Source of the DNA: a phage
Length of the DNA: 64,000 nucleotides
Reading direction: 5' to 3' (one strand)
Sequence record: PZ445551.1
The position numbers and the translations under genes were made by a program. This document shows, one piece after another, positions 1 to 64,000 of this stretch. Within the stretch, counting starts at the first letter, position 1. Each line of letters begins with the position of its first letter. The notes beneath the pieces are model-generated. The model ran no database searches and was not told the origin of the DNA. It saw nothing but the letters and a program-made list of their open reading frames with translations.

Positions 1-44
1 TTGAAGTTCATAAAGCTCTTCTTGAATCTTAGCAACAGAACCAT
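1..44 (-). CDS. hypothetical protein, N-terminal fragment only (gene continues past window start)
   Basis: ATG near 44 with SD-like AAAGAGGAA upstream on minus strand; frame runs off the window. Confidence 0.25.
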   Translation of the reverse strand, partial: MVLLLRFKKSFMNF

Positions 45-94
45 ATTCCTCTTTGCTAATCTCCTTCAAATGATACCCTGCCACTTTAACCCCC

Positions 95-1831
95 TTAGTT
101 TACCAGTTTATTTATATCTGGTAAAAGATTTATTTCACCTAAGAAATCACCTTCACCTTCCTCTAGCCAACTCTCATATGCTTGTGCATGATTATAGTTA
201 CCATCAAAAGAATCTGCAACAAATTTTTCTACAGTTTTTCGAGATGTGCCAGCACCAAATACACCAAGTTTAATACCATTGATCGGTAAAGTGGTACTTG
301 TGGGTACTTTCTCTGTTGCAACACGGTTGATATCTATAATCTCCTGTACGGTTGTGTTCCATTGTAAGCATTTAACACAACGGGTATGCGCTACATACAG
401 TAGGTTTCGCTCTGCCTCTTCCAGTCCTACCCATTCACCAGTCTTTTTATCATAGTTGGAAGGAAAATCATTAGCAACAATAACCTGATCCCACTCCAAA
501 CCTTTAGACTTGTGTGCTGTAGTCAGTGTGACTTTTGCTGTAGGAGAATTTCTATGCGTTCTAAGTGTATGTGCTATAGTGTTTGCCTTACCAGAAACTA
601 CGATGTTTAACAAGCGTTTAGCATCTGGATCAGCCTCTGCACACTCAACAAATTCATCCCAGTCTGCGTAAGGTAATACAGTTTCATGTTTTACTTTCTC
701 AATATCTCCTCTACGAAGAGCATTAACACTATCTACCATAGAGATAAAATCCCTGGTATCTACGTTAATAATAATTTCTTCCCCATCTGCAATACGATCC
801 ATTGCCTCCATAAGCAAGGTTAAATTCTTGCGAAAGATGATAGTGTAAGGTTTTGTATAGTCTACAACATCTGATTTGTAGCTACCTACTACAGTATCAA
901 AGCCTTTACCAACCAAAGGGTGACGCAAAGGTTCTTTATCGCTTAAAATCATATTGGCAATGTTTGCCACTTTGGGGCCAAAACGGAAGCAAGCAGTTAA
1001 TGGAAGCTCTGCCCCATATGTAGATGTTTCCTTCATCATATTTTGGCTTCCACGGAACTGGTAGATGCTCTGATATTCGTCACCCACCACTACTACTTGT
1101 TTTGCAGATTTAGCATTTCGCAGAATAGACAAGAATGCAGGGTTAACATCCTGGAATTCATCACCAAAAATAATATCATAACCAAGATCAGCACCAGACA
1201 ATTCAAACAATTTTACATAGGTGTCATGCGTCATCAAAGTATCTGTGTTAGGATCGATGCGCTCTCGCCACAATTGTTTTGCATACTTAACTACTTCTGT
1301 AATTAGTTTGTGTTCGTTAATACCTTTTCTTTTAATATCTGCAAGATGTACACCAGGAAAATGTTTACGGCTGATAAAAGGATCATCCGAAAATTCAAAC
1401 TTACCTACGGTTTGTTTGATCATTAAACCAATCATAGCACGAGTTAACAGTGTTTTCCCTCGTTTATCAATAAGATTATTAATCTTAAATTTCTTTGCTA
1501 TTTCGCTACCTGTACCTGCAACGTTAACATACTGTCCTTCTGGTCGTGACAGTTTTGCACGTAAACGATGATCCAGGAATTGATAGCAAATAGAATGCAA
1601 TGTACGGCATTCTACATTTAGTGGCATCTTACGCCGTGCTTCTTCTGCCATGCTTTTATTGAAAGCTAAGTAAAGAATGCGATCTTCTGTACTGTTAGCC
1701 AGCAAATAAAGTGTTGACGTTTTGCCTGATCCAGATTTAGCTTGGATAGTTAAAAAGCGATGGTCTGGAAAAGCCTCCTTAATAGCTGTTTGCTCTTCTG
1801 TTGGAGTGAAGCTCAACTCTTTCTTAGCCAT
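95..1831 (-). CDS. UvrD/PcrA/Rep-like superfamily 1 DNA helicase
   Basis: Walker A AKSGSGKTST, DEFQD box, GDEYQSIYQFRG motif, TAHKSKGLEWD; start refined to MAKKELSF with SD GAGAGG. Confidence 0.85.
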   Translation of the reverse strand: MAKKELSFTPTEEQTAIKEAFPDHRFLTIQAKSGSGKTSTLYLLANSTEDRILYLAFNKSMAEEARRKMPLNVECRTLHSICYQFLDHRLRAKLSRPEGQYVNVAGTGSEIAKKFKINNLIDKRGKTLLTRAMIGLMIKQTVGKFEFSDDPFISRKHFPGVHLADIKRKGINEHKLITEVVKYAKQLWRERIDPNTDTLMTHDTYVKLFELSGADLGYDIIFGDEFQDVNPAFLSILRNAKSAKQVVVVGDEYQSIYQFRGSQNMMKETSTYGAELPLTACFRFGPKVANIANMILSDKEPLRHPLVGKGFDTVVGSYKSDVVDYTKPYTIIFRKNLTLLMEAMDRIADGEEIIINVDTRDFISMVDSVNALRRGDIEKVKHETVLPYADWDEFVECAEADPDAKRLLNIVVSGKANTIAHTLRTHRNSPTAKVTLTTAHKSKGLEWDQVIVANDFPSNYDKKTGEWVGLEEAERNLLYVAHTRCVKCLQWNTTVQEIIDINRVATEKVPTSTTLPINGIKLGVFGAGTSRKTVEKFVADSFDGNYNHAQAYESWLEEGEGDFLGEINLLPDINKLVN

Positions 1832-1832
1832 T

Positions 1833-2309
1833 TCAACCTCTCTTAATTTGTTTAACAAGCATAGGAACAAAATCTCGTTTTAAAATTTGTTCAATAATAT
1901 GATCAGGTAGCTGTTGGAAATTATAATTAAAAGCTACTGTCTCACCTTTAGGTGTTTCTACCCGCACATATAACATGTTACGAAGTTTATCCACTTGTGC
2001 TGTGTATTCTAAACCATGTAATTGATGTAATGCAAACATCAAATCATCAGTTTCAGTTTGGAATCTATCCCTTCCCTGCATCAAGGACAAGGAAAAAGGT
2101 AGATTTTCCCTAAGAGCCACCTTCTTAGGCACTAGTGAAGGGAAATACTCCCCAATAACTTCCTGTGTAAGCTGAATACACTCTTTTTCAAGCTGGTTTT
2201 GTTCCTTGAGTTCACAAACACTCTTTTGTAAAGTGTTAACCTCTTTTTGCAAAGCTGCTAGTTGAGCACTTAACTTTCTTTTTTGATTACGACCAAAACG
2301 TTTAGACAT
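1833..2309 (-). CDS. hypothetical protein (158 aa, coiled-coil-like N-terminus)
   Basis: ORF in tightly packed same-strand block; no recognisable motif. Confidence 0.55.
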   Translation of the reverse strand: MSKRFGRNQKRKLSAQLAALQKEVNTLQKSVCELKEQNQLEKECIQLTQEVIGEYFPSLVPKKVALRENLPFSLSLMQGRDRFQTETDDLMFALHQLHGLEYTAQVDKLRNMLYVRVETPKGETVAFNYNFQQLPDHIIEQILKRDFVPMLVKQIKRG

Positions 2310-2317
2310 ATTTCCCC

Positions 2318-2833
2318 CTAGTAAAACCCTTTAACAATCTGTATTAACTCGGCACAACGGTTGACCAACTTTTCCTCATACAATACACGTTGTGGCATAT
2401 GTTGTATAATATACTCCATTTGCTCATGCCATGTCCACTTTTCTTTTTTGTCTGGGATAACATCACTAGCACGAGAATTATCTTTTAATGTTTGTATAAT
2501 CCAATTGCTTGGAAAGTGCTCTCCACCTTTCTTAAATGGTTTATAGTGGCCTAGAGTGAATTGAGAATCCCCTGTTAGAGCACCCAATTTATTTAGATGG
2601 ATAATCAAACTACGAAACACATAGTATTCATAGATGTTATCCACCGTATAGCAAGCATAATATTTCAAGATGCCCTTATCTCGCGGATACTTACCAACAT
2701 CCAGATTGCACCAGTTGACATTTTCTGGATCATAGTGGTGTTCCTTAAGCCATATTTCTCTTTCATCAAAGTCTGGATATATTACCGCTCTGCTTACAGA
2801 GTCAACAAGTGGAGATTGAGCATCAAAAAACAT
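2318..2833 (-). CDS. hypothetical protein (171 aa)
   Basis: ORF in tightly packed same-strand block. Confidence 0.55.
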   Translation of the reverse strand: MFFDAQSPLVDSVSRAVIYPDFDEREIWLKEHHYDPENVNWCNLDVGKYPRDKGILKYYACYTVDNIYEYYVFRSLIIHLNKLGALTGDSQFTLGHYKPFKKGGEHFPSNWIIQTLKDNSRASDVIPDKKEKWTWHEQMEYIIQHMPQRVLYEEKLVNRCAELIQIVKGFY

Positions 2834-2854
2834 TATATTTTCCTTATTGGTTTG

Positions 2855-3220
2855 TTAAACGTTTTCTAAATCTTTTAAGGCATTACCCAACGTTAGAACA
2901 ATAACATCGTTTGCTGCCTCTTCCCCATTGATATTGGTGAAATTTGGTGTGACAAAAGTAACCATATAAAACTCGTCCACCTGGAAGATAGCAATAACAC
3001 CATCCATCTTAACATCTTGACGAAAGGAAAAACCAATCATCTTCTCTTGCAAAGGCATATCCCCTTCCTTCATTACCGCTAGGGAGTTTTCAGGAATGTT
3101 ATATTTATCTGCTCCGATGTAGATGTACGTAATGTTATCTTTATCGTGATGATACAGGGTTGCTTTTTCCATATCTAAACCTGACAGATCAAATACGTTA
3201 ATTTCTTGTGTAGTCTTCAT
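2855..3220 (-). CDS. hypothetical protein (121 aa)
   Basis: Start refined to MKTTQEINV with SD GGGAGGA; short overlap with upstream gene. Confidence 0.5.
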   Translation of the reverse strand: MKTTQEINVFDLSGLDMEKATLYHHDKDNITYIYIGADKYNIPENSLAVMKEGDMPLQEKMIGFSFRQDVKMDGVIAIFQVDEFYMVTFVTPNFTNINGEEAANDVIVLTLGNALKDLENV

Positions 3221-3584
3221 AAATATCCTCCCAAATCCAATAATCATCTGTGTAAGTAGGATGCCTTTTATCCCACTCTGTTCTAGCCCAAGCAACCGCT
3301 GCTACCAACACATCACCATGACAAGGTTGAGGTGAGCAGAAGCAAACTAAGTCTTTCCCTTCTAATTCTAACAAATCCTCAAGAGTGATTTTACCACAAC
3401 GAATTTGTTCCCACAACCACTCTTTATATCTTTGTATAGTTGATCCTCGTGGTTCATCATCCTTTAACTTAAAAGGATTTGCAAACTTTGAGGCTTTTAA
3501 CCCCATATGAGGCATAGCTCTGCCAATGTACACTGCACCTTCAGGTATTACTTTACCTAAGTGGTAAAAATTTAATACTTTCAT
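3198..3584 (-). CDS. DUF4326-like protein
   Basis: Motifs VYIGRAMP, ANPF and LVCFCSPQPCHGDVLV resemble DUF4326 as recalled; TAATATG coupling with upstream gene. Confidence 0.6.
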   Translation of the reverse strand: MKVLNFYHLGKVIPEGAVYIGRAMPHMGLKASKFANPFKLKDDEPRGSTIQRYKEWLWEQIRCGKITLEDLLELEGKDLVCFCSPQPCHGDVLVAAVAWARTEWDKRHPTYTDDYWIWEDIYEDYTRN

Positions 3585-3585
3585 A

Positions 3586-3936
3586 TTAACCCAAACACAT
3601 TTGTGCAATCAAGCCCTGTATAAATTTATTAGCTTCTTTACTGTCGTAGTCAGTCTCTTCTGGATATCCATCTTCATCGTACACAACTGTACCTTCAATA
3701 TACCCTGCCTCAATTAAGGCGCGGATCATATCAAATTGCCAGCATGAGTTACCAAATGGACGTTTACCATTAAAACACTCTTCTTCTCTCCATAACGTAG
3801 AGAGTAGTTGTCGGAAATATTCCCGTACAGTGACAGTACCAAGATCTGAATCCTCAAACATAACATCCAGGGCATCAGGATTGCTTTTCTCTACATAAGG
3901 GATATATTTAACACCATTAATAGTTACATCAAGCAT
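3586..3936 (-). CDS. hypothetical protein (116 aa)
   Basis: ORF in same-strand block. Confidence 0.55.
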   Translation of the reverse strand: MLDVTINGVKYIPYVEKSNPDALDVMFEDSDLGTVTVREYFRQLLSTLWREEECFNGKRPFGNSCWQFDMIRALIEAGYIEGTVVYDEDGYPEETDYDSKEANKFIQGLIAQMCLG

Positions 3937-4299
3937 TTATTTCTCCTTATCATCATATTCTAAGAACATATCTGCACGATATGCTTTACGCTCTTCAAAC
4001 TTAGCAGGATCTACAACAATAAGCAATACAAGGTTAACATCTAAATACTTCTTAACAAATAGAAATAAATCTTTTCCACAGTTAAAACCTACACCAGTAT
4101 AGGCATCCCCATATTGATCTACTGATTTAATCTTCTTACTAACCGTACACTCTATGCTATTCTTTTCTTCTTGGTATAAGGCTTTCCCACCCCAATATGT
4201 AAAGAATTTAGTACCGTCAGCACCAAGTTTAAAACCCTCTGTTGCATGTCCCGCAAATGAAAGTAAACATAACCAAGTGATCATCAGGTACTTTAGCAT
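3937..4299 (-). CDS. putative secreted protein or lipoprotein (signal peptide MLKYLMITWLCLLSFAGHA)
   Basis: Hydrophobic N-terminal signal-like segment; start refined to internal ATG adjacent to upstream stop. Confidence 0.5.
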   Translation of the reverse strand: MLKYLMITWLCLLSFAGHATEGFKLGADGTKFFTYWGGKALYQEEKNSIECTVSKKIKSVDQYGDAYTGVGFNCGKDLFLFVKKYLDVNLVLLIVVDPAKFEERKAYRADMFLEYDDKEK

Positions 4300-4300
4300 T

Positions 4301-4783
4301 TTAACCACCCAATTGCAAATGTTTAGAAAGAACAATATCCCACTGATCACCACAACCGTTATCTATGCGGAACATAATGTACGTATCATCTTCTTCTACG
4401 ACATATAATACCTCATAGGAATTACAACAGCCTTCCCAATTTTTAACAGCCTCTGGTGTATCATGTGTAAAAATTTCATTACCATCATATGACCAAAACA
4501 AAGGGGTAAGGTTTTCGAAGGTCAGTGAAGTAGGGTTTACTTCATCTTTAACTGCTTCCTCATATTCTTTATGCGTTTGTACTGCTTTAGTTAGTGTACT
4601 CATGTCTATCTCCTTTTCTCCTTCTTGACTATGGAGGATAGCAAACTCTCTAAACTCCACTTCACGCCATGTTTTCAGGTAGTGCTTTATAATTTTATCA
4701 ACATCTGCCTGTTCAACATTACTTTTCAAGCAATAGTAATCATGGTCTTCGCCCATTCTACCCCATATGCTATACATTGTCAT
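4301..4783 (-). CDS. hypothetical protein (160 aa)
   Basis: ORF in same-strand block. Confidence 0.55.
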   Translation of the reverse strand: MTMYSIWGRMGEDHDYYCLKSNVEQADVDKIIKHYLKTWREVEFREFAILHSQEGEKEIDMSTLTKAVQTHKEYEEAVKDEVNPTSLTFENLTPLFWSYDGNEIFTHDTPEAVKNWEGCCNSYEVLYVVEEDDTYIMFRIDNGCGDQWDIVLSKHLQLGG

Positions 4784-5051
4784 CTGATTGATCCTTTACA
4801 TTGTTCTTGGCATACACAGGAATAACATCATTGTGATCTTTATTACTTTCATCTGTTAAAGCCCAAAACAACTTACCTGCTGGATGTTTAAAGATGTAAG
4901 CAATAGGTTCCTCTTCCTGGGCTTCTTTGCTACGGATACCATCCCGCCAGGCAAGCCAAGTGTAGATCATCACTTCTTGACGTTCTTCTTCGTTAGGCCA
5001 CATATGTGGTGGAAAGTTTTTATCAAACCATTGCTTAAATTCTTCAGTCAT
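4770..5051 (-). CDS. hypothetical protein (93 aa)
   Basis: ORF in same-strand block. Confidence 0.5.
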   Translation of the reverse strand: MTEEFKQWFDKNFPPHMWPNEEERQEVMIYTWLAWRDGIRSKEAQEEEPIAYIFKHPAGKLFWALTDESNKDHNDVIPVYAKNNVKDQSDDNV

Positions 5052-5061
5052 AGTCTACTCC

Positions 5062-5226
5062 TTAGCGTACAAAGTTAACTTCTGCTTCTTTCAGCTTTGA
5101 CACTTCTACATAACCACCATGATCATCTTTAATCCATTCTTTTCCTTTACGGATGATAACAGGATATGTAGAGTGAGTAAGTTTAGGTACAGATCTTTTT
5201 GTTTTAGTGATAGAAATGTTTTGCAT
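5062..5226 (-). CDS. hypothetical small protein (about 54 aa)
   Basis: Not in ORF track; ATG preceded by strong SD AAGGAGAC on minus strand; coordinates approximate. Confidence 0.4.
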   Translation of the reverse strand: MQNISITKTKRSVPKLTHSTYPVIIRKGKEWIKDDHGGYVEVSKLKEAEVNFVR

Positions 5227-5286
5227 AGTAGTCTCCTTAGTAAATTTTACATAGAGTCTAGATTATTTAGTAGATAGAGTCAATAA

Positions 5287-5553
5287 CTAATTACTGTTAG
5301 ATCTGTATTCTGTCTTCCATTCACAATGGTAAACTTCAACAGGTTCTAACTTCCAATGTTCAGGAACTAATTCAGGGCAATATCTACAAAAGAGAAATAG
5401 ATAGATAACTAAGACAGGTATTAAATAGTAAAATGGTATACGATCATAACCATACTTACGAGATAACATGTAGACATATAGATAGGGTATAACAATTAAT
5501 CCTATAACTATAAGTAAGAAGAGAAGTATAAACCTTAGTGTAGTAACATCCAT
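5287..5553 (-). CDS. small membrane protein (88 aa, two hydrophobic helices)
   Basis: Hydrophobic stretches LLFLLIVIGLIVIPYLYV and LIPVLVIYLFLF. Confidence 0.5.
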   Translation of the reverse strand: MDVTTLRFILLFLLIVIGLIVIPYLYVYMLSRKYGYDRIPFYYLIPVLVIYLFLFCRYCPELVPEHWKLEPVEVYHCEWKTEYRSNSN

Positions 5554-5600
5554 AGTATTCTCCTATACAGTAATATACTCTGTTCCTGCCCCTCCATGAG

Positions 5601-5690
5601 TGACAGGAACAATATCTATAGAGAATACTAACTCGCTTCGCTCGTCACCTTTCAGGTTTAGGGTAGCATGTTTTTCTGAAAAAGTCAATA
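5601..5690. repeat. conserved noncoding element, copy 1
   Basis: CTCGCTTCGCTCG...TTAGGGTAGCATGTTTTTCTGAAAAAGTCAA in intergenic gap of leftward block. Confidence 0.55.
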
Positions 5691-5717
5691 CTCTCCACAA
5701 AACTTTACAAAATACTT

Positions 5718-5990
5718 TTACATAGGTACAACAGAGTCTGTTTTGAAGTCGTACATATGATTTACACCTGTGATTTTTGACATAGAGATTGCACGTTTAG
5801 CACCTGCAATTACCTGGTCTGTCTTCTTAATCTCTTTACGGAACTTACGTACAGTTAAAGAGAAGAAACGATGATCCATCCATTGACGATTCACACGATC
5901 ACGCTTGAAGTGACGGAAATCTTCAATCTGTTTATTGCGCAATCGGCGCAGTACATGCAATAGTTGATAGTAAGGGTGTTTATTTTTCAT
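5718..5990 (-). CDS. hypothetical basic protein (90 aa)
   Basis: ORF in same-strand block; Arg/Lys rich. Confidence 0.5.
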   Translation of the reverse strand: MKNKHPYYQLLHVLRRLRNKQIEDFRHFKRDRVNRQWMDHRFFSLTVRKFRKEIKKTDQVIAGAKRAISMSKITGVNHMYDFKTDSVVPM

Positions 5991-5993
5991 AAT

Positions 5994-6422
5994 TTATTCT
6001 CCAAATCGAAAATCGTCAATATCATCAAACCATACACAATGGCGAGTCCTTTCTTTTTCTGTTGCAGACATTGTTTCAACAGCTTTAGGACTAAGTACAA
6101 CAGGAATGTAACGAACAGGTCGTTCATAATAGTAGCCATACTTTTCTGTATTAGCTGCCTCAAAGACTTTACGGCGTTCTTCAAGATCTTCTATGGTGAA
6201 TCCTACCATATAACCATCATGTTTGCTACCCCATCCTTCCTCACTTTCAACAATCGGGATATAAAAGCCGTTACGCGTCCCTGACGCTGGTTCTTCTTGA
6301 GCCTGAAGGCAAGCCTCCCATCCTGCTTTAAAGACGTTATAGAGCGATTTACGCACGTTATGAGTGCCGCTTTCGCTTGCTGGATAGAGTTCATTAAACT
6401 TGTCTTGGATTTGTTGTGTCAT
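5994..6422 (-). CDS. hypothetical protein (142 aa)
   Basis: ORF in same-strand block. Confidence 0.55.
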   Translation of the reverse strand: MTQQIQDKFNELYPASESGTHNVRKSLYNVFKAGWEACLQAQEEPASGTRNGFYIPIVESEEGWGSKHDGYMVGFTIEDLEERRKVFEAANTEKYGYYYERPVRYIPVVLSPKAVETMSATEKERTRHCVWFDDIDDFRFGE

Positions 6423-6565
6423 ACTCGCCCCTTAGTGATTATTTGACCAGCTAAACAAATAGCTTGTAGTACAATAAAGAAGTAGCCTAATTTTACACTA
6501 CCCAATACCCAGAATGCAATGTTTGCAAACAAACAAAAAGCAATATTAAGTCTAAAGAATAACAT
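6419..6565 (-). CDS. small hydrophobic peptide (about 48 aa)
   Basis: Not in ORF track; hydrophobic sequence, ATGA overlap with downstream gene; approximate coordinates. Confidence 0.3.
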   Translation of the reverse strand: MLFFRLNIAFCLFANIAFWVLGSVKLGYFFIVLQAICLAGQIITKGRV

Positions 6566-6766
6566 TTAATCCCCTTCATATTTAGGTAAAGGCATATATG
6601 CCACAATGGGAGGGTAATCAAAGTGAAAATGATGGTTCACCACAATAATCTTACCAGACATACTTTTATGCACTTCACAATACCCTTTTCCACCATCTTC
6701 CATTACCACCACATACTCACCTAGTGGGATATCGTATGGGTCTTCTACTTTCACCCATTCTGTCAT
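6566..6766 (-). CDS. hypothetical protein (66 aa)
   Basis: Start refined to MTEWVKV with SD GAGGAG; ATGA overlap with upstream small ORF. Confidence 0.5.
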   Translation of the reverse strand: MTEWVKVEDPYDIPLGEYVVVMEDGGKGYCEVHKSMSGKIIVVNHHFHFDYPPIVAYMPLPKYEGD

Positions 6767-6918
6767 TTTGTAAACTCCTCGTAGTAAGGTAAAGCCTTGA
6801 TTAGTTGTTCTGAAGTGCCATTTTGCACCCACGTAACACCATTGTCAACAGAAACATACCCTTTTTTGTCAATAAATTTACGCAGACAGCCAGTGAACTT
6901 ATTTTTGTAGATAGCCAT
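6763..6918 (-). CDS. hypothetical small protein (about 51 aa)
   Basis: Not in ORF track; SD AAGGAG upstream of ATG; approximate coordinates. Confidence 0.4.
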   Translation of the reverse strand: MAIYKNKFTGCLRKFIDKKGYVSVDNGVTWVQNGTSEQLIKALPYYEEFTK

Positions 6919-6930
6919 GTTTACTCCTTG

Positions 6931-7284
6931 TTACATCCACAGATTATGAAAATACTTAGCAAACAAAATACGACCTTCTAAACGATCTTGCCGCTGTTTT
7001 TCATTAACTTCTTCTGGTGGAGTTGAGTCCTTAAAAGAAGACTCCATTTTTTCAAGAATTTCTAACCAGTGTTCTGCTGCTCGTTCTTCCATATAAGGTA
7101 GATAGTCACCTTTAGCGTGTGGGTACATCCGACGAAGTAACCCACTAGGAATTTTAACATTGTTTGTGGCTATCACTTTTGCACGATACGCAGAAAGTGC
7201 ATTGTAGATCAGTTTACTTAGTGTCACATCCAGATCAAGAAGATCACTCTCTTCAAATTGAATTTCATCGTGTACAATTTTCAT
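6931..7284 (-). CDS. hypothetical protein (117 aa)
   Basis: ORF in same-strand block. Confidence 0.55.
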   Translation of the reverse strand: MKIVHDEIQFEESDLLDLDVTLSKLIYNALSAYRAKVIATNNVKIPSGLLRRMYPHAKGDYLPYMEERAAEHWLEILEKMESSFKDSTPPEEVNEKQRQDRLEGRILFAKYFHNLWM

Positions 7285-7568
7285 CGTGCCTTCTCCCGAT
7301 CTGCATCTAATTTCAACAAGAAAGCTGTATACTCTTCCGAACCTTGGTGTAAAAACATGTGATAAGAGCTTACCAGTTTCTTCGTTGTTGTATAACGTTC
7401 CATTTCCCCAACAACACCTCCACCTAGTGTGTAGAGCACAATACCTTCAACTCCAACATAGGTTACTACTTCAACCAAGTCTGTGTTATCCCAATAGTAG
7501 TTAGGTGACACAATAAGATCGCCCACTGCCAGTTTAATGTTTGCTACTTCGTCTTGTGAATAATACAT
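7281..7568 (-). CDS. hypothetical protein (95 aa)
   Basis: ORF in same-strand block; ATGA overlap. Confidence 0.55.
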   Translation of the reverse strand: MYYSQDEVANIKLAVGDLIVSPNYYWDNTDLVEVVTYVGVEGIVLYTLGGGVVGEMERYTTTKKLVSSYHMFLHQGSEEYTAFLLKLDADREKAR

Positions 7569-7580
7569 TTGGTTCTCCTC

Positions 7581-7871
7581 TCACATTAAGACACGTTTTG
7601 TGTTGATGGGTGCATTATCAAACATGTTTATCACTTTGTCAAGTTTGTGTATTAACTCGTTCGTAATGTTCCACTCTTTGTATGATCTCCATTGTTTCTT
7701 ATTCTCACCTACCTGGTGTAAAACTTTGATTGGTGCATTCAAACGTACATTGCGTTCTTTGTCCTCTTCAAAAGAGGCTAACCATTTTTCGTTATGTCCA
7801 TGAACAGCAATAATAATGCCAAAACCATCAAAAGTTTCTGTAATATTCTTAGTTGCTAGTGTGATGTTCAT
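7581..7871 (-). CDS. hypothetical protein (96 aa)
   Basis: First gene of leftward block next to divergent promoter region. Confidence 0.55.
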   Translation of the reverse strand: MNITLATKNITETFDGFGIIIAVHGHNEKWLASFEEDKERNVRLNAPIKVLHQVGENKKQWRSYKEWNITNELIHKLDKVINMFDNAPINTKRVLM

Positions 7872-7929
7872 ATCTAACCTCTTTTGTTACGATACACACA
7901 GAGTACCAGAAATTAATTTCAGATCAAGT

Positions 7930-7958
7930 ATTGACATACTGTTTTATTGTGCTAATCT
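7930..7958 (+). promoter_or_regulatory. sigma70-like promoter for rightward block
   Basis: TTGACA, about 17 nt spacer, TAATCT; followed by SD GAGAGGAG and ATG at 7991. Confidence 0.45.
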
Positions 7959-7990
7959 TAATGCATACACAAATGAGAGGAGATAAACGA

Positions 7991-8542
7991 ATGCAAAACA
8001 CCGATCTGACTTGGATAGAAGCCAAAGAAGCAATGTTAAAAGGCAAACGCGTTAAACATAAATACTTTTGCGAAGGAGAATGGTTTGAAATGCGTAACCG
8101 ATCCCTTGTAGATGAAAAAGGGAATGACATGCAACAATGGTTCAAAAATGAAATTTGGCAGGGAACAGGTTGGTCTGTAGTTGAAGAGCAGCCTAGCTCA
8201 AGCGCACTGTTTAGCCCTATTATGTATCGCGTTATCGGTGCTTTAGTTGTTGATCACAGGATTGCAGTGGAAAAAGAATGCTGGGAAGAGGTATCTTTTT
8301 TCAACCTGGCTTCTTATGCAAAAAGCCATATGCACTTGTTTGAAGAAGGGGATGAATTTGTTCTTCGTATGCGCTATGGCAAAGAATTCAGATTATCACT
8401 TGATAATGATGTAGACACTGTTGTAAAATGGTTAGCAGAGCATTACGCTTACGATGCAATTTGTGGTCGCAGCTTCGGCAACGAACGCTGGGACATGATT
8501 TGTGAAAAATATGATTTTGAGCCGGAGTACGGAGTTTTATAA
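7991..8542 (+). CDS. hypothetical protein with DUF2829-like N-terminal domain
   Basis: N-terminus LTWIEAKEAMLKGKRVKHKYF..GEW resembles the DUF2829 pattern as recalled; start refined to ATG at 7991. Confidence 0.5.
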   Translation: MQNTDLTWIEAKEAMLKGKRVKHKYFCEGEWFEMRNRSLVDEKGNDMQQWFKNEIWQGTGWSVVEEQPSSSALFSPIMYRVIGALVVDHRIAVEKECWEEVSFFNLASYAKSHMHLFEEGDEFVLRMRYGKEFRLSLDNDVDTVVKWLAEHYAYDAICGRSFGNERWDMICEKYDFEPEYGVL

Positions 8543-8793
8543 TGTTAAGTATCAAACCTAAAATGATAACAGAAGACGAAGCAGACTTTATTTTCAAATG
8601 TGGACGTGTATGGAGAGAATTCACAAAAGGAAATGAAGTGGTGGTTGTTGTTGAACACAAGATATCTATTCAGGATCTGTTTGGACAATATGTTGATGTT
8701 ATTAAATTAGGTATTGACAAGGGTTTAGTTGAGGTGTTAACATTAGATCAAGTTGAAGCAGAGCACCTCAATAAAGTAGTGGTTGAATTTTAA
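8542..8793 (+). CDS. hypothetical protein (83 aa)
   Basis: ORF with TAATG coupling to upstream gene. Confidence 0.5.
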   Translation: MLSIKPKMITEDEADFIFKCGRVWREFTKGNEVVVVVEHKISIQDLFGQYVDVIKLGIDKGLVEVLTLDQVEAEHLNKVVVEF

Positions 8794-8813
8794 AATACAG
8801 ACGGGAGAAAGGT

Positions 8814-8987
8814 ATGAGTTTCTTTGTTACAGTATTTATGGCTATCTGGATTGTAGTCTCACTCGTTCTTTTCCTGGTGGGTTGTCTGGAAGAGATTAAG
8901 AAAGCGGTTATTTGCGGTTTCTTTGGCTTTATTATCTCTCCTGCCTGGATGTGGTTCTTCATTATTATTGGTTTCCTTAAAAGGTAA
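8814..8987 (+). CDS. small membrane protein (about 57 aa)
   Basis: Not in ORF track; two hydrophobic helices; SD GGGAGAAAGG upstream. Confidence 0.4.
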   Translation: MSFFVTVFMAIWIVVSLVLFLVGCLEEIKKAVICGFFGFIISPAWMWFFIIIGFLKR

Positions 8988-9001
8988 GTGAGGAATAAAG
9001 A

Positions 9002-9439
9002 ATGAGTAAAACAAACGCAATCGCAGATAAAGCAACTGATGTACTTCTGAACATGGTTAACGTCACTATTCAAACAATGAGTGATGTTGTAGAGTTTGGA
9101 AAACAACAAATTCCAGAAGTAATTCATCAATTATTAGTGTGGAAAGCAGTATCCGCAGGTTTATGGCAACTTTTTAGTATTTGCTTTATGTTTATTACTT
9201 TTATTGCTGTGCGGAACCTCGTAAAAGCAATTAAAGATAAAGAATGCCTGTGGTCACGAGATCGCTATGGTGAAGTATCTGCTTTACCTATTGTTGGCCT
9301 TGTTGTCTGTGCTTTCTTTTTCTTTTTAGGATTTGTTATTTTCTTTTCGAATTTTGATTGGCTAAAAATCATTATTGCACCAAAAGTGTATCTGATTGAA
9401 TTTGCTGCTGATTTAATTCGTTCATCTCAACAAAAATAA
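9002..9439 (+). CDS. membrane protein (145 aa)
   Basis: Multiple hydrophobic helices; SD GTGAGGAA upstream. Confidence 0.55.
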   Translation: MSKTNAIADKATDVLLNMVNVTIQTMSDVVEFGKQQIPEVIHQLLVWKAVSAGLWQLFSICFMFITFIAVRNLVKAIKDKECLWSRDRYGEVSALPIVGLVVCAFFFFLGFVIFFSNFDWLKIIIAPKVYLIEFAADLIRSSQQK

Positions 9440-9451
9440 AAGGGGTTTAAA

Positions 9452-10579
9452 ATGAAATACACGATTTATGGTGATATTGTAAGTGTAAATAAAGATATGG
9501 GCGTGGAATCTAACTATCTTCCACCAGGATTCTATACTGTTAGTCGTGATCCCCTTGGCAATTATTTTTTAAGCCGTGGTAATCTGACAGGTGTACCGGA
9601 TGTTTTGTATGGTGAAACAGAAAAACGAGCAAATCACGTTATCCGTACATTCCATCGCCGGAGTGCACAAGGTAAAAACACAGGCTTGCTTCTGACAGGA
9701 ACTAAGGGCAGTGGTAAAACTATGTTAGCCAAACTCATTAGTCGTGACCTTGTAGAAGAAGGTATTCCAACTATTATGGTTACTCAAGCCTATAGTGATG
9801 CTAATTTCATTGAACTTATTAGCAAGATCACCGACAAAGCAGTGATTATTTTTGACGAGTTTGATAAAGTATATGAGAAGAAACAAGATCAAGAAGCACT
9901 TCTCACTTTGTTAGATGGTACTGGCAGTGGTAATAAACTGTTTATTCTGACTAAAAACAGTGGTTTTATCTCTGAATTCTTTTTAAATCGTCCTAGTCGT
10001 GTGTTTTATAATTTTAATTATGATAAAATCTCACTAGAAACTATGATTGACTATTTAGATAAAAACCTGGATAACAAAGCACACTTTGATAATTTCCAAA
10101 GACTTTGGGATGTAAGTTTAGAGTTGTCCTTTGATGTGATCCAAGGTATAGTAGAAGAACTTAATTTCTACCCTGATTTATCCTTTAAAGAATGTATCTC
10201 TATGATGGGCGTTTCTTTAGGTGGTGGTAATAAATGGGATATCAGCAGTGTTGTTATTAATGGGAAACTTCAGAAAGTTAGCTGGGTATCTAGTTGGCAT
10301 AACTTTACACCTGCAATCTTTTTAGGTGGCTCGTGCACACTAGACGTGTACTTGTCATCTCCAAGTGATGCAGACTCTAAAGAAGCCCTTGCTAATAGCT
10401 CTTACGTGGTTTTTGATGATGAAGGAGATGCTCGAATTCCATTGAATGCGACAAAAATGAAAGCAGATCTTATTACAGGCGGTAAAATCGTTGTGTTTAG
10501 TGATGATCCAGAAGATTCTTTCCGTATTGTTCTGGAACCAACTATCACCAATGGTGCAACTTTGGCAAGTGTGTTTTAA
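9452..10579 (+). CDS. AAA+ family ATPase
   Basis: Walker A GTKGSGKT, Walker B IIFDEFDK. Confidence 0.75.
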   Translation: MKYTIYGDIVSVNKDMGVESNYLPPGFYTVSRDPLGNYFLSRGNLTGVPDVLYGETEKRANHVIRTFHRRSAQGKNTGLLLTGTKGSGKTMLAKLISRDLVEEGIPTIMVTQAYSDANFIELISKITDKAVIIFDEFDKVYEKKQDQEALLTLLDGTGSGNKLFILTKNSGFISEFFLNRPSRVFYNFNYDKISLETMIDYLDKNLDNKAHFDNFQRLWDVSLELSFDVIQGIVEELNFYPDLSFKECISMMGVSLGGGNKWDISSVVINGKLQKVSWVSSWHNFTPAIFLGGSCTLDVYLSSPSDADSKEALANSSYVVFDDEGDARIPLNATKMKADLITGGKIVVFSDDPEDSFRIVLEPTITNGATLASVF

Positions 10580-10595
10580 GTAAGCCAGCAAATAA

Positions 10596-10618
10596 AAACC
10601 CGCTCCGGCGGGTTTTCT
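10596..10618 (+). terminator. rho-independent terminator
   Basis: Hairpin ACCCGCTCCGGCGGGT followed by TTTTCTTG. Confidence 0.6.
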
Positions 10619-10653
10619 TGTATTGATACCAGATTTAATAAGAGGAGTAATAG

Positions 10654-11826
10654 ATGACAGCACCAAAATCATGGGAACAATATAAAGAAGAATTAACACC
10701 CCTTGCTAAAAATCACAATATTCAAATCCTGGGTTATGTTGGTGAATGGAAAGGGAACAAGACTAAACTTAAGCTATCTTGCCCTAAACATGGAGAGTGG
10801 AACACCACGAACATTAATGATTTTAAGAAGGGACGTGGTTGTCCTATCTGTTCTGGTAAGAAGCCGTTAACATGGGAAACAGAATTGCCGATCTTGGAAG
10901 AGATAGCACAGAAGAGGGGGTATCAGGTGTTAGGGTACGTGGGAGAATGGAAAGGGAATAAAACAAAACTTGATTTGTTGTGTCATTGTGGTAATAAATG
11001 GGATACTACAAGTATTAACAATTTTAAACGTGGTAGCGGTTGTCCACAATGTAAGAGGGAGAGACAAACAATGTCCGACGATCAACATATTGCAGATTTC
11101 TTTTCTACAGGGGAATTTAAGGAAGGCACTATCTTCACCAATACAGGGAAACGTAACAAGCGTGATGCAGTATGGATGGTTGAGTGTCCTGTTTGCTCCC
11201 ATGATGAATATGTTCAAGCAGGTGTTTGTGATGGTAAATTTTACTCTGCAGGACATAACCTTAAACAAGGGTATATTCCGTGTCGTTGTGGGAACTATCA
11301 GTATACAGAAGACCAGATCACCTATAGGGTAAAAAAGGAAGTAGAAGGGAAAGGGTATGTCTGGGTAGATTGGATTACCAAACCCTCTTCTATAGGTAAG
11401 TTTAAATATCTTTGTCTTGTGCATGGTGAGCAGATAGGGAGTGCTCGTAATTTATTAAGCCTCGGTCAAGGTTGTCCACAGTGTGCTGGTCATAATCAAC
11501 AGCAATTATATATTAATATTGTTAAAGATAATGATATTATAGTTGCCCTTAAGTTTGGTATATCTAAAGATAGCGATAGACGATTAAACGGTCAAAATAG
11601 CCGTAATCTGTTTTTTATGGAGCGTATTTGTTTATATGATTTTAGCACAGTGAAACAATGTAGGGCTGCTGAAAGAGCTATAAAGAAAAAATTAAAAACT
11701 GGTATTTTAACGGCAAGAGAGTTGAAAGATGGTTATACAGAAACAGTAAGTGTTTCTGATTTGGAAAATCTTCAAAAAATTATTACACAATATGGTGGCA
11801 AATTAGTATACAGTAAGGAGATGTAA
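10654..11826 (+). CDS. zinc-ribbon repeat protein with C-terminal T5orf172/GIY-YIG-like domain (putative nuclease)
   Basis: Four repeats of a CxxC/H..GCPxC unit (e.g. GCPICSGKK, GCPQCKRER, GCPQCAGHN); C-terminus LYINIVKDNDIIVALKFGISKDSDRRL resembles T5orf172 as recalled. Confidence 0.55.
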   Translation: MTAPKSWEQYKEELTPLAKNHNIQILGYVGEWKGNKTKLKLSCPKHGEWNTTNINDFKKGRGCPICSGKKPLTWETELPILEEIAQKRGYQVLGYVGEWKGNKTKLDLLCHCGNKWDTTSINNFKRGSGCPQCKRERQTMSDDQHIADFFSTGEFKEGTIFTNTGKRNKRDAVWMVECPVCSHDEYVQAGVCDGKFYSAGHNLKQGYIPCRCGNYQYTEDQITYRVKKEVEGKGYVWVDWITKPSSIGKFKYLCLVHGEQIGSARNLLSLGQGCPQCAGHNQQQLYINIVKDNDIIVALKFGISKDSDRRLNGQNSRNLFFMERICLYDFSTVKQCRAAERAIKKKLKTGILTARELKDGYTETVSVSDLENLQKIITQYGGKLVYSKEM

Positions 11827-12378
11827 ATGCGGATTACTGATAAGTATGTGTTCTTCTTCTCGGCAAAAGATGAATTTAGCAACTGGTATCTATCATCTTT
11901 TATTGAACCTTTAGCTCCCAAGTATAATAATTCTATTACAAGTTCTGTTGAATTTACTTGTGTGGAACAATATATGATGTGGAGAAAAGCATGTTTGTTT
12001 TATGATTACAACATTGCATCTTCTATTTTAACCGGAGATCTAAGATATACAGGAGAAAAAGAACAAGCATATTATAAGCGACTAGGCAGATTAGTTAAAG
12101 ATTATGATGAAGATACCTGGACTTCTTTACGGGAGAAGATTGTCAAACGTGGTTTGTATCTTAAATACACACAAAATGAAGATCTCAAAAATAAACTTAT
12201 AGCCTACGCAGATAAGGAGTTCGTAGAGGCAAGCCCTTATGATTCTATTTATGGTATCAAAATGGGGATGTGGGATCGGGACGTGGAAAATAAGGATTGT
12301 TGGAAAGGACAAAATCTTTTAGGAAAATGGCATACAGACCTTGCTGTTTATCTAAAAGCACAATCTGATATTTCCTGA
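11827..12378 (+). CDS. NADAR (YbiA-like) domain protein
   Basis: DEFSNWYLSSF, FTCVEQYMMWRKA, and C-terminal D..WG....NLLGK match NADAR signature regions. Confidence 0.75.
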   Translation: MRITDKYVFFFSAKDEFSNWYLSSFIEPLAPKYNNSITSSVEFTCVEQYMMWRKACLFYDYNIASSILTGDLRYTGEKEQAYYKRLGRLVKDYDEDTWTSLREKIVKRGLYLKYTQNEDLKNKLIAYADKEFVEASPYDSIYGIKMGMWDRDVENKDCWKGQNLLGKWHTDLAVYLKAQSDIS

Positions 12379-12595
12379 TATTTTGAAAATTTTTATTTTT
12401 ATAAAAAGGGGTGTGGGTTTCATGTACGGAAATTCACCCTCTGCACAGTATATCCAGAGTAAGTAGTATTCTATACCCTGTTAATAAAGTATTTAATTTG
12501 TTTGTTGGACTATGGTATCTGATCTTTAAAAGGCATACTATCTCTTAACTACTACTTATAACAGAACAGTAAAATCATTTTTATAAAAAGTACAA

Positions 12596-12795
12596 AATTA
12601 TTTAAAGTTTTTACAGATTTTTGGGTACAAATTTTGAAAATGAAAAGTTCAAGTTTGGTCAAAATTATTTAAAGTTTTTGTACGTATTTCTATTCAGATT
12701 TTGAAAATGAAAACTTCAATTTTTTAAAAATTCCCCAGTTTATTTAAAGTTTTTTTGCCTTTTTCCGTAGAAAAATCAAAAATGAAAAGTTCAAT
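12596..12795. repeat. three tandem direct repeats of about 65 bp
   Basis: Each unit has TATTTAAAGTTTTT, a variable segment, then TTTTGAAAATGAAAAGTTCAA. Confidence 0.7.
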
Positions 12796-12816
12796 TTCGT
12801 GTTTTTATAGGTGTGT

Positions 12817-12930
12817 TAATGAGAATCATTTTCGTTTGTAAATGAGAATCATTATCATTTAACTATGTAAGTGATAATCATTCTCAGTAAGAGAATGAGA
12901 ATCCTTAGCAAATGAGAATTTTCTCATTTA
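12817..12930. promoter_or_regulatory. cluster of five Fur-box-like palindromic sites
   Basis: AATGAGAATCATTATCATT, GTGATAATCATTCTC, AATGAGAATTTTCTCATT and related; near-matches to GATAATGATAATCATTATC. Confidence 0.45.
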
Positions 12931-13044
12931 GAGAATAACGCGCAGGGGTGGTGTTTGTCTCGCGCTCCCGTGTCCCCTCGCCATACAATAAGAATAGCAT
13001 AACCAACAACAAAAGCAAGCGATTATTTTTATCTTTACATTTCT

Positions 13045-13458
13045 TTACAAATTTATTTTAGACGAGCTACCGGCGATCAACCTTCCAACCAGTGCCCCCT
13101 GGTATGTTAGCCCCGCCTTTACGCCGTGGGGGTGGCGCTTCCTCTTCTGTATGTAAAACAGTATAAGCCCGATCCCTGGGCTTGTCAAGATTATTTTTTG
13201 TTTTCTTGCCAGGATAGGACACCTAACCAAAAATACATGTCGCCCCGCGCCCCCTGGTGGGATCTTGCTTTCCCCGCCGCCACTGCAAGCCCATAGATAA
13301 CCATTTGCGAACGTATCAAAATGATCTATTTCTTCCACCTTATGATCGCCCAGGTTGAGAACGGTTTCAACCTTTAAGCCCGTTGCGCTTGCTACCTGGT
13401 GCACCGTGCCGCCTTGCCAGCCTAATGAGTGCATGAGGTGTGAAGTAGTATTTGTCAT
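13045..13458 (-). CDS. hypothetical protein on opposite strand in GC-rich island (137 aa)
   Basis: Only long ORF in the island; minus-strand TTGCTA-N17-TATTAT promoter-like element upstream; could be a chance ORF. Confidence 0.4.
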   Translation of the reverse strand: MTNTTSHLMHSLGWQGGTVHQVASATGLKVETVLNLGDHKVEEIDHFDTFANGYLWACSGGGESKIPPGGAGRHVFLVRCPILARKQKIILTSPGIGLILFYIQKRKRHPHGVKAGLTYQGALVGRLIAGSSSKINL

Positions 13459-13725
13459 GGTATCGCCCTTTCTTTGATGTGTGCCCTGGTTGGCGCGGTA
13501 GAAAGATAATAGCCCTTTCCTTTATAGATAGCAAGCAAAAAAGAAATGAAAAAAAGATTAAAAAAGGGGTTGACGTTCCTCACCTGGTAGCGTATTATTC
13601 ATCTTGTCGAGGGGGGCGAGGCACAACGACAATAAACAAAAGGAGGGCGCAATGTAGGACGGGCAAAGGTGAGGATCTCCACAATCCACCGTCACAATAA
13701 CATTACTTATAAAAGGTTGATAACG

Positions 13726-13821
13726 ATGATCAAGAAAGAAAACAGCTTGACGGTTGGAACGATTAACGCTATCATTTTCGCCGTTCCATTTTGGGTTGTA
13801 GTAGCGGTTATTATCTTTTAA
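13726..13821 (+). CDS. small hydrophobic peptide (about 31 aa)
   Basis: Not in ORF track; downstream of TTGACG-N17-TATTAT promoter-like element; weak. Confidence 0.25.
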   Translation: MIKKENSLTVGTINAIIFAVPFWVVVAVIIF

Positions 13822-13829
13822 AAATATTC

Positions 13830-13887
13830 TTGACAACGTTTTTTAATCTGATAAGATGTATCACATAGGGCGGCAATAGTGCCGCTC
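13830..13887 (+). promoter_or_regulatory. promoter + 5' stem-loop cassette
   Basis: TTGACA, 16 nt, TAAGAT; hairpin GGGCGGCAATAGTGCCGCTC begins a few nt after -10. Confidence 0.6.
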
Positions 13888-13909
13888 ATAACAGAAGAGA
13901 GAAATAATC

Positions 13910-14182
13910 ATGGCATCATATAGCGCATCAATGATCGTAACGGGCATCACTGGTAAACCTATGCGCGGTGGCGGATCTTTCGCTAACATCAATATTGATG
14001 GGCGTTTATCCCTGGACGCAGCGATCACAGTGGCACGGGAAACGTTTAAAAAAGAATGTAATTTCAATAAACAAGATTATCTCGGTTTCGCTATTGAAAA
14101 AACCGCGCGCTTTGTTGATTATAAAAGCCCGAAAATGGTTGATACTACACTAAAAGCGCAAGATGTAGCATTTTTGCTTTAA
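13910..14182 (+). CDS. hypothetical protein (90 aa)
   Basis: ORF after promoter/stem-loop cassette and SD. Confidence 0.55.
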   Translation: MASYSASMIVTGITGKPMRGGGSFANINIDGRLSLDAAITVARETFKKECNFNKQDYLGFAIEKTARFVDYKSPKMVDTTLKAQDVAFLL

Positions 14183-14185
14183 GGC

Positions 14186-14245
14186 TTGACACTGAAAAAT
14201 AATTTGGTAATATATACTACATAGGGCGGGGAAATGGTTTCCCGC
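14186..14245 (+). promoter_or_regulatory. promoter + 5' stem-loop cassette
   Basis: TTGACA, 16 nt, TAATAT; hairpin GGCGGGGAAATGGTTTCCCGCC. Confidence 0.6.
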
Positions 14246-14268
14246 CAAATCAAAGAAAGGGTAACACA

Positions 14269-14631
14269 ATGAGCAAGCAAATCAATACTATCATGTTAAA
14301 CCTGGTATCTTTCCGCGATGACGTGAAAAATCTTTCGCGTGATGCAGTGGATGCACGGATCGAAAGCTATCGCTCACAGATCGCAACATTACCGCTAAAA
14401 CGTGATCAACATGCCGCTAATATGATGCTTAATGCTATGCTTAAAAAGATGATTCAATGTGATCTTACCCTGGCTTATGAATATGCTGGCGATCTCTTTG
14501 TAACATACAATAAGCCCGTTCCAGGTATGAGCACAACCGAAGAATTGCATGCCTTAAATCTGCGACAAGATGCATGGGATAATATGCGCCGCGTTATGGT
14601 ATGGGTAGAAAGCGGCAAAATTTACGCATAA
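14269..14631 (+). CDS. hypothetical protein (120 aa)
   Basis: ORF after promoter/stem-loop cassette. Confidence 0.55.
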   Translation: MSKQINTIMLNLVSFRDDVKNLSRDAVDARIESYRSQIATLPLKRDQHAANMMLNAMLKKMIQCDLTLAYEYAGDLFVTYNKPVPGMSTTEELHALNLRQDAWDNMRRVMVWVESGKIYA

Positions 14632-14635
14632 AGGC

Positions 14636-14689
14636 TTTACATTACACGAAAACCTGATAAGCTATCTTAAAGCGGGAATAGTTCCCGCT
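14636..14689 (+). promoter_or_regulatory. promoter-like element + 5' stem-loop
   Basis: TTTACA with weak -10; hairpin GCGGGAATAGTTCCCGC. Confidence 0.4.
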
Positions 14690-14707
14690 TTCATAGGATA
14701 AAACTTT

Positions 14708-14854
14708 ATGAAACAATATGTAATGAGTATTCACACCAAAAACGGCGCTACTGTTACGACTCCGGCACGGTTTGCACTTGTAAACCGTTGCAAGAGACTA
14801 AAACGAGAGTTAAAAAATAACCGTGCAACGGGCTTTAAACGCTGGGGAGGATAA
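14708..14854 (+). CDS. small basic protein (about 48 aa)
   Basis: Not in ORF track; ATG after stem-loop; approximate coordinates. Confidence 0.4.
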   Translation: MKQYVMSIHTKNGATVTTPARFALVNRCKRLKRELKNNRATGFKRWGG

Positions 14855-14856
14855 TC

Positions 14857-15117
14857 TTGTTTTTTCTAAAAGTTTTTGATAATGTGATCGCTTTTGAACA
14901 TGCTACAACGTTCGACCTAGCGAGATACGCTATCAGGTTTAAAGATAATGTTTATCCCCGTGCTGGAGGCGGTTACACTATTTTTAATCATCGTAACGCT
15001 CAATTAACGGATATAACTAATCCAGATCCTGGAGTGTATCGCATAGGCTGGCTACCGTCAAAAGACGCGGCAAGCATGTTTAAGGTGTGTAAACTACTAA
15101 CAGAAGAGGCAAATTAG
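14857..15117 (+). CDS. hypothetical protein (86 aa), probable TTG start
   Basis: SD GGGGAGGA 7 nt upstream of TTG; no in-frame ATG near start. Confidence 0.45.
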   Translation: MFFLKVFDNVIAFEHATTFDLARYAIRFKDNVYPRAGGGYTIFNHRNAQLTDITNPDPGVYRIGWLPSKDAASMFKVCKLLTEEAN

Positions 15118-15118
15118 C

Positions 15119-15664
15119 ATGGGGCGTGAGTATGTGATCCAGTCCTGGGTAAAGCATGACGCTAATGATCCGCGCATAATACCAGATGACATGATCGATC
15201 ACATGGTAGGGTATAGCGGGGAGCAGATAGGAAATCGAGCGGCAAAGAGCAACGGCAACACAAAGGCGCGATCCGTTCGCCCTGGTTGGCTGGCAAATGG
15301 TAACGCTGACATTGCAAGCGCCGCAGATCCAAGCGATGACGCTAAAAATAATCCCTTATACAGCATTGATCCGGCTTTTAAGGTGTTAGAAGAGTATCCC
15401 GCTAAATTAGCCGCACTAGATAAGGCATACGAAGAAAAGCGCATGGCATGGACGGTATACAACACCGCTAAAATGGTGCTAGATGCAAAATTGATTAAAG
15501 CCCAGGAGAAGATCAATAAACTTGTTGCAGTAGCGCAAGAGGAAGACCAGGAGGAAGAGGAAGAAATCATGCCTACCCTGGAAGAGGAAGAGATCCAGCC
15601 ATACATGCCGACGGAAGAGGAAAAAAGACAAGCCCTAAAAAATTATGAAAATTGCATTGTGTAA
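15119..15664 (+). CDS. hypothetical protein with highly acidic C-terminus (181 aa)
   Basis: C-terminal QEEDQEEEEEIMPTLEEEEIQPYMPTEEE tract. Confidence 0.55.
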   Translation: MGREYVIQSWVKHDANDPRIIPDDMIDHMVGYSGEQIGNRAAKSNGNTKARSVRPGWLANGNADIASAADPSDDAKNNPLYSIDPAFKVLEEYPAKLAALDKAYEEKRMAWTVYNTAKMVLDAKLIKAQEKINKLVAVAQEEDQEEEEEIMPTLEEEEIQPYMPTEEEKRQALKNYENCIV

Positions 15665-15667
15665 GGC

Positions 15668-15725
15668 TTGACATATGCAAACAAGCCCCGTAATATGTAC
15701 CACATAAAGCGGGGCAACGCCCCAT
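15668..15725 (+). promoter_or_regulatory. promoter + 5' stem-loop cassette
   Basis: TTGACA, 17 nt, TAATAT; hairpin GGGGCAACGCCCC. Confidence 0.55.
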
Positions 15726-15745
15726 AAGGTGAAATAAAAAATCAC

Positions 15746-15773
15746 TTGACACCTGAAATCAGTAAGCTATAAT
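15746..15773 (+). promoter_or_regulatory. second tandem sigma70-like promoter
   Basis: TTGACA, 16 nt, TATAAT directly upstream of small ORF at 15811. Confidence 0.5.
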
Positions 15774-15810
15774 GCTTATATAGATTGAAACATTACTAAG
15801 GAATAAAAGC

Positions 15811-15990
15811 ATGGCTATTATTGCAAAAACTGAGATCGTAGGTTTAGATTCTATCATCCTGGCATATGAGGAAGCTATAGAAATGTATGTAGTGACCTAT
15901 GGTGATTATGTGCGTGAATACGAATACATTGATCTTGCTTTCGAATGTTACATTCGCCAGGTCAATAAAGCCTATGATGATTATCGTTAA
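15811..15990 (+). CDS. small acidic protein (about 59 aa)
   Basis: Not in ORF track; ATG after SD AAGGAATAAAAGC. Confidence 0.4.
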   Translation: MAIIAKTEIVGLDSIILAYEEAIEMYVVTYGDYVREYEYIDLAFECYIRQVNKAYDDYR

Positions 15991-16085
15991 AAGTTTTAGT
16001 CTTGTGCTATTGACAACGAACGATAGTACAAGCATAATAACTTTTATCGGGAATACTCCTAACTAATCAAAAGAGATTAAAGACT

Positions 16086-16451
16086 ATGGCTAAAAATATC
16101 AATGTTTCTGCTTATGCTACCCTGGCTAACACTGCTAAAATTGAACTATCCAGCATTGAAGCGGTACATATTAGCGCCCGTCGCTGGTTTCAAAAGTCTT
16201 ATGGTAATACTTATTTCTCTTTGATGGTTGACGTTGAGATCGGCGGTAAACTGATTGAAGTCGTTAACGTTCCGTTTCACTATGGCTACGGGGATCATTT
16301 TGATACCGTTGCCCTAGAAGAGTTTAGCAAGGTTGTCAACCTGGAAGGTAAAGAGTTTTCAAATTATGCCTACCTTTCCCGTTTTTGCCGTGATAATGGG
16401 ATCGCTGTATACAGTCATGCAAGCGATGTTAAACGTAAAAAAGATTTATAA
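16086..16451 (+). CDS. hypothetical protein (121 aa)
   Basis: ORF with SD AAAGAGATTAAAGACT. Confidence 0.55.
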   Translation: MAKNINVSAYATLANTAKIELSSIEAVHISARRWFQKSYGNTYFSLMVDVEIGGKLIEVVNVPFHYGYGDHFDTVALEEFSKVVNLEGKEFSNYAYLSRFCRDNGIAVYSHASDVKRKKDL

Positions 16452-16457
16452 AAAGCA

Positions 16458-16516
16458 TTGACAGCACGAATAAAAAGCATATAATACTTATATCGAGAGC
16501 GGGAATAGTTCCCGCC
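16458..16516 (+). promoter_or_regulatory. promoter + 5' stem-loop cassette
   Basis: TTGACA, 16 nt, TATAAT; hairpin GCGGGAATAGTTCCCGC. Confidence 0.6.
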
Positions 16517-16540
16517 TCACTGAAAAAAGAGATTAACATC

Positions 16541-16780
16541 ATGGCTAAATCTAAAATGTTCTTAGGTCACAAAAACAAAACTCATTGGAATGTAAGCCTT
16601 TGGATCAACAACGATGAAGGTTTTTATAATCTTGCGCGTGAATTTATCGCAGCTAACACCAATAAGAATGACGCAGCGCGTGATATGATGTTATTTCTTG
16701 AAAGTATGGATCAAGATAAAACGCCAGACGGTTACAAGTTCAGTAAAACTGCGATCCGCGCCGCGATGGTTGGAATGTAA
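16541..16780 (+). CDS. hypothetical protein (79 aa)
   Basis: ORF after promoter/stem-loop cassette. Confidence 0.55.
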   Translation: MAKSKMFLGHKNKTHWNVSLWINNDEGFYNLAREFIAANTNKNDAARDMMLFLESMDQDKTPDGYKFSKTAIRAAMVGM

Positions 16781-16873
16781 AGGAGACATAAAAATGAAAC
16801 ATCGTTCGACCTATCTCACAAAACGTTTTAGCTTAGATCATAAATTGGGCTATTACGGAAGAAATAGAAAATA

Positions 16874-16934
16874 ATTTGACACTGTTTAAAATTCTGGTAT
16901 AGTTTATCACATAGGGCGGGAAATGGTTTCCCGC
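16874..16934 (+). promoter_or_regulatory. promoter + 5' stem-loop cassette
   Basis: TTGACA, 16 nt, TATAGT; hairpin GGCGGGAAATGGTTTCCCGCC. Confidence 0.6.
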
Positions 16935-16957
16935 CAAATGAAAGAAAGGTTATCATT

Positions 16958-17185
16958 ATGGCTATCGTTATTGTTCGCGTATCCGGCACGGTTGGAATCT
17001 CCCAGGTAGTAGCAGTTATCACCGAGAAGAAAGGGGATGATCTTCACTCTTCCTTGAATAGCTGGGCGGTCGCTAACTTCGGGCAATGGTCGAGCGTTGA
17101 GTACATCGAATCCTACCAGGTGCCAACGATTAGCCTAACCGATCTAAATGTTGATCGCTTGTTGTGCCTGGATCAATTAAACTAA
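16958..17185 (+). CDS. hypothetical protein (75 aa)
   Basis: ORF after promoter/stem-loop cassette. Confidence 0.55.
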   Translation: MAIVIVRVSGTVGISQVVAVITEKKGDDLHSSLNSWAVANFGQWSSVEYIESYQVPTISLTDLNVDRLLCLDQLN

Positions 17186-17192
17186 AAATAAT

Positions 17193-17251
17193 ATTGACAA
17201 GATAACTAAAATCAGTAAAATGTAATGCATAGGGCGGCAATAGTGCCGCTC
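17193..17251 (+). promoter_or_regulatory. promoter + 5' stem-loop cassette
   Basis: TTGACA, 16 nt, TAAAAT; hairpin GGGCGGCAATAGTGCCGCTC. Confidence 0.6.
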
Positions 17252-17272
17252 CTAGTGAGAGAGATTATCAAG

Positions 17273-17488
17273 ATGGCTAATATCCGCACACTGTTAAAAA
17301 ATGCAAGTCAAGTTTTATTTTCAGATGACGAGTATTTCAACAAAGACATTACAGGCGTGAAAAATTTAAAAGACGTGAAGGATGTTATCGGTATTCGTGG
17401 ATCTTTACGTAAAGGTGACATATACGGTAACAAGGTGCAATATAAACTGTCAAAAGATTATGATTTTACTTTGACATTTATTTCATAA
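17273..17488 (+). CDS. hypothetical protein (71 aa)
   Basis: Start refined to MANIRTLL downstream of stem-loop. Confidence 0.5.
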   Translation: MANIRTLLKNASQVLFSDDEYFNKDITGVKNLKDVKDVIGIRGSLRKGDIYGNKVQYKLSKDYDFTLTFIS

Positions 17489-17493
17489 AACCG

Positions 17494-17555
17494 CTTGCAA
17501 TACTACAAAAATAAAGTAAACTGTATTCATCAAGGCGGTGGAATAGCCCACCGCC
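17494..17555 (+). promoter_or_regulatory. promoter-like element + 5' stem-loop
   Basis: TTGCAA, 17 nt, TAAACT; hairpin GGCGGTGG..CCACCGCC. Confidence 0.45.
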
Positions 17556-17579
17556 TAACAAAGAGAAGAGGAAAACATC

Positions 17580-17750
17580 ATGATCACTTTTGCTACCCGT
17601 GAAGCCGCTCGCAACGTTGCACGTAAAGTTAACGCCGCCAACCTGGGCGCTACGCTTAAAGCCCCGGTAAAAGATGAATCAGGGAAATGGATCTTCCCTG
17701 GTCTGCGTCACGCTGATAAGCTGGGAACATTAACGTTAAAAAATAAATAA
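17580..17750 (+). CDS. small basic protein (about 56 aa)
   Basis: Not in ORF track; ATG after SD GAGAAGAGGAAAAC. Confidence 0.4.
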   Translation: MITFATREAARNVARKVNAANLGATLKAPVKDESGKWIFPGLRHADKLGTLTLKNK

Positions 17751-17756
17751 TATCCG

Positions 17757-17816
17757 CTTGACAGTAGCATGATTTATAAGTAAAGTAACAACAACGGCGG
17801 GAAATGGTTTCCCGCC
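17757..17816 (+). promoter_or_regulatory. promoter + 5' stem-loop cassette
   Basis: TTGACA with TAAAGT-like -10; hairpin GGCGGGAAATGGTTTCCCGCC. Confidence 0.55.
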
Positions 17817-17836
17817 ATCAATAAAGAGATAAGATT

Positions 17837-18196
17837 ATGAAATCAGTAAAAGCAATTAAAACTTACATTTTGTCGGCTATTTCTTTTGATGGTACTACAA
17901 CCGAAAAAGAAAAAATCACCGAACTGATGCGCCGTTTTAACTCTGAATACTGGTATCCCGATAATCAAAAACGTTACAATTATAACGTGATTAAGGCGAT
18001 AGCCTCATGGTTACAAGGTTTACCGTCAGAAATCAATATTGCTTTTGATTATAACGAGATCGATCACTTGTTAATTGAATGGAAGTACATAAAAGAAACA
18101 AGCAAAGAAACAACCGTTACCCGTGAGCGGGAAAATTATTGGTTATATATTGCAAGCATGATCGTAATCCTGGCAAAACAGCATAACGTGGCGTAA
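17837..18196 (+). CDS. hypothetical protein (119 aa)
   Basis: ORF after promoter/stem-loop cassette. Confidence 0.55.
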   Translation: MKSVKAIKTYILSAISFDGTTTEKEKITELMRRFNSEYWYPDNQKRYNYNVIKAIASWLQGLPSEINIAFDYNEIDHLLIEWKYIKETSKETTVTRERENYWLYIASMIVILAKQHNVA

Positions 18197-18211
18197 TTAA
18201 GAGGAAGAAAC

Positions 18212-18349
18212 ATGAACGCATCACAGCAGATCGAAAAATTCAACCGCAGCAAGGCGCGTAAAGATTGGAACGAAGAGATCACCAAAAAAGGCGACAAGCG
18301 GAACAAAACAAAGAGAGATCGCAGCACAAAAAGATACTGGAACGAATAA
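18212..18349 (+). CDS. small Lys/Arg-rich protein (about 45 aa)
   Basis: Not in ORF track; SD AAGAGGAAGAAAC; followed by terminator. Confidence 0.4.
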   Translation: MNASQQIEKFNRSKARKDWNEEITKKGDKRNKTKRDRSTKRYWNE

Positions 18350-18353
18350 CAAA

Positions 18354-18378
18354 AAGGGCGCAATAAGCGCCCTTTTAG
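18354..18378 (+). terminator. rho-independent terminator
   Basis: Hairpin GGGCGCAATAAGCGCCC followed by TTTTAGC. Confidence 0.6.
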
Positions 18379-18466
18379 CTTATATAGAGGCTTGTTACCC
18401 ATAGGCAATGGTAACGCCAGGATAAGCCTATAAACCACGTTAGACAGCTTTACAGGAGCTTTAAAA

Positions 18467-18649
18467 ATGAAATTAGACGAAATAAGCAAGGCACTAGCCC
18501 AGGGGCAAAGGTTATGCGCCCGATATCGTGATCAATATGGCTTCATAACTAGCGGCGTGATCCTGGGGATTGAAGGCAATAAGATTTTTATTGACACGTT
18601 GAAAAACGTTGTATATAGTGACAATATAATCTCAATAAAACATATATGA
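18467..18649 (+). CDS. hypothetical protein (60 aa)
   Basis: ORF with upstream SD ACAGGAGC. Confidence 0.5.
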   Translation: MKLDEISKALAQGQRLCARYRDQYGFITSGVILGIEGNKIFIDTLKNVVYSDNIISIKHI

Positions 18650-18657
18650 GGCAAGAA

Positions 18658-19059
18658 ATGAAAAAATTATTGATCGCTGGTTTAATCTCTTTTGGCATGG
18701 TTGGAACATCTAGCGCGGCGATATCCTCCACAGTAGCAGAATTAAGCGCCGTTGATGCAATGGAAAACGTCATGCTTATTAATAACGCGATCCCCGATGA
18801 AATCATGGAGGATTCACACATGATCGCTTATGGTGCTGTTACACAACTAACGGCAAAAATAGATAAATCTATTGTTAACGGCTTAAATGAAGATGTGCCA
18901 TGTGAAATTATTACCAGTGTGCTGACTACTCAAAATTTTACGCCGTGGTTAAAAAGTATTCAAAAAGTACACAGTACAGCCGCAGATCGTAGCAATGAAA
19001 AACTAGTGTCAGCACTTGCAACGTATACCCTAGCAAAATGCACCGAGATAAAAGATTGA
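18658..19059 (+). CDS. putative secreted protein (signal peptide MKKLLIAGLISFGMVGTSSAA)
   Basis: Start refined to MKKLL with SD GAGG; N-terminal signal-like hydrophobic segment ending in SSA-A. Confidence 0.55.
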   Translation: MKKLLIAGLISFGMVGTSSAAISSTVAELSAVDAMENVMLINNAIPDEIMEDSHMIAYGAVTQLTAKIDKSIVNGLNEDVPCEIITSVLTTQNFTPWLKSIQKVHSTAADRSNEKLVSALATYTLAKCTEIKD

Positions 19060-19106
19060 CAACATAGAAAGCACGTTATAAGATACACACAACAAAGGAG
19101 AACTAC

Positions 19107-19409
19107 ATGAACGGCATAGCTAAAACGTTTTTTCTTTTTTCTGGTGTAAATGATCCATCAATAAAAGTCGATAGTGTAAAAGAAAACAATACTATCACCG
19201 CTAAATTGTTTCAAGATGAAACAAATAACGTGCTAATCATTAATCTTAAAGAAGTAACTAAAGGTTATTATACTATTGCTTACCATGCGATTTATCATGC
19301 TGGTACTAGTGAGGAAGTGCAAACAAGCAACAACGAAAGCGCGGCGCTACCTGGTGATCTGGTGCTGGGCGTTATCAGTTTAATTGTCAATGATTTTTTT
19401 AAGGAGTAA
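19107..19409 (+). CDS. hypothetical protein (100 aa)
   Basis: ORF after TTGACA/TATAAG promoter-like element and SD AAAGGAGAA. Confidence 0.55.
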   Translation: MNGIAKTFFLFSGVNDPSIKVDSVKENNTITAKLFQDETNNVLIINLKEVTKGYYTIAYHAIYHAGTSEEVQTSNNESAALPGDLVLGVISLIVNDFFKE

Positions 19410-19413
19410 AACC

Positions 19414-19509
19414 ATGCCCTATTTACATTTATTTTTCGGTATCTTATTGACAGGATCTTTTTTCTTCTGTATGCTTGTTTCTATTGTAAACCACGTTTTA
19501 AGACATTAA
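19414..19509 (+). CDS. small hydrophobic peptide (about 31 aa)
   Basis: Not in ORF track; SD AAGGAG upstream; weak. Confidence 0.3.
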   Translation: MPYLHLFFGILLTGSFFFCMLVSIVNHVLRH

Positions 19510-19518
19510 GGAAACAGC

Positions 19519-19638
19519 ATGAAAATTATTCCCGTACAATATAGCGTAATAAATCCAGCATACGAGGAAGGAAGGAAAACAAGCATGGCTTTATGTTGTA
19601 TTGCTACTATAGCCATGTTGTTATATATTGTGTTTTAA
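19519..19638 (+). CDS. small hydrophobic peptide (about 39 aa)
   Basis: Not in ORF track; SD AAGGAAACAGC; weak. Confidence 0.3.
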   Translation: MKIIPVQYSVINPAYEEGRKTSMALCCIATIAMLLYIVF

Positions 19639-19738
19639 TAGGTTTTATAGTTGTACGCTTTAAGGGCTTGACAATTTTTTGTTATGCTTTAAACTATATC
19701 TTGAAAACGGCAAAGGCCGCAAACAAAAGGGTAAAATT

Positions 19739-20062
19739 ATGAAATCTGTGATCGGTGTTTATTTGGATAACTCTGATTTTTTCTATCATCGCGCTCGTTT
19801 CCTTGATGCGATTGAAATGATAGAATCAGGCTTTAAAGAGTATCGCCTTGCACATGATGACCTGGAAGCATTACAGGGCAATAGTGTTTTTACATTGCAA
19901 GCTAAAGCACTATGCAAAAGCCGGATCGACATTGCGAGCAAAAAGATAGAACGCGGCATGTCCTGGTTGCGCACCGCAGAAATCAACATGGGGCAATGGT
20001 ACGGCGAAAACTTAGAAAATAAACATACTTTTGTCAATGTAGAAAATATTGAAGATTATTGA
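19739..20062 (+). CDS. hypothetical protein (107 aa)
   Basis: Start refined to MKSVIGVY downstream of TTGACA promoter-like element. Confidence 0.5.
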   Translation: MKSVIGVYLDNSDFFYHRARFLDAIEMIESGFKEYRLAHDDLEALQGNSVFTLQAKALCKSRIDIASKKIERGMSWLRTAEINMGQWYGENLENKHTFVNVENIEDY

Positions 20063-20124
20063 TTGACAGCACACCTAACGGGTAGTATATTGTATCTCAT
20101 AGAGCGGGGAAATGGTTTCCCCGC
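20063..20124 (+). promoter_or_regulatory. promoter + 5' stem-loop cassette
   Basis: TTGACA with TAGTAT-like -10; hairpin GCGGGGAAATGGTTTCCCCGC. Confidence 0.55.
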
Positions 20125-20144
20125 CTTAAAAGAAGAGATAAGCT

Positions 20145-20429
20145 ATGAAGATCACAAAAGCACTTTCCAACTATGCAGCACGTCGCGGATTATGTTTAAC
20201 CGTTGAAAATTTAGGGAAAGAAGATTTTTTGTGCTTTTGGGAGCTTGAGAATGATAATGAGTGGATCTTCTCTTATTCTATCTGCGAAGATCAAAACGGT
20301 TGTTTATTAACCTGGCGCGGTAATATCTATTTACCGGAAGAAATCAAAGAAGAATTACCAGGCACGATCATGACTGAGAAACAGCTTAAGGAAGTGATCA
20401 ATTTTGTAGGGCAAAACATTAAAAAATAA
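20145..20429 (+). CDS. hypothetical protein (94 aa)
   Basis: ORF after promoter/stem-loop cassette. Confidence 0.55.
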   Translation: MKITKALSNYAARRGLCLTVENLGKEDFLCFWELENDNEWIFSYSICEDQNGCLLTWRGNIYLPEEIKEELPGTIMTEKQLKEVINFVGQNIKK

Positions 20430-20430
20430 T

Positions 20431-20488
20431 TTGACACTAGGCAAACAACGTAGTAAAGTTTATCACATAGGGCGGCAATAGTGCCGCT
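20431..20488 (+). promoter_or_regulatory. promoter + 5' stem-loop cassette
   Basis: TTGACA with TAAAGT-like -10; hairpin GGGCGGCAATAGTGCCGCTC. Confidence 0.55.
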
Positions 20489-20510
20489 CATAACAGAAGA
20501 GAAACAAATC

Positions 20511-20681
20511 ATGATCCCGACTATGTTTTATGTATCGCGCAAAGGTCACAATATTTTTTGGTCTGAAGATTTAAATGAAGCTATGACGTTTGCCCGTGAT
20601 CGTGTCGCTATCGGTGGCGTTAACATCACTGTAACCGATGAAAACGGCATTGAATACTATAACGGCGACGATGAAGAGTAA
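20511..20681 (+). CDS. hypothetical protein (56 aa)
   Basis: Start refined to MIPTMFYV downstream of stem-loop. Confidence 0.5.
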   Translation: MIPTMFYVSRKGHNIFWSEDLNEAMTFARDRVAIGGVNITVTDENGIEYYNGDDEE

Positions 20682-20725
20682 TCAACAAGGCGGGATTAAT
20701 CCCGCCTGTATTAAAGGGTAATATA

Positions 20726-20863
20726 ATGAAAACTTTCAACGCAACAGCCTCGACAATTGGTTATATTATTACAGTGCAAGCCGTTGACCTGGTAGCGGCA
20801 GCAAACAAGATTAAAAAGATGATCCCAACAGGCAGCGAATTTTCCGTTTGGGAAGTAAAATAA
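20726..20863 (+). CDS. small protein (about 45 aa)
   Basis: Not in ORF track; preceded by palindrome GGCGGGATTAATCCCGCC and SD-like AAGGGTAA. Confidence 0.4.
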   Translation: MKTFNATASTIGYIITVQAVDLVAAANKIKKMIPTGSEFSVWEVK

Positions 20864-20865
20864 AT

Positions 20866-20924
20866 CTTGACAATAGTTTATTACTTGATAGAATGTATTT
20901 CGTAGGGCGGCAATAGTGCCGCTC
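20866..20924 (+). promoter_or_regulatory. promoter + 5' stem-loop cassette
   Basis: TTGACA, 16 nt, TAGAAT; hairpin GGGCGGCAATAGTGCCGCTC. Confidence 0.6.
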
Positions 20925-20945
20925 ACAACTAAAAGAGAAATCATC

Positions 20946-21140
20946 ATGGCGCTTAAAAAATTAACAAGCAATACTCGTTGGGATGAAATCGACGGGGAAG
21001 TATACATTTTCGCCCGTAAACCAGGTGATCAAAAATGGTCAAAGGCTTTTACTTGCCACCCTGCAACAATAGATCTAATAAAAAGTAAAGGTTTACGTGA
21101 AGCAGTAGCGAGAAGTTTACTGATCCCTTATAAAAAATAG
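20946..21140 (+). CDS. hypothetical protein (64 aa)
   Basis: Start refined to MALKKLTS downstream of stem-loop. Confidence 0.5.
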   Translation: MALKKLTSNTRWDEIDGEVYIFARKPGDQKWSKAFTCHPATIDLIKSKGLREAVARSLLIPYKK

Positions 21141-21141
21141 T

Positions 21142-21203
21142 TTGACAATATGCTGTTATCTGGTAAAGTGTACGACATAGGGCGGGGCAATAAGGCAACG
21201 CCC
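21142..21203 (+). promoter_or_regulatory. promoter + variant 5' stem-loop
   Basis: TTGACA with TAAAGT-like -10; GC-rich imperfect hairpin GGGCGGGGCAATAAGGCAACGCCC. Confidence 0.45.
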
Positions 21204-21221
21204 ATTAATGAGGGTAGAATC

Positions 21222-21326
21222 ATGTTAGAGAAAATTTTCACGGTTGTAGTAGTTGGCCTGGCGTTATCGGTTGGATTGGTTGCAACTATGGCTAACATGA
21301 TCCTATCTTCCCACGGTATTGGATAA
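21222..21326 (+). CDS. small hydrophobic peptide (about 34 aa)
   Basis: Not in ORF track; single predicted TM helix. Confidence 0.35.
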   Translation: MLEKIFTVVVVGLALSVGLVATMANMILSSHGIG

Positions 21327-21336
21327 GGTGAATCAA

Positions 21337-21552
21337 ATGATCACGAATAAGACAGGTAAAACAGAATTTTTACGCGGCTTGCAAATAGGTAAACCTGAGA
21401 TCTGGCATTGCACTAAATCCGCGCATAATGAAATGAAAGATTTTACCGCTACTTTACAACGTGTTAAAATATCTATCACGCAGAAAAAAGCCTTGTTAGT
21501 AGTAGAAAACGAGATACCGCAAACCATTATTATTGTCGAGCGTACAGCATGA
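21337..21552 (+). CDS. hypothetical protein (71 aa)
   Basis: Start refined to MITNKTGK. Confidence 0.5.
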   Translation: MITNKTGKTEFLRGLQIGKPEIWHCTKSAHNEMKDFTATLQRVKISITQKKALLVVENEIPQTIIIVERTA

Positions 21553-21935
21553 AAACTGAAATCATTATTGAAATCATCAACGGTTATAAAGAAGCCTTTA
21601 TTTTTGCTGAATCAGCCAGGGATCATGAAGGCTATTTTATTGATAACTTAGACGATTATGATTTTTCAGATCAAGCCCATCAGCGGATCATTCATGACGT
21701 AGCGGCTTATTGTGATGCCAATGATGCTGCTATCTCTGAGGCAATGAGCGACGGCGCTACAGCAAACCAGATCGGGAATGATTTACATTTTACCCGTAAC
21801 GGTCACGGCGTAGGCTTTTGGGATCGCCCTGAAATATACACTACTAACACCGCCAACCGCCTAACAAATGCAGCTAAATTAATGCCATCGGTGCATGCTT
21901 ACATTGGTGAAGATAATTTGATTTATATTGAATAA
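21549..21935 (+). CDS. hypothetical protein (128 aa)
   Basis: ATGA overlap with upstream gene. Confidence 0.55.
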   Translation: MKTEIIIEIINGYKEAFIFAESARDHEGYFIDNLDDYDFSDQAHQRIIHDVAAYCDANDAAISEAMSDGATANQIGNDLHFTRNGHGVGFWDRPEIYTTNTANRLTNAAKLMPSVHAYIGEDNLIYIE

Positions 21936-21941
21936 AAAGTA

Positions 21942-22000
21942 TTGACACCGATCCCCCATATGGTATTATTTACCACGTAGGCGGGAAATGGTTTCCCGCC
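21942..22000 (+). promoter_or_regulatory. promoter + 5' stem-loop cassette
   Basis: TTGACA with TATTAT-like -10; hairpin GGCGGGAAATGGTTTCCCGCC. Confidence 0.55.
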
Positions 22001-22023
22001 AGGTAATCAAAAAGGTAAATACT

Positions 22024-22413
22024 ATGCGCAACCTGGTTTCTGTTTCTAACGTTGAAAAATTTCAATCCTTGCAGGGTATCGTTAACAACGTAGCGCCTTT
22101 TTTAGTCAATGGCTTGATTGCAAAGATGAAAAATAAACATCATGCGGCATGGTCTGCTTACTGCTTTGATAATGATGAAAAAGCGGCTGAAATGATGTTA
22201 GATATGCTGTTAAATAGTGTAGAAACATCTTTACCGGAAAACATCGCAGAAGAGATCACCTATCGTTATAATATGGCGATCACTTACCAGGAGGTTGCGC
22301 AATTTAATATGATGGATGATGACGAACAACAGGATCAGGAAATGTTTTGGGAGTATGCAGATCGTCAATCGGCTTTTGATGAAAAGTTAGCGATGTATTA
22401 TAACGAATATTAA
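22024..22413 (+). CDS. hypothetical protein (129 aa)
   Basis: Start refined to MRNLVSVS downstream of stem-loop. Confidence 0.55.
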   Translation: MRNLVSVSNVEKFQSLQGIVNNVAPFLVNGLIAKMKNKHHAAWSAYCFDNDEKAAEMMLDMLLNSVETSLPENIAEEITYRYNMAITYQEVAQFNMMDDDEQQDQEMFWEYADRQSAFDEKLAMYYNEY

Positions 22414-22426
22414 TACACGGTAAAAG

Positions 22427-22455
22427 AAAGGGGCGCACTAAGCGCCCTTTTTTGT
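22427..22455 (+). terminator. rho-independent terminator
   Basis: Hairpin AGGGGCGCACTAAGCGCCCT followed by TTTTTTG. Confidence 0.65.
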
Positions 22456-22799
22456 ATTCTTTTTTCACGATGGAAGTAACACGTAAAGAATAAACGTAAA
22501 AGGTGGTGTAAAACAGCCTAAAACCGATTATAACCGCTTAAACAAGGTAGTAATGACTAATCACCTTGCCAGGATGAAAAAGCTGTTATAAAGCTATTTA
22601 GAGCGTTTAAAGCACATAGGAAATAATTTGCTTTTTATCTTGCCTTTTATCCTGCTTTTGATTATTATTATGGAACGGGCGGCACCTGGGGACAGGGGAA
22701 GGTAATCACCGGAAGATCCCGCTATATATTGATAGCTAATATCTATTAAACAACAAAACATCAAAGGAATAAACTATCAAATCTTTACAATTCTACCTA

Positions 22800-22859
22800 T
22801 TGACACAGGATCACCCTTATAATAAGATGTATCCAGTAGGGCGGGAAATGGTTTCCCGC
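22800..22859 (+). promoter_or_regulatory. promoter + 5' stem-loop cassette
   Basis: TTGACA, 17 nt, TAAGAT; hairpin GGGCGGGAAATGGTTTCCCGC. Confidence 0.6.
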
Positions 22860-22878
22860 TTGATATAGGAATCATACC

Positions 22879-23112
22879 ATGATCGAACAAATTAAAAGCA
22901 CTACACCAAATGTTAACGGCAATGTTTCACACTTTATCGGGGATAATGAAAGGGGTACACCATACGCCGCCGTAACCGTGCAACCTAATGGCGATTATTG
23001 GTTTACCGTGTACGGATCATATTCTTTCGGACGCCCGGCACATGATAAGATCTTGCAAGCGGTTAAGCCTACTGGGAAGAATATCACAGCAGAAAAATTT
23101 TATAAAAAATAG
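22879..23112 (+). CDS. hypothetical protein (77 aa)
   Basis: ORF after promoter/stem-loop cassette. Confidence 0.55.
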   Translation: MIEQIKSTTPNVNGNVSHFIGDNERGTPYAAVTVQPNGDYWFTVYGSYSFGRPAHDKILQAVKPTGKNITAEKFYKK

Positions 23113-23113
23113 C

Positions 23114-23142
23114 TTGCTTTATAGTCTCTGTTAATTTATAGT
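23114..23142 (+). promoter_or_regulatory. sigma70-like promoter without stem-loop
   Basis: TTGCTT, 17 nt, TATAGT. Confidence 0.45.
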
Positions 23143-23187
23143 TATCGTGTAGGGCAAACAATTTTAAACGGTAAACGAGGAATCACC

Positions 23188-23571
23188 ATGAGCAATATCA
23201 GCAACCTGGCGGCTACTGTAAACGGTAAAGATTTTAACGGCGCTGTAGATCGTGATCCTATGTGGTGCTTATCAGTGTTTAAAGGCGATCTGGTTGAAGT
23301 TAGAACAACCGAAGGGTATAGCGATGATTATAAATGCGAGATCCATTTACACAACTGGTACACGGGTAAAACTTATGCGCTGAATCATGCGTTTATCGGC
23401 AAGGTTGAATATAGAGAAATGATCGACGAAGAAACGGGGCAAGATTTTAGCGAGCATGTTTATATTCGTTCCGAGACATTAGCCGAACGTTTGATCGAGA
23501 AAATGAAAGCAAAAAATAAAATTAATTTATCTCATTGGATTGATATAACAAACGATCCAGCTTATCAGTAA
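23188..23571 (+). CDS. hypothetical protein (127 aa)
   Basis: ORF with SD AACGAGGAATCACC. Confidence 0.55.
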   Translation: MSNISNLAATVNGKDFNGAVDRDPMWCLSVFKGDLVEVRTTEGYSDDYKCEIHLHNWYTGKTYALNHAFIGKVEYREMIDEETGQDFSEHVYIRSETLAERLIEKMKAKNKINLSHWIDITNDPAYQ

Positions 23572-23585
23572 ATAACATTTCATAC

Positions 23586-23615
23586 CAGGGCGCACAAAGC
23601 GCCCTTTCTTTTTAC
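23586..23615 (+). terminator. rho-independent terminator
   Basis: Hairpin GGGCGCACAAAGCGCCC followed by TTTCTTTTT. Confidence 0.6.
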
Positions 23616-23817
23616 CTAAATAAAGATGATAGCTTTTACCTATCAAAAACGTTCACCGAAAAAAGTGAATAGATCGCGGTATCGAGCTAATCAAGGAGCA
23701 GATGAACAACCATACCATGAAGATCATAAGGCGCTTACAACGTGTTTTAGACCGCTTATTTTTAATTTCTCAATGTAACTATCTGGCAAAAACAGCCTTT
23801 TTCTTGTCTTTCCTCTT

Positions 23818-23895
23818 AAATGATAATCATTCTTATTTATAGCTGATTATTTATGCAATAAACTGAATAATGCAATAATGATAATCATTCTTAAC
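23818..23895. promoter_or_regulatory. two Fur-box-like sites
   Basis: AAATGATAATCATTCTTA and AATAATGATAATCATTCTTAAC. Confidence 0.45.
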
Positions 23896-24260
23896 TTATG
23901 ACCATCTAACCTATAAAATAATAAGTTATCTAACTAAATTAAAACTAATTATCTCACCTTTATTTATAACTTACTGTTACTATCTCATTGATAACCTTAT
24001 ATTAAACAACAATAACCAATATAAATCATTACTAAGCTAAATATAATCTATCTAACCTTTAAAACTATAACTATAATCTATCGAATTGTTGCACAAAGTA
24101 ACTATTAAATTGTTAGTAACATTACTAAATAATTAATATCCTATCTATTTATGATCTAATCTTTATCTTCCTATCTATTACCTAAATAATCATTTCATAC
24201 AGTAATCATTTCATACAATAATTATAACAAGAAATATAATTCGCAAGCGTATCATTAGCA

Positions 24261-24430
24261 GCCTATGCCGGACACATAGGCGGCTAATAATAACGCAACT
24301 ACACACCCCACATAATAACCATCACCGATAGTTATTATTTGTGCTTATGTAGCTTGCAACAATTGCAAGCGCAACAATATACATGGTATATTGTATCCCT
24401 TACATTGTTGCGGTGCGTTATTATTAGCTA
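24261..24430. repeat. nested palindromes flanked by perfect 15-bp inverted repeat
   Basis: GCTAATAATAACGCA ... TGCGTTATTATTAGC enclosing GCTTGCAACAATTGCAAGC and CAATATACATGGTATATTG; also GCCTATG..CATAGGC. Confidence 0.6.
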
Positions 24431-24757
24431 ATGTTTAGAACATTGGCTATAATATAAGCTAAGTAATAAGCTATGCAATAATAAACATGGTGAATAATGA
24501 CATTGATGATCATAATGCGCCACCTTCCAGGGGGCGCTATGTGAACACAAAGAAATCTTTCTTGTCAAGAAAAAATATTGCCATTATTGCGCAAAATTAT
24601 TTATATCTGAATAGATGATTTTTCATACTATTGCCCCATATAACATACCTCATTTGTTGAGCATAGTTATAGCCTATTTGTTGAGCCTACTTTCTTAAAA
24701 GCGCAATAAATCAGAATTATCTTGATTTTTAGTCTGTTTTATAGTATAGAAAGTATG

Positions 24758-24778
24758 CAAATGATAATCATTATCAGC
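24758..24778. promoter_or_regulatory. Fur-box-like site (best match)
   Basis: CAAATGATAATCATTATCAGC, about 17 of 19 matches to GATAATGATAATCATTATC. Confidence 0.45.
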
Positions 24779-24940
24779 TATCTTCCACGGGTAGCACTAT
24801 TTCACGCCAGATCATTTCATTTGGCAAGGTGTATATAGATGTTTAGACTTGCCAAGCCATTGATTTACTTAGAATTTATCTGTTTTGTTGTGAGTAGAGC
24901 CTTTCTTGCTCAGAAAATAATCAAAAGTCTTATAAGTCAT

Positions 24941-24977
24941 TGAATGATAATGCAAATGATAATTATTCTCATTGATA
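24941..24977. promoter_or_regulatory. Fur-box-like palindromic site
   Basis: TGAATGATAATGCAAATGATAATTATTCTCATTGATA. Confidence 0.4.
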
Positions 24978-25090
24978 TTTGAGGGGGACGGTCGGCAGAA
25001 ATCGGGGGGCGCTGAAAATCGCGTTAAGCACCTCTCGCAAGCGAGCAGTATTTTGCGGCAAGTTATTGATATTATTGGCTTTACGCTTAT

Positions 25091-25195
25091 GAAAAGGGGG
25101 TGTGTCGAAATAAATCGGGTATACCGGAAAATTTTTGTGGCATAGATATTTATTTGTCTATATTATGTACAAAAGGGTGTGTTAAAAATATTAGG
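25091..25195 (+). promoter_or_regulatory. two tandem copies of AAAAGGG(G)TGTGT-AAATA-GGTATA motif (candidate phage-specific promoter)
   Basis: GAAAAGGGGGTGTGTCGAAATAAATCGGGTATACC and CAAAAGGGTGTGTTAAAAATATTAGGTATATA, about 80 bp apart, upstream of cluster starting 25333. Confidence 0.35.
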
Positions 25196-25332
25196 TATAT
25201 ATAGAATAATTGATAGGGAAATCCTATACTAATTCCTCCATTAATGATGTTTCTATGTTACTGTTCTTGTAACAGATGAAAAGACGCTGTATGATGTGTG
25301 GCATGAAACGTAAATTTATAAAGGAGTCTGAT

Positions 25333-25692
25333 ATGTGTGTTCCTCTTAGCAGTCCACTGCTGTTAGAATTTTACAAAGCATGGATGGAAGATCATTCCTC
25401 AATGCATCGTGAGAATGTTGGTTTGTGTAATTGCCTTATGGATTACCTGGCAACCACTATGTCAAAGAAAAAACCTACGGAAGAAGATATAGAATATTTC
25501 AAGATGGTTCGTAGCAAAACGCTGGAAGAGATGAAACTGCAATTCACGTGTGCTGGGCTATCCTCCTTTCTACCCTTTAATTATGATCTTCTGTGTTATG
25601 AAGATGAAGGTAAGACACATTCTTGCCATACCAACCCAAAGAGATTGCAGTGGGTGAAAGATCGTATTGCCGATTCATGCAAGGGTGTGTAG
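25333..25692 (+). CDS. paralogous family A protein (Cys/His-rich), copy 1
   Basis: Shares L.FY..W, GLC.CL.D, F.CAGL...PFN and CH.N..R.QWV.DRI with ORFs at 25839, 28130, 29408; start refined with SD AAAGGAG. Confidence 0.6.
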   Translation: MCVPLSSPLLLEFYKAWMEDHSSMHRENVGLCNCLMDYLATTMSKKKPTEEDIEYFKMVRSKTLEEMKLQFTCAGLSSFLPFNYDLLCYEDEGKTHSCHTNPKRLQWVKDRIADSCKGV

Positions 25693-25693
25693 A

Positions 25694-25849
25694 ATGTTGG
25701 AATTGATTGGGATAGTTTGGTTAATGATAAAAGCAGGTTTCGTCGGTTTCGGACTTCTTATAATTTTGTGTATGTTCCTTAGTGCAATACAGGCATTCTT
25801 TTATCTGCTAGGTAGAATACTTAAGTTGGGAGGTGATAATGAAAAGTAA
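25694..25849 (+). CDS. small membrane protein (51 aa)
   Basis: Two hydrophobic helices; start refined to MLELIGIV. Confidence 0.45.
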   Translation: MLELIGIVWLMIKAGFVGFGLLIILCMFLSAIQAFFYLLGRILKLGGDNEK

Positions 25850-26207
25850 TATTCCGTTGAGTAGTGCAGCTTTAATACGATTCTATAAAGCATGGATTGC
25901 CAACCATCCTGCAATGAATCGCACAACGAGTGGCTTATGTGGTTGTCTGGTAGATTATGTAGATGATTTTGTTGGTGAGATAACTAGAGAAGAAGATAAA
26001 AGATGGCGTGATCGTTTGTTGGATAGTTTGAAATACGAAATGAGGAAACAATTTACATGTGCAGGACTGGACTACAATCTTCCGTTCAATGCAGATTGCA
26101 TGGATTACCTTTCAGAGTGTATAGACTTGGCGTGTCATACCAACACGTTACGTCTTCAATGGGTGAAAGACAGAATCGAAGATGCAAATAATGCTTGCAT
26201 TGAATAG
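25839..26207 (+). CDS. paralogous family A protein, copy 2
   Basis: Conserved family A motifs; SD GGGAGGTG upstream. Confidence 0.6.
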   Translation: MKSNIPLSSAALIRFYKAWIANHPAMNRTTSGLCGCLVDYVDDFVGEITREEDKRWRDRLLDSLKYEMRKQFTCAGLDYNLPFNADCMDYLSECIDLACHTNTLRLQWVKDRIEDANNACIE

Positions 26208-26277
26208 AAATGTCTGTACACTGTGTTCCATAAGATATACAATATCGCGCATAACAAACTACTAATGAGAGGTGTAA

Positions 26278-26736
26278 ATGAAAACTGTATCTTTGTATCT
26301 TGCTAACACGGAGCGTGTACATAATCTTGTAAAAGAATGCGGTGTGAGTGTTCAATTTAATACAGGAAAGCCTTCCGTGGTGACAGGCAGTGAGATATGT
26401 GTTATTGATTTCCTCAATGAATATTTTCGTGGAAAACCTATTGCTCGTCACTTCATTCAAGAAATGCGAGATGTACTACAGGCTTATGAATTCTACCCTG
26501 AAGTTTGTGAACGCTATGAAACGATTCTTAGCTCTGTAGAAGATCCAGATACTAGTGAAACAGGTGCTTCCCACTTGCTGTGGATGTTGAATGAAATTCA
26601 GGATGGGTGTAATGGTATGTCTGAAACCAAACGCCATCGTTGGCTAGGCTATATTCAGGGTGTTATGGTTATGAAAAACCTTATTACAGTGAATGATGAA
26701 CGTAACGCTACACGCCCAGTCTTTAATGGAGCATAA
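26278..26736 (+). CDS. hypothetical protein (152 aa)
   Basis: ORF with SD TGAGAGGTG. Confidence 0.55.
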   Translation: MKTVSLYLANTERVHNLVKECGVSVQFNTGKPSVVTGSEICVIDFLNEYFRGKPIARHFIQEMRDVLQAYEFYPEVCERYETILSSVEDPDTSETGASHLLWMLNEIQDGCNGMSETKRHRWLGYIQGVMVMKNLITVNDERNATRPVFNGA

Positions 26737-26737
26737 C

Positions 26738-26953
26738 ATGAAAAGCATTAGGGTGTGTATCGAAAATAATTGTGGTTATCTGGGGTTGACACACGTCGCT
26801 TTCCCTCTTATATTGGATGCCGATATAGCTTACAGCGGAGTTGCTTATGTGTCATTCAAAACAATGAGCCAAGTACCTGGCTGGAATTGGGAAGTGGTTG
26901 ATGTTGTTGAAGGAGAAGACTATGTTTTCCTTCCACACGAATATACAGTTTAA
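26738..26953 (+). CDS. hypothetical protein (71 aa)
   Basis: Start refined to MKSIRVCI. Confidence 0.5.
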   Translation: MKSIRVCIENNCGYLGLTHVAFPLILDADIAYSGVAYVSFKTMSQVPGWNWEVVDVVEGEDYVFLPHEYTV

Positions 26954-26967
26954 AAGAGGAAAAGAAG

Positions 26968-27144
26968 ATGGATAAACAAACTACTATGTACTTAGTAACA
27001 AAGAATACCCCAGGCTGGAGCCAATGCAGCACTGTTCCTTATAAGATCTGTGCAACATTAGAACTAGCACAACGTGCAGAAGCAGAAGTGAATGCCATGC
27101 AATACAGCTATGGTGAAATCATTCCTTTTACTCTTGAACAATAA
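26968..27144 (+). CDS. small protein (about 58 aa)
   Basis: Not in ORF track; SD AAAGAGGAAAAGAAG. Confidence 0.4.
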   Translation: MDKQTTMYLVTKNTPGWSQCSTVPYKICATLELAQRAEAEVNAMQYSYGEIIPFTLEQ

Positions 27145-27155
27145 GGATTTGTGTA

Positions 27156-27608
27156 ATGTTTGAAATTGGTAAAGTGTATCGTTTTAAGAACCCATCTTAT
27201 ATCCGTAAGTTTGCTAACGTGTCTGAGTGCAATAGCAGGATTGCTTCTTTCTTAGGTGATTCTTATTTTCGTGTATTAGATGTGGATGATTGGTATGGTG
27301 TCACTGCTTTGCAATCCTTGGCAGGAGAACAAGAAATTATCGCTCAAAATGAAGGAGACTTTCTTCAGTGTTACACGTTGCTTGCAAAAAGTGAGTTTGA
27401 GTATTTTGTAGAAGTCTTAGAGGAAGCACCAAAAAGTAAACACGAAGAGAAATACCTGCTTGTAGTGGATGGAGTTCCGATCATGGAAACCATCTCCCGT
27501 GAGGAAGTTGAAAAAGAGGCGAAACGTTACAAACTGGATCGTACACAGAGTGTAGTTGAAATCTATTCTCTTGTTGGTGTTGCAGATATTAGTGTGAACA
27601 TCGTATAA
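27156..27608 (+). CDS. hypothetical protein (150 aa)
   Basis: ORF with SD AAGGATTTGTGTA. Confidence 0.55.
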   Translation: MFEIGKVYRFKNPSYIRKFANVSECNSRIASFLGDSYFRVLDVDDWYGVTALQSLAGEQEIIAQNEGDFLQCYTLLAKSEFEYFVEVLEEAPKSKHEEKYLLVVDGVPIMETISREEVEKEAKRYKLDRTQSVVEIYSLVGVADISVNIV

Positions 27609-27611
27609 TAT

Positions 27612-27824
27612 ATGTGTAATGACAGATACATTCTCCGTGTATCTGATAAGTCTCCTATGTTTGACTGGCGGGGCTGGTGGCTACTAGCTCCGATGCAAGG
27701 TCTGACAGACGTGGAAAAGGAGGCTTATGTGTATACAAAAGAAGAGATAGAAGATAGCCTTTATTTGACAGATAACATTAAGAATGGTATCTTTGAGTGT
27801 AAATTGAAAGGAGAGGAAGAATGA
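27612..27824 (+). CDS. hypothetical protein (70 aa)
   Basis: ORF in same-strand block. Confidence 0.5.
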   Translation: MCNDRYILRVSDKSPMFDWRGWWLLAPMQGLTDVEKEAYVYTKEEIEDSLYLTDNIKNGIFECKLKGEEE

Positions 27825-28120
27825 CTATTACAGAAAAACTGCGCTGTATTGCAAAGCAAAGTGGAGAAGGTTTATGGTTTCCTATTGAGGAAATTATTCA
27901 GGACTGTTATGATCAGGCTAAGACTGGCAAATACTCCAAAGCATTTAAACCGTCTGTTTTCGGTTTGGATGACTATCCAAAAAATGAACAAGCAAAGAAA
28001 CGACAAGTTGATTTGATTGATCTTGCTATGGAAGCACTACGAGAGCATGGGCTTAGTAAGGTGTATGCTTTAAACACCAAAGAGGGCTTTGTAGATTCAG
28101 TGATCGTAGACTGGTATTAA
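27821..28120 (+). CDS. hypothetical protein (99 aa)
   Basis: ATGA overlap with upstream gene. Confidence 0.55.
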   Translation: MTITEKLRCIAKQSGEGLWFPIEEIIQDCYDQAKTGKYSKAFKPSVFGLDDYPKNEQAKKRQVDLIDLAMEALREHGLSKVYALNTKEGFVDSVIVDWY

Positions 28121-28129
28121 GGAGAAGCC

Positions 28130-28498
28130 ATGCAAGAAAATAATAAAGTGTGTAACATGAAAAGCAGCCCCTATTTGCTACAATTTTATGAGTGGTGGTT
28201 AGAACAAGAAGATACAAACTTTAGCAAAAAGCATTATGGTCTTTGCACGTGTCTTGTAGACTTCTTATACAATATTGCTTGGATAAAAGATGTTGAGAAT
28301 GTAGCAAACCTCCAGTCCTCTGTACGAGAGGAAATGAAGGAACAGTTTAAGAAAGCAGGTTTGAACCATTTACACCCATTTAATACAGATTTCTCACATT
28401 ACTTTACGGAAACAGAGTTAGGCATTGCACACCTTAACAAAGAACGTGTACAATGGGTGATTGATCGTATTCGTGATATGGAGGAATATAATGGTTAA
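28130..28498 (+). CDS. paralogous family A protein, copy 3
   Basis: Conserved family A motifs (LLQFYEWW, GLCTCLVD, PFN, QWVIDRI); SD AAGGAGAAG. Confidence 0.6.
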   Translation: MQENNKVCNMKSSPYLLQFYEWWLEQEDTNFSKKHYGLCTCLVDFLYNIAWIKDVENVANLQSSVREEMKEQFKKAGLNHLHPFNTDFSHYFTETELGIAHLNKERVQWVIDRIRDMEEYNG

Positions 28499-28700
28499 GT
28501 TTAAAACTTTCTGTGCAATCTCTGTTTGTCTTATTCTTGCATACGTGTTATTCTCTAGTATCATTCGTTTAGGTGAGTATATGGCAAGAGAAGCTCGTGA
28601 AAGTGAAGCTAAAAAAGAACAGTGCATCGTGTTAAAGCACCAAAGGGATGCTGAAAAATTTCTTGAACAGGATTGTGGGCGCTATGTGAATTATAATTAG
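28491..28700 (+). CDS. small membrane-anchored protein, family B copy 1
   Basis: TM helix plus KEQCIVLKHQRDAEKFLEQDC motif shared with ORF at 33489; SD GGAGGAA. Confidence 0.5.
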   Translation: MVKFKTFCAISVCLILAYVLFSSIIRLGEYMAREARESEAKKEQCIVLKHQRDAEKFLEQDCGRYVNYN

Positions 28701-28709
28701 GAGGGAAGT

Positions 28710-28958
28710 ATGTTAGATATTTTTACCTTTGATCGTGTTGGTACACCGATTACCGAAGAAGAACGTACCAAAATTGAACAAGAATTGGATGCTTTACGTG
28801 CGTCTCTTACAGACACAGCCTCACTACAACGTGAAGCTGCACATCTCACAGAGATCACTGGTATTCAGTGGAGCACGGAGTGGGTTGTAATTACAATTGA
28901 AGCGGATATTTGGGGACATGAAGAGACGCTACGTACCGGAGTAGTAACGGTTTGGTGA
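28710..28958 (+). CDS. hypothetical protein (82 aa)
   Basis: SD AGGAGGGAAG upstream. Confidence 0.55.
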   Translation: MLDIFTFDRVGTPITEEERTKIEQELDALRASLTDTASLQREAAHLTEITGIQWSTEWVVITIEADIWGHEETLRTGVVTVW

Positions 28959-29004
28959 TAGATGTTATTCTTTTGTGTTTCTTGATATATAAATAGGAGG
29001 GTTT

Positions 29005-29229
29005 ATGGTAAAACGTCTGGAATGGGATGCGTGTACTGCTCACGCTTGTCACTGTAATATTGTGGAAGATCCTAATGGAGAAATGGTGTATTATGAGGAT
29101 TACGAAGCATTGCATAATGCTGTGATCGCTTTACTGGATGATATTAGCTCACGCTATCCAGGACAACAGTTTACGTGTCCACATATCCAACTATTAGCCA
29201 AACTTACGGAGTATCCAAGTGTTTCATAA
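29005..29229 (+). CDS. hypothetical protein (74 aa)
   Basis: SD AGGAGGG upstream; TATAAATA octamer immediately upstream. Confidence 0.55.
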   Translation: MVKRLEWDACTAHACHCNIVEDPNGEMVYYEDYEALHNAVIALLDDISSRYPGQQFTCPHIQLLAKLTEYPSVS

Positions 29230-29230
29230 T

Positions 29231-29398
29231 ATGGGTGTCCCTGAACAACTCCTCTTTATTGTAGGATTAGTGGGCTTATTAGCGGCTGGAGCCAAAGCCG
29301 CTTCTCACACGCATCACATAATGTTAAGATTTCTGTTCCTACTCCCTTCTATCCTTGTATTATTAGTCATATTGATTGATAACATTTTTCACAATTAA
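29231..29398 (+). CDS. small membrane protein (about 55 aa)
   Basis: Not in ORF track; two hydrophobic helices. Confidence 0.35.
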   Translation: MGVPEQLLFIVGLVGLLAAGAKAASHTHHIMLRFLFLLPSILVLLVILIDNIFHN

Positions 29399-29407
29399 GG
29401 AGAGGTT

Positions 29408-29992
29408 ATGAGTAAAATTATACCAAGCAGTTATGAATTATTGCAGTTTTATGTATATTACTTAGACTGGGTTAATAGATCGAATGTTAAAGACAATGCG
29501 ATGTTTAGTAAAAACATCTGTTTAACAGAAAGTATCTTCCGTTATTGGCACACAGGCAGAAAGTGTACACACAGTGAAGCTATGCGTATTGTAGGTGAAT
29601 ACCTGGAGCAATTGCAAAAAGCAGAACTTCCTGTCCTTCACCCATTCAACGAATCTAAAGAAGAATTAGAACAAGAGTGTAGAGAAGGTAAGTGCCATTT
29701 AAATGAAAAACGTATCGAATGGGTGAGGCAACGTTTAGCCGATGCAGGAAAGACTCCTAGTGACTCTGACTATACGTGGTATGATGTAGAGGGTTTAGTT
29801 CAAGGTTTTGAGGCTTGTGCTATAGATAATACCAACTTTGCCAAAGTTTTATGTGAGGCTTATGATCTGGCAGATAAAATCCGAAATCACGGATGGAAAC
29901 AAGAGCATAAAGAATCATATGAACGCCTTGACAAGATTTTCAAACAGATCTATTCTAACCACAAGAAGATGTTCCAAATGGAGGATGTGTAA
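29408..29992 (+). CDS. paralogous family A protein, copy 4, with C-terminal extension
   Basis: Family A motifs in N-terminal 120 aa (LLQFYVYYLDW, PFN, EWVRQRL); SD AAGGAGAGG. Confidence 0.6.
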   Translation: MSKIIPSSYELLQFYVYYLDWVNRSNVKDNAMFSKNICLTESIFRYWHTGRKCTHSEAMRIVGEYLEQLQKAELPVLHPFNESKEELEQECREGKCHLNEKRIEWVRQRLADAGKTPSDSDYTWYDVEGLVQGFEACAIDNTNFAKVLCEAYDLADKIRNHGWKQEHKESYERLDKIFKQIYSNHKKMFQMEDV

Positions 29993-30678
29993 TGAAAGAG
30001 ATTATGTTTGAAGGGCATTGTTACGAAGTTCCAGACAATGCAAATTTCATGGCTCGTGATATCACTGGAGATGTGTTCTGGTTTGAAGATGAACCTATGT
30101 TTTCTTCGAACAAACACTGGTTTTCACAACAATCTTCTTCGGAAAATATGACTTTTGGCTACGTAGAGTCTAAAGTACGTTGCAAAGCAGCTTCTTCTTT
30201 GGTAAAAATTTCCCAAGATGACCAAGAAAATACTCAAGATGTTGTTAGTGCGCTACTGAAGTACATTGCAGAACTTGAGAAGAAAATTAAAGAAGCAGAA
30301 ACTAAGGTGAAAGCACGATCAGCAATCATCGAAACTATGTCTGAACGTATTTTAGAACTAGAAGATTTGTGTGGAGAGGCTTATCAAGTGGTTGGTGCGC
30401 TGGCGTGTGAAGCACAAATGTTTGAAACTTCAGAACAAGTTTCGCATATGTTAGATAATTTGAGTGAATGTAAAATGATTCATGATGATGTATTGCCATT
30501 TTGTTGCAATGTTAACAAAACAGAGCAAACACAAGATTCAGAAACAGTTTATGTTCCGCTAATGTGTGTTCCAGATCATCTAAAAGGTGTATTCTCTTGT
30601 AAATGGTCGCTGTTGAGCGTTACTAATTGTGGTGAAAACTATTCTGCCAACATTGAATTGCTAAAACACGTTAAATAA
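29992..30678 (+). CDS. hypothetical protein with central coiled-coil (228 aa)
   Basis: ATGA overlap; heptad-like charged segment. Confidence 0.55.
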   Translation: MKEIMFEGHCYEVPDNANFMARDITGDVFWFEDEPMFSSNKHWFSQQSSSENMTFGYVESKVRCKAASSLVKISQDDQENTQDVVSALLKYIAELEKKIKEAETKVKARSAIIETMSERILELEDLCGEAYQVVGALACEAQMFETSEQVSHMLDNLSECKMIHDDVLPFCCNVNKTEQTQDSETVYVPLMCVPDHLKGVFSCKWSLLSVTNCGENYSANIELLKHVK

Positions 30679-30688
30679 GGAGAGTAAT

Positions 30689-31093
30689 ATGTGGTCTGTT
30701 AAAATCAAATATAATGCGCAGTATTATGGTGGAAAGCCTTACGAAGTTGTTATTTGTGATTGTATCTCTAAAGAAGTTGCACAGCTTTGTGGCGCTGGTG
30801 TTAGTGAAGCTATGAACAAAATGCATAACTCTACTGTGCGTTACTTGGATCAAGATATTCCAGAAGATGTAAATGACTATGCTTACGAAGTTATTTACAG
30901 TGAAGGTAAGAAGCTCTCTATTGAAGATGCACTTAAAGCACTACCTGCTATGTGCAGCCCAACACCAAAAGCAGTTAAAGAGATTTTACCAGAATCCAAC
31001 CCCGATGAATATGCTGCTATGGTTGCTTCGGACATGTGGAATCTCTGTCGAGAAACTATGATTAAAAATCTGGTGGAAATGGCGCATGAGTAA
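30689..31093 (+). CDS. hypothetical protein (134 aa)
   Basis: SD AAGGAGAG upstream. Confidence 0.55.
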   Translation: MWSVKIKYNAQYYGGKPYEVVICDCISKEVAQLCGAGVSEAMNKMHNSTVRYLDQDIPEDVNDYAYEVIYSEGKKLSIEDALKALPAMCSPTPKAVKEILPESNPDEYAAMVASDMWNLCRETMIKNLVEMAHE

Positions 31094-31304
31094 AACGCAC
31101 TTTATACATCCGTTTGATCCAAAGAACAAGGCGGTTATACACCGCCGTTGGACTGAAACGCGCATTACAAAATGTCCTGTGCCAGCAGCACAGGAATATA
31201 ACAAAACATATAAAGCAGAATTTGTGGAGTACACCTTTGTAAATAACAAAGGGAAGGAGGTTTATGTTCCAGAATACTGCCTTTGGATAAAATGGGAGGA
31301 ATAA
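31086..31304 (+). CDS. hypothetical protein (72 aa)
   Basis: Overlapping start in same-strand block. Confidence 0.5.
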   Translation: MSKTHFIHPFDPKNKAVIHRRWTETRITKCPVPAAQEYNKTYKAEFVEYTFVNNKGKEVYVPEYCLWIKWEE

Positions 31305-31471
31305 TGCAAACATTTTTTATCGACAAGTTCAATAAAAGTATGAACACGTGGATGGCAACATTCACTATGCAATTTGCGTCATTTAAAGAAGCTCAAGAAT
31401 GGTGCGATCAACACAAGGATTTTGATTTTTACTATCAAGTTAATGCAAACCTTTCTCCAGAGGAGAAATAA
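31304..31471 (+). CDS. hypothetical protein (55 aa)
   Basis: Start refined to MQTFFIDK with SD GGGAGGAA. Confidence 0.45.
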   Translation: MQTFFIDKFNKSMNTWMATFTMQFASFKEAQEWCDQHKDFDFYYQVNANLSPEEK

Positions 31472-31472
31472 T

Positions 31473-31817
31473 ATGTTGGCTGATATTGAAATCCTTATGT
31501 ACCGACAAGGTATGATCAAAATGTGGCTAGATTCTTTTAGCAACATATACTGCACAGTACGATCAGCAGACGAGCGTAAAACGCTTATTTTATCTGCTAT
31601 TGTTGATAAACAACGTTTCTTCAAAGAAATTTTGCAAACAGGCTTCTCCGATGCAGGAGTAGAGATTGCAACGCTTAGTCTTGGAGTGCTGTCTTACTTG
31701 GAATCCGTTGTTTTATATGTCTTCTCTTTAGAAGAACACTTGCAATTTGAAGCATTAAAACTTATCTTAGATGCTGCAATTGACATAGAACAAAATCGAA
31801 TTGATTCTTTTGAATAA
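31473..31817 (+). CDS. hypothetical protein (114 aa)
   Basis: Start refined to MLADIEIL with SD GAGGAGAAA. Confidence 0.5.
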   Translation: MLADIEILMYRQGMIKMWLDSFSNIYCTVRSADERKTLILSAIVDKQRFFKEILQTGFSDAGVEIATLSLGVLSYLESVVLYVFSLEEHLQFEALKLILDAAIDIEQNRIDSFE

Positions 31818-31833
31818 AAATAAGGAGGAAACT

Positions 31834-32292
31834 ATGCAAGAGGTTAAACATTATCCACATGGTCGTAGTTTTGTAGCTGTATGGCATGTTCCTGCTCGTA
31901 ATGAACTATTTTGCGCATCTTTTCATTACAAAGATGGACAATATTTCACCTATGACGAGACGATGGATGATTTCATCCCAGAGTGCGATCATGGGTATAC
32001 ACCAATGTTCTTTAAACGTATGAAAGCTCGTTTCTTCGTTACAGATGTTGATGGTGAACCTACTTGGCACATCGAAGAAGATTGGCAAGATTCTGTGGAT
32101 ATTAAAGAAGCCCCAGAATGGGCTACATTACTGGTACACGTCAAAACCCCTACTCTTGACGTTATGGCGTGGGTTAATCATGATGATACCCATTACCAAT
32201 ACATAAATGGTAGCACAGAGATTTCTGGTGAGATTATTGGTCGTTGGAAGCCTACGAATCAGGTTGCTATTGTCGGGTATAAGACAGTATAA
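31834..32292 (+). CDS. hypothetical protein (152 aa)
   Basis: Start refined with SD AAGGAGGAA. Confidence 0.55.
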   Translation: MQEVKHYPHGRSFVAVWHVPARNELFCASFHYKDGQYFTYDETMDDFIPECDHGYTPMFFKRMKARFFVTDVDGEPTWHIEEDWQDSVDIKEAPEWATLLVHVKTPTLDVMAWVNHDDTHYQYINGSTEISGEIIGRWKPTNQVAIVGYKTV

Positions 32293-32293
32293 T

Positions 32294-32488
32294 ATGAAAA
32301 ATAGTGTAGATTGGGATGATTTATCCGATTTTGAAAAATGGTTCTTAGGTAGTGGTTGTTATGCAGATGGGGATCTCGAAAGAGATCCTTCTGGAAACTA
32401 CACTATGCCATTAACCCAAGGTTTTTATGAGTGCTGGTGCGCAGCACAAAACAACGTACTGAATAAGGAGACAACACAATGCAATTAA
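32294..32488 (+). CDS. hypothetical protein (64 aa)
   Basis: Start refined to MKNSVDWD. Confidence 0.45.
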   Translation: MKNSVDWDDLSDFEKWFLGSGCYADGDLERDPSGNYTMPLTQGFYECWCAAQNNVLNKETTQCN

Positions 32489-32718
32489 ACATCGGACAAC
32501 CAATTTTTGATGCAGATACTGGTCAATATGCAGTGATTGTTGCTCGTATGAGCGGTGATGACCTTATTGTTTCAGAACTACTCGGATCAGATCCGCAACT
32601 GCGCGTAGTATGTGACCTATATCTTCGAGACGAAAGTGATCGCATTGCACTGAAAGAAGATGGTATGCTCTACTATACCTGGACTAGAGATCCTGGGGTA
32701 ACGGAGGTAGAGGTATAA
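32479..32718 (+). CDS. hypothetical protein (79 aa)
   Basis: SD AAGGAGACAACAC upstream. Confidence 0.55.
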   Translation: MQLNIGQPIFDADTGQYAVIVARMSGDDLIVSELLGSDPQLRVVCDLYLRDESDRIALKEDGMLYYTWTRDPGVTEVEV

Positions 32719-33017
32719 TGGTAAGGAATAGGGGTTTACATAAAAGAAGACACCTTACTTACTGGCATCGTAAAGTACATGAACCTGTATCAAAGAAAGA
32801 ATGGCAATATCTGCCTTATGGGAAGGAGCGAAGAAAGTACCTGTTAGCTCACTTAAGGGTACATGGTTCTCTTCCTGTTAACAGTAAGTGGCAATTGCAA
32901 ACAGCTTATGACGAAGATATGAAATATCTGTTAAAGAGAGGCATTATTTGCCTTGTTAAGATAGGACGATGGAAATCTCGTCAATCTTATATCGTACTTA
33001 AACAGGAGAAACGATGA
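32718..33017 (+). CDS. hypothetical basic protein (99 aa)
   Basis: Lys/Arg-rich; SD GGAGGTAGAGG. Confidence 0.5.
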   Translation: MVRNRGLHKRRHLTYWHRKVHEPVSKKEWQYLPYGKERRKYLLAHLRVHGSLPVNSKWQLQTAYDEDMKYLLKRGIICLVKIGRWKSRQSYIVLKQEKR

Positions 33018-33265
33018 ATATCAAAGATGTTGTAGCATACGTAGAAGATGAAGTTAAAAACCATACAAGTTTACTGAAAGTAATGGTTGTGGTTAAAGAT
33101 GGTATTGGACAAGTAAACGTACAACATGTCTTATCTGACACTGTATATAATGTGTTTGAATGTAAAGAAACACCTCATGGAGTACGTGTGGTTTATATTG
33201 ATAACAATTTCAAAGAATGTGTGAGACATACCTTAGAAAATGAACTAAGGATCACAATCTTATGA
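33014..33265 (+). CDS. hypothetical protein (83 aa)
   Basis: ATGA overlap. Confidence 0.55.
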   Translation: MNIKDVVAYVEDEVKNHTSLLKVMVVVKDGIGQVNVQHVLSDTVYNVFECKETPHGVRVVYIDNNFKECVRHTLENELRITIL

Positions 33266-33435
33266 GTTATTATGTTGTACCTTATGCCAATAAGTGGAGA
33301 GTAAGAGAAACTTGTTTTCTATTCTCTTGGTGGGCTACGTTCGGAGATGGTTGTGGAAATGATACAGGAAAGCCTGTAGAGTACGACACAAAAGAAGAAT
33401 GTGAACAGTGGATAAAATTAACACAAAGATGTTGA
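33262..33435 (+). CDS. small Cys-containing protein (about 57 aa)
   Basis: Not in ORF track; ATGA overlap with upstream gene. Confidence 0.35.
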   Translation: MSYYVVPYANKWRVRETCFLFSWWATFGDGCGNDTGKPVEYDTKEECEQWIKLTQRC

Positions 33436-33488
33436 CACGATCTTAACTTCTTGTTAGTATCAATGTGTACTAACGATAAGGAGGGTTT

Positions 33489-33713
33489 ATGAAGTCTGTA
33501 AACAAGTTGCAACAATTTTTGTTATCAACAGCAATCTTTTTGCTTTTGTTAATTGGTATTCTGTATGGTGCATCTAACTTATACAATCTACATAATGATG
33601 TAGAACAGAATAAAGAGAAGTGCATCATTCTAAAACACAAGAAACAAGCAGAAGATTTCTTAAAGAATAAGTGTTACAACTACATTGATTATGAGGAGAC
33701 AAACAATGATTAA
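33489..33713 (+). CDS. small membrane-anchored protein, family B copy 2
   Basis: TM helix plus KEKCIILKHKKQAEDFLKNKC motif; SD AAGGAGGG. Confidence 0.55.
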   Translation: MKSVNKLQQFLLSTAIFLLLLIGILYGASNLYNLHNDVEQNKEKCIILKHKKQAEDFLKNKCYNYIDYEETNND

Positions 33714-33948
33714 AGAATTAGGTATGCGAGTATACAGTGAGTGGACTCCAAGCAATGGCCCAGGAGTTGTTGCAGCTAAATGTATCAATGGTCGTATTGA
33801 GTACCTGGAAGGGTATGAAGATAATGAAGAGTTAGTAGATTATGCTAAATCTTTTATTGAAGATGATACAGACTTTATTGTATTATATGATACAGGAGAG
33901 TTAGAGTATGGGTATGATGGAGATGGGGATATCTTTGAACTTCAATAA
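33706..33948 (+). CDS. hypothetical acidic protein (80 aa)
   Basis: Start refined to MIKELGMR with SD GGAGAC. Confidence 0.5.
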   Translation: MIKELGMRVYSEWTPSNGPGVVAAKCINGRIEYLEGYEDNEELVDYAKSFIEDDTDFIVLYDTGELEYGYDGDGDIFELQ

Positions 33949-34039
33949 GAGTAGTAAGTAAGGTATAAAGAGTATATAGTTAGTTATAGAGTTAGTAACA
34001 TTACATATACTCTTTCCATGTATAACATGGAATATTCTC

Positions 34040-34115
34040 TACCTCGCTATCGCTCGGTATATAAGATTAGGGTAGCATGTTTTTTACGAAAAGTAAAACT
34101 GTTTATACCGATTGA
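34040..34115. repeat. conserved noncoding element, copy 2
   Basis: CTCGCTATCGCTCGG...TTAGGGTAGCATGTTTTTTACGAAAAGTAAAA; 18-nt core identical to copy at 5601-5690. Confidence 0.55.
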
Positions 34116-34155
34116 TAGCAGGTTTTTAATAGATTCTATCTATGAGGAGTAGAAA

Positions 34156-34374
34156 GTGTACAAATTATATAAAGGAAAAGATAAGTTTACGGGTAATACA
34201 TCTGGTTTCTATGTAACACCACGTGGCGTTGCCGTATTTGATTGGATTCCTGGTACTCCAGATCGTGAAATGATCTCTCTTGTAAAACTGTCGGAACAAG
34301 AGTACACTTACGGTGACATTACAACATTCTATTCTCGTGCAGAAAATCCAAAACTGATTGCGGAGTGGGAATAA
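34156..34374 (+). CDS. hypothetical protein (72 aa), probable GTG start
   Basis: SD GAGGAG upstream of GTG. Confidence 0.5.
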   Translation: MYKLYKGKDKFTGNTSGFYVTPRGVAVFDWIPGTPDREMISLVKLSEQEYTYGDITTFYSRAENPKLIAEWE

Positions 34375-34637
34375 TGGTTACACGATATGATTTAGAGGTG
34401 TACAGCCAAGGTGCTGCTGGTCAATGTGATATTGTACCAGATCCAGAAGGAGACTATGTTCTTCTTGCTGATTACAACAAGCTAGAAGAAAGACTTCTGG
34501 CTGTGTATGCTAAAGAGAACAAAACAATCTGTCCTTATTGCAATGGAATGGGTTGGGTGGTTGCAGATGTTGGACAAATGTATGAGTGTGTACCTTGTAA
34601 AACCACAGGCTTTATTGAAAAGGATACTGACAAATGA
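34374..34637 (+). CDS. zinc-ribbon protein (CxxC..CxxC)
   Basis: ICPYCNGMGW ... CVPCKTTGF; TAATG coupling. Confidence 0.5.
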   Translation: MVTRYDLEVYSQGAAGQCDIVPDPEGDYVLLADYNKLEERLLAVYAKENKTICPYCNGMGWVVADVGQMYECVPCKTTGFIEKDTDK

Positions 34638-34882
34638 CTGTAGCAGATAAAATGAGAGAACTGGCAGAAAACGCAGAACTTAACAAAGCAAAGGAGAGTT
34701 TACAAAACATCTACGCGTATATTGAAAGAGCAGCTAAAGATGGAGACAGAGAAGCCGCTATATACACGCTTTATCCAACTTTTGTAAAAGTTAGTTTGGA
34801 TGCTGAAGGTTTTTCAACTTTTATTGATACAGAAACATCTCATTACGATGAAAACTTTACTCGAATAGTTATTCGATGGTAA
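34634..34882 (+). CDS. hypothetical protein (82 aa)
   Basis: ATGA overlap. Confidence 0.55.
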   Translation: MTVADKMRELAENAELNKAKESLQNIYAYIERAAKDGDREAAIYTLYPTFVKVSLDAEGFSTFIDTETSHYDENFTRIVIRW

Positions 34883-34987
34883 ATTTCTGATATTTATGCG
34901 CCCTGGTTACCTGGGCGTAATAAATTCAGCTTATATTTGATCCGCGCCTTCGGCGCTTAGGCAAAGCCACGCCACACAGGAGAGTTT

Positions 34988-35398
34988 ATGTTCAAATGGT
35001 TAAAAGAGTTTCTAACATCTTTGGTAGAACCTAAGCAAGACGTTATTAAAAGCTCTATCACAGGAAAACCGCTTGTTATAGTTACAGGCGGCTTTGGTCA
35101 TGGGTTTTCTCTTAAACAAACAGATATAGGTTTACAGGGATCTTTGATTAGTTTTAGAATCACTCAATTAGGAGATAATAGACAAACAATCTTAGACCTT
35201 TTCAATGGGGAATTTGATGACTATTTATCCAAGAGTGGTAAAGAACGTCTGATCGAGCATATAAAACACCGCTATGAGCATGGTGGTTACTACTTAGATA
35301 CAAAACGTAATGCACAAGGTGATCTTGACATAGTTCGTATAGCGTGGGATAATGAATTTAAAACTAAACTTGGTAAACTTCTGGAGGAGTTATGGTAA
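34988..35398 (+). CDS. hypothetical protein (136 aa)
   Basis: SD CAGGAGAG upstream. Confidence 0.55.
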   Translation: MFKWLKEFLTSLVEPKQDVIKSSITGKPLVIVTGGFGHGFSLKQTDIGLQGSLISFRITQLGDNRQTILDLFNGEFDDYLSKSGKERLIEHIKHRYEHGGYYLDTKRNAQGDLDIVRIAWDNEFKTKLGKLLEELW

Positions 35399-35574
35399 AT
35401 ATTAAAACAGGTGATATTGTACGTCTTGCTAGTGAAGAAATGTTAATGACTGTAATGGTATCTACCTACGATACTTGCGAAGTGGTATGGTTTGATGTTA
35501 ATGAACAACTACAGAAAGCTACATTTGATAAACGTATGCTTCGTAAAGTTGAAGAAGTGAAGGAGGAAGAATAA
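35392..35574 (+). CDS. hypothetical protein (60 aa)
   Basis: Overlapping start; SD GGAGGAG within upstream gene end. Confidence 0.5.
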   Translation: MVNIKTGDIVRLASEEMLMTVMVSTYDTCEVVWFDVNEQLQKATFDKRMLRKVEEVKEEE

Positions 35575-35575
35575 T

Positions 35576-35788
35576 ATGACAATGTTGCTTCGTATGTTTG
35601 TGTTTCTTATGTTCTGGATTATCGTTGGTAACGGTATTGTGTTTTTGATTTTTCCTGAAGTAATGACAGGTAATGAAAATAAGGCAGTGCCTTACATTAT
35701 GCTTATCGGTTACGGTATTGGTACACTCGGATTACTGTTTGCTGACTGGTTAGTCAATACTTTGTTCTCTAAGTACAGGAACAACTAA
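35576..35788 (+). CDS. small membrane protein (70 aa)
   Basis: Two hydrophobic helices. Confidence 0.5.
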   Translation: MTMLLRMFVFLMFWIIVGNGIVFLIFPEVMTGNENKAVPYIMLIGYGIGTLGLLFADWLVNTLFSKYRNN

Positions 35789-35789
35789 T

Positions 35790-36062
35790 ATGTCGGAAAA
35801 ATTACCTAATGTTTTCTTTTGTTTTGTAGATTGTGTTACACAAGAAATTATAGTTGACGAAGAAGGTATGTTTACTTATTTTGCATCTGAAGAAGAGGCA
35901 AAACTGTCAGCTATGAAATGTATAAGCCAATTGTCAGTACCTGCTGTCAACAGGTTCGGTATTGCACAGGTGTATAAAACAGTAACAGAGTTTACACCAG
36001 ATCGAAAACTAACTTTTCTTAACGTTCACTTTGTTTGTAAGTTTAGTGAACTACGACATTAA
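35790..36062 (+). CDS. hypothetical protein (90 aa)
   Basis: ORF in same-strand block. Confidence 0.5.
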   Translation: MSEKLPNVFFCFVDCVTQEIIVDEEGMFTYFASEEEAKLSAMKCISQLSVPAVNRFGIAQVYKTVTEFTPDRKLTFLNVHFVCKFSELRH

Positions 36063-36075
36063 ATCAGGAGTGAAA

Positions 36076-36675
36076 ATGAAAGAATATTGGAGTGGTGAGA
36101 AGGGCTTACTAAAGCCAGGAATGCTTTTGCGAGTGAAGAACATGTTGATCACACAAGATTACATAATGCCTAATCCTGGAGCATTAGTAGAATTCCTTAC
36201 TGCGCGAGATCAACCTGGGGTTGGTGAAATGTGGATTGTAACGTGGATATCTCTCGATGGTAAATTGCGCGTTGCTCCTATTGACCCAAAACACCTAGAA
36301 TCTCCTTACGCCAGTATTGATCCTCGGATCATAGATTTGGCTAGAGTTTATAAAGCTCGGACTGGTGTAGAATTAAATGTGGAAATTTTAAATCAATGTA
36401 TTGACTTCTTACCGGAAAAAGTGCATAATGCTCAACAAGAAGGTAACGGTTTAGAAGTTGTTCTTCTTAATGATGGGATGTTCTCTGGTTTGGCATCCGT
36501 AGATTTTCCAATAACATTAAGATTGTTACCTGGAGAATATGTACTGGATGAAGATACTATTGCTATATCCTCTAAAATTTTAGAACTCATTCCAGGTGCA
36601 AGGTGTGTTGGTGATACATCTTCCTTGCTGTTTACTCTGAATGAAGAAGCCATTATAGTTAAAAAGGAGAAGTAA
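36076..36675 (+). CDS. hypothetical protein (199 aa)
   Basis: Start refined to MKEYWSGE with SD CAGGAGTG. Confidence 0.55.
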   Translation: MKEYWSGEKGLLKPGMLLRVKNMLITQDYIMPNPGALVEFLTARDQPGVGEMWIVTWISLDGKLRVAPIDPKHLESPYASIDPRIIDLARVYKARTGVELNVEILNQCIDFLPEKVHNAQQEGNGLEVVLLNDGMFSGLASVDFPITLRLLPGEYVLDEDTIAISSKILELIPGARCVGDTSSLLFTLNEEAIIVKKEK

Positions 36676-36780
36676 ATGATGACGTTTATTGTTGGTGTTG
36701 TTGTTGGTTATTTTGGTCACAAGTACCAGGATGTTATCATCGCTAAAGTTGACGAAGTAATCGAAAAATTTAAACACTAA
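36676..36780 (+). CDS. small peptide (about 34 aa)
   Basis: Not in ORF track; SD AAGGAGAAG; weak. Confidence 0.3.
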   Translation: MMTFIVGVVVGYFGHKYQDVIIAKVDEVIEKFKH

Positions 36781-36831
36781 TTTTTTAAAAGGCTGTACTG
36801 CTGTGCAGCCTATCTTTCAAAGGAGAGTAAA

Positions 36832-37005
36832 ATGTTCAAAGATACCAATTATAAATGTGTACATTGTGGTAAATCTTTTGGTGATCACAAAGCTAAAACA
36901 TTCAATTGTCCACGAAAAGGGCGAGGTAGCTTTAAAGGTTTTAATCCATCCCACGTTTATTCTCCCAACTACGAGAAACCAGAAGAAGAAAAATTTGTAA
37001 TCTGA
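36832..37005 (+). CDS. small zinc-ribbon protein (about 57 aa)
   Basis: Not in ORF track; YKCVHCGKSF ... FNCPRKG; SD AAAGGAGAG. Confidence 0.45.
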   Translation: MFKDTNYKCVHCGKSFGDHKAKTFNCPRKGRGSFKGFNPSHVYSPNYEKPEEEKFVI

Positions 37006-37014
37006 GGAGGCAAT

Positions 37015-37302
37015 ATGGAACTAGTGCAAGAAGTTTATGAAAAACTGAAAGAAGAGAATCTTGATTGGCCTGAACATGCTCTTATTGTCGTCAAAGATAC
37101 TAATGGTGAAATAAAATTCTCAAGTGTAAGTGAAGATGATGTTGTTTTAAGTCCTACAGGATATTATATGAGAGGTGTTACGTGTCTATTCAACACCAAA
37201 GTGTATCCTGAAATTAAACTTAGTTACGGTGAACCTGATCATCCAGAAATCGTTACACGTAATGAATATGAAAATTATTATTTTGCTCGTGAAAGCAAAT
37301 AA
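37015..37302 (+). CDS. hypothetical protein (95 aa)
   Basis: SD TGAGGAGG upstream. Confidence 0.55.
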   Translation: MELVQEVYEKLKEENLDWPEHALIVVKDTNGEIKFSSVSEDDVVLSPTGYYMRGVTCLFNTKVYPEIKLSYGEPDHPEIVTRNEYENYYFARESK

Positions 37303-37310
37303 GGAAAACT

Positions 37311-37634
37311 ATGCAAAAAATAAACACTGGTTCTCGTCCTAAACAGAAGCAAACAAAAGCAAGGGTATCTTATGTTGACAACTCTTGTTATAATTTCAAA
37401 AATGTTAAAGAAGTTATCATTGATGAAAAAGAAGGTTTGATTCACATTTCATCTGAACGTTTGAAAGGTAGTGTTACTCTTCGTGAGAATGTATCTATAC
37501 CTATGAAAGTTGTGGCTACACTCTGTGTTGATAAACCAGATGTTGTTAACTACTATGTGTTCCGTGATAGTTGTATTTCATTACATAATAAGATTTTTAA
37601 ATCTTCGCACGTTAAAACAAAACACATTGTATAA
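37311..37634 (+). CDS. hypothetical protein (107 aa)
   Basis: SD AAGGAAAAC upstream; followed by terminator. Confidence 0.55.
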   Translation: MQKINTGSRPKQKQTKARVSYVDNSCYNFKNVKEVIIDEKEGLIHISSERLKGSVTLRENVSIPMKVVATLCVDKPDVVNYYVFRDSCISLHNKIFKSSHVKTKHIV

Positions 37635-37639
37635 CACAT

Positions 37640-37665
37640 AAACCCGCTTCGGCGGGTTTTCTTGT
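37640..37665 (+). terminator. rho-independent terminator
   Basis: Hairpin CCCGCTTCGGCGGG followed by TTTTCTTG. Confidence 0.65.
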
Positions 37666-37708
37666 ATGTGTGTTTTTATTTGTCTTAGCATAAACAATAG
37701 GAGGTATT

Positions 37709-37930
37709 ATGTCTGTAGTTGTAGAAGGTAGTATTGGCTTCTTAGTAGATAACCCTCACCCTTTCGTGGTTAAGGTTCATATTCAAGAAAAGGTAAGCAA
37801 CAATACGTGGTTGTGCTTGTTAGATAGTAAGATACACTCTTACACAGAGGTTTATCTTCATACTTGGCAAATTGGTACGATAACAGCAGAGGATGAATTG
37901 ATAATTGAATTATATGAACGAGATCTATAG
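37709..37930 (+). CDS. hypothetical protein (73 aa)
   Basis: SD TAGGAGGT upstream; last gene of rightward block. Confidence 0.55.
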   Translation: MSVVVEGSIGFLVDNPHPFVVKVHIQEKVSNNTWLCLLDSKIHSYTEVYLHTWQIGTITAEDELIIELYERDL

Positions 37931-38009
37931 ATGACTTTACTAGAGAGTATCGTAGTGTTAATCATCTTTATCATTGTTGTCATAGGATATTTTACAGAAG
38001 ACTAAAATA

Positions 38010-38040
38010 AAGCCCCCTAGAAGCGATTCTAGGGGCTTTT
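38010..38040. terminator. bidirectional terminator at convergent block junction
   Basis: Hairpin CCCCTAGAA-GCGA-TTCTAGGGG flanked by A-run upstream and T-run downstream. Confidence 0.65.
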
Positions 38041-38106
38041 GTTTGCATTAGATAGGGAAACGTATTACTAAAATAAAAAGTGCGTTAGAATGCGTTACAG
38101 GAGGTT

Positions 38107-38364
38107 TTAGGAATGCATAAAATCTTCTTCAGGGCAGGTTGAGAGATAAGAGATGCACGTTGGGACAACAACAACATTATCTTTAAGGTTTGCAACCAAG
38201 CCTTTTGTAATTCCAGCCACTGCCCCGTTAATATCTGCTTGACGGATACCAAAACCTTGTTGTGCGGATAGATAACAAAATCCCTCACCTTTCTGTTGAT
38301 TATTATTGAAGTAATAAACGTAGTGCATCATAAAATGGTCTTTAACGATTTGTTCTGTGGTCAT
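38107..38364 (-). CDS. hypothetical protein (85 aa)
   Basis: ORF preceded on minus strand by hairpin + T-run + SD GGAGAA. Confidence 0.5.
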   Translation of the reverse strand: MTTEQIVKDHFMMHYVYYFNNNQQKGEGFCYLSAQQGFGIRQADINGAVAGITKGLVANLKDNVVVVPTCISYLSTCPEEDFMHS

Positions 38365-38382
38365 AATATTCTCCTATAAGAA

Positions 38383-38402
38383 AAAAGGGGCTTTCGCCCC
38401 TT
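38383..38402 (-). terminator. hairpin + U-tract module directly upstream of SD
   Basis: GGGGCGAAAGCCCC then TTTTTTCTTAT on minus strand. Confidence 0.5.
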
Positions 38403-38409
38403 GGTCAAG

Positions 38410-39222
38410 TTACTTAGTCAAATGATCTTCTATCATTTTTATGAAAGCAGGATTGCTAAAAGCATCTGCTGCCTTTTCTCTATAAACAAAGACTCCTCTA
38501 TCTTCGTAAAGAAGAGTTTCTTCGTAATTAATTCCTGGGTTAACAACAATCATTTTTATACCCATAGTAAGTGCAGGGAATAATTCCCAATTAAAATTGA
38601 TAACTTGGTTTGAACATCCTACTACAACAACCAAATCTTGCATGGTCAAAGTATCAAACAAGTGAGCCATATCTGCATACAAAGGTGCAGCCTCACCAAA
38701 AAATACAACATTAGGCTTCACCCAGTTATAATCATCTATGTTTATACTATTGTAACCAATGTCTACCAGTGTTTTGTAATCTCCAGGGTGCATACGGTAA
38801 ACTACTTCAGGAAGATACCCGTGCACGTGAATAACAGAATCCCTGTCCACACCTGCTCGCTCTAGTAGATCATCAACGTTTGTTGTCAAGTTTACTACTT
38901 GGTTAGGATATTCCTTAAACCACTTTGCTATTTGAATATGTGCAGCATTAGGTTGTACATCTTTAAGCTCAACACGTCTTTTGTTATAAAATTCGTGTGT
39001 TTTGGCATACAAGTCCATACCGTTCTCGTCTACACCACCGACCACTGGAAGATCTGGAGATGTTCTCACACGATAACCTGCTTGGAAAGCTCCAATATCG
39101 CAGACCTCTTCTAAATCATATTCTTCCCACAAGGCACGACCACTATCTGTGTCTGTTCGGAATGTTCGAATCCCACTGTCTGCACTTAAACCTGCGCCAC
39201 TAACAAAAATTACTCTTCGCAT
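38410..39222 (-). CDS. Sir2-family NAD-dependent deacylase or ADP-ribosyltransferase-like protein
   Basis: GAGLSADSGIRTFR, TTNVDDLLERAG, HVHG, VVFFGE, LVVVVGCS; no CxxC zinc-binding pairs. Confidence 0.8.
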   Translation of the reverse strand: MRRVIFVSGAGLSADSGIRTFRTDTDSGRALWEEYDLEEVCDIGAFQAGYRVRTSPDLPVVGGVDENGMDLYAKTHEFYNKRRVELKDVQPNAAHIQIAKWFKEYPNQVVNLTTNVDDLLERAGVDRDSVIHVHGYLPEVVYRMHPGDYKTLVDIGYNSINIDDYNWVKPNVVFFGEAAPLYADMAHLFDTLTMQDLVVVVGCSNQVINFNWELFPALTMGIKMIVVNPGINYEETLLYEDRGVFVYREKAADAFSNPAFIKMIEDHLTK

Positions 39223-39764
39223 TCAATATCCTCTTCGTAATCATCATCCCAAGAAGATGCGTCGTAACGCTCTTCCTCTTCGAAATCCCAATTAATTTCT
39301 ACTCCAAAATCTAAAAACAATTTAACAATGTTTTCTGTAGAGTAGTATTTATCATAAGCGTCAGCTAGTTCCCAATACTTGTCACTCAATTTTTTATATT
39401 TAGGATCATTATAGTCATAATCTACTTTATAACCATAATCATACATCTCTTGTTCAGCTTTAAGCATAGCTTCTGGTGTAAGAAGATTAGGGAACGGACG
39501 ATTTCTTTCTTTTAACTTAGAAACAATCCAGTTTGCAACATTTGCCACTTCACCATCTTGATTATCACCTAAACAACTTGCATAATCTCCATCTTCGTAA
39601 GTGCCTAAATCCCCACAGACCACATGTACAATACTTGAATACGATCCACACGTTTCACAATCTGAAAAAGTGTCTACTGTTGTAATATCAATAGATAAAA
39701 CTGGTAAAGCCATAGCTTCTTTCACACAAGCCTCCTCATATAATAACATATCATCAAAACCCAT
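39210..39764 (-). CDS. highly acidic Cys/Tyr-rich hypothetical protein
   Basis: Start refined to MGFDDML with SD GGAGGA; C-terminus WDFEEEERYDASSWDDDYEEDIECEE. Confidence 0.5.
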   Translation of the reverse strand: MGFDDMLLYEEACVKEAMALPVLSIDITTVDTFSDCETCGSYSSIVHVVCGDLGTYEDGDYASCLGDNQDGEVANVANWIVSKLKERNRPFPNLLTPEAMLKAEQEMYDYGYKVDYDYNDPKYKKLSDKYWELADAYDKYYSTENIVKLFLDFGVEINWDFEEEERYDASSWDDDYEEDIECEE

Positions 39765-39783
39765 ATATCCTCCACACAAATAA

Positions 39784-39803
39784 AGCCCCTGATTGGGGCT
39801 TTG
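39784..39803 (-). terminator. hairpin + U-tract module upstream of SD
   Basis: AGCCCCAATCAGGGGCT then TTTATTTGT on minus strand. Confidence 0.45.
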
Positions 39804-39818
39804 GTTAAGTTTTACGGA

Positions 39819-40427
39819 TTATACCAGACTTTTAAGGTACTTGTCAAGGGCTTCTTGATCACCTTGACAAACATAGCAACGGAAGTCTTGAGCAGAAGGT
39901 TCTTTGTCCTCGTCCCAATCCCAATAGACAGTACCTTTATAACGTGAGCCTGGGAACTCGAAATATGCTGTATGAGTAATATGATGTGGGCCACCCCAAA
40001 ACTGTGTAAAAGTAAATTGAGGATACGCTGCTTTAACTGTATTTTCAAACCAAGTTTTACGATCTAATGCTTCGTTTATAAAATAAGCATGGCGTTCCAT
40101 TTCATCCCAGTTTTTCCAAACGCATTTTTCATCCAGAGAAAAAACAAAATCTTCACTGTTGAATTCATCTGTATCTTCCAAAATATCATAATCATGTGCA
40201 CTAGGTATCCACCATCCAGCTTCTAATAGTGCTTTCACGGGTACAAAACCTTTTTCAGCATATTGATCAAATTCTTTTACTCTACGTACAGTGCAGTATT
40301 CATCTTCACCACCAATGTCCAGTAGAAAAGCACCTTTGCGTCTTGCTGCAAGACCATGTGTATCAAAAACTACAACACTACCTTCACCATCTTCACGATC
40401 TACTTGATATGCAACTTTTTGAGTCAT
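39819..40427 (-). CDS. hypothetical protein (about 202 aa)
   Basis: Start refined to MTQKVAYQ; longer track ORF starts at a TTG. Confidence 0.5.
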   Translation of the reverse strand: MTQKVAYQVDREDGEGSVVVFDTHGLAARRKGAFLLDIGGEDEYCTVRRVKEFDQYAEKGFVPVKALLEAGWWIPSAHDYDILEDTDEFNSEDFVFSLDEKCVWKNWDEMERHAYFINEALDRKTWFENTVKAAYPQFTFTQFWGGPHHITHTAYFEFPGSRYKGTVYWDWDEDKEPSAQDFRCYVCQGDQEALDKYLKSLV

Positions 40428-40551
40428 ATTACCCCCCAATGTACATGGGAAATTAACCAAAAGATAAATTCCCAAAAACACCAACCAAGAAAAGTTAATG
40501 GAATTATAAAAGCTATCAGAGCAGTCTTCCAGCCTTTCCACAATGTTTCCA

Positions 40552-41541
40552 CTATTCCTCCATACATTTAAGAATATGTGCAATGACAGGTATAGTCCAA
40601 CCGTTACCTAACATCTTATATGCTTGTGTGTTACTACTCACTTTAAAGTAATCATCTGGAACACCTTGTAAGCGGCAACACTCTTTAACCGTTAACTTTC
40701 TATAATGTACGCCTTCACTCAATTTTTCAAAGGCATCTAGATATCTTCCAGGTGGAATGTAGGCTAATAGTACGTCTTTAGGCACAGTCGTGAGGCAACG
40801 AGTTTTTTCACTGTCCTGAACTTCCAAACAATGTACCAAACGATCAGTTTTAGATGTACTACGTTTGCCATTTTCATTAATTCTACGCCCATATATTGCT
40901 GCCGGATAAAAAACCAGTTGTCTGCGACTCTTTTCAAAATACTGTTCTATATTACCACCTTTGGCATAATTTGCATCTATGCAATAAGCCTTATCTCTGT
41001 CTACAATACTATCATCTTCAATTATATCTTGCAACACTTCATTGGTAATCTCCCAGGGTTTTATTTCCCAGTTGCACCAGTATAAACGTTGTCTATTCTG
41101 TGCCGTGAAATCTGCGGAGTTAATGAATACGGGATCAACACCTAAGTAACTTGTGATCACGTTTTCCCACTCCATTTTCATCTTAACGTTTTCAAGCATG
41201 AACTTAACATTAGGATTAAACTTTTTAATATGTTCAAGAATTTCAACATATTCGAAGAATAGCTTAGATCGTGGATCTTGAAAGTTCAAACCCTTACCAG
41301 AAGAAGAGAAGCCTTGACACGGACTACCACCTAACAAAAGATCAATTTCTCCCCACGGGATATCCCATTCTCTCCATTTTGTAACATCACCTAACTGAAT
41401 AATATCTGGAAAATTTGCTTGGCTTTCAGCTACGGCAAATTTGTCTAATTCTGAAGCGTAATATGTATCTACTTCAATACCTGCACTTTTTAGCGCAAGC
41501 ATTCCTCCTGACATACCATCAAAAAGACTTAAAACTTTCAT
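40552..41541 (-). CDS. dcm: DNA (cytosine-5)-methyltransferase
   Basis: Motif I LFDGMSGG, motif IV GSPCQGFS, motif VI ENVKMK, QNRQRLYW, GNGWTIPV. Confidence 0.85.
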   Translation of the reverse strand: MKVLSLFDGMSGGMLALKSAGIEVDTYYASELDKFAVAESQANFPDIIQLGDVTKWREWDIPWGEIDLLLGGSPCQGFSSSGKGLNFQDPRSKLFFEYVEILEHIKKFNPNVKFMLENVKMKMEWENVITSYLGVDPVFINSADFTAQNRQRLYWCNWEIKPWEITNEVLQDIIEDDSIVDRDKAYCIDANYAKGGNIEQYFEKSRRQLVFYPAAIYGRRINENGKRSTSKTDRLVHCLEVQDSEKTRCLTTVPKDVLLAYIPPGRYLDAFEKLSEGVHYRKLTVKECCRLQGVPDDYFKVSSNTQAYKMLGNGWTIPVIAHILKCMEE

Positions 41542-41543
41542 TA

Positions 41544-41954
41544 TTACTTCTTCTCCTTAACACTAGCTGGTAATTCTGCCTTGAGGCAGAAGTTTAAACG
41601 GTAAGCCTCATTCTCATTTAAAAGTACAGATTCACACGATAACCAGAACAAGAGATCCTCAATACCAGGACTGTTAAGCCAACAGTGCAGAAGAGAATGT
41701 TGTTCTATATCAATGTAATTTAGTAACAAGGCTTGTAAGGCGTAACTAGTTCCTGTCGTTTTTGCTTTTTCAAGGATGATATTGTGTTTACTAACAACTT
41801 TCTTCCTAAGACCAAACCATTTATTAACAACAACAGTCTCTTCTTGTAGTTGTTTTCTTATTTTCTCACATTCTTTAACTACAATCTGCATCTTATCCAC
41901 TGCTGATTGAAGTTGTTCTTTTGTTGGGTTTACAAAATAATCACTATAATACAT
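41544..41954 (-). CDS. hypothetical protein (136 aa)
   Basis: Preceded on minus strand by terminator, TTGACA-N17-TAGACT promoter-like element and SD GAGGAG. Confidence 0.55.
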   Translation of the reverse strand: MYYSDYFVNPTKEQLQSAVDKMQIVVKECEKIRKQLQEETVVVNKWFGLRKKVVSKHNIILEKAKTTGTSYALQALLLNYIDIEQHSLLHCWLNSPGIEDLLFWLSCESVLLNENEAYRLNFCLKAELPASVKEKK

Positions 41955-42007
41955 GCTAAACTCCTCTTCTGTTTTTCTGTAGTCTATTCGAAAAAACTGG
42001 TGTTGTC

Positions 42008-42033
42008 AACAAAAAACCCGCCGAAGCGGGTTT
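42008..42033 (-). terminator. rho-independent terminator
   Basis: ACCCGCTTCGGCGGGT followed by TTTTTTG on minus strand. Confidence 0.6.
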
Positions 42034-42036
42034 ATA

Positions 42037-42294
42037 TTATTCTACAGGAACTTCTTCACCAAGAGAAACTTCTAAACGGAATGCTTTACTTTCAATACAT
42101 TCACTACCTTTTAGAAAATCAAATTGCACTATAGACTGACTTAATAGGATAGATAGAATCACATCACAATCTTCACTAGGAGCTAGATGTTTGTATTCTT
42201 CCTTCAAGGTAACATCATAAAAACATAAATCCCCTACTCCTAGTTCATCCCATCCTTCCCACGCATCTACAAAGTTAAACTCTAAACCTTTCAT
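42037..42294 (-). CDS. hypothetical protein (85 aa)
   Basis: ORF in same-strand block. Confidence 0.5.
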   Translation of the reverse strand: MKGLEFNFVDAWEGWDELGVGDLCFYDVTLKEEYKHLAPSEDCDVILSILLSQSIVQFDFLKGSECIESKAFRLEVSLGEEVPVE

Positions 42295-42815
42295 ACAACC
42301 TCCTCGTAATTGTTATTGTGTTTTACTGTCTCAACATACAATAAAGATTCCATCTGTAATACATTACCAGAAATAATAAACCCATAAGCCATTTCAGATG
42401 TGTCTATATCATATGCCCCGTCTTCCGGTTTAGCAAAGTGTAAAACTATTTCATCTGGGTTTTCTTCATCCCATAGTTTAGAAATTTTCCGAACCAGAAT
42501 GTTAGCTAAAATAGTTGACATTCGGGATAAAGCTGTATCCTCATATCTTTTAAAACCTAGCCAATAGAGGTTAAGAATTTCTACTTCTTCTTGTGTTAAG
42601 TTTTTGTCTAAAGTAATCAGATCTGTAGAGCACGGCGTTTTTGTTGAACCTACGGTTACAAAACCTGGAGTGTTATGAAAAACAATCTTAACTTTATCAC
42701 GTATAAAGTTTAAACCTTGTGCCTCAACTATATATTGTATTGTAGGTACAATATCGTTTGTTACATCAATAAAACTATCTTTAATGACGCTTATATTATT
42801 TCTGGACAAGACCAT
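42291..42815 (-). CDS. hypothetical protein (174 aa)
   Basis: ATGA overlap. Confidence 0.55.
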   Translation of the reverse strand: MVLSRNNISVIKDSFIDVTNDIVPTIQYIVEAQGLNFIRDKVKIVFHNTPGFVTVGSTKTPCSTDLITLDKNLTQEEVEILNLYWLGFKRYEDTALSRMSTILANILVRKISKLWDEENPDEIVLHFAKPEDGAYDIDTSEMAYGFIISGNVLQMESLLYVETVKHNNNYEEVV

Positions 42816-43374
42816 TCTCCTCTAAAATAGGCTTAATAAACTCGAAAATTTGTTTTTTACTTTTACCTCGAATATTAAAACAAGGAACATTAAACTTTTT
42901 AGCCAACATCCAAGCTGTTCTTGTACCACCTAAAGGATCTCCATTTTTATCTGTATTTGCACAAGCTAAAAGAAAACAAGATGGTTTTGGATTCTCAAGA
43001 TCTCTTCCAAGAACTTGGTGAATATTTCTTTGATGTAATTTTTTAGAACCTTGAGATAATCTGTCCCAAGCTGGATGCAATTCTTTTGCATATTGCAAGG
43101 TTAGAGCATAGTTTACACTATCTGGTCTGTCAAGAACAATAACCTCTCCCTCTATTTCATTACCTTTAAACGAGAGCCAAGGGATGTATATTTCTTTCTT
43201 TGTATTGTTCCCACTATCATATACCCCGCATTCAAATGCGGAATCTGCACCTGCTGCTTTACCAGATCGCAAAATGAACCATGTAGATAACCATTTTGCA
43301 ACAGATACCATAGTATCCCATTCTTCGTCTGTAATATCTCTGCTACCAACACCTGTGTAGAATAAATCGCTCAT
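42796..43374 (-). CDS. DprA/Smf-like (SLOG superfamily) Rossmann-fold protein
   Basis: TGVGSRDIT, SGKAAGADSAFECG, HQRNIHQVLG, GGTRTAW pattern resembles DprA Rossmann core; start refined with SD AAGGAG. Confidence 0.5.
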   Translation of the reverse strand: MSDLFYTGVGSRDITDEEWDTMVSVAKWLSTWFILRSGKAAGADSAFECGVYDSGNNTKKEIYIPWLSFKGNEIEGEVIVLDRPDSVNYALTLQYAKELHPAWDRLSQGSKKLHQRNIHQVLGRDLENPKPSCFLLACANTDKNGDPLGGTRTAWMLAKKFNVPCFNIRGKSKKQIFEFIKPILEENGLVQK

Positions 43375-43384
43375 GGTTTTCTCC

Positions 43385-43705
43385 TTAACAAGTAATATTG
43401 GGAGTAACAATTGGATTAACAATTGGAGTAATAGGGTACGTAAACCAAGGGCTTCCAATTTCCCAAGGATTATAAGGTCTACGAGGATCAAATGGAGGAG
43501 TTACTTCAGGCTTTTTCCAAATCTCCGCTAGTTGTTTCTTCCATTTATCCCTTGCTGTCTCATTATCTTCATCCAACTGTTCATCATTATCTTTTATTTC
43601 TGGTTTTGGAAATAAAAGCTCTTTGACTAACTCAACATCTTCCGTCTCAATAGTAGTTTCTTTCGTAAGTTCTCCTACTGTTTCTTTAATTGTGATTTTA
43701 TACAT
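43385..43705 (-). CDS. hypothetical protein with Pro-rich C-terminus (106 aa)
   Basis: ORF in same-strand block. Confidence 0.5.
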   Translation of the reverse strand: MYKITIKETVGELTKETTIETEDVELVKELLFPKPEIKDNDEQLDEDNETARDKWKKQLAEIWKKPEVTPPFDPRRPYNPWEIGSPWFTYPITPIVNPIVTPNITC

Positions 43706-44448
43706 TAGTCCTCCTCTAAAGTAGAATAAAATTGTAACGTATTTGAATCATCAAAATATGCAAAGGTTAAATTACCATTGAAGCAAGATCCTGTGTCCAT
43801 ATATACCCTATTACTGCTAATCACAGGTTTAGGAACATAAGAATGCCCGTGAAATACATAATCTACTCCTGAAACCCTAGGGAGAAGAATTCCTTCAAGT
43901 GCGCAATCTATCATATCACGATCCCACATTAAAGATTCTGTGAATCGAGAAACTTGCTCTTTATTCATATTCAAACAAAATGGCAAAACTTCTGTCACTG
44001 GTAAATGTTTCAAAACTGAAGGATACCCACCGTGAATAAAGCCTAGTTTCATATTACGATAATTGACAACAAGTACAACAGGTAAATCTTCTAGCATCAA
44101 AGCAAGAGCAGTTGCACCCTCTTCTCCACACTCGTCTAGAACTGTATGGCCTCCGTTCTGAAACCAACATTCGTAATATCGTCTATCACCTTCTAGCAAC
44201 CCTTTAATCATCATATCTTCATGATTTCCACGAATACCATAACGATTTAGCTTTCTGGTGAATTCAACAACACAACGAAAATTCTGCTTGCCGCGATCTG
44301 TAAGATCTCCTAAAGATACAACAACATCTTGATCTCGGATACCTAAAGTATTAACACCTTTCTGGTACAAATCAAAGCAACCATGTAAATCACCAATAAT
44401 AAACAGGTCTTGATCATCTTTTACACTAATTTCTTGATATACTAGCAT
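43705..44448 (-). CDS. serine/threonine protein phosphatase (PPP / lambda-PPase family metallophosphoesterase)
   Basis: GDLHGC, GDLTDRG, GNHE, GHS motifs; start refined to ATG overlapping upstream stop. Confidence 0.85.
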   Translation of the reverse strand: MLVYQEISVKDDQDLFIIGDLHGCFDLYQKGVNTLGIRDQDVVVSLGDLTDRGKQNFRCVVEFTRKLNRYGIRGNHEDMMIKGLLEGDRRYYECWFQNGGHTVLDECGEEGATALALMLEDLPVVLVVNYRNMKLGFIHGGYPSVLKHLPVTEVLPFCLNMNKEQVSRFTESLMWDRDMIDCALEGILLPRVSGVDYVFHGHSYVPKPVISSNRVYMDTGSCFNGNLTFAYFDDSNTLQFYSTLEED

Positions 44449-44774
44449 CAACTCTCCTCAAAATCCATAAGTATAAAGATATTAACTTTACCTTCTATAT
44501 TATGTTCTACAACAAGATCTGCAAATTCTTTGTAGGCTTTTTCTTCTATTTGTTCAATGTGAGACGCTACATCTTTGTATATAGCGTCACCATCTACTTT
44601 AACAAGGAGGAATAGAGATCTTACTTCAATCTCTTTATTTTTACGGGGTAGAAAATCGACGGCTTCTTGTATACGCCAGCCGAGATACCCTGGAGTCCTT
44701 TGAATATCCTCCAAATGACTTTCTAAGATTTCCCTTCCTTTGTCTATTAAAGCCTGTTCTGTCGTTATTTTCAT
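44448..44774 (-). CDS. hypothetical protein (108 aa)
   Basis: ORF in same-strand block. Confidence 0.55.
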   Translation of the reverse strand: MKITTEQALIDKGREILESHLEDIQRTPGYLGWRIQEAVDFLPRKNKEIEVRSLFLLVKVDGDAIYKDVASHIEQIEEKAYKEFADLVVEHNIEGKVNIFILMDFEES

Positions 44775-44784
44775 CCCCTTCTCC

Positions 44785-45357
44785 TTAATGTGTTAATGAA
44801 ACTGCGTAACTAAACACAGGTTCAGATATTACATCGGCTACAGTAATAAAAACGTCTTCGTCTTGAGTTGTTTCTACACGACATACAGTTACACCATTCA
44901 CCACGAATTCAACGCAATGTGGAATATCTTCACAAACGAAGGTAGTGTAAGTAACACCCAAAGCATCATACAAAGATTTAACAGTGTTTGCAAGTGCCGC
45001 AGTTTCTTCTTTTTCTGAGACAATGAATGCTGTAACAACAAGATTGTTTGCATAGTTTAGACTGTCCTCTATAGCCAATGATTTACAAGGTAGTAATGCA
45101 AAATATTTACCTGGTTTAATCAGACCTGCTTCCCATTGATTCAAAATTGCTTGGGATGGTTTAGTAATATAAAACAGATTTTCACTTGGGTTATCAATAT
45201 TACTTCTGGCGATACAACGTGAAGGATTATTAATATCAAACACATGATCAAAATCTACACAAACTGGTAAACTGAAAGGTGTGAATTTTTTACCTAATAA
45301 TCCTACTGCTGACAATATGTTTGCTGTGCTTATCTTCCCGTTAAAAGCTAAACGCAT
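44785..45357 (-). CDS. hypothetical protein (190 aa)
   Basis: ORF in same-strand block. Confidence 0.55.
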   Translation of the reverse strand: MRLAFNGKISTANILSAVGLLGKKFTPFSLPVCVDFDHVFDINNPSRCIARSNIDNPSENLFYITKPSQAILNQWEAGLIKPGKYFALLPCKSLAIEDSLNYANNLVVTAFIVSEKEETAALANTVKSLYDALGVTYTTFVCEDIPHCVEFVVNGVTVCRVETTQDEDVFITVADVISEPVFSYAVSLTH

Positions 45358-45368
45358 ATTTAACTCCT

Positions 45369-45572
45369 TTAACTAGCAACCGTAACTTCCGAACTTTCTT
45401 CTTTCGTACTGTCTACGATATGCCTGGTGGCAATATACGAGACTTGCCAGTTACCATCTGGTGTAGTCTCAATAAGTACCCTATCTACTTCGAGAAAATG
45501 CAAAAATTCAACCATCGCTCGCTTCGATAGGAATTGTTTTTTAACAGTCTCCTCAAAAGATTGAACTGCCAT
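45369..45572 (-). CDS. hypothetical protein (67 aa)
   Basis: ORF in same-strand block. Confidence 0.5.
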   Translation of the reverse strand: MAVQSFEETVKKQFLSKRAMVEFLHFLEVDRVLIETTPDGNWQVSYIATRHIVDSTKEESSEVTVAS

Positions 45573-45581
45573 GTTTCCTCC

Positions 45582-46244
45582 TTATTTAATATTCAATTTT
45601 GCACAAAGACGTTGTACCGCTTTGGCATCGAACAAACTCCCACGAATAGTTCTCTTTCCTGATTCATTCAGATGTTTTGCAATCGTCATATATGGCGTTT
45701 TACAAGCTCTGTATGCAACTAAAGAATCTTTTAAAGAAAGCGCAAACTCTTTTGAGCGTTTTGCTTCTTCCGTTTTCGTATAATCTGTTCTTTTGTATTT
45801 AGGGTTTGCTGCACCAAGAAGCGTTCCCTTCGCTTTTGCTACTTTAAGGCTCTTCTTAACACGATCAGATATTGCACGAGCCTCTTCTTCTGCCAGAACT
45901 GCTAAAATATTTATTATCATATTTTCAGCGGAGGGCATAGTTGCTATTCGTACATTAATCATCTCTAACAAGGTTGCAACAGAAGCTGTGTTACGTCCAA
46001 GACGGTCAACCTTAGCAACAACAAGTGTAGCACCTGTTTCTTTGCAAAGATTAACAGCTTTTACAAGCTCTCTACGTTGCTTCCAATCGCCTTTACCCGA
46101 ATAAAACTCTGCAAAGCTACCTACAATAGTATAATTTTCTTGTGAATCCAGGAAGCGTTGGATATCTGCTTCCTGTGATTCTATACCATACTGGTTGCCT
46201 TGTTGTTTCTTCTTAGAAAGTCGATGATACAGTACAAACTTCAT
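45582..46244 (-). CDS. serine recombinase (resolvase/invertase family)
   Basis: N-terminal YHRLSKKKQQ with catalytic Ser context, VVAKVDRLGRN motif; own TTGACT-N17-CATACT promoter-like element upstream. Confidence 0.7.
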   Translation of the reverse strand: MKFVLYHRLSKKKQQGNQYGIESQEADIQRFLDSQENYTIVGSFAEFYSGKGDWKQRRELVKAVNLCKETGATLVVAKVDRLGRNTASVATLLEMINVRIATMPSAENMIINILAVLAEEEARAISDRVKKSLKVAKAKGTLLGAANPKYKRTDYTKTEEAKRSKEFALSLKDSLVAYRACKTPYMTIAKHLNESGKRTIRGSLFDAKAVQRLCAKLNIK

Positions 46245-46301
46245 AATACCCTCCTGTTCTGTTACAGGAAGTATGCACTACCTTAACGTTAAAGTCAACA
46301 G

Positions 46302-46505
46302 TTAAGTAGTGGTAATATCATCTTCTTGAATATCAGGATCAACTTCTGCAAAGATAGCTTCTACAGGAATTTCTTCACCTGCTATTCTAGAAAGAAGCAC
46401 TGAACCAATAGCTTTTGCGTGTTCTTCGGATTCCGCATAAACATTAGTCCCTGTGTCTTTTTTCTTAGTTTCGTTAAAATATACCAGATAGTAATTGTAT
46501 GCCAT
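46302..46505 (-). CDS. hypothetical protein (67 aa)
   Basis: Start refined to MAYNYYLV (TAATG coupling). Confidence 0.5.
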   Translation of the reverse strand: MAYNYYLVYFNETKKKDTGTNVYAESEEHAKAIGSVLLSRIAGEEIPVEAIFAEVDPDIQEDDITTT

Positions 46506-46756
46506 TATTCTTCCCAATCGTTGTTACGAGCATTTTCAAGAACCTTGACAACTTCTGCATACTCTACAGCTAAACCAGCACACACTTCAGCTTGTTTTGC
46601 AATTGCTTGTTTAAAGAACATAGCGATTGCAACACTCTGTGTTGTGTGAATGTTATCTGCTTTAGTTGATACGTGAAGATCAAAATCTTCTTCATCAAAG
46701 GTGAGTTCCATAGTAACAATAAATTTCTCGGTCATAAAAATGCTCCTCTTAAACAA
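46505..46756 (-). CDS. hypothetical protein (83 aa)
   Basis: ORF in same-strand block. Confidence 0.5.
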   Translation of the reverse strand: MFKRSIFMTEKFIVTMELTFDEEDFDLHVSTKADNIHTTQSVAIAMFFKQAIAKQAEVCAGLAVEYAEVVKVLENARNNDWEE

Positions 46757-47258
46757 AATAGAAAGGTTGAGTTAAACCCAGCCTGTTTTTTGGGTCGTAG
46801 ACGTACCAAGCATATGCTGTCTTATCAGTACCACCTGCAACAAAAGATGGTCGTTCAGAAAGAACAATCAAATTTGTTGGTGGATTCTGTTTATGGAATT
46901 CCCTTCGTTTAATAGACTCTAGGAAACCAAGACGCAACAAGTATATGCAAACGTCTGCTTCTTTTAAGCTCTTTTGCAAGAACTCAAGTGCAAGTTTGAA
47001 TGGGGGATTTGTGATTATAATATCCGGCTTAGTATGCCATTCGTGGTTAAAATAATCTTTCCCTTCTTCTAACTCACAATATTCTGATCCTTCTGGAAAA
47101 TGTTGATAAATTGCAGCAGCAGCGCCTTTACACGGTTCTGCAAAAATAAAACCTTCTTCTTTAAGGTTATTAAAATCTATTACACTAAATAATGCATTTA
47201 TACATTTTTGTGGAGTAGGATAGTAATCAGTTGGTGGACGATCATACTTATTTGCCAC
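46749..47258 (-). CDS. small phage Dam-like DNA N6-adenine methyltransferase
   Basis: DYYPTP and IIITNPPF (NPPF catalytic motif); size typical of small phage adenine MTases. Confidence 0.6.
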   Translation of the reverse strand: MANKYDRPPTDYYPTPQKCINALFSVIDFNNLKEEGFIFAEPCKGAAAAIYQHFPEGSEYCELEEGKDYFNHEWHTKPDIIITNPPFKLALEFLQKSLKEADVCIYLLRLGFLESIKRREFHKQNPPTNLIVLSERPSFVAGGTDKTAYAWYVYDPKNRLGLTQPFYFV

Positions 47259-47676
47259 TACTTAAAATCTCCTCTTTTGTGATTTCAGGGTCTTCTTCAA
47301 AAACCATAATATCTCTTAAGAACGTTAATTCTTCCATAGATACTGGTATTGTATCTTCTTCTGTTTTTCGTTTACATAAATCGTCAAGAAAGTTTTTAAA
47401 GTTTTCTGACAAATCGTAAAATTTCAACAGTTGATAATCACAGGAGGAGATCCTATCTAGTTCTAACATTCTTTCTAAGATATTTTCTGTGTTGCCATAC
47501 AGCACACGAACTTCTCCGAAAGGGTTGACTGAGTATTGTGAAGTTCTGAACCATCCCTTTTTAGATACAGTGTAACGCTGTTCTGCTAAACTTTCAATAA
47601 AATTTTTAGCTCTTTTACAGTTTTGTTCTAAAGAGTAGTAGGCTTTTTCTACAAAGGTTACAGGTACTGGTAACAT
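47248..47676 (-). CDS. hypothetical protein (142 aa)
   Basis: Preceded by hairpin and SD AGGAGGAG on minus strand. Confidence 0.55.
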   Translation of the reverse strand: MLPVPVTFVEKAYYSLEQNCKRAKNFIESLAEQRYTVSKKGWFRTSQYSVNPFGEVRVLYGNTENILERMLELDRISSCDYQLLKFYDLSENFKNFLDDLCKRKTEEDTIPVSMEELTFLRDIMVFEEDPEITKEEILSSGK

Positions 47677-47688
47677 ATCTCCTCCTAA

Positions 47689-47708
47689 TAACCCCCTTGC
47701 GGGGGTTT
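47689..47708 (-). terminator. hairpin + short U-tract upstream of SD
   Basis: ACCCCCGCAAGGGGGT then TTATT on minus strand. Confidence 0.4.
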
Positions 47709-47716
47709 ATACTAGA

Positions 47717-48370
47717 TTAATTATCAGAGGACACTTTATCAAGTTTTTCAGAGACTGTCAATACTTTTTCTTGTGATTCTTTCATTTCTGCTAAAATACT
47801 TTCAGCTTCATCACTATCAGGATCACCAGTCAACAGCATACTAATTAGTTGCTCCTTGCTGAAGTTCAGAATATCTTCCGCTGTTAGCTCCAGTTGTTCT
47901 TCGATCTCTTCAATAAAAGTTTCACCGCCGGAAAAAGCATCTCGTAGTTTTGCAACTTCCATCGCTTCTTCTGGAGTTGCCCCTGCATCTAAAGCTGCTA
48001 AAGCAAAATCTGCCCCACTACCAACAGCATAATAATCTTCAGTTAAAGGATATGCTCGCGTGGGATTATTACCCTCGTGCATATAAATTTTACCGTCTGG
48101 GTGAACAACCAATGCCACAAATTCTTCATCTTCTTTATCAGGATCTGACTGGATCACCAAACCTGGGATTGTCTCTTGTGCTGCTTGGCATTGTAAGTTT
48201 TGTTCGAACCAAGAAAAGAAAGTCAGGATAGAAGACAGACGTCCTGCACCACCAACAAGGTAGTCCCCAATTTTACGCACTTTCTTGAAATTTAAAGTGT
48301 CTACACGACTACCTACTGTTACTTTACCGTCAGACAGAATTTTGTTACGTGTTGCAATAATTGTTGTCAT
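47717..48370 (-). CDS. hslV: HslV-like (proteasome beta-type) peptidase with acidic C-terminal extension
   Basis: N-terminal MTTIIATR (Thr nucleophile after Met), KKVRKIGD, AVGSGADFALAALDAG align to HslV. Confidence 0.75.
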   Translation of the reverse strand: MTTIIATRNKILSDGKVTVGSRVDTLNFKKVRKIGDYLVGGAGRLSSILTFFSWFEQNLQCQAAQETIPGLVIQSDPDKEDEEFVALVVHPDGKIYMHEGNNPTRAYPLTEDYYAVGSGADFALAALDAGATPEEAMEVAKLRDAFSGGETFIEEIEEQLELTAEDILNFSKEQLISMLLTGDPDSDEAESILAEMKESQEKVLTVSEKLDKVSSDN

Positions 48371-48861
48371 TGTACTTCCTCCTGTAGTGTTTTAAGGACT
48401 GCTTTACCACCGCTTACATATTTACGGAGGTAATCAATAGCTCTTAGTGTTTCTTTATCCACAAGAATTTTATTAGTTCTTGTTAGTGGATGATTTAGTA
48501 AATCACTGCAATTTCTTACTAACATAGATTTCTTGTGAAAGATACTGCTAAGAAAAAGAAGTTTAGAATCTTCTTCATCAATCAGGAGTAATTCTGAATT
48601 AGACCCAGCTATATTTATTATACACTCAAACAAGCCTTCTTGACTATCAGATAATTCCTGGTAATATTTAGTTAGCCAATCCTCGCCTTTTAACCAACTA
48701 AAAAACATCTGAACTTTTTGCAAAGTTGTCATGTTCTCTAAACGAAGAGATATTTCTTTTTCAATCTTGTCAATATAAATCTGTCTAAACTCATTCGGCT
48801 TAACTAAGCCAGCTTGATAGCATTCATCAATACCATTGCGATCAATCTCAATTAGCGTCAT
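48367..48861 (-). CDS. hypothetical protein (164 aa)
   Basis: ATGA overlap with hslV-like gene. Confidence 0.55.
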   Translation of the reverse strand: MTLIEIDRNGIDECYQAGLVKPNEFRQIYIDKIEKEISLRLENMTTLQKVQMFFSWLKGEDWLTKYYQELSDSQEGLFECIINIAGSNSELLLIDEEDSKLLFLSSIFHKKSMLVRNCSDLLNHPLTRTNKILVDKETLRAIDYLRKYVSGGKAVLKTLQEEVQ

Positions 48862-48897
48862 TTAACCTCCATAACAGGCATCCTTGCCTTGTAATTA

Positions 48898-49650
48898 TTA
48901 ATATACTTCCGTGATGAACTGAGACAAACGGGAACGTTGGTTATCAGCAGTTGTCATTTCAACATAACCAATAAAATCCACAATAGCTTCCCTTTCTCCT
49001 TCTTCATTAATAGGAACAACACGATCTAACAAATCACCTAACCCGTTAGCTCTTCGTTTAATTGCATATGTTTGATTAACATCACCCATAATGACAATAC
49101 GTGTATTAAGACCTGCTCGCTCAAGGAGAAGTTTTACTGTATTTGGTGACATAAGTTGAACTTCATCAATAAGAATAATGCTGTTATCCCACGTAGCACC
49201 TAGTGCATAGTTTGGAATATTAAGTTCAATTTTGCCACTTGCAATATCGTTTTCCAATTTATTTGCAGTCATAAACTGTTGGAAAATTCTTTTAGTTGAT
49301 TCGTAGTGTGCTGCTAGTTTATCAGTCTTATCTCCAGATAAGAAACCAATTTGATCATCACCTACTTCTGTCGGGTTTTTAAGGAAAATCAACTTTCTGA
49401 AATCACCAGCTTTAAGCATTTGCAATGCTTTCCACAGTGCTGTTGTCGTTTTTCCTGTTCCTGCTGGGGCATTAACAATGGTTAAATCATTCCAAACCAT
49501 GCTTCTTACAATAGCTTCTTGATTCCCAACAGGGGTAAATTCATCAAGACGGTAATCATCATTTCCTACTGCTTTAGCCGCATAACGACTGGCACGTTTG
49601 TCATCATTGGCTGCTGATTGACGACGAGCCTTTGCGGTTTTATTTCCCAT
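48898..49650 (-). CDS. phoH: PhoH-like ATPase
   Basis: NAPAGTGKTT Walker A, IIDEVQLM Walker B, IVIMGDVNQ. Confidence 0.8.
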   Translation of the reverse strand: MGNKTAKARRQSAANDDKRASRYAAKAVGNDDYRLDEFTPVGNQEAIVRSMVWNDLTIVNAPAGTGKTTTALWKALQMLKAGDFRKLIFLKNPTEVGDDQIGFLSGDKTDKLAAHYESTKRIFQQFMTANKLENDIASGKIELNIPNYALGATWDNSIILIDEVQLMSPNTVKLLLERAGLNTRIVIMGDVNQTYAIKRRANGLGDLLDRVVPINEEGEREAIVDFIGYVEMTTADNQRSRLSQFITEVY

Positions 49651-49661
49651 GTTTGCACTCC

Positions 49662-49686
49662 TTATAAAAGGGGCTTTCGCCCCTTT
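49662..49686 (-). terminator. hairpin + U-tract module between lysozyme and phoH
   Basis: GGGGCGAAAGCCCC then TTTTAT, then SD GGAGTG on minus strand. Confidence 0.5.
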
Positions 49687-49688
49687 GT

Positions 49689-50189
49689 TTAGTTATAAGC
49701 GTCTAATGTTCCAGTTTTAAGTACCTGAATTACACGCTCTGCGCGATTAGGCGTTTGGCGATACCATTTACTTTTACGTAAATTTATAGAGGCTTGAGTA
49801 TAATATGAATTACTCACTAAAGTCAAGCTATTTTTGAAAGATTCTGCACCTTTCAATCCCATTTGAAATACCATATTGATAATAGCCATTTTACGATTAG
49901 GACTTACTTTATCGTAAATAGGAGATAATATGGTACTTGAATGGATTTGTTGTATCGCTTTCTTTACGTCACTTTCAAAGATTCTTCTAGCTTCCGCTTC
50001 AGTAATAACTCCATTGGTTTTTCTACCTACTAAGTTATCAAGAATGCGTATAGCTTCTGCTTTATCTTTGAGTTTTGTCAGAAGGTGTCCAATACCAACT
50101 GTCCAATACCCTTCGGTATCAGGATATACAGTTAGCTTTAGTCCTTCATCAAAACGTAACATATCAAACACATCAACTACTTTAGCCAT
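49689..50189 (-). CDS. e: T4-type lysozyme (endolysin, GH24)
   Basis: MLRFDEGLKLTVYPDTEGYWTVGIGHLLTK and INMVFQMG, WYRQTPNRAERV align to T4 lysozyme. Confidence 0.92.
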   Translation of the reverse strand: MAKVVDVFDMLRFDEGLKLTVYPDTEGYWTVGIGHLLTKLKDKAEAIRILDNLVGRKTNGVITEAEARRIFESDVKKAIQQIHSSTILSPIYDKVSPNRKMAIINMVFQMGLKGAESFKNSLTLVSNSYYTQASINLRKSKWYRQTPNRAERVIQVLKTGTLDAYN

Positions 50190-50201
50190 GTTTTCCTTAT
50201 A

Positions 50202-50345
50202 TTAGTCGCCCTCCCCATGATCTAGCTCTTGAAACAGTAGGTGTTCAGGAGACATTTCACGTTTAGGCTTCGTCTTTTTAGTTTGGGACTTAAGCTCTGT
50301 TGCCAAAGCACGAGAAAAGATTTTACGTTTCTGTTTACCTTTCAT
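50202..50345 (-). CDS. small Lys-rich protein (about 47 aa)
   Basis: Not in ORF track; SD GGAG upstream; approximate coordinates. Confidence 0.3.
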   Translation of the reverse strand: MKGKQKRKIFSRALATELKSQTKKTKPKREMSPEHLLFQELDHGEGD

Positions 50346-50349
50346 ATTG

Positions 50350-50610
50350 TTACTCCGCAATCTGAGCCATGAATTCACGTAGTTCAGAAAAACCTCCTAC
50401 GTGGGTTAGCTGTTCACCATCTTCCACAAAAATCTGAGGAAATGTGCGTGGTAGAACACCTGTTTTCTCTAAAACCAGATTCTGAATCTGATCTAAAGAA
50501 TAGTCTTCATCTAAGGTAAGGTATTTAAAATCCTGTTCACGCTGTTCTAGTAGAATCTTAGCGTTAGTGCAGAAAGGACAATTTGGTTTACCGTAGATAA
50601 TAAAATTCAT
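50350..50610 (-). CDS. glutaredoxin-like protein
   Basis: Active-site KPNCPFC; start refined to MNFIIYG with SD AAGGAG. Confidence 0.7.
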   Translation of the reverse strand: MNFIIYGKPNCPFCTNAKILLEQREQDFKYLTLDEDYSLDQIQNLVLEKTGVLPRTFPQIFVEDGEQLTHVGGFSELREFMAQIAE

Positions 50611-50612
50611 TT

Positions 50613-51443
50613 TCACTCCTTGTTTAAAAGTATAGTTAAAGTTCTTACAATACCGCTATCAACACTTCGCGGATTTAAAGTAGGATCTGTTTTTAAATAA
50701 GATGTTGCTGGTCTGACTGCTTTTGAATTATAGGTTGAAGCAGATACAGGATTAACTGTAACAGATAAATCTATAACAAGAAATATCTTTCGTGCAAAAT
50801 CATACCAAGAAATATAATCTGCACCTGCATAGTGTACAATTTTACTATTTACACCATCTTTTACAAGTTTAAAAATTGTTTCTGCAAGATCAGGTGCATA
50901 AGTAGGACATGATAAATGATCACATACTACATTAAATTCTTTTTGACCACCGTTGTAGCGTTCCAACATAGTTTTCAAAAAGTTATGTCCAAATTCACTA
51001 TAAACAGAAGCTGTTCGGATAATAAGTGCTGTAGGACAAACTGTTTGTACTAAAGTTTCACCTAATTGTTTACTATAACCGTAGGTGTTCAAGGGGTTTG
51101 TTTTACTATCTTCTGTACCAGCAACATGCCCATCAAAAACATAGTCTGTTGAAATATGTACAAACTGTATCAGTAAATCATTACATGCTTTGGCAATGTT
51201 TGTTGCACCGTATGCATTAACATTTATACAGGTGTTAACATCTTCTTCAGCTTTATCTACTGCCGTGTAAGCCGCACAATTCACAACAACATCAGGCACA
51301 TGCTGTACAAGACTATTCATAACATCTTTAAAGTTGGTAATGTCTACATCACTTGCTTCAATCAAAATAACATCTTCGGGCGCAACTTTTGCCAAAGACT
51401 GTCCTAATTGACCTTTTGAACCAAAGACTAAAAATTTTGTCAA
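50613..51443 (-). CDS. rmlD: dTDP-4-dehydrorhamnose reductase
   Basis: GSKGQLG, AAYTAVDKAE, STDYVFDG, YGYSKQLGE; probable TTG start with SD AAGGAG. Confidence 0.88.
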   Translation of the reverse strand: MTKFLVFGSKGQLGQSLAKVAPEDVILIEASDVDITNFKDVMNSLVQHVPDVVVNCAAYTAVDKAEEDVNTCINVNAYGATNIAKACNDLLIQFVHISTDYVFDGHVAGTEDSKTNPLNTYGYSKQLGETLVQTVCPTALIIRTASVYSEFGHNFLKTMLERYNGGQKEFNVVCDHLSCPTYAPDLAETIFKLVKDGVNSKIVHYAGADYISWYDFARKIFLVIDLSVTVNPVSASTYNSKAVRPATSYLKTDPTLNPRSVDSGIVRTLTILLNKE

Positions 51444-51994
51444 AATATGATCTCCTTTAGTGTTTTGGCTTCCTGATCTTTTTGTGACAAGATAGGTTTA
51501 AAATTAATATCATTAAAGATTAAATCAAAACCCCAATCTATATTGATATCTGGATCATTCCACGCAAGACTACACTCTGAAGTCGGATCGTAATATTCTG
51601 TACATTTGTATTCAAAATCAGCAATATCACTAATCACAACAAAGCCATGAGCGAAACCAGGAGGAATCCAAAATTGTGTTTTATTCTTTTCAGATAAGAG
51701 AACACCTACCCATTCTCCAAATGTTGGACTACCAACCCTAATATCTACAGCAACATCATAAACTTCACCACGAACACAGCGTACTAACTTCCCTTGTGGG
51801 TTTTTCTTTTGAAAATGAAGCCCACGTAGAACTCCTCGGATAGAACGTGAATGGTTATCTTGGACAAAGTTTTGTTTACCTATGTATTGATCATATAAAG
51901 CCTGATTAAAACTTTCTAAGAAAAAGCCACGTTCATCTCCATAAACGTCAGGTTGAATGATCAACAAGTCTTCGATTTTTGTTGCTTGAATCAT
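51440..51994 (-). CDS. rmlC: dTDP-4-dehydrorhamnose 3,5-epimerase
   Basis: GDERGFFLESF, RGLHFQ, KLVRCVRGEVYDVAVDIR, IPPGFAHGF. Confidence 0.9.
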   Translation of the reverse strand: MIQATKIEDLLIIQPDVYGDERGFFLESFNQALYDQYIGKQNFVQDNHSRSIRGVLRGLHFQKKNPQGKLVRCVRGEVYDVAVDIRVGSPTFGEWVGVLLSEKNKTQFWIPPGFAHGFVVISDIADFEYKCTEYYDPTSECSLAWNDPDINIDWGFDLIFNDINFKPILSQKDQEAKTLKEIIF

Positions 51995-52006
51995 TTAATT
52001 CCCCTT

Positions 52007-52876
52007 TTATTTTAATTTAAGTAAATACTTACCGTAGTCTGTTTTACTTAAAACCTCTCCAGAACTTTTTACAGAGTCTAAAGTAATCCATTCATTTTTA
52101 AAAGCAATCTCTTCCAGGCATGCAACCTTCATACCTTGTTGCTTCTCTATTGCATGAACAAATTGAGATGCTTCCATAAGACTTTCATGTGTTCCTGTAT
52201 CCAGCCAAGTGAAACCTCTTCCTAGCTTACAGACACGTAAAGCCTTTTCTTTCCAGTACATCTCATTTATATCTGTGATCTCTAACTCCCCTCTAGCAGA
52301 AGGCTTAACGCTTTTAGCTTTCTGTATAACAGAATTATCGTAAAAGTACAAGCCTGTAATTGCATAGTTGCTTTTTGGTGCTTTTGGTTTTTCTTCAATA
52401 CTTACCACTGTACCTTCAGAATCAAACTCAACAACACCAAATCTTTCAGGATCATTTACGTGATACCCAAAAATATTAGCTCCACCATTCTTTTCAATAT
52501 GTTCTTTAGCAGAATCTAAAATGCTACCAAAACTCTGACCAAAGAATAAATTATCACCTAGCACAAGTGCTACAGAATCTTCACCAATAAAGTTCTCACC
52601 AATAATAAACGCTTCTGCTAAACCTTTTGGGCTATCCTGTACTGCATACTGTAGGGAAATACCAAAAGAAGAACCGTCACCTAGAAGATTTACAAAATTA
52701 ATTTGATCTTCTGGTGTTGTAATTATTAGTATTTCCCTAATTCCAGAAAGCATTAGGACAGAGAGTGGATAATAAATCATAGGTTTATCGTAAATTGGTA
52801 ATAGTTGTTTACTAACCCCTTTAGTAACTGGGTAAAGTCTTGTTCCACTACCACCTGCTAAGATAATACCTTTCAT
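52007..52876 (-). CDS. rmlA: glucose-1-phosphate thymidylyltransferase
   Basis: [36 protein letters not shown]. Confidence 0.92.
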
Positions 52877-52884
52877 ACTCCTCC

Positions 52885-53874
52885 TTAAACTTTATTTTCC
52901 CACCACTCTTTGTTATCTACATACCAATCAATGGTTGAATAAAGTTTTTCTTCAAATGTGCCTTTAGCTTTCCACCCTAATTCCTTTTCAATCTTATAAG
53001 GATTCACTTCATATCTTAGATCATGCCCAGGCCTATCTGTAACCATCTCAATGAGGCTACAAGCATCTGTTTCAGATGGATATACCGCATCCATATAATC
53101 ACAAATCATATAGATTACATCAATATTAGTTCTAGGGTTTCTGCTCCCAATATTATATGTTTCTCCAGATTTGCCTTTAGTTACTACTAGGTGTAATGCT
53201 TCTGCGTGATCGTCAACGTATAGCCAGTCTCTTACTTGAAGACCATTACCATAAACAGGGATTGGTTTATTCATTAAGATATTTGTTATCGTCTTAGGTA
53301 TTAGTTTTTCTGGATGATGATATGCTCCAAAATTATTTGAACAATTTGTTATAACTGTCGGAATACCATAAGTACGATGCCACGCTCTTACCAAATGATC
53401 GCTTGCAGCTTTAGATGCAGCATATGGACTACTTGGTTTATAAGGATTCTGTTCTGTAAACGGATAATCCCCTTCTTCCAGATCACCATACACTTCATCT
53501 GTTGAAATATGATGGAACATTTTAAGATTTGATTTATCTCCCATTAAACGAACAGCTTCTAGAAGATTAAATGTCCCAACAATATTTGAATTTATAAAAA
53601 CACTCGGTGATGCTATTGAATTATCTACGTGACTCTCTGCTGCAAGATGCATTATATAATCTGGATTAACATCTGCCACAATCTTAGCAGTTAACTGCGC
53701 ATTTGTCAAGTCAACACGACAAAACTTTACATTAGGTGTTTCTGATAAATTCCTAGGGTCTGAAGCGTAACCCCATTTATCTATAACGTAAATATCATTC
53801 TTAGTATTTTTAGCTAGGAAACGAACTACCGCACTTCCAATAAAGCCTAAACCACCTGTTACTAAGTATTTCAT
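52885..53874 (-). CDS. rmlB: dTDP-glucose 4,6-dehydratase
   Basis: [37 protein letters not shown]. Confidence 0.92.
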
Positions 53875-54068
53875 TTAGTCTCCTTCCAATTATTCCCTTC
53901 AGTAAAAATAATACCTTCATAAAACAACCATCTGGAACCTTTTTCAACAGGAACAGGAAGCTCTTCTTCAGTAAAGTTATAAACCTCTCTAGCATCTTCT
54001 AAAAGTGATGCAAATGTTTTTGGACTTACTGTTACGCGAGGAGCATTGATCAGTTGATCTAGCATCAT
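53871..54068 (-). CDS. hypothetical protein (65 aa)
   Basis: Start refined to MMLDQLIN with SD AAGGAGG; ATGA overlap with rmlB. Confidence 0.5.
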   Translation of the reverse strand: MMLDQLINAPRVTVSPKTFASLLEDAREVYNFTEEELPVPVEKGSRWLFYEGIIFTEGNNWKETK

Positions 54069-54081
54069 TCTACTATCCTCC

Positions 54082-54408
54082 TTACCAAACGTGTTGAGAA
54101 ATAATAGTTTCCGTTTCAATGTTATATTTTTCAAGAAGTTGTGCATAGGCTTCTTTTGCATTTTTATTTAGTTGCTCAAGATCTACAGCTACACTTCCTT
54201 CGCCACCTTCTAAATAAATGCCATATATGCAATAAGATTCATCAGCATCATAGAAAGGAGAGATACGACTTAAATCAAGACCTTCTTGTAAGAACCAGTT
54301 AAAGTCTCCATCAAATTCTTCTTCAATTCTAGGATCTTCTCCTACAGCTTCTTCCCATTTATTAAAAGGTGCGCCCTGTAACATACGCCATTCAATATTA
54401 GTCCCCAT
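54082..54408 (-). CDS. hypothetical acidic protein (108 aa)
   Basis: ORF in same-strand block. Confidence 0.55.
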   Translation of the reverse strand: MGTNIEWRMLQGAPFNKWEEAVGEDPRIEEEFDGDFNWFLQEGLDLSRISPFYDADESYCIYGIYLEGGEGSVAVDLEQLNKNAKEAYAQLLEKYNIETETIISQHVW

Positions 54409-54538
54409 TATCTTCCTCTTCTTCTTCAGTATGAACGAAACCTAAACCGTTACAATTCCAACAAGGAATAAATTGTTCCATACTAACAATAAAATTCCCA
54501 GTACCACCGCAGATAGGACAAATACTTACATCATCCAT
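54398..54538 (-). CDS. small zinc-ribbon protein (about 46 aa)
   Basis: Not in ORF track; CPICGGTG ... CWNCNGLG; overlaps downstream start. Confidence 0.4.
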   Translation of the reverse strand: MDDVSICPICGGTGNFIVSMEQFIPCWNCNGLGFVHTEEEEEDNGD

Positions 54539-54540
54539 TA

Positions 54541-54747
54541 TTAAAGCTCCTCAATCTTTTCTAACATCTGTTTTAACTCATTCTCTGTTAACAGAATTTC
54601 TGTGATACCATCATAAGTTTCTACCATCAGAGTAAAACATTTCTCTCCATCTGAACACACAAAAGCACCACCTTCATCTTCTGTTAAGTCAGAATTAATA
54701 TCTACATCAACAAAATCAATCATCTTTTTCTCCTTTGATAATTTCAA
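54541..54747 (-). CDS. hypothetical protein (68 aa)
   Basis: ORF in same-strand block. Confidence 0.5.
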   Translation of the reverse strand: MKLSKEKKMIDFVDVDINSDLTEDEGGAFVCSDGEKCFTLMVETYDGITEILLTENELKQMLEKIEEL

Positions 54748-54934
54748 ACTTGGCTACACCATTAACTATAATGTGACCGCAAGACATAACTCCTAGCCAA
54801 TGATCACCATTCTTTTTTAAACGTTTACCGTAAACATCACAGAAACCATTCTGTAATTCGGAAGCCTCATAAGAGGCTCCCTTTTCGAAAACGTCTTTGA
54901 AGTCAGAAATTAATCCAACACAAAGTAGTTTCAT
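54716..54934 (-). CDS. hypothetical protein (72 aa)
   Basis: ORF in same-strand block. Confidence 0.5.
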   Translation of the reverse strand: MKLLCVGLISDFKDVFEKGASYEASELQNGFCDVYGKRLKKNGDHWLGVMSCGHIIVNGVAKFEIIKGEKDD

Positions 54935-56019
54935 TAAAAGTCTAACTCCTCGTCATCACTTACATCTTTATTTGCTGAATTCAGTTTGTAAGCTGTAATT
55001 TGGATCTCCTGTGCTGCTGCTTGAATTTGATCTGGATTTAACCAAACATCCATCCAAGGCAGTGGACTTTTCTTCGGTGCACGGAATTTGTGTTTCATTT
55101 TCAGTCTGCGATAGATAGGCGCAGCATTGAAGTAAACCCAAAGTTTGAACAACTCTGCGTTACCACCAACGATAATCCTTCCTTCACTAAACAGATAGTC
55201 ACACCAATCTTCCTCTTGTCCAACTACCGTGTCAAGAATTTCTGTCAGAACGTCGATATTATCTTCGTATACTTTTCTCCAGACAGGATCTTTCAGCAGT
55301 GCATCAATAATAGCATAATCCATTTTAACGTGCAATAGTTCATCCAACATAATTTTTTGAATGAGTTTAGCTGCACCTACAAACAGTTGCTGCTCTGCTA
55401 AGGCAAATGTTGCAGCAAAAGATGATATGAATTGAATGCCTTCCAGACCGATAAGTGCAATCATTCCTTTCAGAATCAGTAGACGAAGGTTATCATCCTT
55501 CTCAATCAGACCTAGAGCATATTTATGCCCTGCCTCTGCCAGATCACTCATTATCTCTTCAACTATACCCATCCTCTGGAAGATTCTTTCGTTCTCCATA
55601 ATCTGATCGATAACTTCATTTGGATTAGGGATACACTGACGAATAATTTCAGAATATGTCAAAGCGTGTAAAACTTCCATTTCTGATTGCTTCATCATCA
55701 TTGCACATGCTTCGTTGTTGCTTAAAAATGGTGCAAACAAAGTGATGATTGATTTAGCAAGTGAATCATTTTCCCACTGGAAAGATAGGTTTTTGATCAT
55801 AACATCATAGTTGCTTTTAGAACAAGCTACGAAATCTTTTCGTGTCTGATCTAAGTTTACTTCGTTTTCATCCCAGTCTTGCTGTTTTTGTAGTTTGTAC
55901 AGACGATGCATTTCTGGGTATGTTACATTAATAGAATCAAAAATACCTAACTGTTCTCCCAAAAACACAGGGTAGAAACCTTCTTTGTAAGTGTCGTTGT
56001 ATAAGTTAATTGCTGCCAT
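54934..56019 (-). CDS. nrdB: ribonucleotide reductase class Ia beta subunit
   Basis: Length and C-terminal PWMDVWL...DDEELDF align with NrdB; adjacent to nrdA. Confidence 0.85.
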   Translation of the reverse strand: MAAINLYNDTYKEGFYPVFLGEQLGIFDSINVTYPEMHRLYKLQKQQDWDENEVNLDQTRKDFVACSKSNYDVMIKNLSFQWENDSLAKSIITLFAPFLSNNEACAMMMKQSEMEVLHALTYSEIIRQCIPNPNEVIDQIMENERIFQRMGIVEEIMSDLAEAGHKYALGLIEKDDNLRLLILKGMIALIGLEGIQFISSFAATFALAEQQLFVGAAKLIQKIMLDELLHVKMDYAIIDALLKDPVWRKVYEDNIDVLTEILDTVVGQEEDWCDYLFSEGRIIVGGNAELFKLWVYFNAAPIYRRLKMKHKFRAPKKSPLPWMDVWLNPDQIQAAAQEIQITAYKLNSANKDVSDDEELDF

Positions 56020-56027
56020 TTAAAAAT

Positions 56028-56048
56028 TCTCCTCAATAAAAAGGGGCC
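56028..56048 (-). terminator. hairpin + U-tract module upstream of nrdB SD
   Basis: GGGGTTTCGGCCCC then TTTTTTATT, SD GAGGAG on minus strand. Confidence 0.5.
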
Positions 56049-56063
56049 GAAACCCCTTGATGT

Positions 56064-56720
56064 TTAGCCTTGGAACACTGTTTTTGTTTCTGCCAAGTGA
56101 TAGTATAAATCTGCCTTGTTTATAAGAGTGTTGTATACCTCTTGACAAAAATGTTCTTCCTCTTTGTAACGATTCGCTGTTTCCCTGATCGACTTGGCTT
56201 TATCTTTTAACCAAGCGAAGTGTGCCTCTTCCTCTGTAGCGAAATAGCCTAAATGCTTGCTTTTGCTTCCAGAAGTTTTGGCATAAATCTTGCCATCTTT
56301 CCTAATATGCGCTCCGAGTAAGTATTTCCTTTTATGTCTCTTGGCATAACTTAAAAGTGTATTGATATAGGGAGGAACAAACCTACAATATTCAGGACAA
56401 TAGACAGTATTTCCCTCAAGAACAAGATCTTTGTCTAAAACAAAACCTTCGACATTGTGTTCTTGATACCAATTATCAAAATTTGAAAAAGTAAACCAAG
56501 CATCACAGACGGTAACATCTTTATACCCTGGTCTAATATCTTCCATCTTATATGCACGATGAAACATGCCTTTCCAAGCTGCATAGGAAGGGTCTATGAA
56601 TGTGTTAACCCTTTTCCCGTTGACAACGCCACCTTCCCACAATCTACGTTCAACATCCACAATCAAGGGGATTTCTCCCCTCTCTGTGAGAACAGTAACT
56701 TTACGTTTACCCTTCTTCAC
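56064..56720 (-). CDS. putative homing endonuclease (AP2-like DNA-binding segment) between nrdA and nrdB
   Basis: HLGYFATEEEAHFAW AP2-like segment; position matches intergenic homing-endonuclease insertions in T-even nrd loci. Confidence 0.45.
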   Translation of the reverse strand: MKKGKRKVTVLTERGEIPLIVDVERRLWEGGVVNGKRVNTFIDPSYAAWKGMFHRAYKMEDIRPGYKDVTVCDAWFTFSNFDNWYQEHNVEGFVLDKDLVLEGNTVYCPEYCRFVPPYINTLLSYAKRHKRKYLLGAHIRKDGKIYAKTSGSKSKHLGYFATEEEAHFAWLKDKAKSIRETANRYKEEEHFCQEVYNTLINKADLYYHLAETKTVFQG

Positions 56721-56728
56721 CTGTCCTC

Positions 56729-58993
56729 CTACATTTTACAGGCGCTACACCCCTCGTCTTCAGAATCTTCTTGAGCGAGTGAGGATGCCGATTTTGTTCT
56801 GCTATTTAGATAGTACAAAGATTTACCACCAAGTTTTGCAAACTGAAGAATATATTGCATTTCTGATTTAATGGATAAACGACCACCTTCCATCTTAGAG
56901 TAGTCAATCCACTTATCACATGATGCACCTTGATCTAAGAATTTAGTCAACAGGCCATATGCTTCAGCCATATCTTTATCTGGCGTATCCCAAGCCGATT
57001 GGTAAATATCTTTTAGTTTATCGTAATCTGGCACAATAAACAGAACATTACCTTTTTGGCTTTGTTTATAAACTATAGTATCACGTACAGGATACACAGA
57101 GTTAGTCGTATTACTTACAAGACTACTGGACTCATTTGGAGCAATAGCTGCTAATACGCTATTTCGGATACCACCTTGTGCAATGATATCTTGTCGTAAA
57201 CCTTCCCAATCCATTTTAAGTTTAAAATTGCCAATATCGTCTACAGCTTTAGCGTAGGTGTCAATAGGCAACCATCCTTCAGGCCATTTGGTTTTATGCA
57301 TCCATTCTGCATTACCTTTCTCTTTTGCCAAACGAAGAGAAGCTCTTGCTAACCAATAATAATGTCTTTCTGCTAATTCGTGAATTAGTTTTTTGCCGTA
57401 AGGATCTGAATAAGTAACAAAATTACTTGCCAGATAATGTGCAAGGTTTGTAATACCTACACCGATAGACCTACGTGCTTTAGCAGTGATTTCGTTATGT
57501 TTAAACGGATACTGCATTGTTTCAATAACATTATCAATAGTCAGAACGGTATAATATGCAACATCTTCATATTCTTCTGGTGTAACACGACCAGCTACAA
57601 TAGAAGACAGGAAGCATAATGCCAATTCTTGATCTTCTGTATTCTCACCTGTGAAAAGATCAGTCATATTGTGAAATGCTTTCGTAGGTAAGAAAATTTC
57701 TTGGCACAAGTTTGACTGGTAAATAACATCCTTAAACGGAGTATGTTTATTAGCATTATCCGCAAAGAACATATAAATACGTCCTGTCTCTGCTCTTTGT
57801 GTAATAATTTCTGCCAGAAGATCTCGTGCTTTTACAAACTTCTTCTTAATTCGTTTGCGACTAACTTTTTCATATACTTCTTCAAACTCTTCCTCGCTTT
57901 TATAAAGCGCCTCATAGAGTTCTGGTGCTTCGTCATAACTGACTAGCATCCAATCTTTACCTTTTGCTGCACGGCGCAGGAAAGCATTGTTTACTACAAT
58001 AGAGTAATCAAGTTTATCTACTCGTTTTTCACTAACAGTAGTTGGGTTTTTCAAACGTACCAGATCTTCAAAATCAGGTTCTAGTATTGTAAACGTTACT
58101 GTTGCACTTCCACCACGGCTTGCTTGTTTTGATGCTCCAACACTTGTTTCCATCCATTTCAGATATGGTAAAAGACCACCGTGAACGATACGGTTGTTCT
58201 TAACACCTTGTCCTGTAGCACGGGTTTGGAGGTTAACACCAATACCTGCATTATTCAATGTATATTCATGAGCAAGATAGTTAGCAATTGCTAAAGATTC
58301 TGCTGTATCATCTGCTCTAAACAGGCAACAAGAAGCACTACCTTTAATCTTAGTACGCAAAGTTGTTAAATAAGGTGATGGTAAGTTAATCTTAAGATCA
58401 CTTACGTAGGTATATAGACGTTTAATGTCTTCTACTCTGCGATCTTTTGGTTGAATTTCCATTACCTTCATTGCTACACCAATGAATAAAAACTGTGGTG
58501 ATTCAAAAACAACATCATTGATCGCATCTTTCACAAGATACTTATCAACCATCTGGCGCAGTACGGAATAACCATAAGTTAGGTTTTTATCGTGATTGAC
58601 AATTTTACCAATCTCAATAATTTCTTCTTCTGTATAATCCATTTTTCCCCAATAGCCTTTACTTACAGCCATATTGTAGAAATCCAGGAGGGAGGGGATA
58701 TTATGATATCCCCCATGAGCCTGTTTATAAATCATACCAAGAAGTAACCGACCTGCCATATCACTATATGCCTGATCTTTCTTATCAATACATGCTGCTA
58801 TCATAGCTTTATGTAAATCACGAGTAGGCACACCGTCGTAACAACGTTTAACAGCTTCAAGTTCAATTTCAGACCAATTTAATTTACCAGCAGCAAACTC
58901 TGACCATTTACGAAGTTTTTCTGGATTAAATTCTTCTTTCTTGCCGTTTGTTTTTGTTACATAACGGATAGATTTGCTTAGATACTGAGTCAC
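56729..58993 (-). CDS. nrdA: ribonucleotide reductase class Ia alpha subunit
   Basis: 754 aa; SNLCQEI, TGRIYMFF, C-terminal GCSACKM Cys pair; probable GTG start. Confidence 0.93.
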   Translation of the reverse strand: MTQYLSKSIRYVTKTNGKKEEFNPEKLRKWSEFAAGKLNWSEIELEAVKRCYDGVPTRDLHKAMIAACIDKKDQAYSDMAGRLLLGMIYKQAHGGYHNIPSLLDFYNMAVSKGYWGKMDYTEEEIIEIGKIVNHDKNLTYGYSVLRQMVDKYLVKDAINDVVFESPQFLFIGVAMKVMEIQPKDRRVEDIKRLYTYVSDLKINLPSPYLTTLRTKIKGSASCCLFRADDTAESLAIANYLAHEYTLNNAGIGVNLQTRATGQGVKNNRIVHGGLLPYLKWMETSVGASKQASRGGSATVTFTILEPDFEDLVRLKNPTTVSEKRVDKLDYSIVVNNAFLRRAAKGKDWMLVSYDEAPELYEALYKSEEEFEEVYEKVSRKRIKKKFVKARDLLAEIITQRAETGRIYMFFADNANKHTPFKDVIYQSNLCQEIFLPTKAFHNMTDLFTGENTEDQELALCFLSSIVAGRVTPEEYEDVAYYTVLTIDNVIETMQYPFKHNEITAKARRSIGVGITNLAHYLASNFVTYSDPYGKKLIHELAERHYYWLARASLRLAKEKGNAEWMHKTKWPEGWLPIDTYAKAVDDIGNFKLKMDWEGLRQDIIAQGGIRNSVLAAIAPNESSSLVSNTTNSVYPVRDTIVYKQSQKGNVLFIVPDYDKLKDIYQSAWDTPDKDMAEAYGLLTKFLDQGASCDKWIDYSKMEGGRLSIKSEMQYILQFAKLGGKSLYYLNSRTKSASSLAQEDSEDEGCSACKM

Positions 58994-59004
58994 TTCCTCT
59001 CCTA

Positions 59005-59265
59005 TTAATTATGCATATTTAGAACATCTACATCATAACCGCCACGCATCTCGTTATATAAGCCATTTGCGTATAGAAAACCTTCAAAATGATCTATACC
59101 TTCAAAACCTTTTGCCTTTGCTTTGCGGTCTGCTTCTTGTCTTTTTGGAGATAATCTTTTAGATGTATCAAGGATAACTGTTACATTGCAACCTAATGTT
59201 TCATCAAAATAGACTTCAATTTCACAGCCTTCATATTTATTACTTTCTGTCATTTGGCCTCTCAA
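59005..59265 (-). CDS. hypothetical protein (86 aa)
   Basis: ORF in same-strand block. Confidence 0.5.
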   Translation of the reverse strand: MRGQMTESNKYEGCEIEVYFDETLGCNVTVILDTSKRLSPKRQEADRKAKAKGFEGIDHFEGFLYANGLYNEMRGGYDVDVLNMHN

Positions 59266-59676
59266 TTAGAATTCAGAATCATCATCTCGTGATGGATCAT
59301 GTTCATTTCCGAAGTCTTCCATTTTGATATGAGAGCTACCCCAACCTGTAAAATCTTCTTCTCCAAAGTGCAAAATATCCACACCTTGATAGATTCGTTT
59401 ATATTTATAGTCTTGACGAACTGGGAAAGTATACAATGTAGTATTTGCAAACACCACACGTCGATTGTTGTTACTACGAATATTAACACCACGTTCTACT
59501 GTATAATGTCCATCGGTAGACATACCAAGCATTACTAATGCTGCTCGCAATGTAGTGTTATGATACTCGTGAGGAATTTTTCCTCCGTGCTTTTTAGCCA
59601 TTTCTTTCCAGATCGGTGTAGCCTTAATGGTAGACATACTTACGGTCGCCCAAATGGTTGTATTAATTAGTGACAT
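59266..59676 (-). CDS. hypothetical protein (136 aa)
   Basis: ORF in same-strand block. Confidence 0.55.
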   Translation of the reverse strand: MSLINTTIWATVSMSTIKATPIWKEMAKKHGGKIPHEYHNTTLRAALVMLGMSTDGHYTVERGVNIRSNNNRRVVFANTTLYTFPVRQDYKYKRIYQGVDILHFGEEDFTGWGSSHIKMEDFGNEHDPSRDDDSEF

Positions 59677-59773
59677 AAATTCTCCTTCTCTCTTTTAAGG
59701 AGAGCATAGCTCTCCTAACGTTAGCCTATACTACACGAATCTCAATTAAAAGTCAACTATAATTTTAAGTTGA

Positions 59774-60745
59774 TCACCATTTTGTATGGTTAGTCAAAAG
59801 TTGACGATGTTGAATCCAACCACAGAAGTTTCCACTCCACAAACGATGTTTACGATCCATATGTGTAATACCTTCTTCCCAAGAGGAAGGGAACGGAGGA
59901 ATATTAATACCACCTTTCTGTTGTTTTAATCCTGACAAATCCATTTCTTTCATTGGCGTTGCCTGGTGTTCAAACGGAGATGCATGTACCTTTTGTCCAG
60001 ACAGCAAACGAGAATAGATATCCAATGCTTTATCTTTAGTATCATTCAACTTACGATAACTTACCTGAGCGCAACAAGAAGCTGAAATAGCTTTTGCTTC
60101 ATCTTCTGTCAACATTTTCTCGTTGGAGAAGGTTTCACCCAAGAAATAACGGATCATACCAGTTTCTGGATCTCGATCACGATTAACGTAAGGTGTATGC
60201 CACTCCCCTGGGAAAAGAAGATATGGTTCAGAAGATTCATACAGTTTTTTAATTTCTTTAGCAAGAGCCTCAATAGTAGGATCTGCATCAGCATCTACGC
60301 GCAACCACAAGAAGTTTTCTAATTCTGTAGTGGTTACTACAGTCTTCATACGCTGGAATGGTTCTAGTAGTCGGTTTGCAACCTGTTTATGATAACCAGC
60401 AAGGGCAAACTCTTCTGCAAAACGTGCAGCACTTAGTGCAGCCAAGTCCCACCATTCTTTTGCAGTGTAACCTGCATCAATCAGGGCATCGTGATCTGTG
60501 CCTTTATCTTGCATACCTGGTTGGTTAGCACCAAAACGATAAGGACGTGCTGGAGATTGCCGTACCATTTCAATCAGGGTTTTAACAGGGATAGCTCGAC
60601 TTGATGCGGCATTACGAGAAAACAAACGATGCGTCATCAACTCAGAGTGAATGATTCGAGGATATTCAAGTTCAAAGGTAACAATATCCTTACCTTCAGA
60701 TGTTTGAGAGTGTGCAATAATTTTTGCTGAAATAGAATCTGTCAT
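59774..60745 (-). CDS. thyX: ThyX-like (flavin-dependent thymidylate synthase family) protein, divergent
   Basis: IVTFELEYPRIIHSELMTHRLFSRNAASSRA aligns to ThyX core but reads THR where canonical motif is RHR; 323 aa, longer than typical. Confidence 0.6.
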   Translation of the reverse strand: MTDSISAKIIAHSQTSEGKDIVTFELEYPRIIHSELMTHRLFSRNAASSRAIPVKTLIEMVRQSPARPYRFGANQPGMQDKGTDHDALIDAGYTAKEWWDLAALSAARFAEEFALAGYHKQVANRLLEPFQRMKTVVTTTELENFLWLRVDADADPTIEALAKEIKKLYESSEPYLLFPGEWHTPYVNRDRDPETGMIRYFLGETFSNEKMLTEDEAKAISASCCAQVSYRKLNDTKDKALDIYSRLLSGQKVHASPFEHQATPMKEMDLSGLKQQKGGINIPPFPSSWEEGITHMDRKHRLWSGNFCGWIQHRQLLTNHTKW

Positions 60746-60754
60746 TGTTTCTCC

Positions 60755-61345
60755 TTAAGGTAGTAAAATACTTTCAATTTCTTCCCACTGATTATCTAAA
60801 CCAGTGATAATTACATTAGGAAGTTTCTTTAACTCTTCCAAATATGGATCTTCGTAAATAGTGTTGAAATATATTTTCAACGTTTCATCTGGAAACAGGA
60901 CAAGATTTTCAGCCCTATCATCAATAGTTACGTCGCAAGGCAATAAGTATTTTTCTTTTGTTGCGAAAAAACCATTACCAGATGTTCTACTAAAATCCAC
61001 TTTATCTAAAGACCGTGTTACGTGTCTATATTTAGAACTAAGGTGTCCACCCTTAGTGTGGCTTGCTATAGATATATTAGCTCCATTTGCAATTATACGA
61101 TGAACAACATCTGTACTATTAGGTACTACTCCCATAGTATCATATAGATGTTGGTTATCCCAAAAAGAGTAAGGATCAACACCAAATTGCTTTTTAAAAT
61201 CAGGGAAATATTTCGTAATATCATAATGCACAGTTTTATGTGTATTATCAAATTTGATATTAGATCTACTTACCGCATTTAACCAATTTAACCACTCTAT
61301 ATCCGCAGGAGCTATTACTAAATCCCAATCACATACTAGACGCAT
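60755..61345 (-). CDS. putative 5'(3')-deoxyribonucleotidase-like HAD-family protein
   Basis: Start refined to MRLVCDWDLVIAP with SD AGGAG; C-terminal LPCDVTIDDRAENL resembles NT5C-type motif. Confidence 0.45.
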   Translation of the reverse strand: MRLVCDWDLVIAPADIEWLNWLNAVSRSNIKFDNTHKTVHYDITKYFPDFKKQFGVDPYSFWDNQHLYDTMGVVPNSTDVVHRIIANGANISIASHTKGGHLSSKYRHVTRSLDKVDFSRTSGNGFFATKEKYLLPCDVTIDDRAENLVLFPDETLKIYFNTIYEDPYLEELKKLPNVIITGLDNQWEEIESILLP

Positions 61346-61892
61346 TATTTCTCCTGTTATAACATTTTCTACACATTGTTTCGTAAATGTCTTCTCCCCC
61401 AATAACAATCTGTTCTTTAGAGTCGATAAGTCTAGCATTGAAAATAGCTTTTCTTCCACATTTACAAATGCTTTTCAATTCTGTAATTGAATCTGCTATG
61501 GCTAATAACCGTTCAGAACCTTCAAACAATTCTGTAGCAAAATCTGTTTTAAGTCCATAACAGAATACAGGAATATCGTAATTATCTACCACATCTCCAA
61601 GAATGTCAACCATATCTTTAGTTAGGAATTGTGATTCGTCCACAAATACTGCATCTACTGGATTTTCTTTAAGCTGTGTATAAATTTCCAGCATATCTTC
61701 TTTTGTTTTAACTGGTTTTGCTTCCTCTTTAATACCTATCCTAGAAGCAATAGCACTACCAGATCTGGTATCTAAAGCTGAAGTTAAAAGAAGAACTTTC
61801 ATATTTCTTTCTTTATAGTTCCAAGCTGTTTGTAGAAGATGTGTGCTTTTACCACTGTTCATTGGACTATATCGGAAATAAAGTTTAGCCAT
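61329..61892 (-). CDS. tdk: thymidine kinase
   Basis: MAKLYFRYSPMNSGKST, FVDESQFL, CYGLKTDF, CKCGRKA...CRKCY. Confidence 0.93.
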   Translation of the reverse strand: MAKLYFRYSPMNSGKSTHLLQTAWNYKERNMKVLLLTSALDTRSGSAIASRIGIKEEAKPVKTKEDMLEIYTQLKENPVDAVFVDESQFLTKDMVDILGDVVDNYDIPVFCYGLKTDFATELFEGSERLLAIADSITELKSICKCGRKAIFNARLIDSKEQIVIGGEDIYETMCRKCYNRRNNASSM

Positions 61893-61937
61893 ATTTTCTC
61901 CTCTAACGCTCCCATTTGTGGGAGCGATAATACTTTA

Positions 61938-62513
61938 TTATTTCTCTTCGTCAAGAAGAATTTTTACTATCTGTTTTCTTCGCTTATTTACTGTACTTTC
62001 TGGTGAAATTCCGCGCTTCGTTAGCCAATTTTTATCCTTTTTAGACTGGCACAAAGCTATCGCTTCCTTCTCCGCTTTTGCTTCCCTGAATGTCATATCG
62101 TGCTTGTCAGCATAAGCCAGGATAGCGTTACACTGCTTACAAACTACACGCAGGTCGTCTTCTGTTACATACAATAGGCGTAAAACAAAACTTGGGATAT
62201 CTTCATAACAGGTTAATGTACCTGCTGCATTAATATGGTCTACTTGAAAGTCTTTCATACCTCCTGTGTGTCCACACAATTCACATTTACAATTCCAAAC
62301 CTGTTTCGGTTTGCCTGTTTTCTTATCTAAAACTATATTGCCATCTTTATCCAATCTATCGGCTTTAAATCGTACAGATTGGATCTTTTTTATCTTATTC
62401 GGGTGTCTCACCCATGCTTTCCTTAAGCAACCCCTTAAATATGTATAAAAGGCTGCTTGAGTTTTCCAAGGTGTTCCATCTCCCCAAATAACTTTAGGTT
62501 CTTTATTTTCCAA
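61938..62513 (-). CDS. HNH endonuclease
   Basis: CELCGHTGGMKDFQVDHINAAG ... VVCKQCNAI HNH motif. Confidence 0.65.
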   Translation of the reverse strand: MENKEPKVIWGDGTPWKTQAAFYTYLRGCLRKAWVRHPNKIKKIQSVRFKADRLDKDGNIVLDKKTGKPKQVWNCKCELCGHTGGMKDFQVDHINAAGTLTCYEDIPSFVLRLLYVTEDDLRVVCKQCNAILAYADKHDMTFREAKAEKEAIALCQSKKDKNWLTKRGISPESTVNKRRKQIVKILLDEEK

Positions 62514-62697
62514 TAGTGCTCACCTTTTTAGCTACATAATCTCCAGGTGGAATGTTATACTTAAAGAAAAGCATACGGTCTAAACCAGCCTTACACATGT
62601 TTTCTGGGATTGTGATTGTATATAAGAGTTTATCTCCACGTTTATTGTATATTTTATATACTTCACCCTCTCCGTATTGTTTACCGTGAGAAGCCAT
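62503..62697 (-). CDS. hypothetical protein (64 aa)
   Basis: ORF in same-strand block. Confidence 0.5.
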   Translation of the reverse strand: MASHGKQYGEGEVYKIYNKRGDKLLYTITIPENMCKAGLDRMLFFKYNIPPGDYVAKKVSTIGK

Positions 62698-63082
62698 CTA
62701 CACTCTCCTTCAATTGTTCAATAGCATCTGCTGCTTCAATGTACTTACCTTTATACATTGCTTTTAAAGCCTTACGAACAAGATCATCGTCTGTGTATAA
62801 ATCAATTAGCTGGTTAGCTAACTCAATTTTTACAGGGTTTTTTAGATTAGGGTAGGCTTCATACAACATATTGTAATACTTATCACTTAATTCTTTTTCA
62901 ATATGAATAACGTGAATCGCTTTGTTTAGGTTGATCACACGATCACCTTTGTTTCGACAAGCATACTTAGCTAACTTAGTGAAACAAGGAGTTGCACCAA
63001 TTAGATATGCAAGTTCCAAAGGTTGCATACGCATACGTTTGTAGTGATCACCATCAATTTGAATATCCAGTGCTGTAGTCAT
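62681..63082 (-). CDS. hypothetical protein (133 aa)
   Basis: Preceded by hairpin + T-run + SD GGAGGA on minus strand. Confidence 0.55.
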   Translation of the reverse strand: MTTALDIQIDGDHYKRMRMQPLELAYLIGATPCFTKLAKYACRNKGDRVINLNKAIHVIHIEKELSDKYYNMLYEAYPNLKNPVKIELANQLIDLYTDDDLVRKALKAMYKGKYIEAADAIEQLKESVDGFSR

Positions 63083-63095
63083 AAATCCTCCAAAA

Positions 63096-63118
63096 ATAAA
63101 GGGGCTTTCGCCCCTTTT
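63096..63118 (-). terminator. hairpin + U-tract module upstream of SD
   Basis: GGGGCGAAAGCCCC then TTTATTTTT on minus strand. Confidence 0.5.
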
Positions 63119-63120
63119 TA

Positions 63121-64000
63121 TTAAATTCCAATAACAGTGTTTACACGCTTCTCTTTGCTACGCAAATTAACACGTCCACGAGACAGGCTATTACATGATG
63201 TGCATCTTAGCACTTGGAATGTACTAACCGCTGTTGTGTAAACCTTACCAGGAACAACTTCAAGGTGCTCTTTACCGCAACGAGGACAACGAAGTTTTTC
63301 ATCGTCATAGAATGCAGATACGTTAGGATGTTGTGGAATCCATGCACGAAGTTTGATGTAAAGATCTCTAAGAGAAACAACATCACCATCATTGTATGTT
63401 TGCATACGGAAGAAGGCATGTCTATCTCCTTCACAACATGCTTTCCACAAAGGAAAACCTTCATTATCAAGTTTAAAGTTTTCTGTATCAAAATACAAAC
63501 ACATTTCTTTAAGCGCATTAGAAGGTAGTGCAAACTGCTTCTTAGCTGCCTTGAGTGTATCAATTACAACATAATGTGATGGTGGCTCCATACCGTGAAA
63601 AGCAAAACGTTGGTTAATATAAGCCTTATCAAACTTAATACCATTGTGCGCGATCACAATATCTGCATCGTCAAGTAAGTGCCAGAGATCTTGACATAAT
63701 TCCCAATCATCTGTATGATCTATGTCAAACAAAGGGTAATTGCTAAGGTTCTTACCTTCTACTTCCCCTGTTTCTAAATCAGCAGATGAATAGGAAAGCA
63801 AGTAACCTCGACGAATAACTTGTTCAGGTGCAATAAAGGCTTTGAAACGTGAGAAGCTATACACAATCTCCGGTGCTGTCTCTACGTCAATAATTTTAAT
63901 TACTGGCCCACCTTTATCTTGCGGAGCACCGCGATGTGGTGAATTTACACGAGCTAAGTAATCATTTACTGTGCTCTTCTTAGTAGAACTTCCCAACACC
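63121..64000 (-). CDS. DnaQ-like (DEDD) 3'-5' exonuclease, 5' end at or beyond window edge
   Basis: Exo I IIDVETAPE, Exo II AHNGIKFDKAY, Exo III YVVIDTLKAAK. Confidence 0.65.
   Translation of the reverse strand, partial: VLGSSTKKSTVNDYLARVNSPHRGAPQDKGGPVIKIIDVETAPEIVYSFSRFKAFIAPEQVIRRGYLLSYSSADLETGEVEGKNLSNYPLFDIDHTDDWELCQDLWHLLDDADIVIAHNGIKFDKAYINQRFAFHGMEPPSHYVVIDTLKAAKKQFALPSNALKEMCLYFDTENFKLDNEGFPLWKACCEGDRHAFFRMQTYNDGDVVSLRDLYIKLRAWIPQHPNVSAFYDDEKLRCPRCGKEHLEVVPGKVYTTAVSTFQVLRCTSCNSLSRGRVNLRSKEKRVNTVIGI

Follow-up and report, generated by a model that had tools for sequence, protein, structure and literature searches.

A free-standing IPA-HNH-class gene between nrdA and nrdB and a core HNH nuclease gene beside tdk in the phi92-like Escherichia phage VivaForever

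Introduction

In T-even phages, the gap between the ribonucleotide reductase (RNR) genes nrdA and nrdB is the niche of the HNH endonuclease gene mobE (and of hef); T4 mobE is free-standing inside an essential operon, is associated with a terminator hairpin and is co-inherited with flanking nrd sequence, and its product nicks the 5′ region of nrdB (PMC2790892). A further class of phage homing endonuclease, IPA-HNH, was described in 2023 by Barth, Dunham and Seed with ICP1 Gp59, Gp115-116 and Gp209 as founders, and RNR genes are found near 18% of its genes (PMC10448857). HNH-AP2 homing endonucleases, which join an HNH_3 nuclease of the I-HmuI type to an AP2 domain, are credited to Magnani et al. 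(2004) where they are cited in PMC10448857 and PMC5714182. Finally, PacI (PDB 3m7k / 3ldy), a homodimeric restriction enzyme, is a His-Me finger nuclease that works without the catalytic His.

The window analysed here is a stretch of 64,000 nucleotides (PZ445551.1) from Escherichia phage VivaForever, a phi92-like Justusliebigvirus. The original prediction placed an ORF with an AP2-like segment between nrdA and nrdB, where T-even phages have a free-standing homing endonuclease, and an HNH endonuclease gene next to tdk, and took both to be probable mobile selfish genes marking recombination hotspots. Here we compare the two genes, ORF218 and ORF191, with their counterparts in related phages.

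Results and discussion

Gene layout

The genes nrdB, ORF218, nrdA, tdk and ORF191 all lie on the minus strand (Table 1), and NrdA, NrdB, ThyX and thymidine kinase (TK) were assigned by their Pfam and PHROG matches. ORF218 starts with GTG, and its GGAGG ribosome-binding site (RBS) overlaps the nrdA stop codon. Since ORF218 and ORF191 have annotated counterparts in phi92 (gp074 and gp081, respectively) and are both under purifying selection, they are genuine genes and did not arise as ORFs by chance. The terminator-like hairpin is kept in all alleles of the nrdA-nrdB junction, following the nrdA stop codon where the gap is empty and ORF218 where it is occupied.

Table 1. Features of the nrdA-nrdB and tdk loci in the VivaForever window
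Feature	Coordinates	Strand	Remarks
nrdB, RNR small subunit	54934..56019	-	downstream flank of ORF218; Pfam and PHROG
Whole variable cassette	56039..56764	-	726 bp
GC-rich terminator-like hairpin	56041..56058	-	with a trailing T-run; lies shortly before the nrdB RBS
ORF218 (phi92 gp074 homologue), free-standing IPA-HNH-class homing-endonuclease-like gene	56064..56720	-	PHROG, homology
AP2 DNA-binding domain of ORF218	56205..56324	-	residues ~133-172; three strands and a helix
Nuclease-like beta-beta-alpha domain of ORF218	56346..56597	-	residues ~42-125; strand 94-96, loop, strand 113-115, helix 117-123
nrdA, class Ia RNR large subunit	56729..58993	-	upstream flank of ORF218; Pfam and PHROG
Last 12 codons of nrdA, recoded	56729..56764	-	left end of the variable segment
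tdk, thymidine kinase	61329..61892	-	genus-specific insertion, with ORF191 and an NT5C-like gene on either side; Pfam/PHROG and synteny
ORF191 (phi92 gp081 homologue), canonical zinc-knuckle HNH / Endo VII-like nuclease	61938..62513	-	core, single-copy in the subfamily

ORF218 joins an AP2 domain to a His-less nuclease-like domain

A Pfam search with the ORF218 sequence alone gave no match; Pfam AP2 was matched by 12 of 50 family members, and a profile of 50 diverse members matched solved structures of plant AP2/ERF proteins (WRI1, E 1.7e-5; AtERF1, 5e-3; ERF096, 8e-3) over the AP2 residues listed in Table 1. The AF2 model of ORF218 likewise places three strands and a helix at residues 137-185. 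The AP2-like ORF predicted for the nrdA-nrdB gap was thereby confirmed, and AP2 is the only domain of ORF218 that could be assigned with confidence.

ORF218 matched PHROG 953 (E 3e-58) and PHROG 374 (E 7e-44), both labelled 'HNH endonuclease'. Its best match in ICP1 was Gp59 (BLASTP, 34% identity over 164 residues, E 2e-23), with which it shares the motif LDKD…GNKVYCPEYC…VP..IN (in general form LDKD…Y(S/C)PE.C…VP..IN), and the tblastn match in ICP1 was the CDS 'previously called GP59'; among the matches listed in phage searches, none was from T4. Judged by homology, ORF218 is a further member of the known IPA-HNH class, not a new kind, which it also resembles in its C-terminal AP2 domain, its free-standing state and its essential-gene neighbour. 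Longer members of the class carry CapR, DUF723 or DUF4379 zinc-finger modules, whereas ORF218 is a minimal version of 218 aa with an N-terminal beta-hairpin module instead. Its hosts are phi92-like and phAPEC8-like phages of E. coli, which a term search did not find in five supplementary files of Barth et al. (PMC10448857). The family comprises 38,150 cluster representatives (50% identity), often with several copies per genome.

Seven residues (R55, D96, K97, D98, Y107, C112 and N120) are invariant in the ORF218 family, the Asp, Lys, Asp, Tyr and Asn being retained over 50 clusters of only ~30-40% mutual identity. At the end of strand 1, where a catalytic His would be expected, the 50 diverse members share no such residue and carry the invariant D96-K97-D98 instead. 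HNH-AP2 homing endonucleases are, like ORF218, phage-borne and combine a nuclease-like N-terminal half with a C-terminal AP2 domain, but I-HmuI has D-H-K where ORF218 has D-K-D; we therefore rejected ORF218 as a canonical HNH protein of the HNH_3 / I-HmuI type, the general-base His not being conserved among the 50 members. Alignment of the family with I-HmuI by hhalign was not significant (E 0.18), and the match to an I-HmuI-family profile (E 0.5) fell on an unrelated stretch. Similarity to PacI is likewise not statistically significant, as ~7-9% of shuffles reached equal HMM scores when PacI or I-HmuI was the reference. C72 and C112 are the only conserved Cys residues, so that the two Cys4 structural zinc sites of PacI are missing from the ORF218 family, and PacI lacks the AP2 domain of ORF218. 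Still, the invariant residues occupy modelled positions that fit a beta-beta-alpha-metal site, which argues for retained catalysis and makes ORF218 a putative nuclease. The label 'HNH endonuclease' is widespread in the IPA-HNH family despite the absent catalytic His.

Natural alleles of the nrdA-nrdB junction

The junction was surveyed in ~116 related records, namely 56 of Justusliebigvirus and the best 60 of 71 matched records of Phapecoctavirus, 59 of which were usable after vB_EcoM_01 was left out for an assembly gap. Eight of the 56 justusliebigviruses carry ORF218. In the other 48 the 726-bp cassette is swapped for 378 bp that contain a hairpin and a 111-aa ORF (ORF111, phrog_17458). Among the 59 usable phapecoctaviruses, ~35 are empty, with the nrdA stop codon, hairpin, RBS and nrdB in succession; eight have ORF111 only, eight ORF218 only and five both, and two (ZCKP1) combine ORF111 with an ORF218 remnant. 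This remnant is an ESCO5-type allele with a ~503-bp internal, frame-shifting deletion. In metagenomic relatives, ORF218 homologues of 62% and 52% identity again lie in the nrdA-nrdB gap. Comparison of the locus among related phages, the check proposed with the original prediction, thus revealed empty-site alleles for ORF218, contrary to the pattern that was to speak against mobility; what sets this case apart within the IPA-HNH class is that empty, occupied, double and decayed natural alleles are recorded at one locus. Presence and absence alone are no proof of homing, because ORF111, which is unrelated to ORF218 and has no nuclease domain, also comes and goes at this gap.

ORF218 moves independently of its flanks

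Divergence of ORF218 was compared with that of the flanking genes. Between VEcB (Justusliebigvirus) and AV125 (Phapecoctavirus), ORF218 is 97.1% identical, compared with 80.6% for nrdA and 78.6% for nrdB; conversely, the flanks of ESCO5 and nieznany, which belong to the same genus, are 98% identical, whereas their ORF218 alleles share only 82%. When VivaForever is compared with nieznany, the flanking genes have diverged far more at synonymous sites (dS 1.8 for nrdA and 3.2 for nrdB) than ORF218 has (dS 0.46). In a sliding-window comparison, identity climbs from ~74% to ~96% near position 56765. The encoded NrdA protein ends in …EDEGCSACKM in VivaForever and in …GCEACKM in ORF218-free alleles; this recoding, which takes in the final ~30 nt of nrdA, occurs in every ORF218-bearing allele and in no ORF218-free allele, and a 40-nt nrdA tail common to ORF218-bearing phages of both genera is unlike that of all ORF218-free alleles.

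These data show that ORF218 passes from one phage lineage to another independently of the genes beside it, always into the nrdA-nrdB gap, and that it takes the variant nrdA tail along. Selection keeps the gene intact (dN/dS 0.02-0.15 among intact alleles), or else the gene decays. The predicted mobility therefore holds for ORF218, given its sporadic presence, genus crossing, linked nrdA tail and decayed copy.

Proposed mechanism and the regulator alternative

Taking these lines together, we consider it probable that ORF218 is a free-standing selfish gene of the homing-endonuclease type and the IPA-HNH class, and that ORF191 is a vertically inherited core HNH nuclease that is not mobile here. 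The AP2 domain of ORF218, perhaps together with the N-terminal beta-hairpins, would bind the DNA of a co-infecting, ORF218-free relative at its nrdA/nrdB junction, and the His-less beta-beta-alpha-metal domain would nick or cut near the 3′ end of nrdA, the probable target gene. Recombinational repair off the ORF218-bearing genome would then copy ORF218 and the recoded nrdA tail into the recipient. In a candidate PacI-like active site, Asp96/Asp98 and Asn120 would hold Mg2+ and Tyr107 would serve as general base; the cleavage, its exact target and these catalytic residues are all predictions.

ORF218 shares with T4 mobE the niche and the features listed above for it, in agreement with the T-even parallel originally drawn, but it appears to belong to a different nuclease sub-family, as judged by the phage searches, whose listed matches included none from T4. 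Moreover, the sequence change linked to ORF218 lies at the 3′ end of nrdA, whereas MobE nicks the 5′ part of nrdB.

Alternatively, ORF218 might be a regulator. As a DNA-binding AP2 transcription factor whose nuclease-like domain is dead, it would tune the expression of nrdB, or termination at the hairpin, and would spread passively when the conserved nrdA and nrdB genes on either side undergo ordinary homologous recombination. The missing catalytic His, the want of a significant sequence match to active HNH enzymes and the standing of AP2 as the only confident domain all fit such a role, as do the position of ORF218 directly upstream of the hairpin and the nrdB RBS, the similar variability of the non-nuclease ORF111 at this gap and the annotation of phi92 gp074 as a 'potential transcription factor'. 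However, a beneficial regulator would not be expected to be missing from most relatives, replaced and decaying, nor to pass repeatedly from genus to genus together with a recoded target flank linked to it. The invariant Asp, Lys, Asp, Tyr and Asn at beta-beta-alpha-metal-type positions argue for catalysis instead. In addition, the family is multi-copy and its genes lie beside polymerase, RNR and terminase genes in the manner of homing endonuclease genes, both as reported (PMC10448857) and in the genome contexts examined here. We accordingly regard the regulator as unlikely.

If ORF218 is a selfish endonuclease gene, the attraction of RNR operons for free-standing endonuclease genes extends beyond T4 to an unrelated phage lineage. 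In phi92-like and phAPEC8-like phages, the stages of the homing life cycle form an unusually complete natural series at the nrdA-nrdB junction, from the empty site through invasion and replacement of a neighbouring gene to diversified and decayed alleles. As these E. coli phages are amenable to laboratory crosses, the alleles would make it possible to test directly, for the first time, whether IPA-HNH proteins cleave DNA and which residues they use. More tentatively, the whole IPA-HNH family might be a PacI-type beta-beta-alpha-metal clade with a tyrosine general base (or lysine-assisted catalysis), and hence a major unrecognised mechanistic class of phage homing endonuclease. Should that reading be true, ORF218 with its 218 aa would be a tractable E. 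coli model, empty, occupied, doubly occupied and decayed alleles being at hand in the culturable phages phi92, VivaForever, BASEL Bas62, nepoznato, ESCO5 and ZCKP1.

ORF191 is a core gene beside tdk

The HNH endonuclease gene predicted beside tdk was found there as ORF191, which matched PHROG 1985 'HNH endonuclease' (E 9e-66) and bears the signature C77-x2-C80, D92-H93, C125-x2-C128-N129 (CxxC…DH…CxxCN). In 36 family members C77, C80, D92, H93 and N129 are invariant, and C125 and C128 nearly so. Pfam matches in the family, to HNH (35 of 36), HNH_5 (25 of 36) and Endonuclease_7 (10 of 36), were all below gathering scores; weak as they are, they are consistent, and together with the signature they liken ORF191 to zinc-knuckle HNH and T4 endonuclease VII-type nucleases (PF01844, PF14279, PF02945). 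Unlike those families, ORF191 has a conserved N-terminal region of ~75 residues (W16, R27, G28, R31, K40, R48) that has no assigned family.

ORF191 occupies the same place as a single copy in all ~127 Stephanstirmvirinae records; it is contiguous in 55 of 55 close relatives, is found at 60-80% identity in 78 more records and is syntenic in phAPEC8. The predicted mobility was rejected for this gene, as relatives exhibited neither presence/absence polymorphism nor incongruence with its neighbours, and conservation at the same site in all relatives is the pattern named at the outset as speaking against mobility. ORF191 thus belongs to the core of the replication and recombination module and is inherited vertically. 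Its adjacency to exonuclease genes recurs in three unrelated groups of phages and suggests that they are partners in housekeeping, and ORF191 probably serves the phage itself, for example in DNA-structure processing alongside the neighbouring exonucleases. The single database label 'HNH endonuclease' therefore misleads here, covering two kinds of gene, the selfish mobile ORF218 and the core enzyme ORF191.

That ORF191 is also a homing endonuclease gene, fixed in Stephanstirmvirinae or still homing and marking the tdk entry boundary in an 'HEG island' with tdk as cargo, is very doubtful: its ICP1 homologue gp179 is counted by Barth et al. (PMC10448857) as a putative Mob-like HNH homing endonuclease gene, Rheinheimera phage homologues are annotated 'HNH homing endonuclease' and the genus-specific tdk insertion immediately adjoins it, but no empty site was seen across all Justusliebigvirus and Phapecoctavirus records, the gene occupies 765 places in 764 records, its between-genus amino acid identity (76%) lies inside the 55-90% of its neighbours, its dN/dS is ~0.04 with dS saturated, and the repeated exonuclease adjacency points elsewhere. 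ORF191 may nevertheless be a fixed gene of formerly mobile origin. ORF191 lies next to tdk only incidentally, since tdk is an insertion specific to Justusliebigvirus and missing from Phapecoctavirus.

The notion of recombination hotspots found partial support, in the four intact allelic states and the decayed copy at the nrdA-nrdB gap; in metagenomic relatives, other endonuclease genes lie in the gap after thyX.

The nrd region and its two candidate endonuclease genes

Over an 8.2-kb stretch around the genes described here, the window matches Escherichia phage VivaForever (PP925843.1) at 100% identity and phi92 at 98.7%, and on sequence we assign it to Justusliebigvirus, subfamily Stephanstirmvirinae. 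Every gene of the region lies on the minus strand, and the enzyme assignments are supported by strong Pfam and PHROG matches. Both ORFs for which an endonuclease function had been predicted, ORF218 (the homologue of phi92 gp074) between nrdA and nrdB and ORF191 (the homologue of phi92 gp081) beside tdk, are present, and neither has a paralogue within the window. Downstream of the nrd operon, and close to it, lie RmlA-like (glucose-1-phosphate thymidylyltransferase) and RmlB-like (dTDP-glucose 4,6-dehydratase) genes that are kept by both genera compared in this work, Justusliebigvirus (phi92-like) and Phapecoctavirus (phAPEC8-like).

Features of the nrd region in the window and of the corresponding loci in relatives
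Feature	Sequence	Coordinates	Strand	Remark
DnaQ-like exonuclease subunit, then two small ORFs	window		-	first in the gene order of the region, before ORF191
ORF191	window	61938-62513	-	after the two small ORFs
tdk	window	61329-61892	-	after ORF191; Pfam and PHROG matches
NT5C-like gene, then thyX, then two small ORFs	window		-	between tdk and nrdA
Gap between thyX and a 136-aa ORF	window	59677-59773		empty, 97 bp
nrdA	window	56729-58993	-	strong Pfam and PHROG matches
ORF218	window	56064-56720	-	between nrdA and nrdB
Site of ORF111	window	~56020-56040		no ORF111 counterpart
nrdB	window	54934-56019	-	strong Pfam and PHROG matches
RmlA-like and RmlB-like genes	window	52007-53874		just downstream of the nrd operon
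ORF111	Bas62 (L002)	1607-1942		phrog_17458
ORF218	ESCO5 (L005)	3501-4160		mosaic allele
Run of N	vB_EcoM_01 (L019)	878-1834		assembly gap
ORF218-family member elsewhere in genome	PHB05	97629-98051
ORF218-family member elsewhere in genome	PD211	121403-121825
ORF218-family member elsewhere in genome	SD2	55898-56320
Endonuclease gene after thyX	metagenomic contig L017	78-506
Endonuclease gene after thyX	metagenomic contig L018	70-489

Allelic states of the nrdA-nrdB gap

The close relative JohannJBalmer (Bas62) is ~99% identical across the compared sequence except at window 56039-56764, in place of which it carries 378 bp comprising a hairpin and an unrelated ORF of 111 aa (ORF111). We surveyed this gap by searching a phage collection with artificial 'empty-site' queries, in which 600 nt from the 3' region of nrdA were joined to 600 nt from the 5' region of nrdB, and scored its state by gap length in each record. 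ORF218 was found in 8 of 56 Justusliebigvirus records (including VivaForever, phi92, VEcB, ESCO9, PD114 and UAB_1) and ORF111 in 48. The Phapecoctavirus figures refer to the best 60 of 71 matching records, 59 of them usable; among these listed matches the gap was empty in ~35, and it held ORF111 only in 8, ORF218 only in 8, both genes in 5 and a remnant of ORF218 (ZCKP1) in 2. Nepoznato shows the empty state, and muut, free of ORF218, holds ORF111. The partial genome vB_EcoM_01 (PP129558.1), which appeared to carry both genes, was excluded because its long gap is a run of N. This assembly gap, with duplicated nrdA-end and nrdB-start sequence, falls exactly at the polymorphic junction, where length-based surveys could misread it as an insertion.

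Multiple alignment of representatives revealed that the empty site consists of the nrdA stop codon, TGAAACT, a GC-rich hairpin with a T-run, the RBS and nrdB. The insertion point of ORF218 lies between the nrdA stop codon and the hairpin; that of ORF111 is distinct and lies between the hairpin and nrdB. The final ~30 nt of nrdA are recoded in all ORF218-bearing alleles, the encoded tail being …EDEGCSACKM* (…GCEGCSM* in EF1-1) and otherwise …GCEACKM*; many bases differ, and the C-terminal Cys pair is retained. In ZCKP1 the recoded nrdA tail survives together with ~33 nt from the beginning and ~130 nt from the end of an ESCO5-type ORF218, the intervening sequence having been lost in a frame-shifting deletion of ~503 bp.

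ORF111 belongs to phrog_17458, of unknown function, and gave no Pfam or NCBIfam match. It is itself variably present, occurring in all ORF218-free Justusliebigviruses and missing from most Phapecoctaviruses, and at its 3' end it runs into the start of nrdB. In VivaForever and phi92 it is displaced by the ORF218 cassette.

ORF218 moves independently of its flanks

Within a genus the flanking nrdA and nrdB sequences share 97-99% identity, and between genera they share 78-81%. ORF218 is out of step with them: it is 97.1% identical between VEcB (Justusliebigvirus) and AV125 (Phapecoctavirus), 89.5% between VivaForever and VEcB of one genus, 82% between ESCO5 and nieznany, also of one genus and with flanks at 98%, and 80% between EF1-1 and AV125, indicating at least four allelic lineages whose distribution is independent of the phage backbone. 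When VivaForever was compared with nieznany in a sliding window, identity of ~74% gave way abruptly to ~96% near 56765, coincident with the break point of the Bas62 alignment, and dS for this pair was 0.46 in ORF218, 1.8 in nrdA and 3.2 in nrdB. Between genera, amino acid identity is likewise higher for ORF218 (92.7%) than for the essential proteins NrdA (87%) and NrdB (84%). A dN/dS of 0.02-0.15 among intact alleles indicates that the protein is kept functional. More distant homologues (62% and 52% identity), encoded on contigs of related phages from metagenomes, also lie between nrdA and nrdB.

VivaForever lacks ORF111, and its hairpin is closer to the Phapecoctavirus version than to that of ORF218-free Justusliebigviruses, which makes it probable that the cassette came into Justusliebigvirus from a Phapecoctavirus-like donor, replacing ORF111. 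Site fidelity, sporadic distribution and transfer across lineages fit the behavior expected of a free-standing homing endonuclease gene, and so do the variant of the adjacent target gene that is linked to ORF218, purifying selection on intact copies, and decay. The original prediction that the two endonuclease-like genes are mobile selfish elements thus holds for ORF218, for which empty-site alleles exist and both movement and decay are seen.

The ESCO5-type allele of ORF218 has a mosaic structure. It agrees fully with the nieznany type over its first ~100 nt and in the linked nrdA tail, and over the remainder it is ~20% diverged, which suggests recombination between ORF218 alleles.

ORF218 is assigned to the IPA-HNH class

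As a single sequence ORF218 matched nothing in Pfam; NCBIfam gave nothing useful, and PDB sequence searches with ORF218 or ORF191 as single query found nothing. ORF218 matched PHROG 953 (E 3e-58) and PHROG 374 (E 7e-44), both annotated 'HNH endonuclease'. A profile of 50 diverse relatives matched solved plant AP2/ERF domains over residues ~133-172 (WRI1, E 1.7e-5; AtERF1, 5e-3; ERF096, 8e-3), 12 of the 50 relatives matched Pfam AP2, and the AlphaFold model (pLDDT 87.7) places a three-strand-plus-helix unit at this segment. The predicted AP2-like segment is genuine.

The family comprises 38,150 representatives of 50%-identity clusters (E ≤ 1e-3), many of them stand-alone proteins of ~190-260 aa and others with additional N-terminal CapR, DUF723 or DUF4379 zinc-finger modules. 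It is often multi-copy in phage genomes (2,537 places in 1,489 records) and is enriched in the Barba phages of Rheinheimera and the KIL-like phages of Pseudomonas. Barth, Dunham and Seed (PMC10448857) grouped Gp59, Gp115-116 and Gp209 of Vibrio phage ICP1 into a homing endonuclease gene class that they named 'IPA-HNH'; its proteins carry AP2 domains, have diverged too far to be recognized by the Pfam HNH_3 model, are enriched in the Rheinheimera Barba and Pseudomonas KIL-like groups, and lie near RNR genes in 18% of cases (PMC10448857). ORF218 is a member of this class, because its best match in ICP1 is one of the founding genes, the former gp59, and it adds to a kind of element described in 2023. 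A term search of five supplementary files of PMC10448857 returned no occurrence of phi92, phAPEC8, ESCO5 or nieznany, and no paper in the literature we searched describes the nrdA-nrdB polymorphism in phi92-like or phAPEC8-like phages.

In T4 the nrdA-nrdB niche of ORF218 is occupied by mobE, an HNH homing endonuclease gene that is likewise free-standing and whose product nicks nrdB (PMC2790892). ORF218 belongs to another family, and the sequence change linked to it is in nrdA. It represents a well-behaved case of a known phenomenon and an attractive experimental system.

Where Justusliebigviruses lack ORF218 in the nrdA-nrdB gap, a family member of 35-39% identity is encoded at another locus, and nieznany and EF1-1 have three members each; the class has several insertion sites in this subfamily.

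A putative His-less active site in ORF218

Across 50 diverse family members R55, Y66, W75, F81, W84, D96, K97, D98, Y107, C112, N120 and G158 are invariant, and no His is conserved. In the models D96 ends strand 94-96, Y107 lies in the next loop, strand 113-115 follows and N120 is in helix 117-123, a predicted strand-loop-strand-helix of beta-beta-alpha topology. We compared the family with I-HmuI and PacI, the I-HmuI sequence having been verified against 1u3e and that of PacI likewise verified. Alignment of the family profile with I-HmuI by hhalign gave the expected register (D96=D74, K97=H75, N120=N96), but the E-value of 0.18 was not significant. A 38-sequence I-HmuI/HNH_3 alignment matched the wrong region (E 0.5), the trimmed domain gave no match to the I-HmuI family profile, and 7-9% of shuffles equalled the scores that the family HMM reached with PacI and with I-HmuI. 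We therefore rejected ORF218 as a canonical HNH_3 member, as the profile tests against the I-HmuI family were not significant.

PacI is a His-Me finger nuclease without a catalytic His, in which Asp and Asn bind the metal and a loop Tyr acts as base (PMC4081073, PMC5714182). Because the invariant Asp, Tyr and Asn of the ORF218 family are compatible with this chemistry, we propose a putative PacI-like, His-less active site, linked to PacI by fold only. The local Y-S-P-E motif resembles Y-S-P-Q of PacI. The Cys4 zinc sites of PacI are absent. This possible PacI-type chemistry, only moderately supported, is the sole point that goes beyond the published literature examined.

ORF191 is a stable neighbor of a variable tdk

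The HNH gene beside tdk was also confirmed: ORF191 matches PHROG 1985 (E 9e-66) and has the signature CxxC…DH…CxxCN with invariant catalytic and zinc residues, and 35 of 36 relatives give a sub-threshold Pfam HNH match. The prediction of mobility was wrong for this gene, whose behavior is the reverse of that of ORF218. ORF191 is contiguous and 97-99% identical in 55 of 55 close relatives, and another 78 records, covering the Phapecoctavirus set, contain it at 60-80% identity. It is single-copy (765 places in 764 records) and syntenic in phAPEC8. At 76% aa, its identity between genera falls inside the 55-90% spanned by its neighbors. Matches to the window tdk at ≥95% aa occur in 56 records, Justusliebigvirus only, the next best being 54.6% (jumbo phage CBB) and ~51% in T-even phages. 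In phAPEC8 the NT5C-like gene directly follows the ORF191 homologue, without tdk; the variable element is thus tdk and not the HNH gene. The tdk gene forms a ~0.6-kb insertion, its 3' end overlapping the start of the NT5C-like gene.

Homologues of ORF191 in Pseudomonas PAK_P4 and ICP1 likewise adjoin exonuclease genes, and a core nuclease of the replication/recombination module is the most economical reading. Conceivably ORF191 was once mobile and is now fixed, as its ICP1 homologue gp179 was classed among putative Mob-like homing endonuclease genes (Barth et al., PMC10448857), although this lineage shows no sign of mobility. The terminase-associated HNH role assumed for the genus in one phage paper (PMC12210895) finds no support in its position, ORF191 sitting in the replication/nucleotide-metabolism module beside exonuclease genes.

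A possible second insertion site and doubtful host labels

The predicted recombination hotspot is supported in part, by the multi-state nrdA-nrdB gap and by endonuclease genes after thyX in metagenomic relatives, where one contig encodes an HNH_3 protein of 142 aa and another a LAGLIDADG protein of 139 aa. The gap after thyX looks like a second insertion hotspot of the same module.

Five records labeled 'Campylobacter phage' with host Campylobacter jejuni (MG065639, MG065645, MG065656, MG065689 and MG065650) are 97.6-98.7% identical to E. coli Justusliebigvirus/Phapecoctavirus genomes over this region, and judged by these identities their host labels look doubtful.

Follow-up and report, generated by a model that had tools for sequence, protein, structure and literature searches.

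The stretch of DNA that we analyzed, a 64,000-nucleotide phage window (record PZ445551.1), matches Escherichia phage VivaForever (record PP925843.1), a phi92-like phage with a 146-kb genome, at 100% identity. It carries a string of genes in the order tdk, NT5C-like, thyX-like, nrdA, nrdB, all on the minus strand. The thymidine kinase gene tdk (61329-61892, 187 aa) matched the Pfam TK family with an E of 1e-54 and scored 240 bits with NCBIfam NF003300, against a cut-off of 195. The thyX-like gene (59774-60745) encodes 323 aa from an ATG at 60745. Reading the sequence directly, we found a Shine-Dalgarno AAGGAG (60751-60756, minus strand) 5 nt before this ATG; it overlaps the stop codon that ends the NT5C-like ORF upstream. 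Directly downstream and on the same strand is a block (54934-58993) in which, according to the ORF list and the annotation of PP925843.1, the class Ia ribonucleotide reductase (RNR) genes nrdA (56729-58993) and nrdB (54934-56019) flank the gene of a free-standing HNH endonuclease (56064-56720). The tdk, NT5C-like and thyX-like genes are probably co-transcribed; a scan of 58900-62700 returned promoter and terminator counts no higher than those of shuffled sequence and no minus-strand terminator.

A complete dTDP-L-rhamnose pathway, rmlBACD (50613-53874, minus strand), which consumes dTTP, lies 5.9 kb from the thyX-like gene, in agreement with an initial annotation of the locus that had placed an rml operon a few kb away. 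Compared with their NCBIfam cut-offs, rmlB (52885-53874) scored 444 bits against 365 (TIGR01181), rmlA (52007-52876) 474 against 361 (TIGR01207), rmlC (51440-51994) 260 against 156 (TIGR01221) and rmlD (50613-51443) 253.5 against 224 (TIGR01214). Four glycosyltransferase genes are located elsewhere in the genome.

The initial annotation had also set a HAD-type nucleotidase-like protein and a thymidine kinase beside the thyX-like gene, and this is what the locus contains. The ORF between tdk and the thyX-like gene encodes a probable 5'(3')-deoxyribonucleotidase. Its longest frame spans 60755-61459 and opens with a GTG at 61459; in the public record the start is at 61438. Because the homologue in phage rV5 begins at the equivalent residue, translation probably starts at the Met at 61345, which would yield a protein of 196 aa (60755-61345, minus strand). 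The ORF scored 22.8-23.2 bits with Pfam NT5C (E 7e-5 at 23.2 bits), just below the gathering score of 24.8, and the rV5 homologue matched the same family with an E of 7.9e-6. The two proteins are 33% identical (E 9e-27) and share D6, D8, S95, K132, D142 and D143; the HAD motifs of the window ORF read DWDLV, SIASHT, K and IDDR. It falls in PHROG 420, labeled 'unknown function', and searches of PDB sequences with the protein alone and with a two-sequence profile gave nothing significant. In rV5, a single small ORF separates the homologue from the thyX-like gene a short way downstream.

The thyX-like protein scored 37 bits with Pfam Thy1 (PF02511; gathering score 24.8), with residues 22-170 aligned to profile positions 59-186 of 191. 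With the NCBIfam thyX equivalog TIGR02170 it scored 35.8 bits in its native order and did not reach the cut-off of 87.9. A phmmer search of PDB sequences with the protein alone returned no match at E values up to 10, unlike a family profile of its clade, which matched the ThyX of T. maritima (Tm; TM0449, PDB 1KQ4 and 1O26) among the PDB sequences. From the Pfam and TIGR02170 alignments, hhalign comparison with TM0449 and residue conservation, we delimited a ThyX-fold core at residues 20-175 (60221-60688, minus strand). This core is collinear with Tm ThyX residues ~60-200 and contains R125, N144 and R149. The initial annotation had proposed alignment to ThyX and structure prediction as checks; the core aligned to ThyX, and the protein, modeled as a monomer with AF2, is predicted to adopt the ThyX three-dimensional fold. 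Canonical ThyX works as a homotetramer with bound FAD, in which each active site draws on three subunits, and its conversion of dUMP to dTMP depends on CH2-THF and NAD(P)H. Its length was also as described, about 100 residues beyond the typical, since TM0449 has 220 aa and other solved ThyX chains have 216-258 aa.

Alignment to T. maritima ThyX with hhalign placed the signature motif at T38-H39-R40-x7-S48-S49-R50 (60596-60634, minus strand). Here, T38-H39-R40-L-F-S-R-N-A-A-S48-S-R50 aligns with Tm R78-H79-R80-x7-S88-G89-R90, so that the window protein has T-H-R-x7-S in place of the canonical R-H-R-x7-S, as first read. Conservation was assessed in 106 clade relatives, sampled at ≤50% identity and 37-75% identical to the window protein. 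The T38 position was T in 101 of them and R in only 2, R40 (Tm R80) was R in 84, and S48 (Tm S88) was S in 105. H39 and R50 (Tm H79 and R90) were invariant in all 106, as were H254, S229, R125, N144 and R149 (Tm H53, S30, R147, N169 and R174). E259 (Tm E58) was kept in 99 of the 106, and the counterpart of Tm T55 was S in 104. Relative to the T. maritima enzyme, the window protein and its clade differ at R78 (T), Q75 (E), E86 (A/S), Y91 (A), R165 (T) and H178 (D). Three basic residues that were invariant among the 106 relatives, K120, R314 and H183, are new to the clade and lie outside the canonical core.

We take Tm R90 and R147 to be phosphate contacts in that enzyme, and the roles assigned to Tm R165 and to individual FAD contacts are taken from the T. 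maritima structure. The residue roles used here (R174 as uracil-activating, R147 as the second phosphate arginine, and N169, H53, S30 and E58 as flavin residues) follow PMC3498832 and the T. maritima structures. Tm R78 and R80 are described as direct hydrogen-bond partners of dUMP that are conserved across ThyX, and R90 also contacts dUMP (PMC3498832). The initial annotation had inferred altered active-site residues. That holds for R78, which is replaced by T, but the counterparts of the uracil, phosphate and flavin contacts are invariant or nearly so in the 106 relatives.

Because arginines that hold phosphates in canonical ThyX are lost, the protein might carry out the same flavin-dependent C5-methylation with a shifted substrate or cofactor: UMP, as with PolB, a di- or triphosphate, FMN instead of FAD, or another reductant. 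Residues at the R78, R80 and R165 positions (T, variable and T) and the new invariant K120, R314 and H183 outside the canonical core point in this direction. However, the counterparts of R90 and R147 are invariant, R90 being a dUMP contact (PMC3498832), and the gene context is one of deoxynucleotide synthesis (RNR, dCTP deaminase, tdk). The gene is also the sole thymidylate-synthase-like gene in an A+T-rich genome, and we regard a shift of this kind as improbable.

Several relatives of the protein carry inteins, which are placed exactly at conserved motifs: between H33 and S34, after R40, between S48 and S49, after R149, and between H254 and A255. Intein insertion at active sites is typical of important DNA-metabolism enzymes. 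The altered signature motif and the score under the equivalog cut-off would both suit a non-catalytic protein derived from ThyX, such as a nucleotide-binding regulator or a scaffold for a dNTP-synthesizing complex. We find this scarcely credible, given that essentially all catalytic and ligand-contact positions besides R78 and R80 are invariant in more than 100 sequences (37-75% identical), that the inteins target those conserved motifs, and that the family is kept in more than 1000 phage genomes, with no other thymidylate synthase annotated in the one genome checked.

The order of elements in the chain is changed as well. A module at residues 213-262 (59960-60109, minus strand), made up of two helices and the loop H254-A-S-P-F-E259-H260, shows homology, by sequence and profile alignment, to residues 20-60 of Tm ThyX (S30, H53, T55, E58 and H59). 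In canonical ThyX this module comes before the motif, and in T. maritima the 20-60 segment precedes the core, whereas in the window protein it follows the core. The family profile matched Tm ThyX in three stretches whose order was permuted. When residues 176-262 were moved ahead of residues 20-175, the Pfam Thy1 score rose from 37 to 47 bits in a single stretch covering positions 13-186 of 191, and the TIGR02170 score rose from 35.8 to 46.8 bits, still not reaching the equivalog cut-off of 87.9. With the real relocated segment, hhalign gave a score of 60.8 (E 4.9e-9), compared with 39.7 for the core alone, 39.7-40.1 for other segments, 42.4 for the native order and 38.6-40.2 for 20 column-shuffled versions. 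The canonical N-terminal strands were placed by hhalign on neither residues 6-14 nor residues 186-212 (zero confidence), and this strand placement favored neither a circular permutation nor the relocation of a single segment.

Two further elements are specific to the clade: an insert within the core at roughly residues 64-95, and a C-terminal extension, recognized by its conservation, at residues 263-323 (59777-59959, minus strand). In this tail of ~60 residues, R314 is invariant and G292, N306 and Q312 are near-invariant. No similarity was detected for the tail; hhalign of the segment alone against TM0449 found nothing, and no Pfam family covers it. No search recognized an added catalytic domain in the extra ~100 residues that separate the 323-aa window protein from the 220-aa T. 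maritima enzyme, and at the level of sequence they are explained by the rearranged topology, the insert and the conserved tail. Our literature search for ThyX with circular permutation returned only permuted genomes or unrelated proteins, and we did not find the cause of the extra length described.

The family is large. At E ≤ 1e-10, 4154 cluster representatives (50% identity) matched it, and the clade extends over many hosts, with 1035 phage records that include N4 (gp30), ICP1 (gp193), rV5, PAK_P1 and phiCbK-like phages; most of them have no rml genes close by. A single-protein scan of 185,579 reference genomes for cellular carriers matched only 4 MAG contigs. Naturally split genes, such as that of FPSV-D7 with halves of 239 aa and 129 aa, and intein-bearing relatives exist within the clade. 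We found no assayed or solved clade member in the literature or in the PDB sequence search. The thyX-like gene adjoins class Ia RNR genes in the window phage, rV5 and PAK_P1 and lies 2 kb from a dCTP deaminase gene in N4, and none of the inspected clade neighborhoods (among N4, ICP1, PAK_P1, phiCbK-like phages and others) contained rml genes. The initial annotation had pointed out T-H-R and the extra length. Neither is peculiar to this gene; both are the norm across a very large clade, and they therefore give no indication of exotic DNA chemistry in the window phage.

We also compared the window protein with other ThyX-type enzymes. PolB of Streptomyces cacaoi (PDB 4P5A), a UMP/dUMP C5-methylase of polyoxin biosynthesis, has the canonical order of elements and serves an antibiotic pathway, whereas the window protein, only 17-19% identical to it, is encoded among deoxynucleotide-synthesis genes. 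Canonical viral ThyX proteins, namely PBCV-1 A674R (216 aa; PDB 2CFA and 4FZB) and the actinophage 'ThyX-like' proteins, are distinct from the window protein, which belongs to a separate, rearranged T-H-R clade. In PBCV-1 ThyX, R78, R80, S88 and R90 are described as conserved dUMP ligands (PMC3498832).

The initial annotation had taken the altered motif, next to sugar-nucleotide genes, as a sign of a different pyrimidine chemistry. The product would then be a modified pyrimidine nucleotide such as 5-hydroxymethyl-dUMP, arising from capture of the exocyclic methylene intermediate by water, and it would enter phage DNA and be glycosylated by way of the rml products and glycosyltransferases. Acid-quenched ThyX reactions can give 5-hydroxymethyl-dUMP, so the chemistry is conceivable. 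The first motif arginine is replaced, as are the residues at the E86 and Y91 positions; the gene has that of an NT5C-like nucleotidase as its neighbor, whose homologue likewise lies near the thyX-like gene in rV5; and the genome combines rmlBACD in the window with its four glycosyltransferase genes. Yet T-H-R is clade-wide (101 of 106 relatives), and the identical motif and architecture are found in 1035 phage records, with inspected neighborhoods free of rml genes. RmlA, a glucose-1-phosphate thymidylyltransferase equivalog, makes dTDP-glucose from ordinary dTTP, and a common need for dTTP is therefore the simpler account of why the rml genes are linked to it. The probable co-transcription of thymidine kinase in the same operon fits dTMP being wanted, not excluded.

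The phi92-like phages are restriction-sensitive, reportedly 'exceptionally susceptible' to restriction-modification systems 'despite a putative dTDP glycosylation machinery' (PMC8594841). Known hypermodification enzymes include the 5-hmdU DNA kinase and the aGPT-Pplase-type transferase (PMC8989533). Hypermodified phages of the SPO1, ViI, M6 and T4 type carry such DNA kinases and transferases; neither these nor a ThyA-family dUMP hydroxymethylase are listed in the annotation of the 146-kb genome of the window phage. The known hydroxymethylases, moreover, are of ThyA rather than ThyX type (PMC8989533). These ThyA-family dUMP/dCMP hydroxymethylases (SPO1, ViI, M6, T4 gp42) likewise belong to the nucleotide-pool metabolism of phages and act on a pyrimidine monophosphate at C5, but they have an unrelated fold, that of the classical thymidylate synthase family (PMC8989533 for the 5-hmdU pathways); the Pfam family for classical thymidylate synthase had no match in the six ORFs scanned. 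We consider it very unlikely that a modified pyrimidine is made. As the main reading of the nucleotidase, a dTMP-excluding enzyme like those of phages with U- or hmU-DNA was discarded, since tdk is probably co-transcribed, RmlA depends on dTTP and phi92-like phages are sensitive to restriction. What stands of the initial interpretation is the altered motif and the string of nucleotide-metabolism genes; the new pyrimidine chemistry and the glycosylation precursor are not supported.

In our judgment, the ORF quite likely encodes a functional ThyX-type flavin-dependent thymidylate synthase (EC 2.1.1.148) from a rearranged phage clade. We infer its catalytic activity and dUMP as its substrate, whereas direct support exists for the fold and the changed order of elements, for residue conservation, and for the distribution and gene contexts of the clade. 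Counting against a working ThyX are the score far below the equivalog cut-off, the Thr at Tm R78, the variable R80 position and the replacements at Tm E86, Y91 and R165. The enzyme would take dUMP, and the methylene of CH2-tetrahydrofolate would pass by way of the reduced flavin to C5 of uracil and then be reduced, with release of dTMP. Basic residues conserved in the clade, R30, R/K44, K120, R231 and R314, may stand in for the phosphate contacts of Tm R78 and R80. The annotation of the 146-kb genome lists no further thymidylate synthase. Beside the phage ribonucleotide reductases and thymidine kinase, the enzyme would supply dTTP for replication of a 63% A+T genome, and this dTTP would also feed the phage's own dTDP-rhamnose pathway.

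There is an outside chance that the T-H-R clade is a mechanistically distinct ThyX subtype with a differently composed active site. Such a site, which we likewise put forward with considerable doubt, would be built by the relocated flavin module, the loss of the R78, R80 and R165 phosphate contacts, the conserved tail and K120, H183 and R314. If this were true, flavin or reductant use, nucleotide specificity or even the product could differ from those of canonical ThyX.

For the window phage, these results are mostly deflationary, and the best reading of the gene is an ordinary enzyme for dTMP supply. For the family, they mean that among the commonest phage thymidylate synthases are enzymes in which a flavin-contacting module is relocated in the chain and one of the arginines considered to be conserved dUMP ligands is lacking. 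ThyX serves both as a drug target and as a model for flavin-mediated methylene transfer, and a natural variant that rebuilds the active site differently would reveal which contacts are dispensable. The clade may be of use to ThyX enzymologists and to annotators, as a subtype that scores below the curated equivalog threshold, and its split genes and intein-bearing members are ready material on how such a rearrangement could arise.

The window's ThyX-like protein (323 aa; 59774-60745, minus strand) matched Pfam Thy1 above threshold over residues 22-170 only, and scored 35.8 bits against the NCBIfam thyX equivalog, far under the cut-off of 87.9. We mapped its residues onto Thermotoga maritima ThyX (TM0449, "Tm" below; the reference sequence is identical to PDB 1KQ4 chain A) and found that T38-H39-R40-x7-S48-S49-R50 aligns with R78-H79-R80-x7-S88-G89-R90. 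This confirmed the initial annotation of a ThyX-like core reading T-H-R in place of the canonical R-H-R-x7-S; the 323-aa length, the HAD-type nucleotidase-like and thymidine kinase neighbors and the nearby rml genes were likewise found as it had described them. When the protein was searched against PDB sequences, no member of its clade matched at E up to 10, and a family-profile search of the PDB returned canonical ThyX-fold chains as its sole matches.

Comparison of the family profile with Tm ThyX revealed three matching stretches in permuted order: query residues 23-52, 128-173 and 213-255 corresponded to Tm chain residues 73-102, 166-211 and 32-72, respectively. The last stretch (ISASCCAQVSY versus LSAVRAARVSF in Tm; HASPFEH versus HETPFEH) is a helix pair and loop with the counterparts of Tm S30, H53, T55, E58 and H59. 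In canonical ThyX these elements directly precede the strand and helix leading into the RHR motif, whereas in the window protein they follow the core. When we moved residues 176-262 ahead of residues 20-175 in silico, the Pfam score rose from 37 to 47 bits in a single stretch (profile positions 13-186 of 191), and the TIGR02170 score from 35.8 to 46.8 bits (positions 14-205 of 211). In hhalign comparisons of the family profile with TM0449, the core alone (residues 20-175) scored 39.7 and the native order 42.4, while placing segment 213-262 ahead of the core gave 60.8 (E 4.9e-9, Tm 20-196). Other segments in that position scored 39.7-40.1, 20 column-shuffled versions of the segment scored 38.6-40.2, and segment 213-262 by itself aligned with Tm 20-60 at E 1e-4. 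From sequence and secondary structure, we infer that the relocated module is equivalent in three dimensions to its Tm counterpart. Circular permutation is only one of two possible descriptions of the rearrangement, because either residues 6-14 or residues 198-212 may represent the canonical N-terminal strands. The extra length is accounted for by this topology together with an insert at roughly residues 64-95 (G77 and M78 invariant) and a tail at 263-323 (R314 invariant), neither of which had detectable likeness to anything.

Among 1.84 billion cluster representatives searched exhaustively with HMMER, 4968 relatives reached E <= 0.001 and 4154 reached E <= 1e-10; more than 7400 were recovered by a word-indexed search. 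By tblastn the protein was present in 1035 of 50,697 phage records, with at least 80% covered in 1008. Carriers include coliphage N4 (gp30), Vibrio phage ICP1 (gp193), relatives of rV5 and phAPEC8, Pseudomonas PAK_P1- and KPP10-like phages and phiCbK-like Caulobacter phages. Clade proteins are almost all about 300-335 aa and are usually annotated "thymidylate synthase"; N4 gp30 (EF056009.1; 43.5% identity, 98% query coverage), a member of the rearranged clade, has no name in its reference record. In an alignment of 106 relatives with 37-75% identity to the window protein, the first motif position was T in 101, K in 2, R in 2 and A in 1. Such counts mark T-H-R and the added length as the norm of a huge family, rather than a private change in one rml-carrying phage.

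The same 106 relatives were used to assess the active site. Invariant residues were S229 (Tm S30), H254 (H53), H39 (H79), R50 (R90), R125 (R147), N144 (N169) and R149 (R174), and nearly as constant were H260 (H59) and S48 (S88), each in 105, S256 (T55) in 104 and E259 (E58) in 99. R78, R80, S88 and R90 are direct hydrogen-bond partners of dUMP and are conserved in ThyX (PMC3498832). Two of these four are therefore strictly kept in the clade and two are not, the second motif Arg being R in just 84 relatives. The window protein also differs from Tm by R78 to T, Q75 to E, E86 to A/S, Y91 to A (invariant in the clade), R165 to T and H178 to D. Conserved basic residues specific to the clade (R30, R/K44, K120, H183, R231 and R314) could substitute in phosphate binding. 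We regard a shifted substrate or cofactor as unlikely.

Large insertions were present in relatives of 520-680 aa (P0133, P0138, P0141, P0142, P0162, P0202, P0207, P0229, P0234, P0240, P0247, P0248, P0251, P0257 and P0261). They fell at five distinct sites, every one at a conserved motif: between H33 and S34, after R40/L42, between S48 and S49, after R149-x-H151, and, in the relocated His-loop, between H254 and A255. Four of the six scanned had Pfam intein/homing-endonuclease domains (HNH in P0133 and P0138, LAGLIDADG in P0162 and P0229), the clade inteins being either Intein_splicing plus HNH or LAGLIDADG. Intein placement at conserved motifs is a further indication of functional importance, and a non-catalytic role for the protein seems barely credible.

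The thyX-like ORF, with AAGGAG 5 nt before its ATG, is closely packed on the minus strand with an NT5C/HAD-like ORF (60755-61459) and tdk (61329-61892). The latter is unambiguously thymidine kinase (Pfam E 1e-54; 240 bits with NF003300, cut-off 195). The NT5C/HAD-like ORF scored 23 bits with Pfam NT5C, slightly below the threshold of 24.8, and has four HAD motifs shared with its rV5 homologue (33% identity). Because that homologue, like the PHROG match, starts at the Met equivalent to window 61345, the product is probably 196 aa, not 227 or 234 aa. The start in public records (61438, overlapping tdk by 110 nt versus 17 nt from Met 61345) is probably miscalled. The gene order is HNH endonuclease, tdk, NT5C-like, thyX-like, two small ORFs, nrdA, HNH endonuclease and nrdB, then several small ORFs, rmlBACD (50613-53874, all four above equivalog cut-offs) and a thioredoxin-like gene. 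The two free-standing HNH homing-endonuclease genes (56064-56720 between nrdA and nrdB, and 61938-62513 directly upstream of tdk, both minus strand) flank or break up this nucleotide-metabolism string.

In rV5 and PAK_P1, class Ia RNR lies directly downstream of the thyX-like gene. In N4 the gene is 2 kb downstream of dCTP deaminase (the pair at L004:3468-3974 and L004:4998-5939 of our N4 locus), and in ICP1 it stands by itself amid small ORFs, with nrdA 3 kb further downstream. What keeps recurring beside the gene is deoxynucleotide synthesis rather than sugar metabolism. The initial annotation had taken an altered active site beside sugar-nucleotide genes to suggest a different pyrimidine chemistry; with T-H-R the clade norm and such partners, that proposal is unsupported. 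Since RmlA is an equivalog of glucose-1-phosphate thymidylyltransferase, the phage sugar pathway uses up ordinary dTTP, and this demand offers a simpler explanation for why rml genes accompany dTTP-supply genes. Phi92-like phages are reported to be exceptionally vulnerable to restriction-modification systems (PMC8594841). Known thymidine hypermodification begins with a ThyA-family dUMP hydroxymethylase and requires DNA kinases and transferases (PMC8989533). The annotation of the phage genome lists no such enzyme, nor a second thymidylate synthase anywhere in its 146 kb. Bulky T modification of the phage DNA is therefore unlikely, though plain thymidine only is not proven. A modified-nucleotide synthase is a very improbable reading. 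Outside the window, four glycosyltransferase genes in a row (PP925843.1 129644-132820; L008:45-3221) adjoin primase/helicase and DNA polymerase I genes; with rmlBACD they form putative dTDP glycosylation machinery, for which virion protein, host glycan and DNA are candidate targets.

The window (G+C 35-42%) corresponds to roughly 48.2-112.2 kb of Escherichia phage VivaForever (PP925843.1) on the opposite strand. Positions 59000-62600 are 100% identical to that phage and 98.5-99% identical to about 55 further phi92-like (Justusliebigvirus) phages. Four unannotated 146-kb GenBank records titled "Campylobacter phage", with C. jejuni as listed host (MG065639, MG065645, MG065656 and MG065689), were 98.6% identical to this phi92-like E. 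coli phage across the 3.6-kb query, which points to mislabelling or phage contamination of those preparations.

We also observed the gene in pieces. In Flavobacterium phage FPSV-D7 (MW421580.1), a 239-aa ORF (L009:1498-2217, plus strand) ending near window residue 187 is followed by a 274-aa GIY-YIG homing-endonuclease ORF (L009:2231-3055, plus strand), and a 129-aa ORF (L010:2939-3328, minus strand) carries the relocated helix pair, an HSSPFEH loop and the conserved tail. The gene is interrupted in the linker between core and module (residues ~176-212), some 25 residues before the module. In BFVD, Escherichia phage ECP26 has "thymidylate synthase" pieces of 245 and 97 aa.

A full-text literature search found no description of the rearranged ThyX architecture. 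The best explanation, which we hold with good though not full confidence, is that the protein works as a flavin-dependent dTMP synthase and belongs to a very common phage subtype; something unforeseen takes up the small remainder. The subtype is mildly new in its rearranged architecture and in having lost a dUMP ligand regarded as universal.
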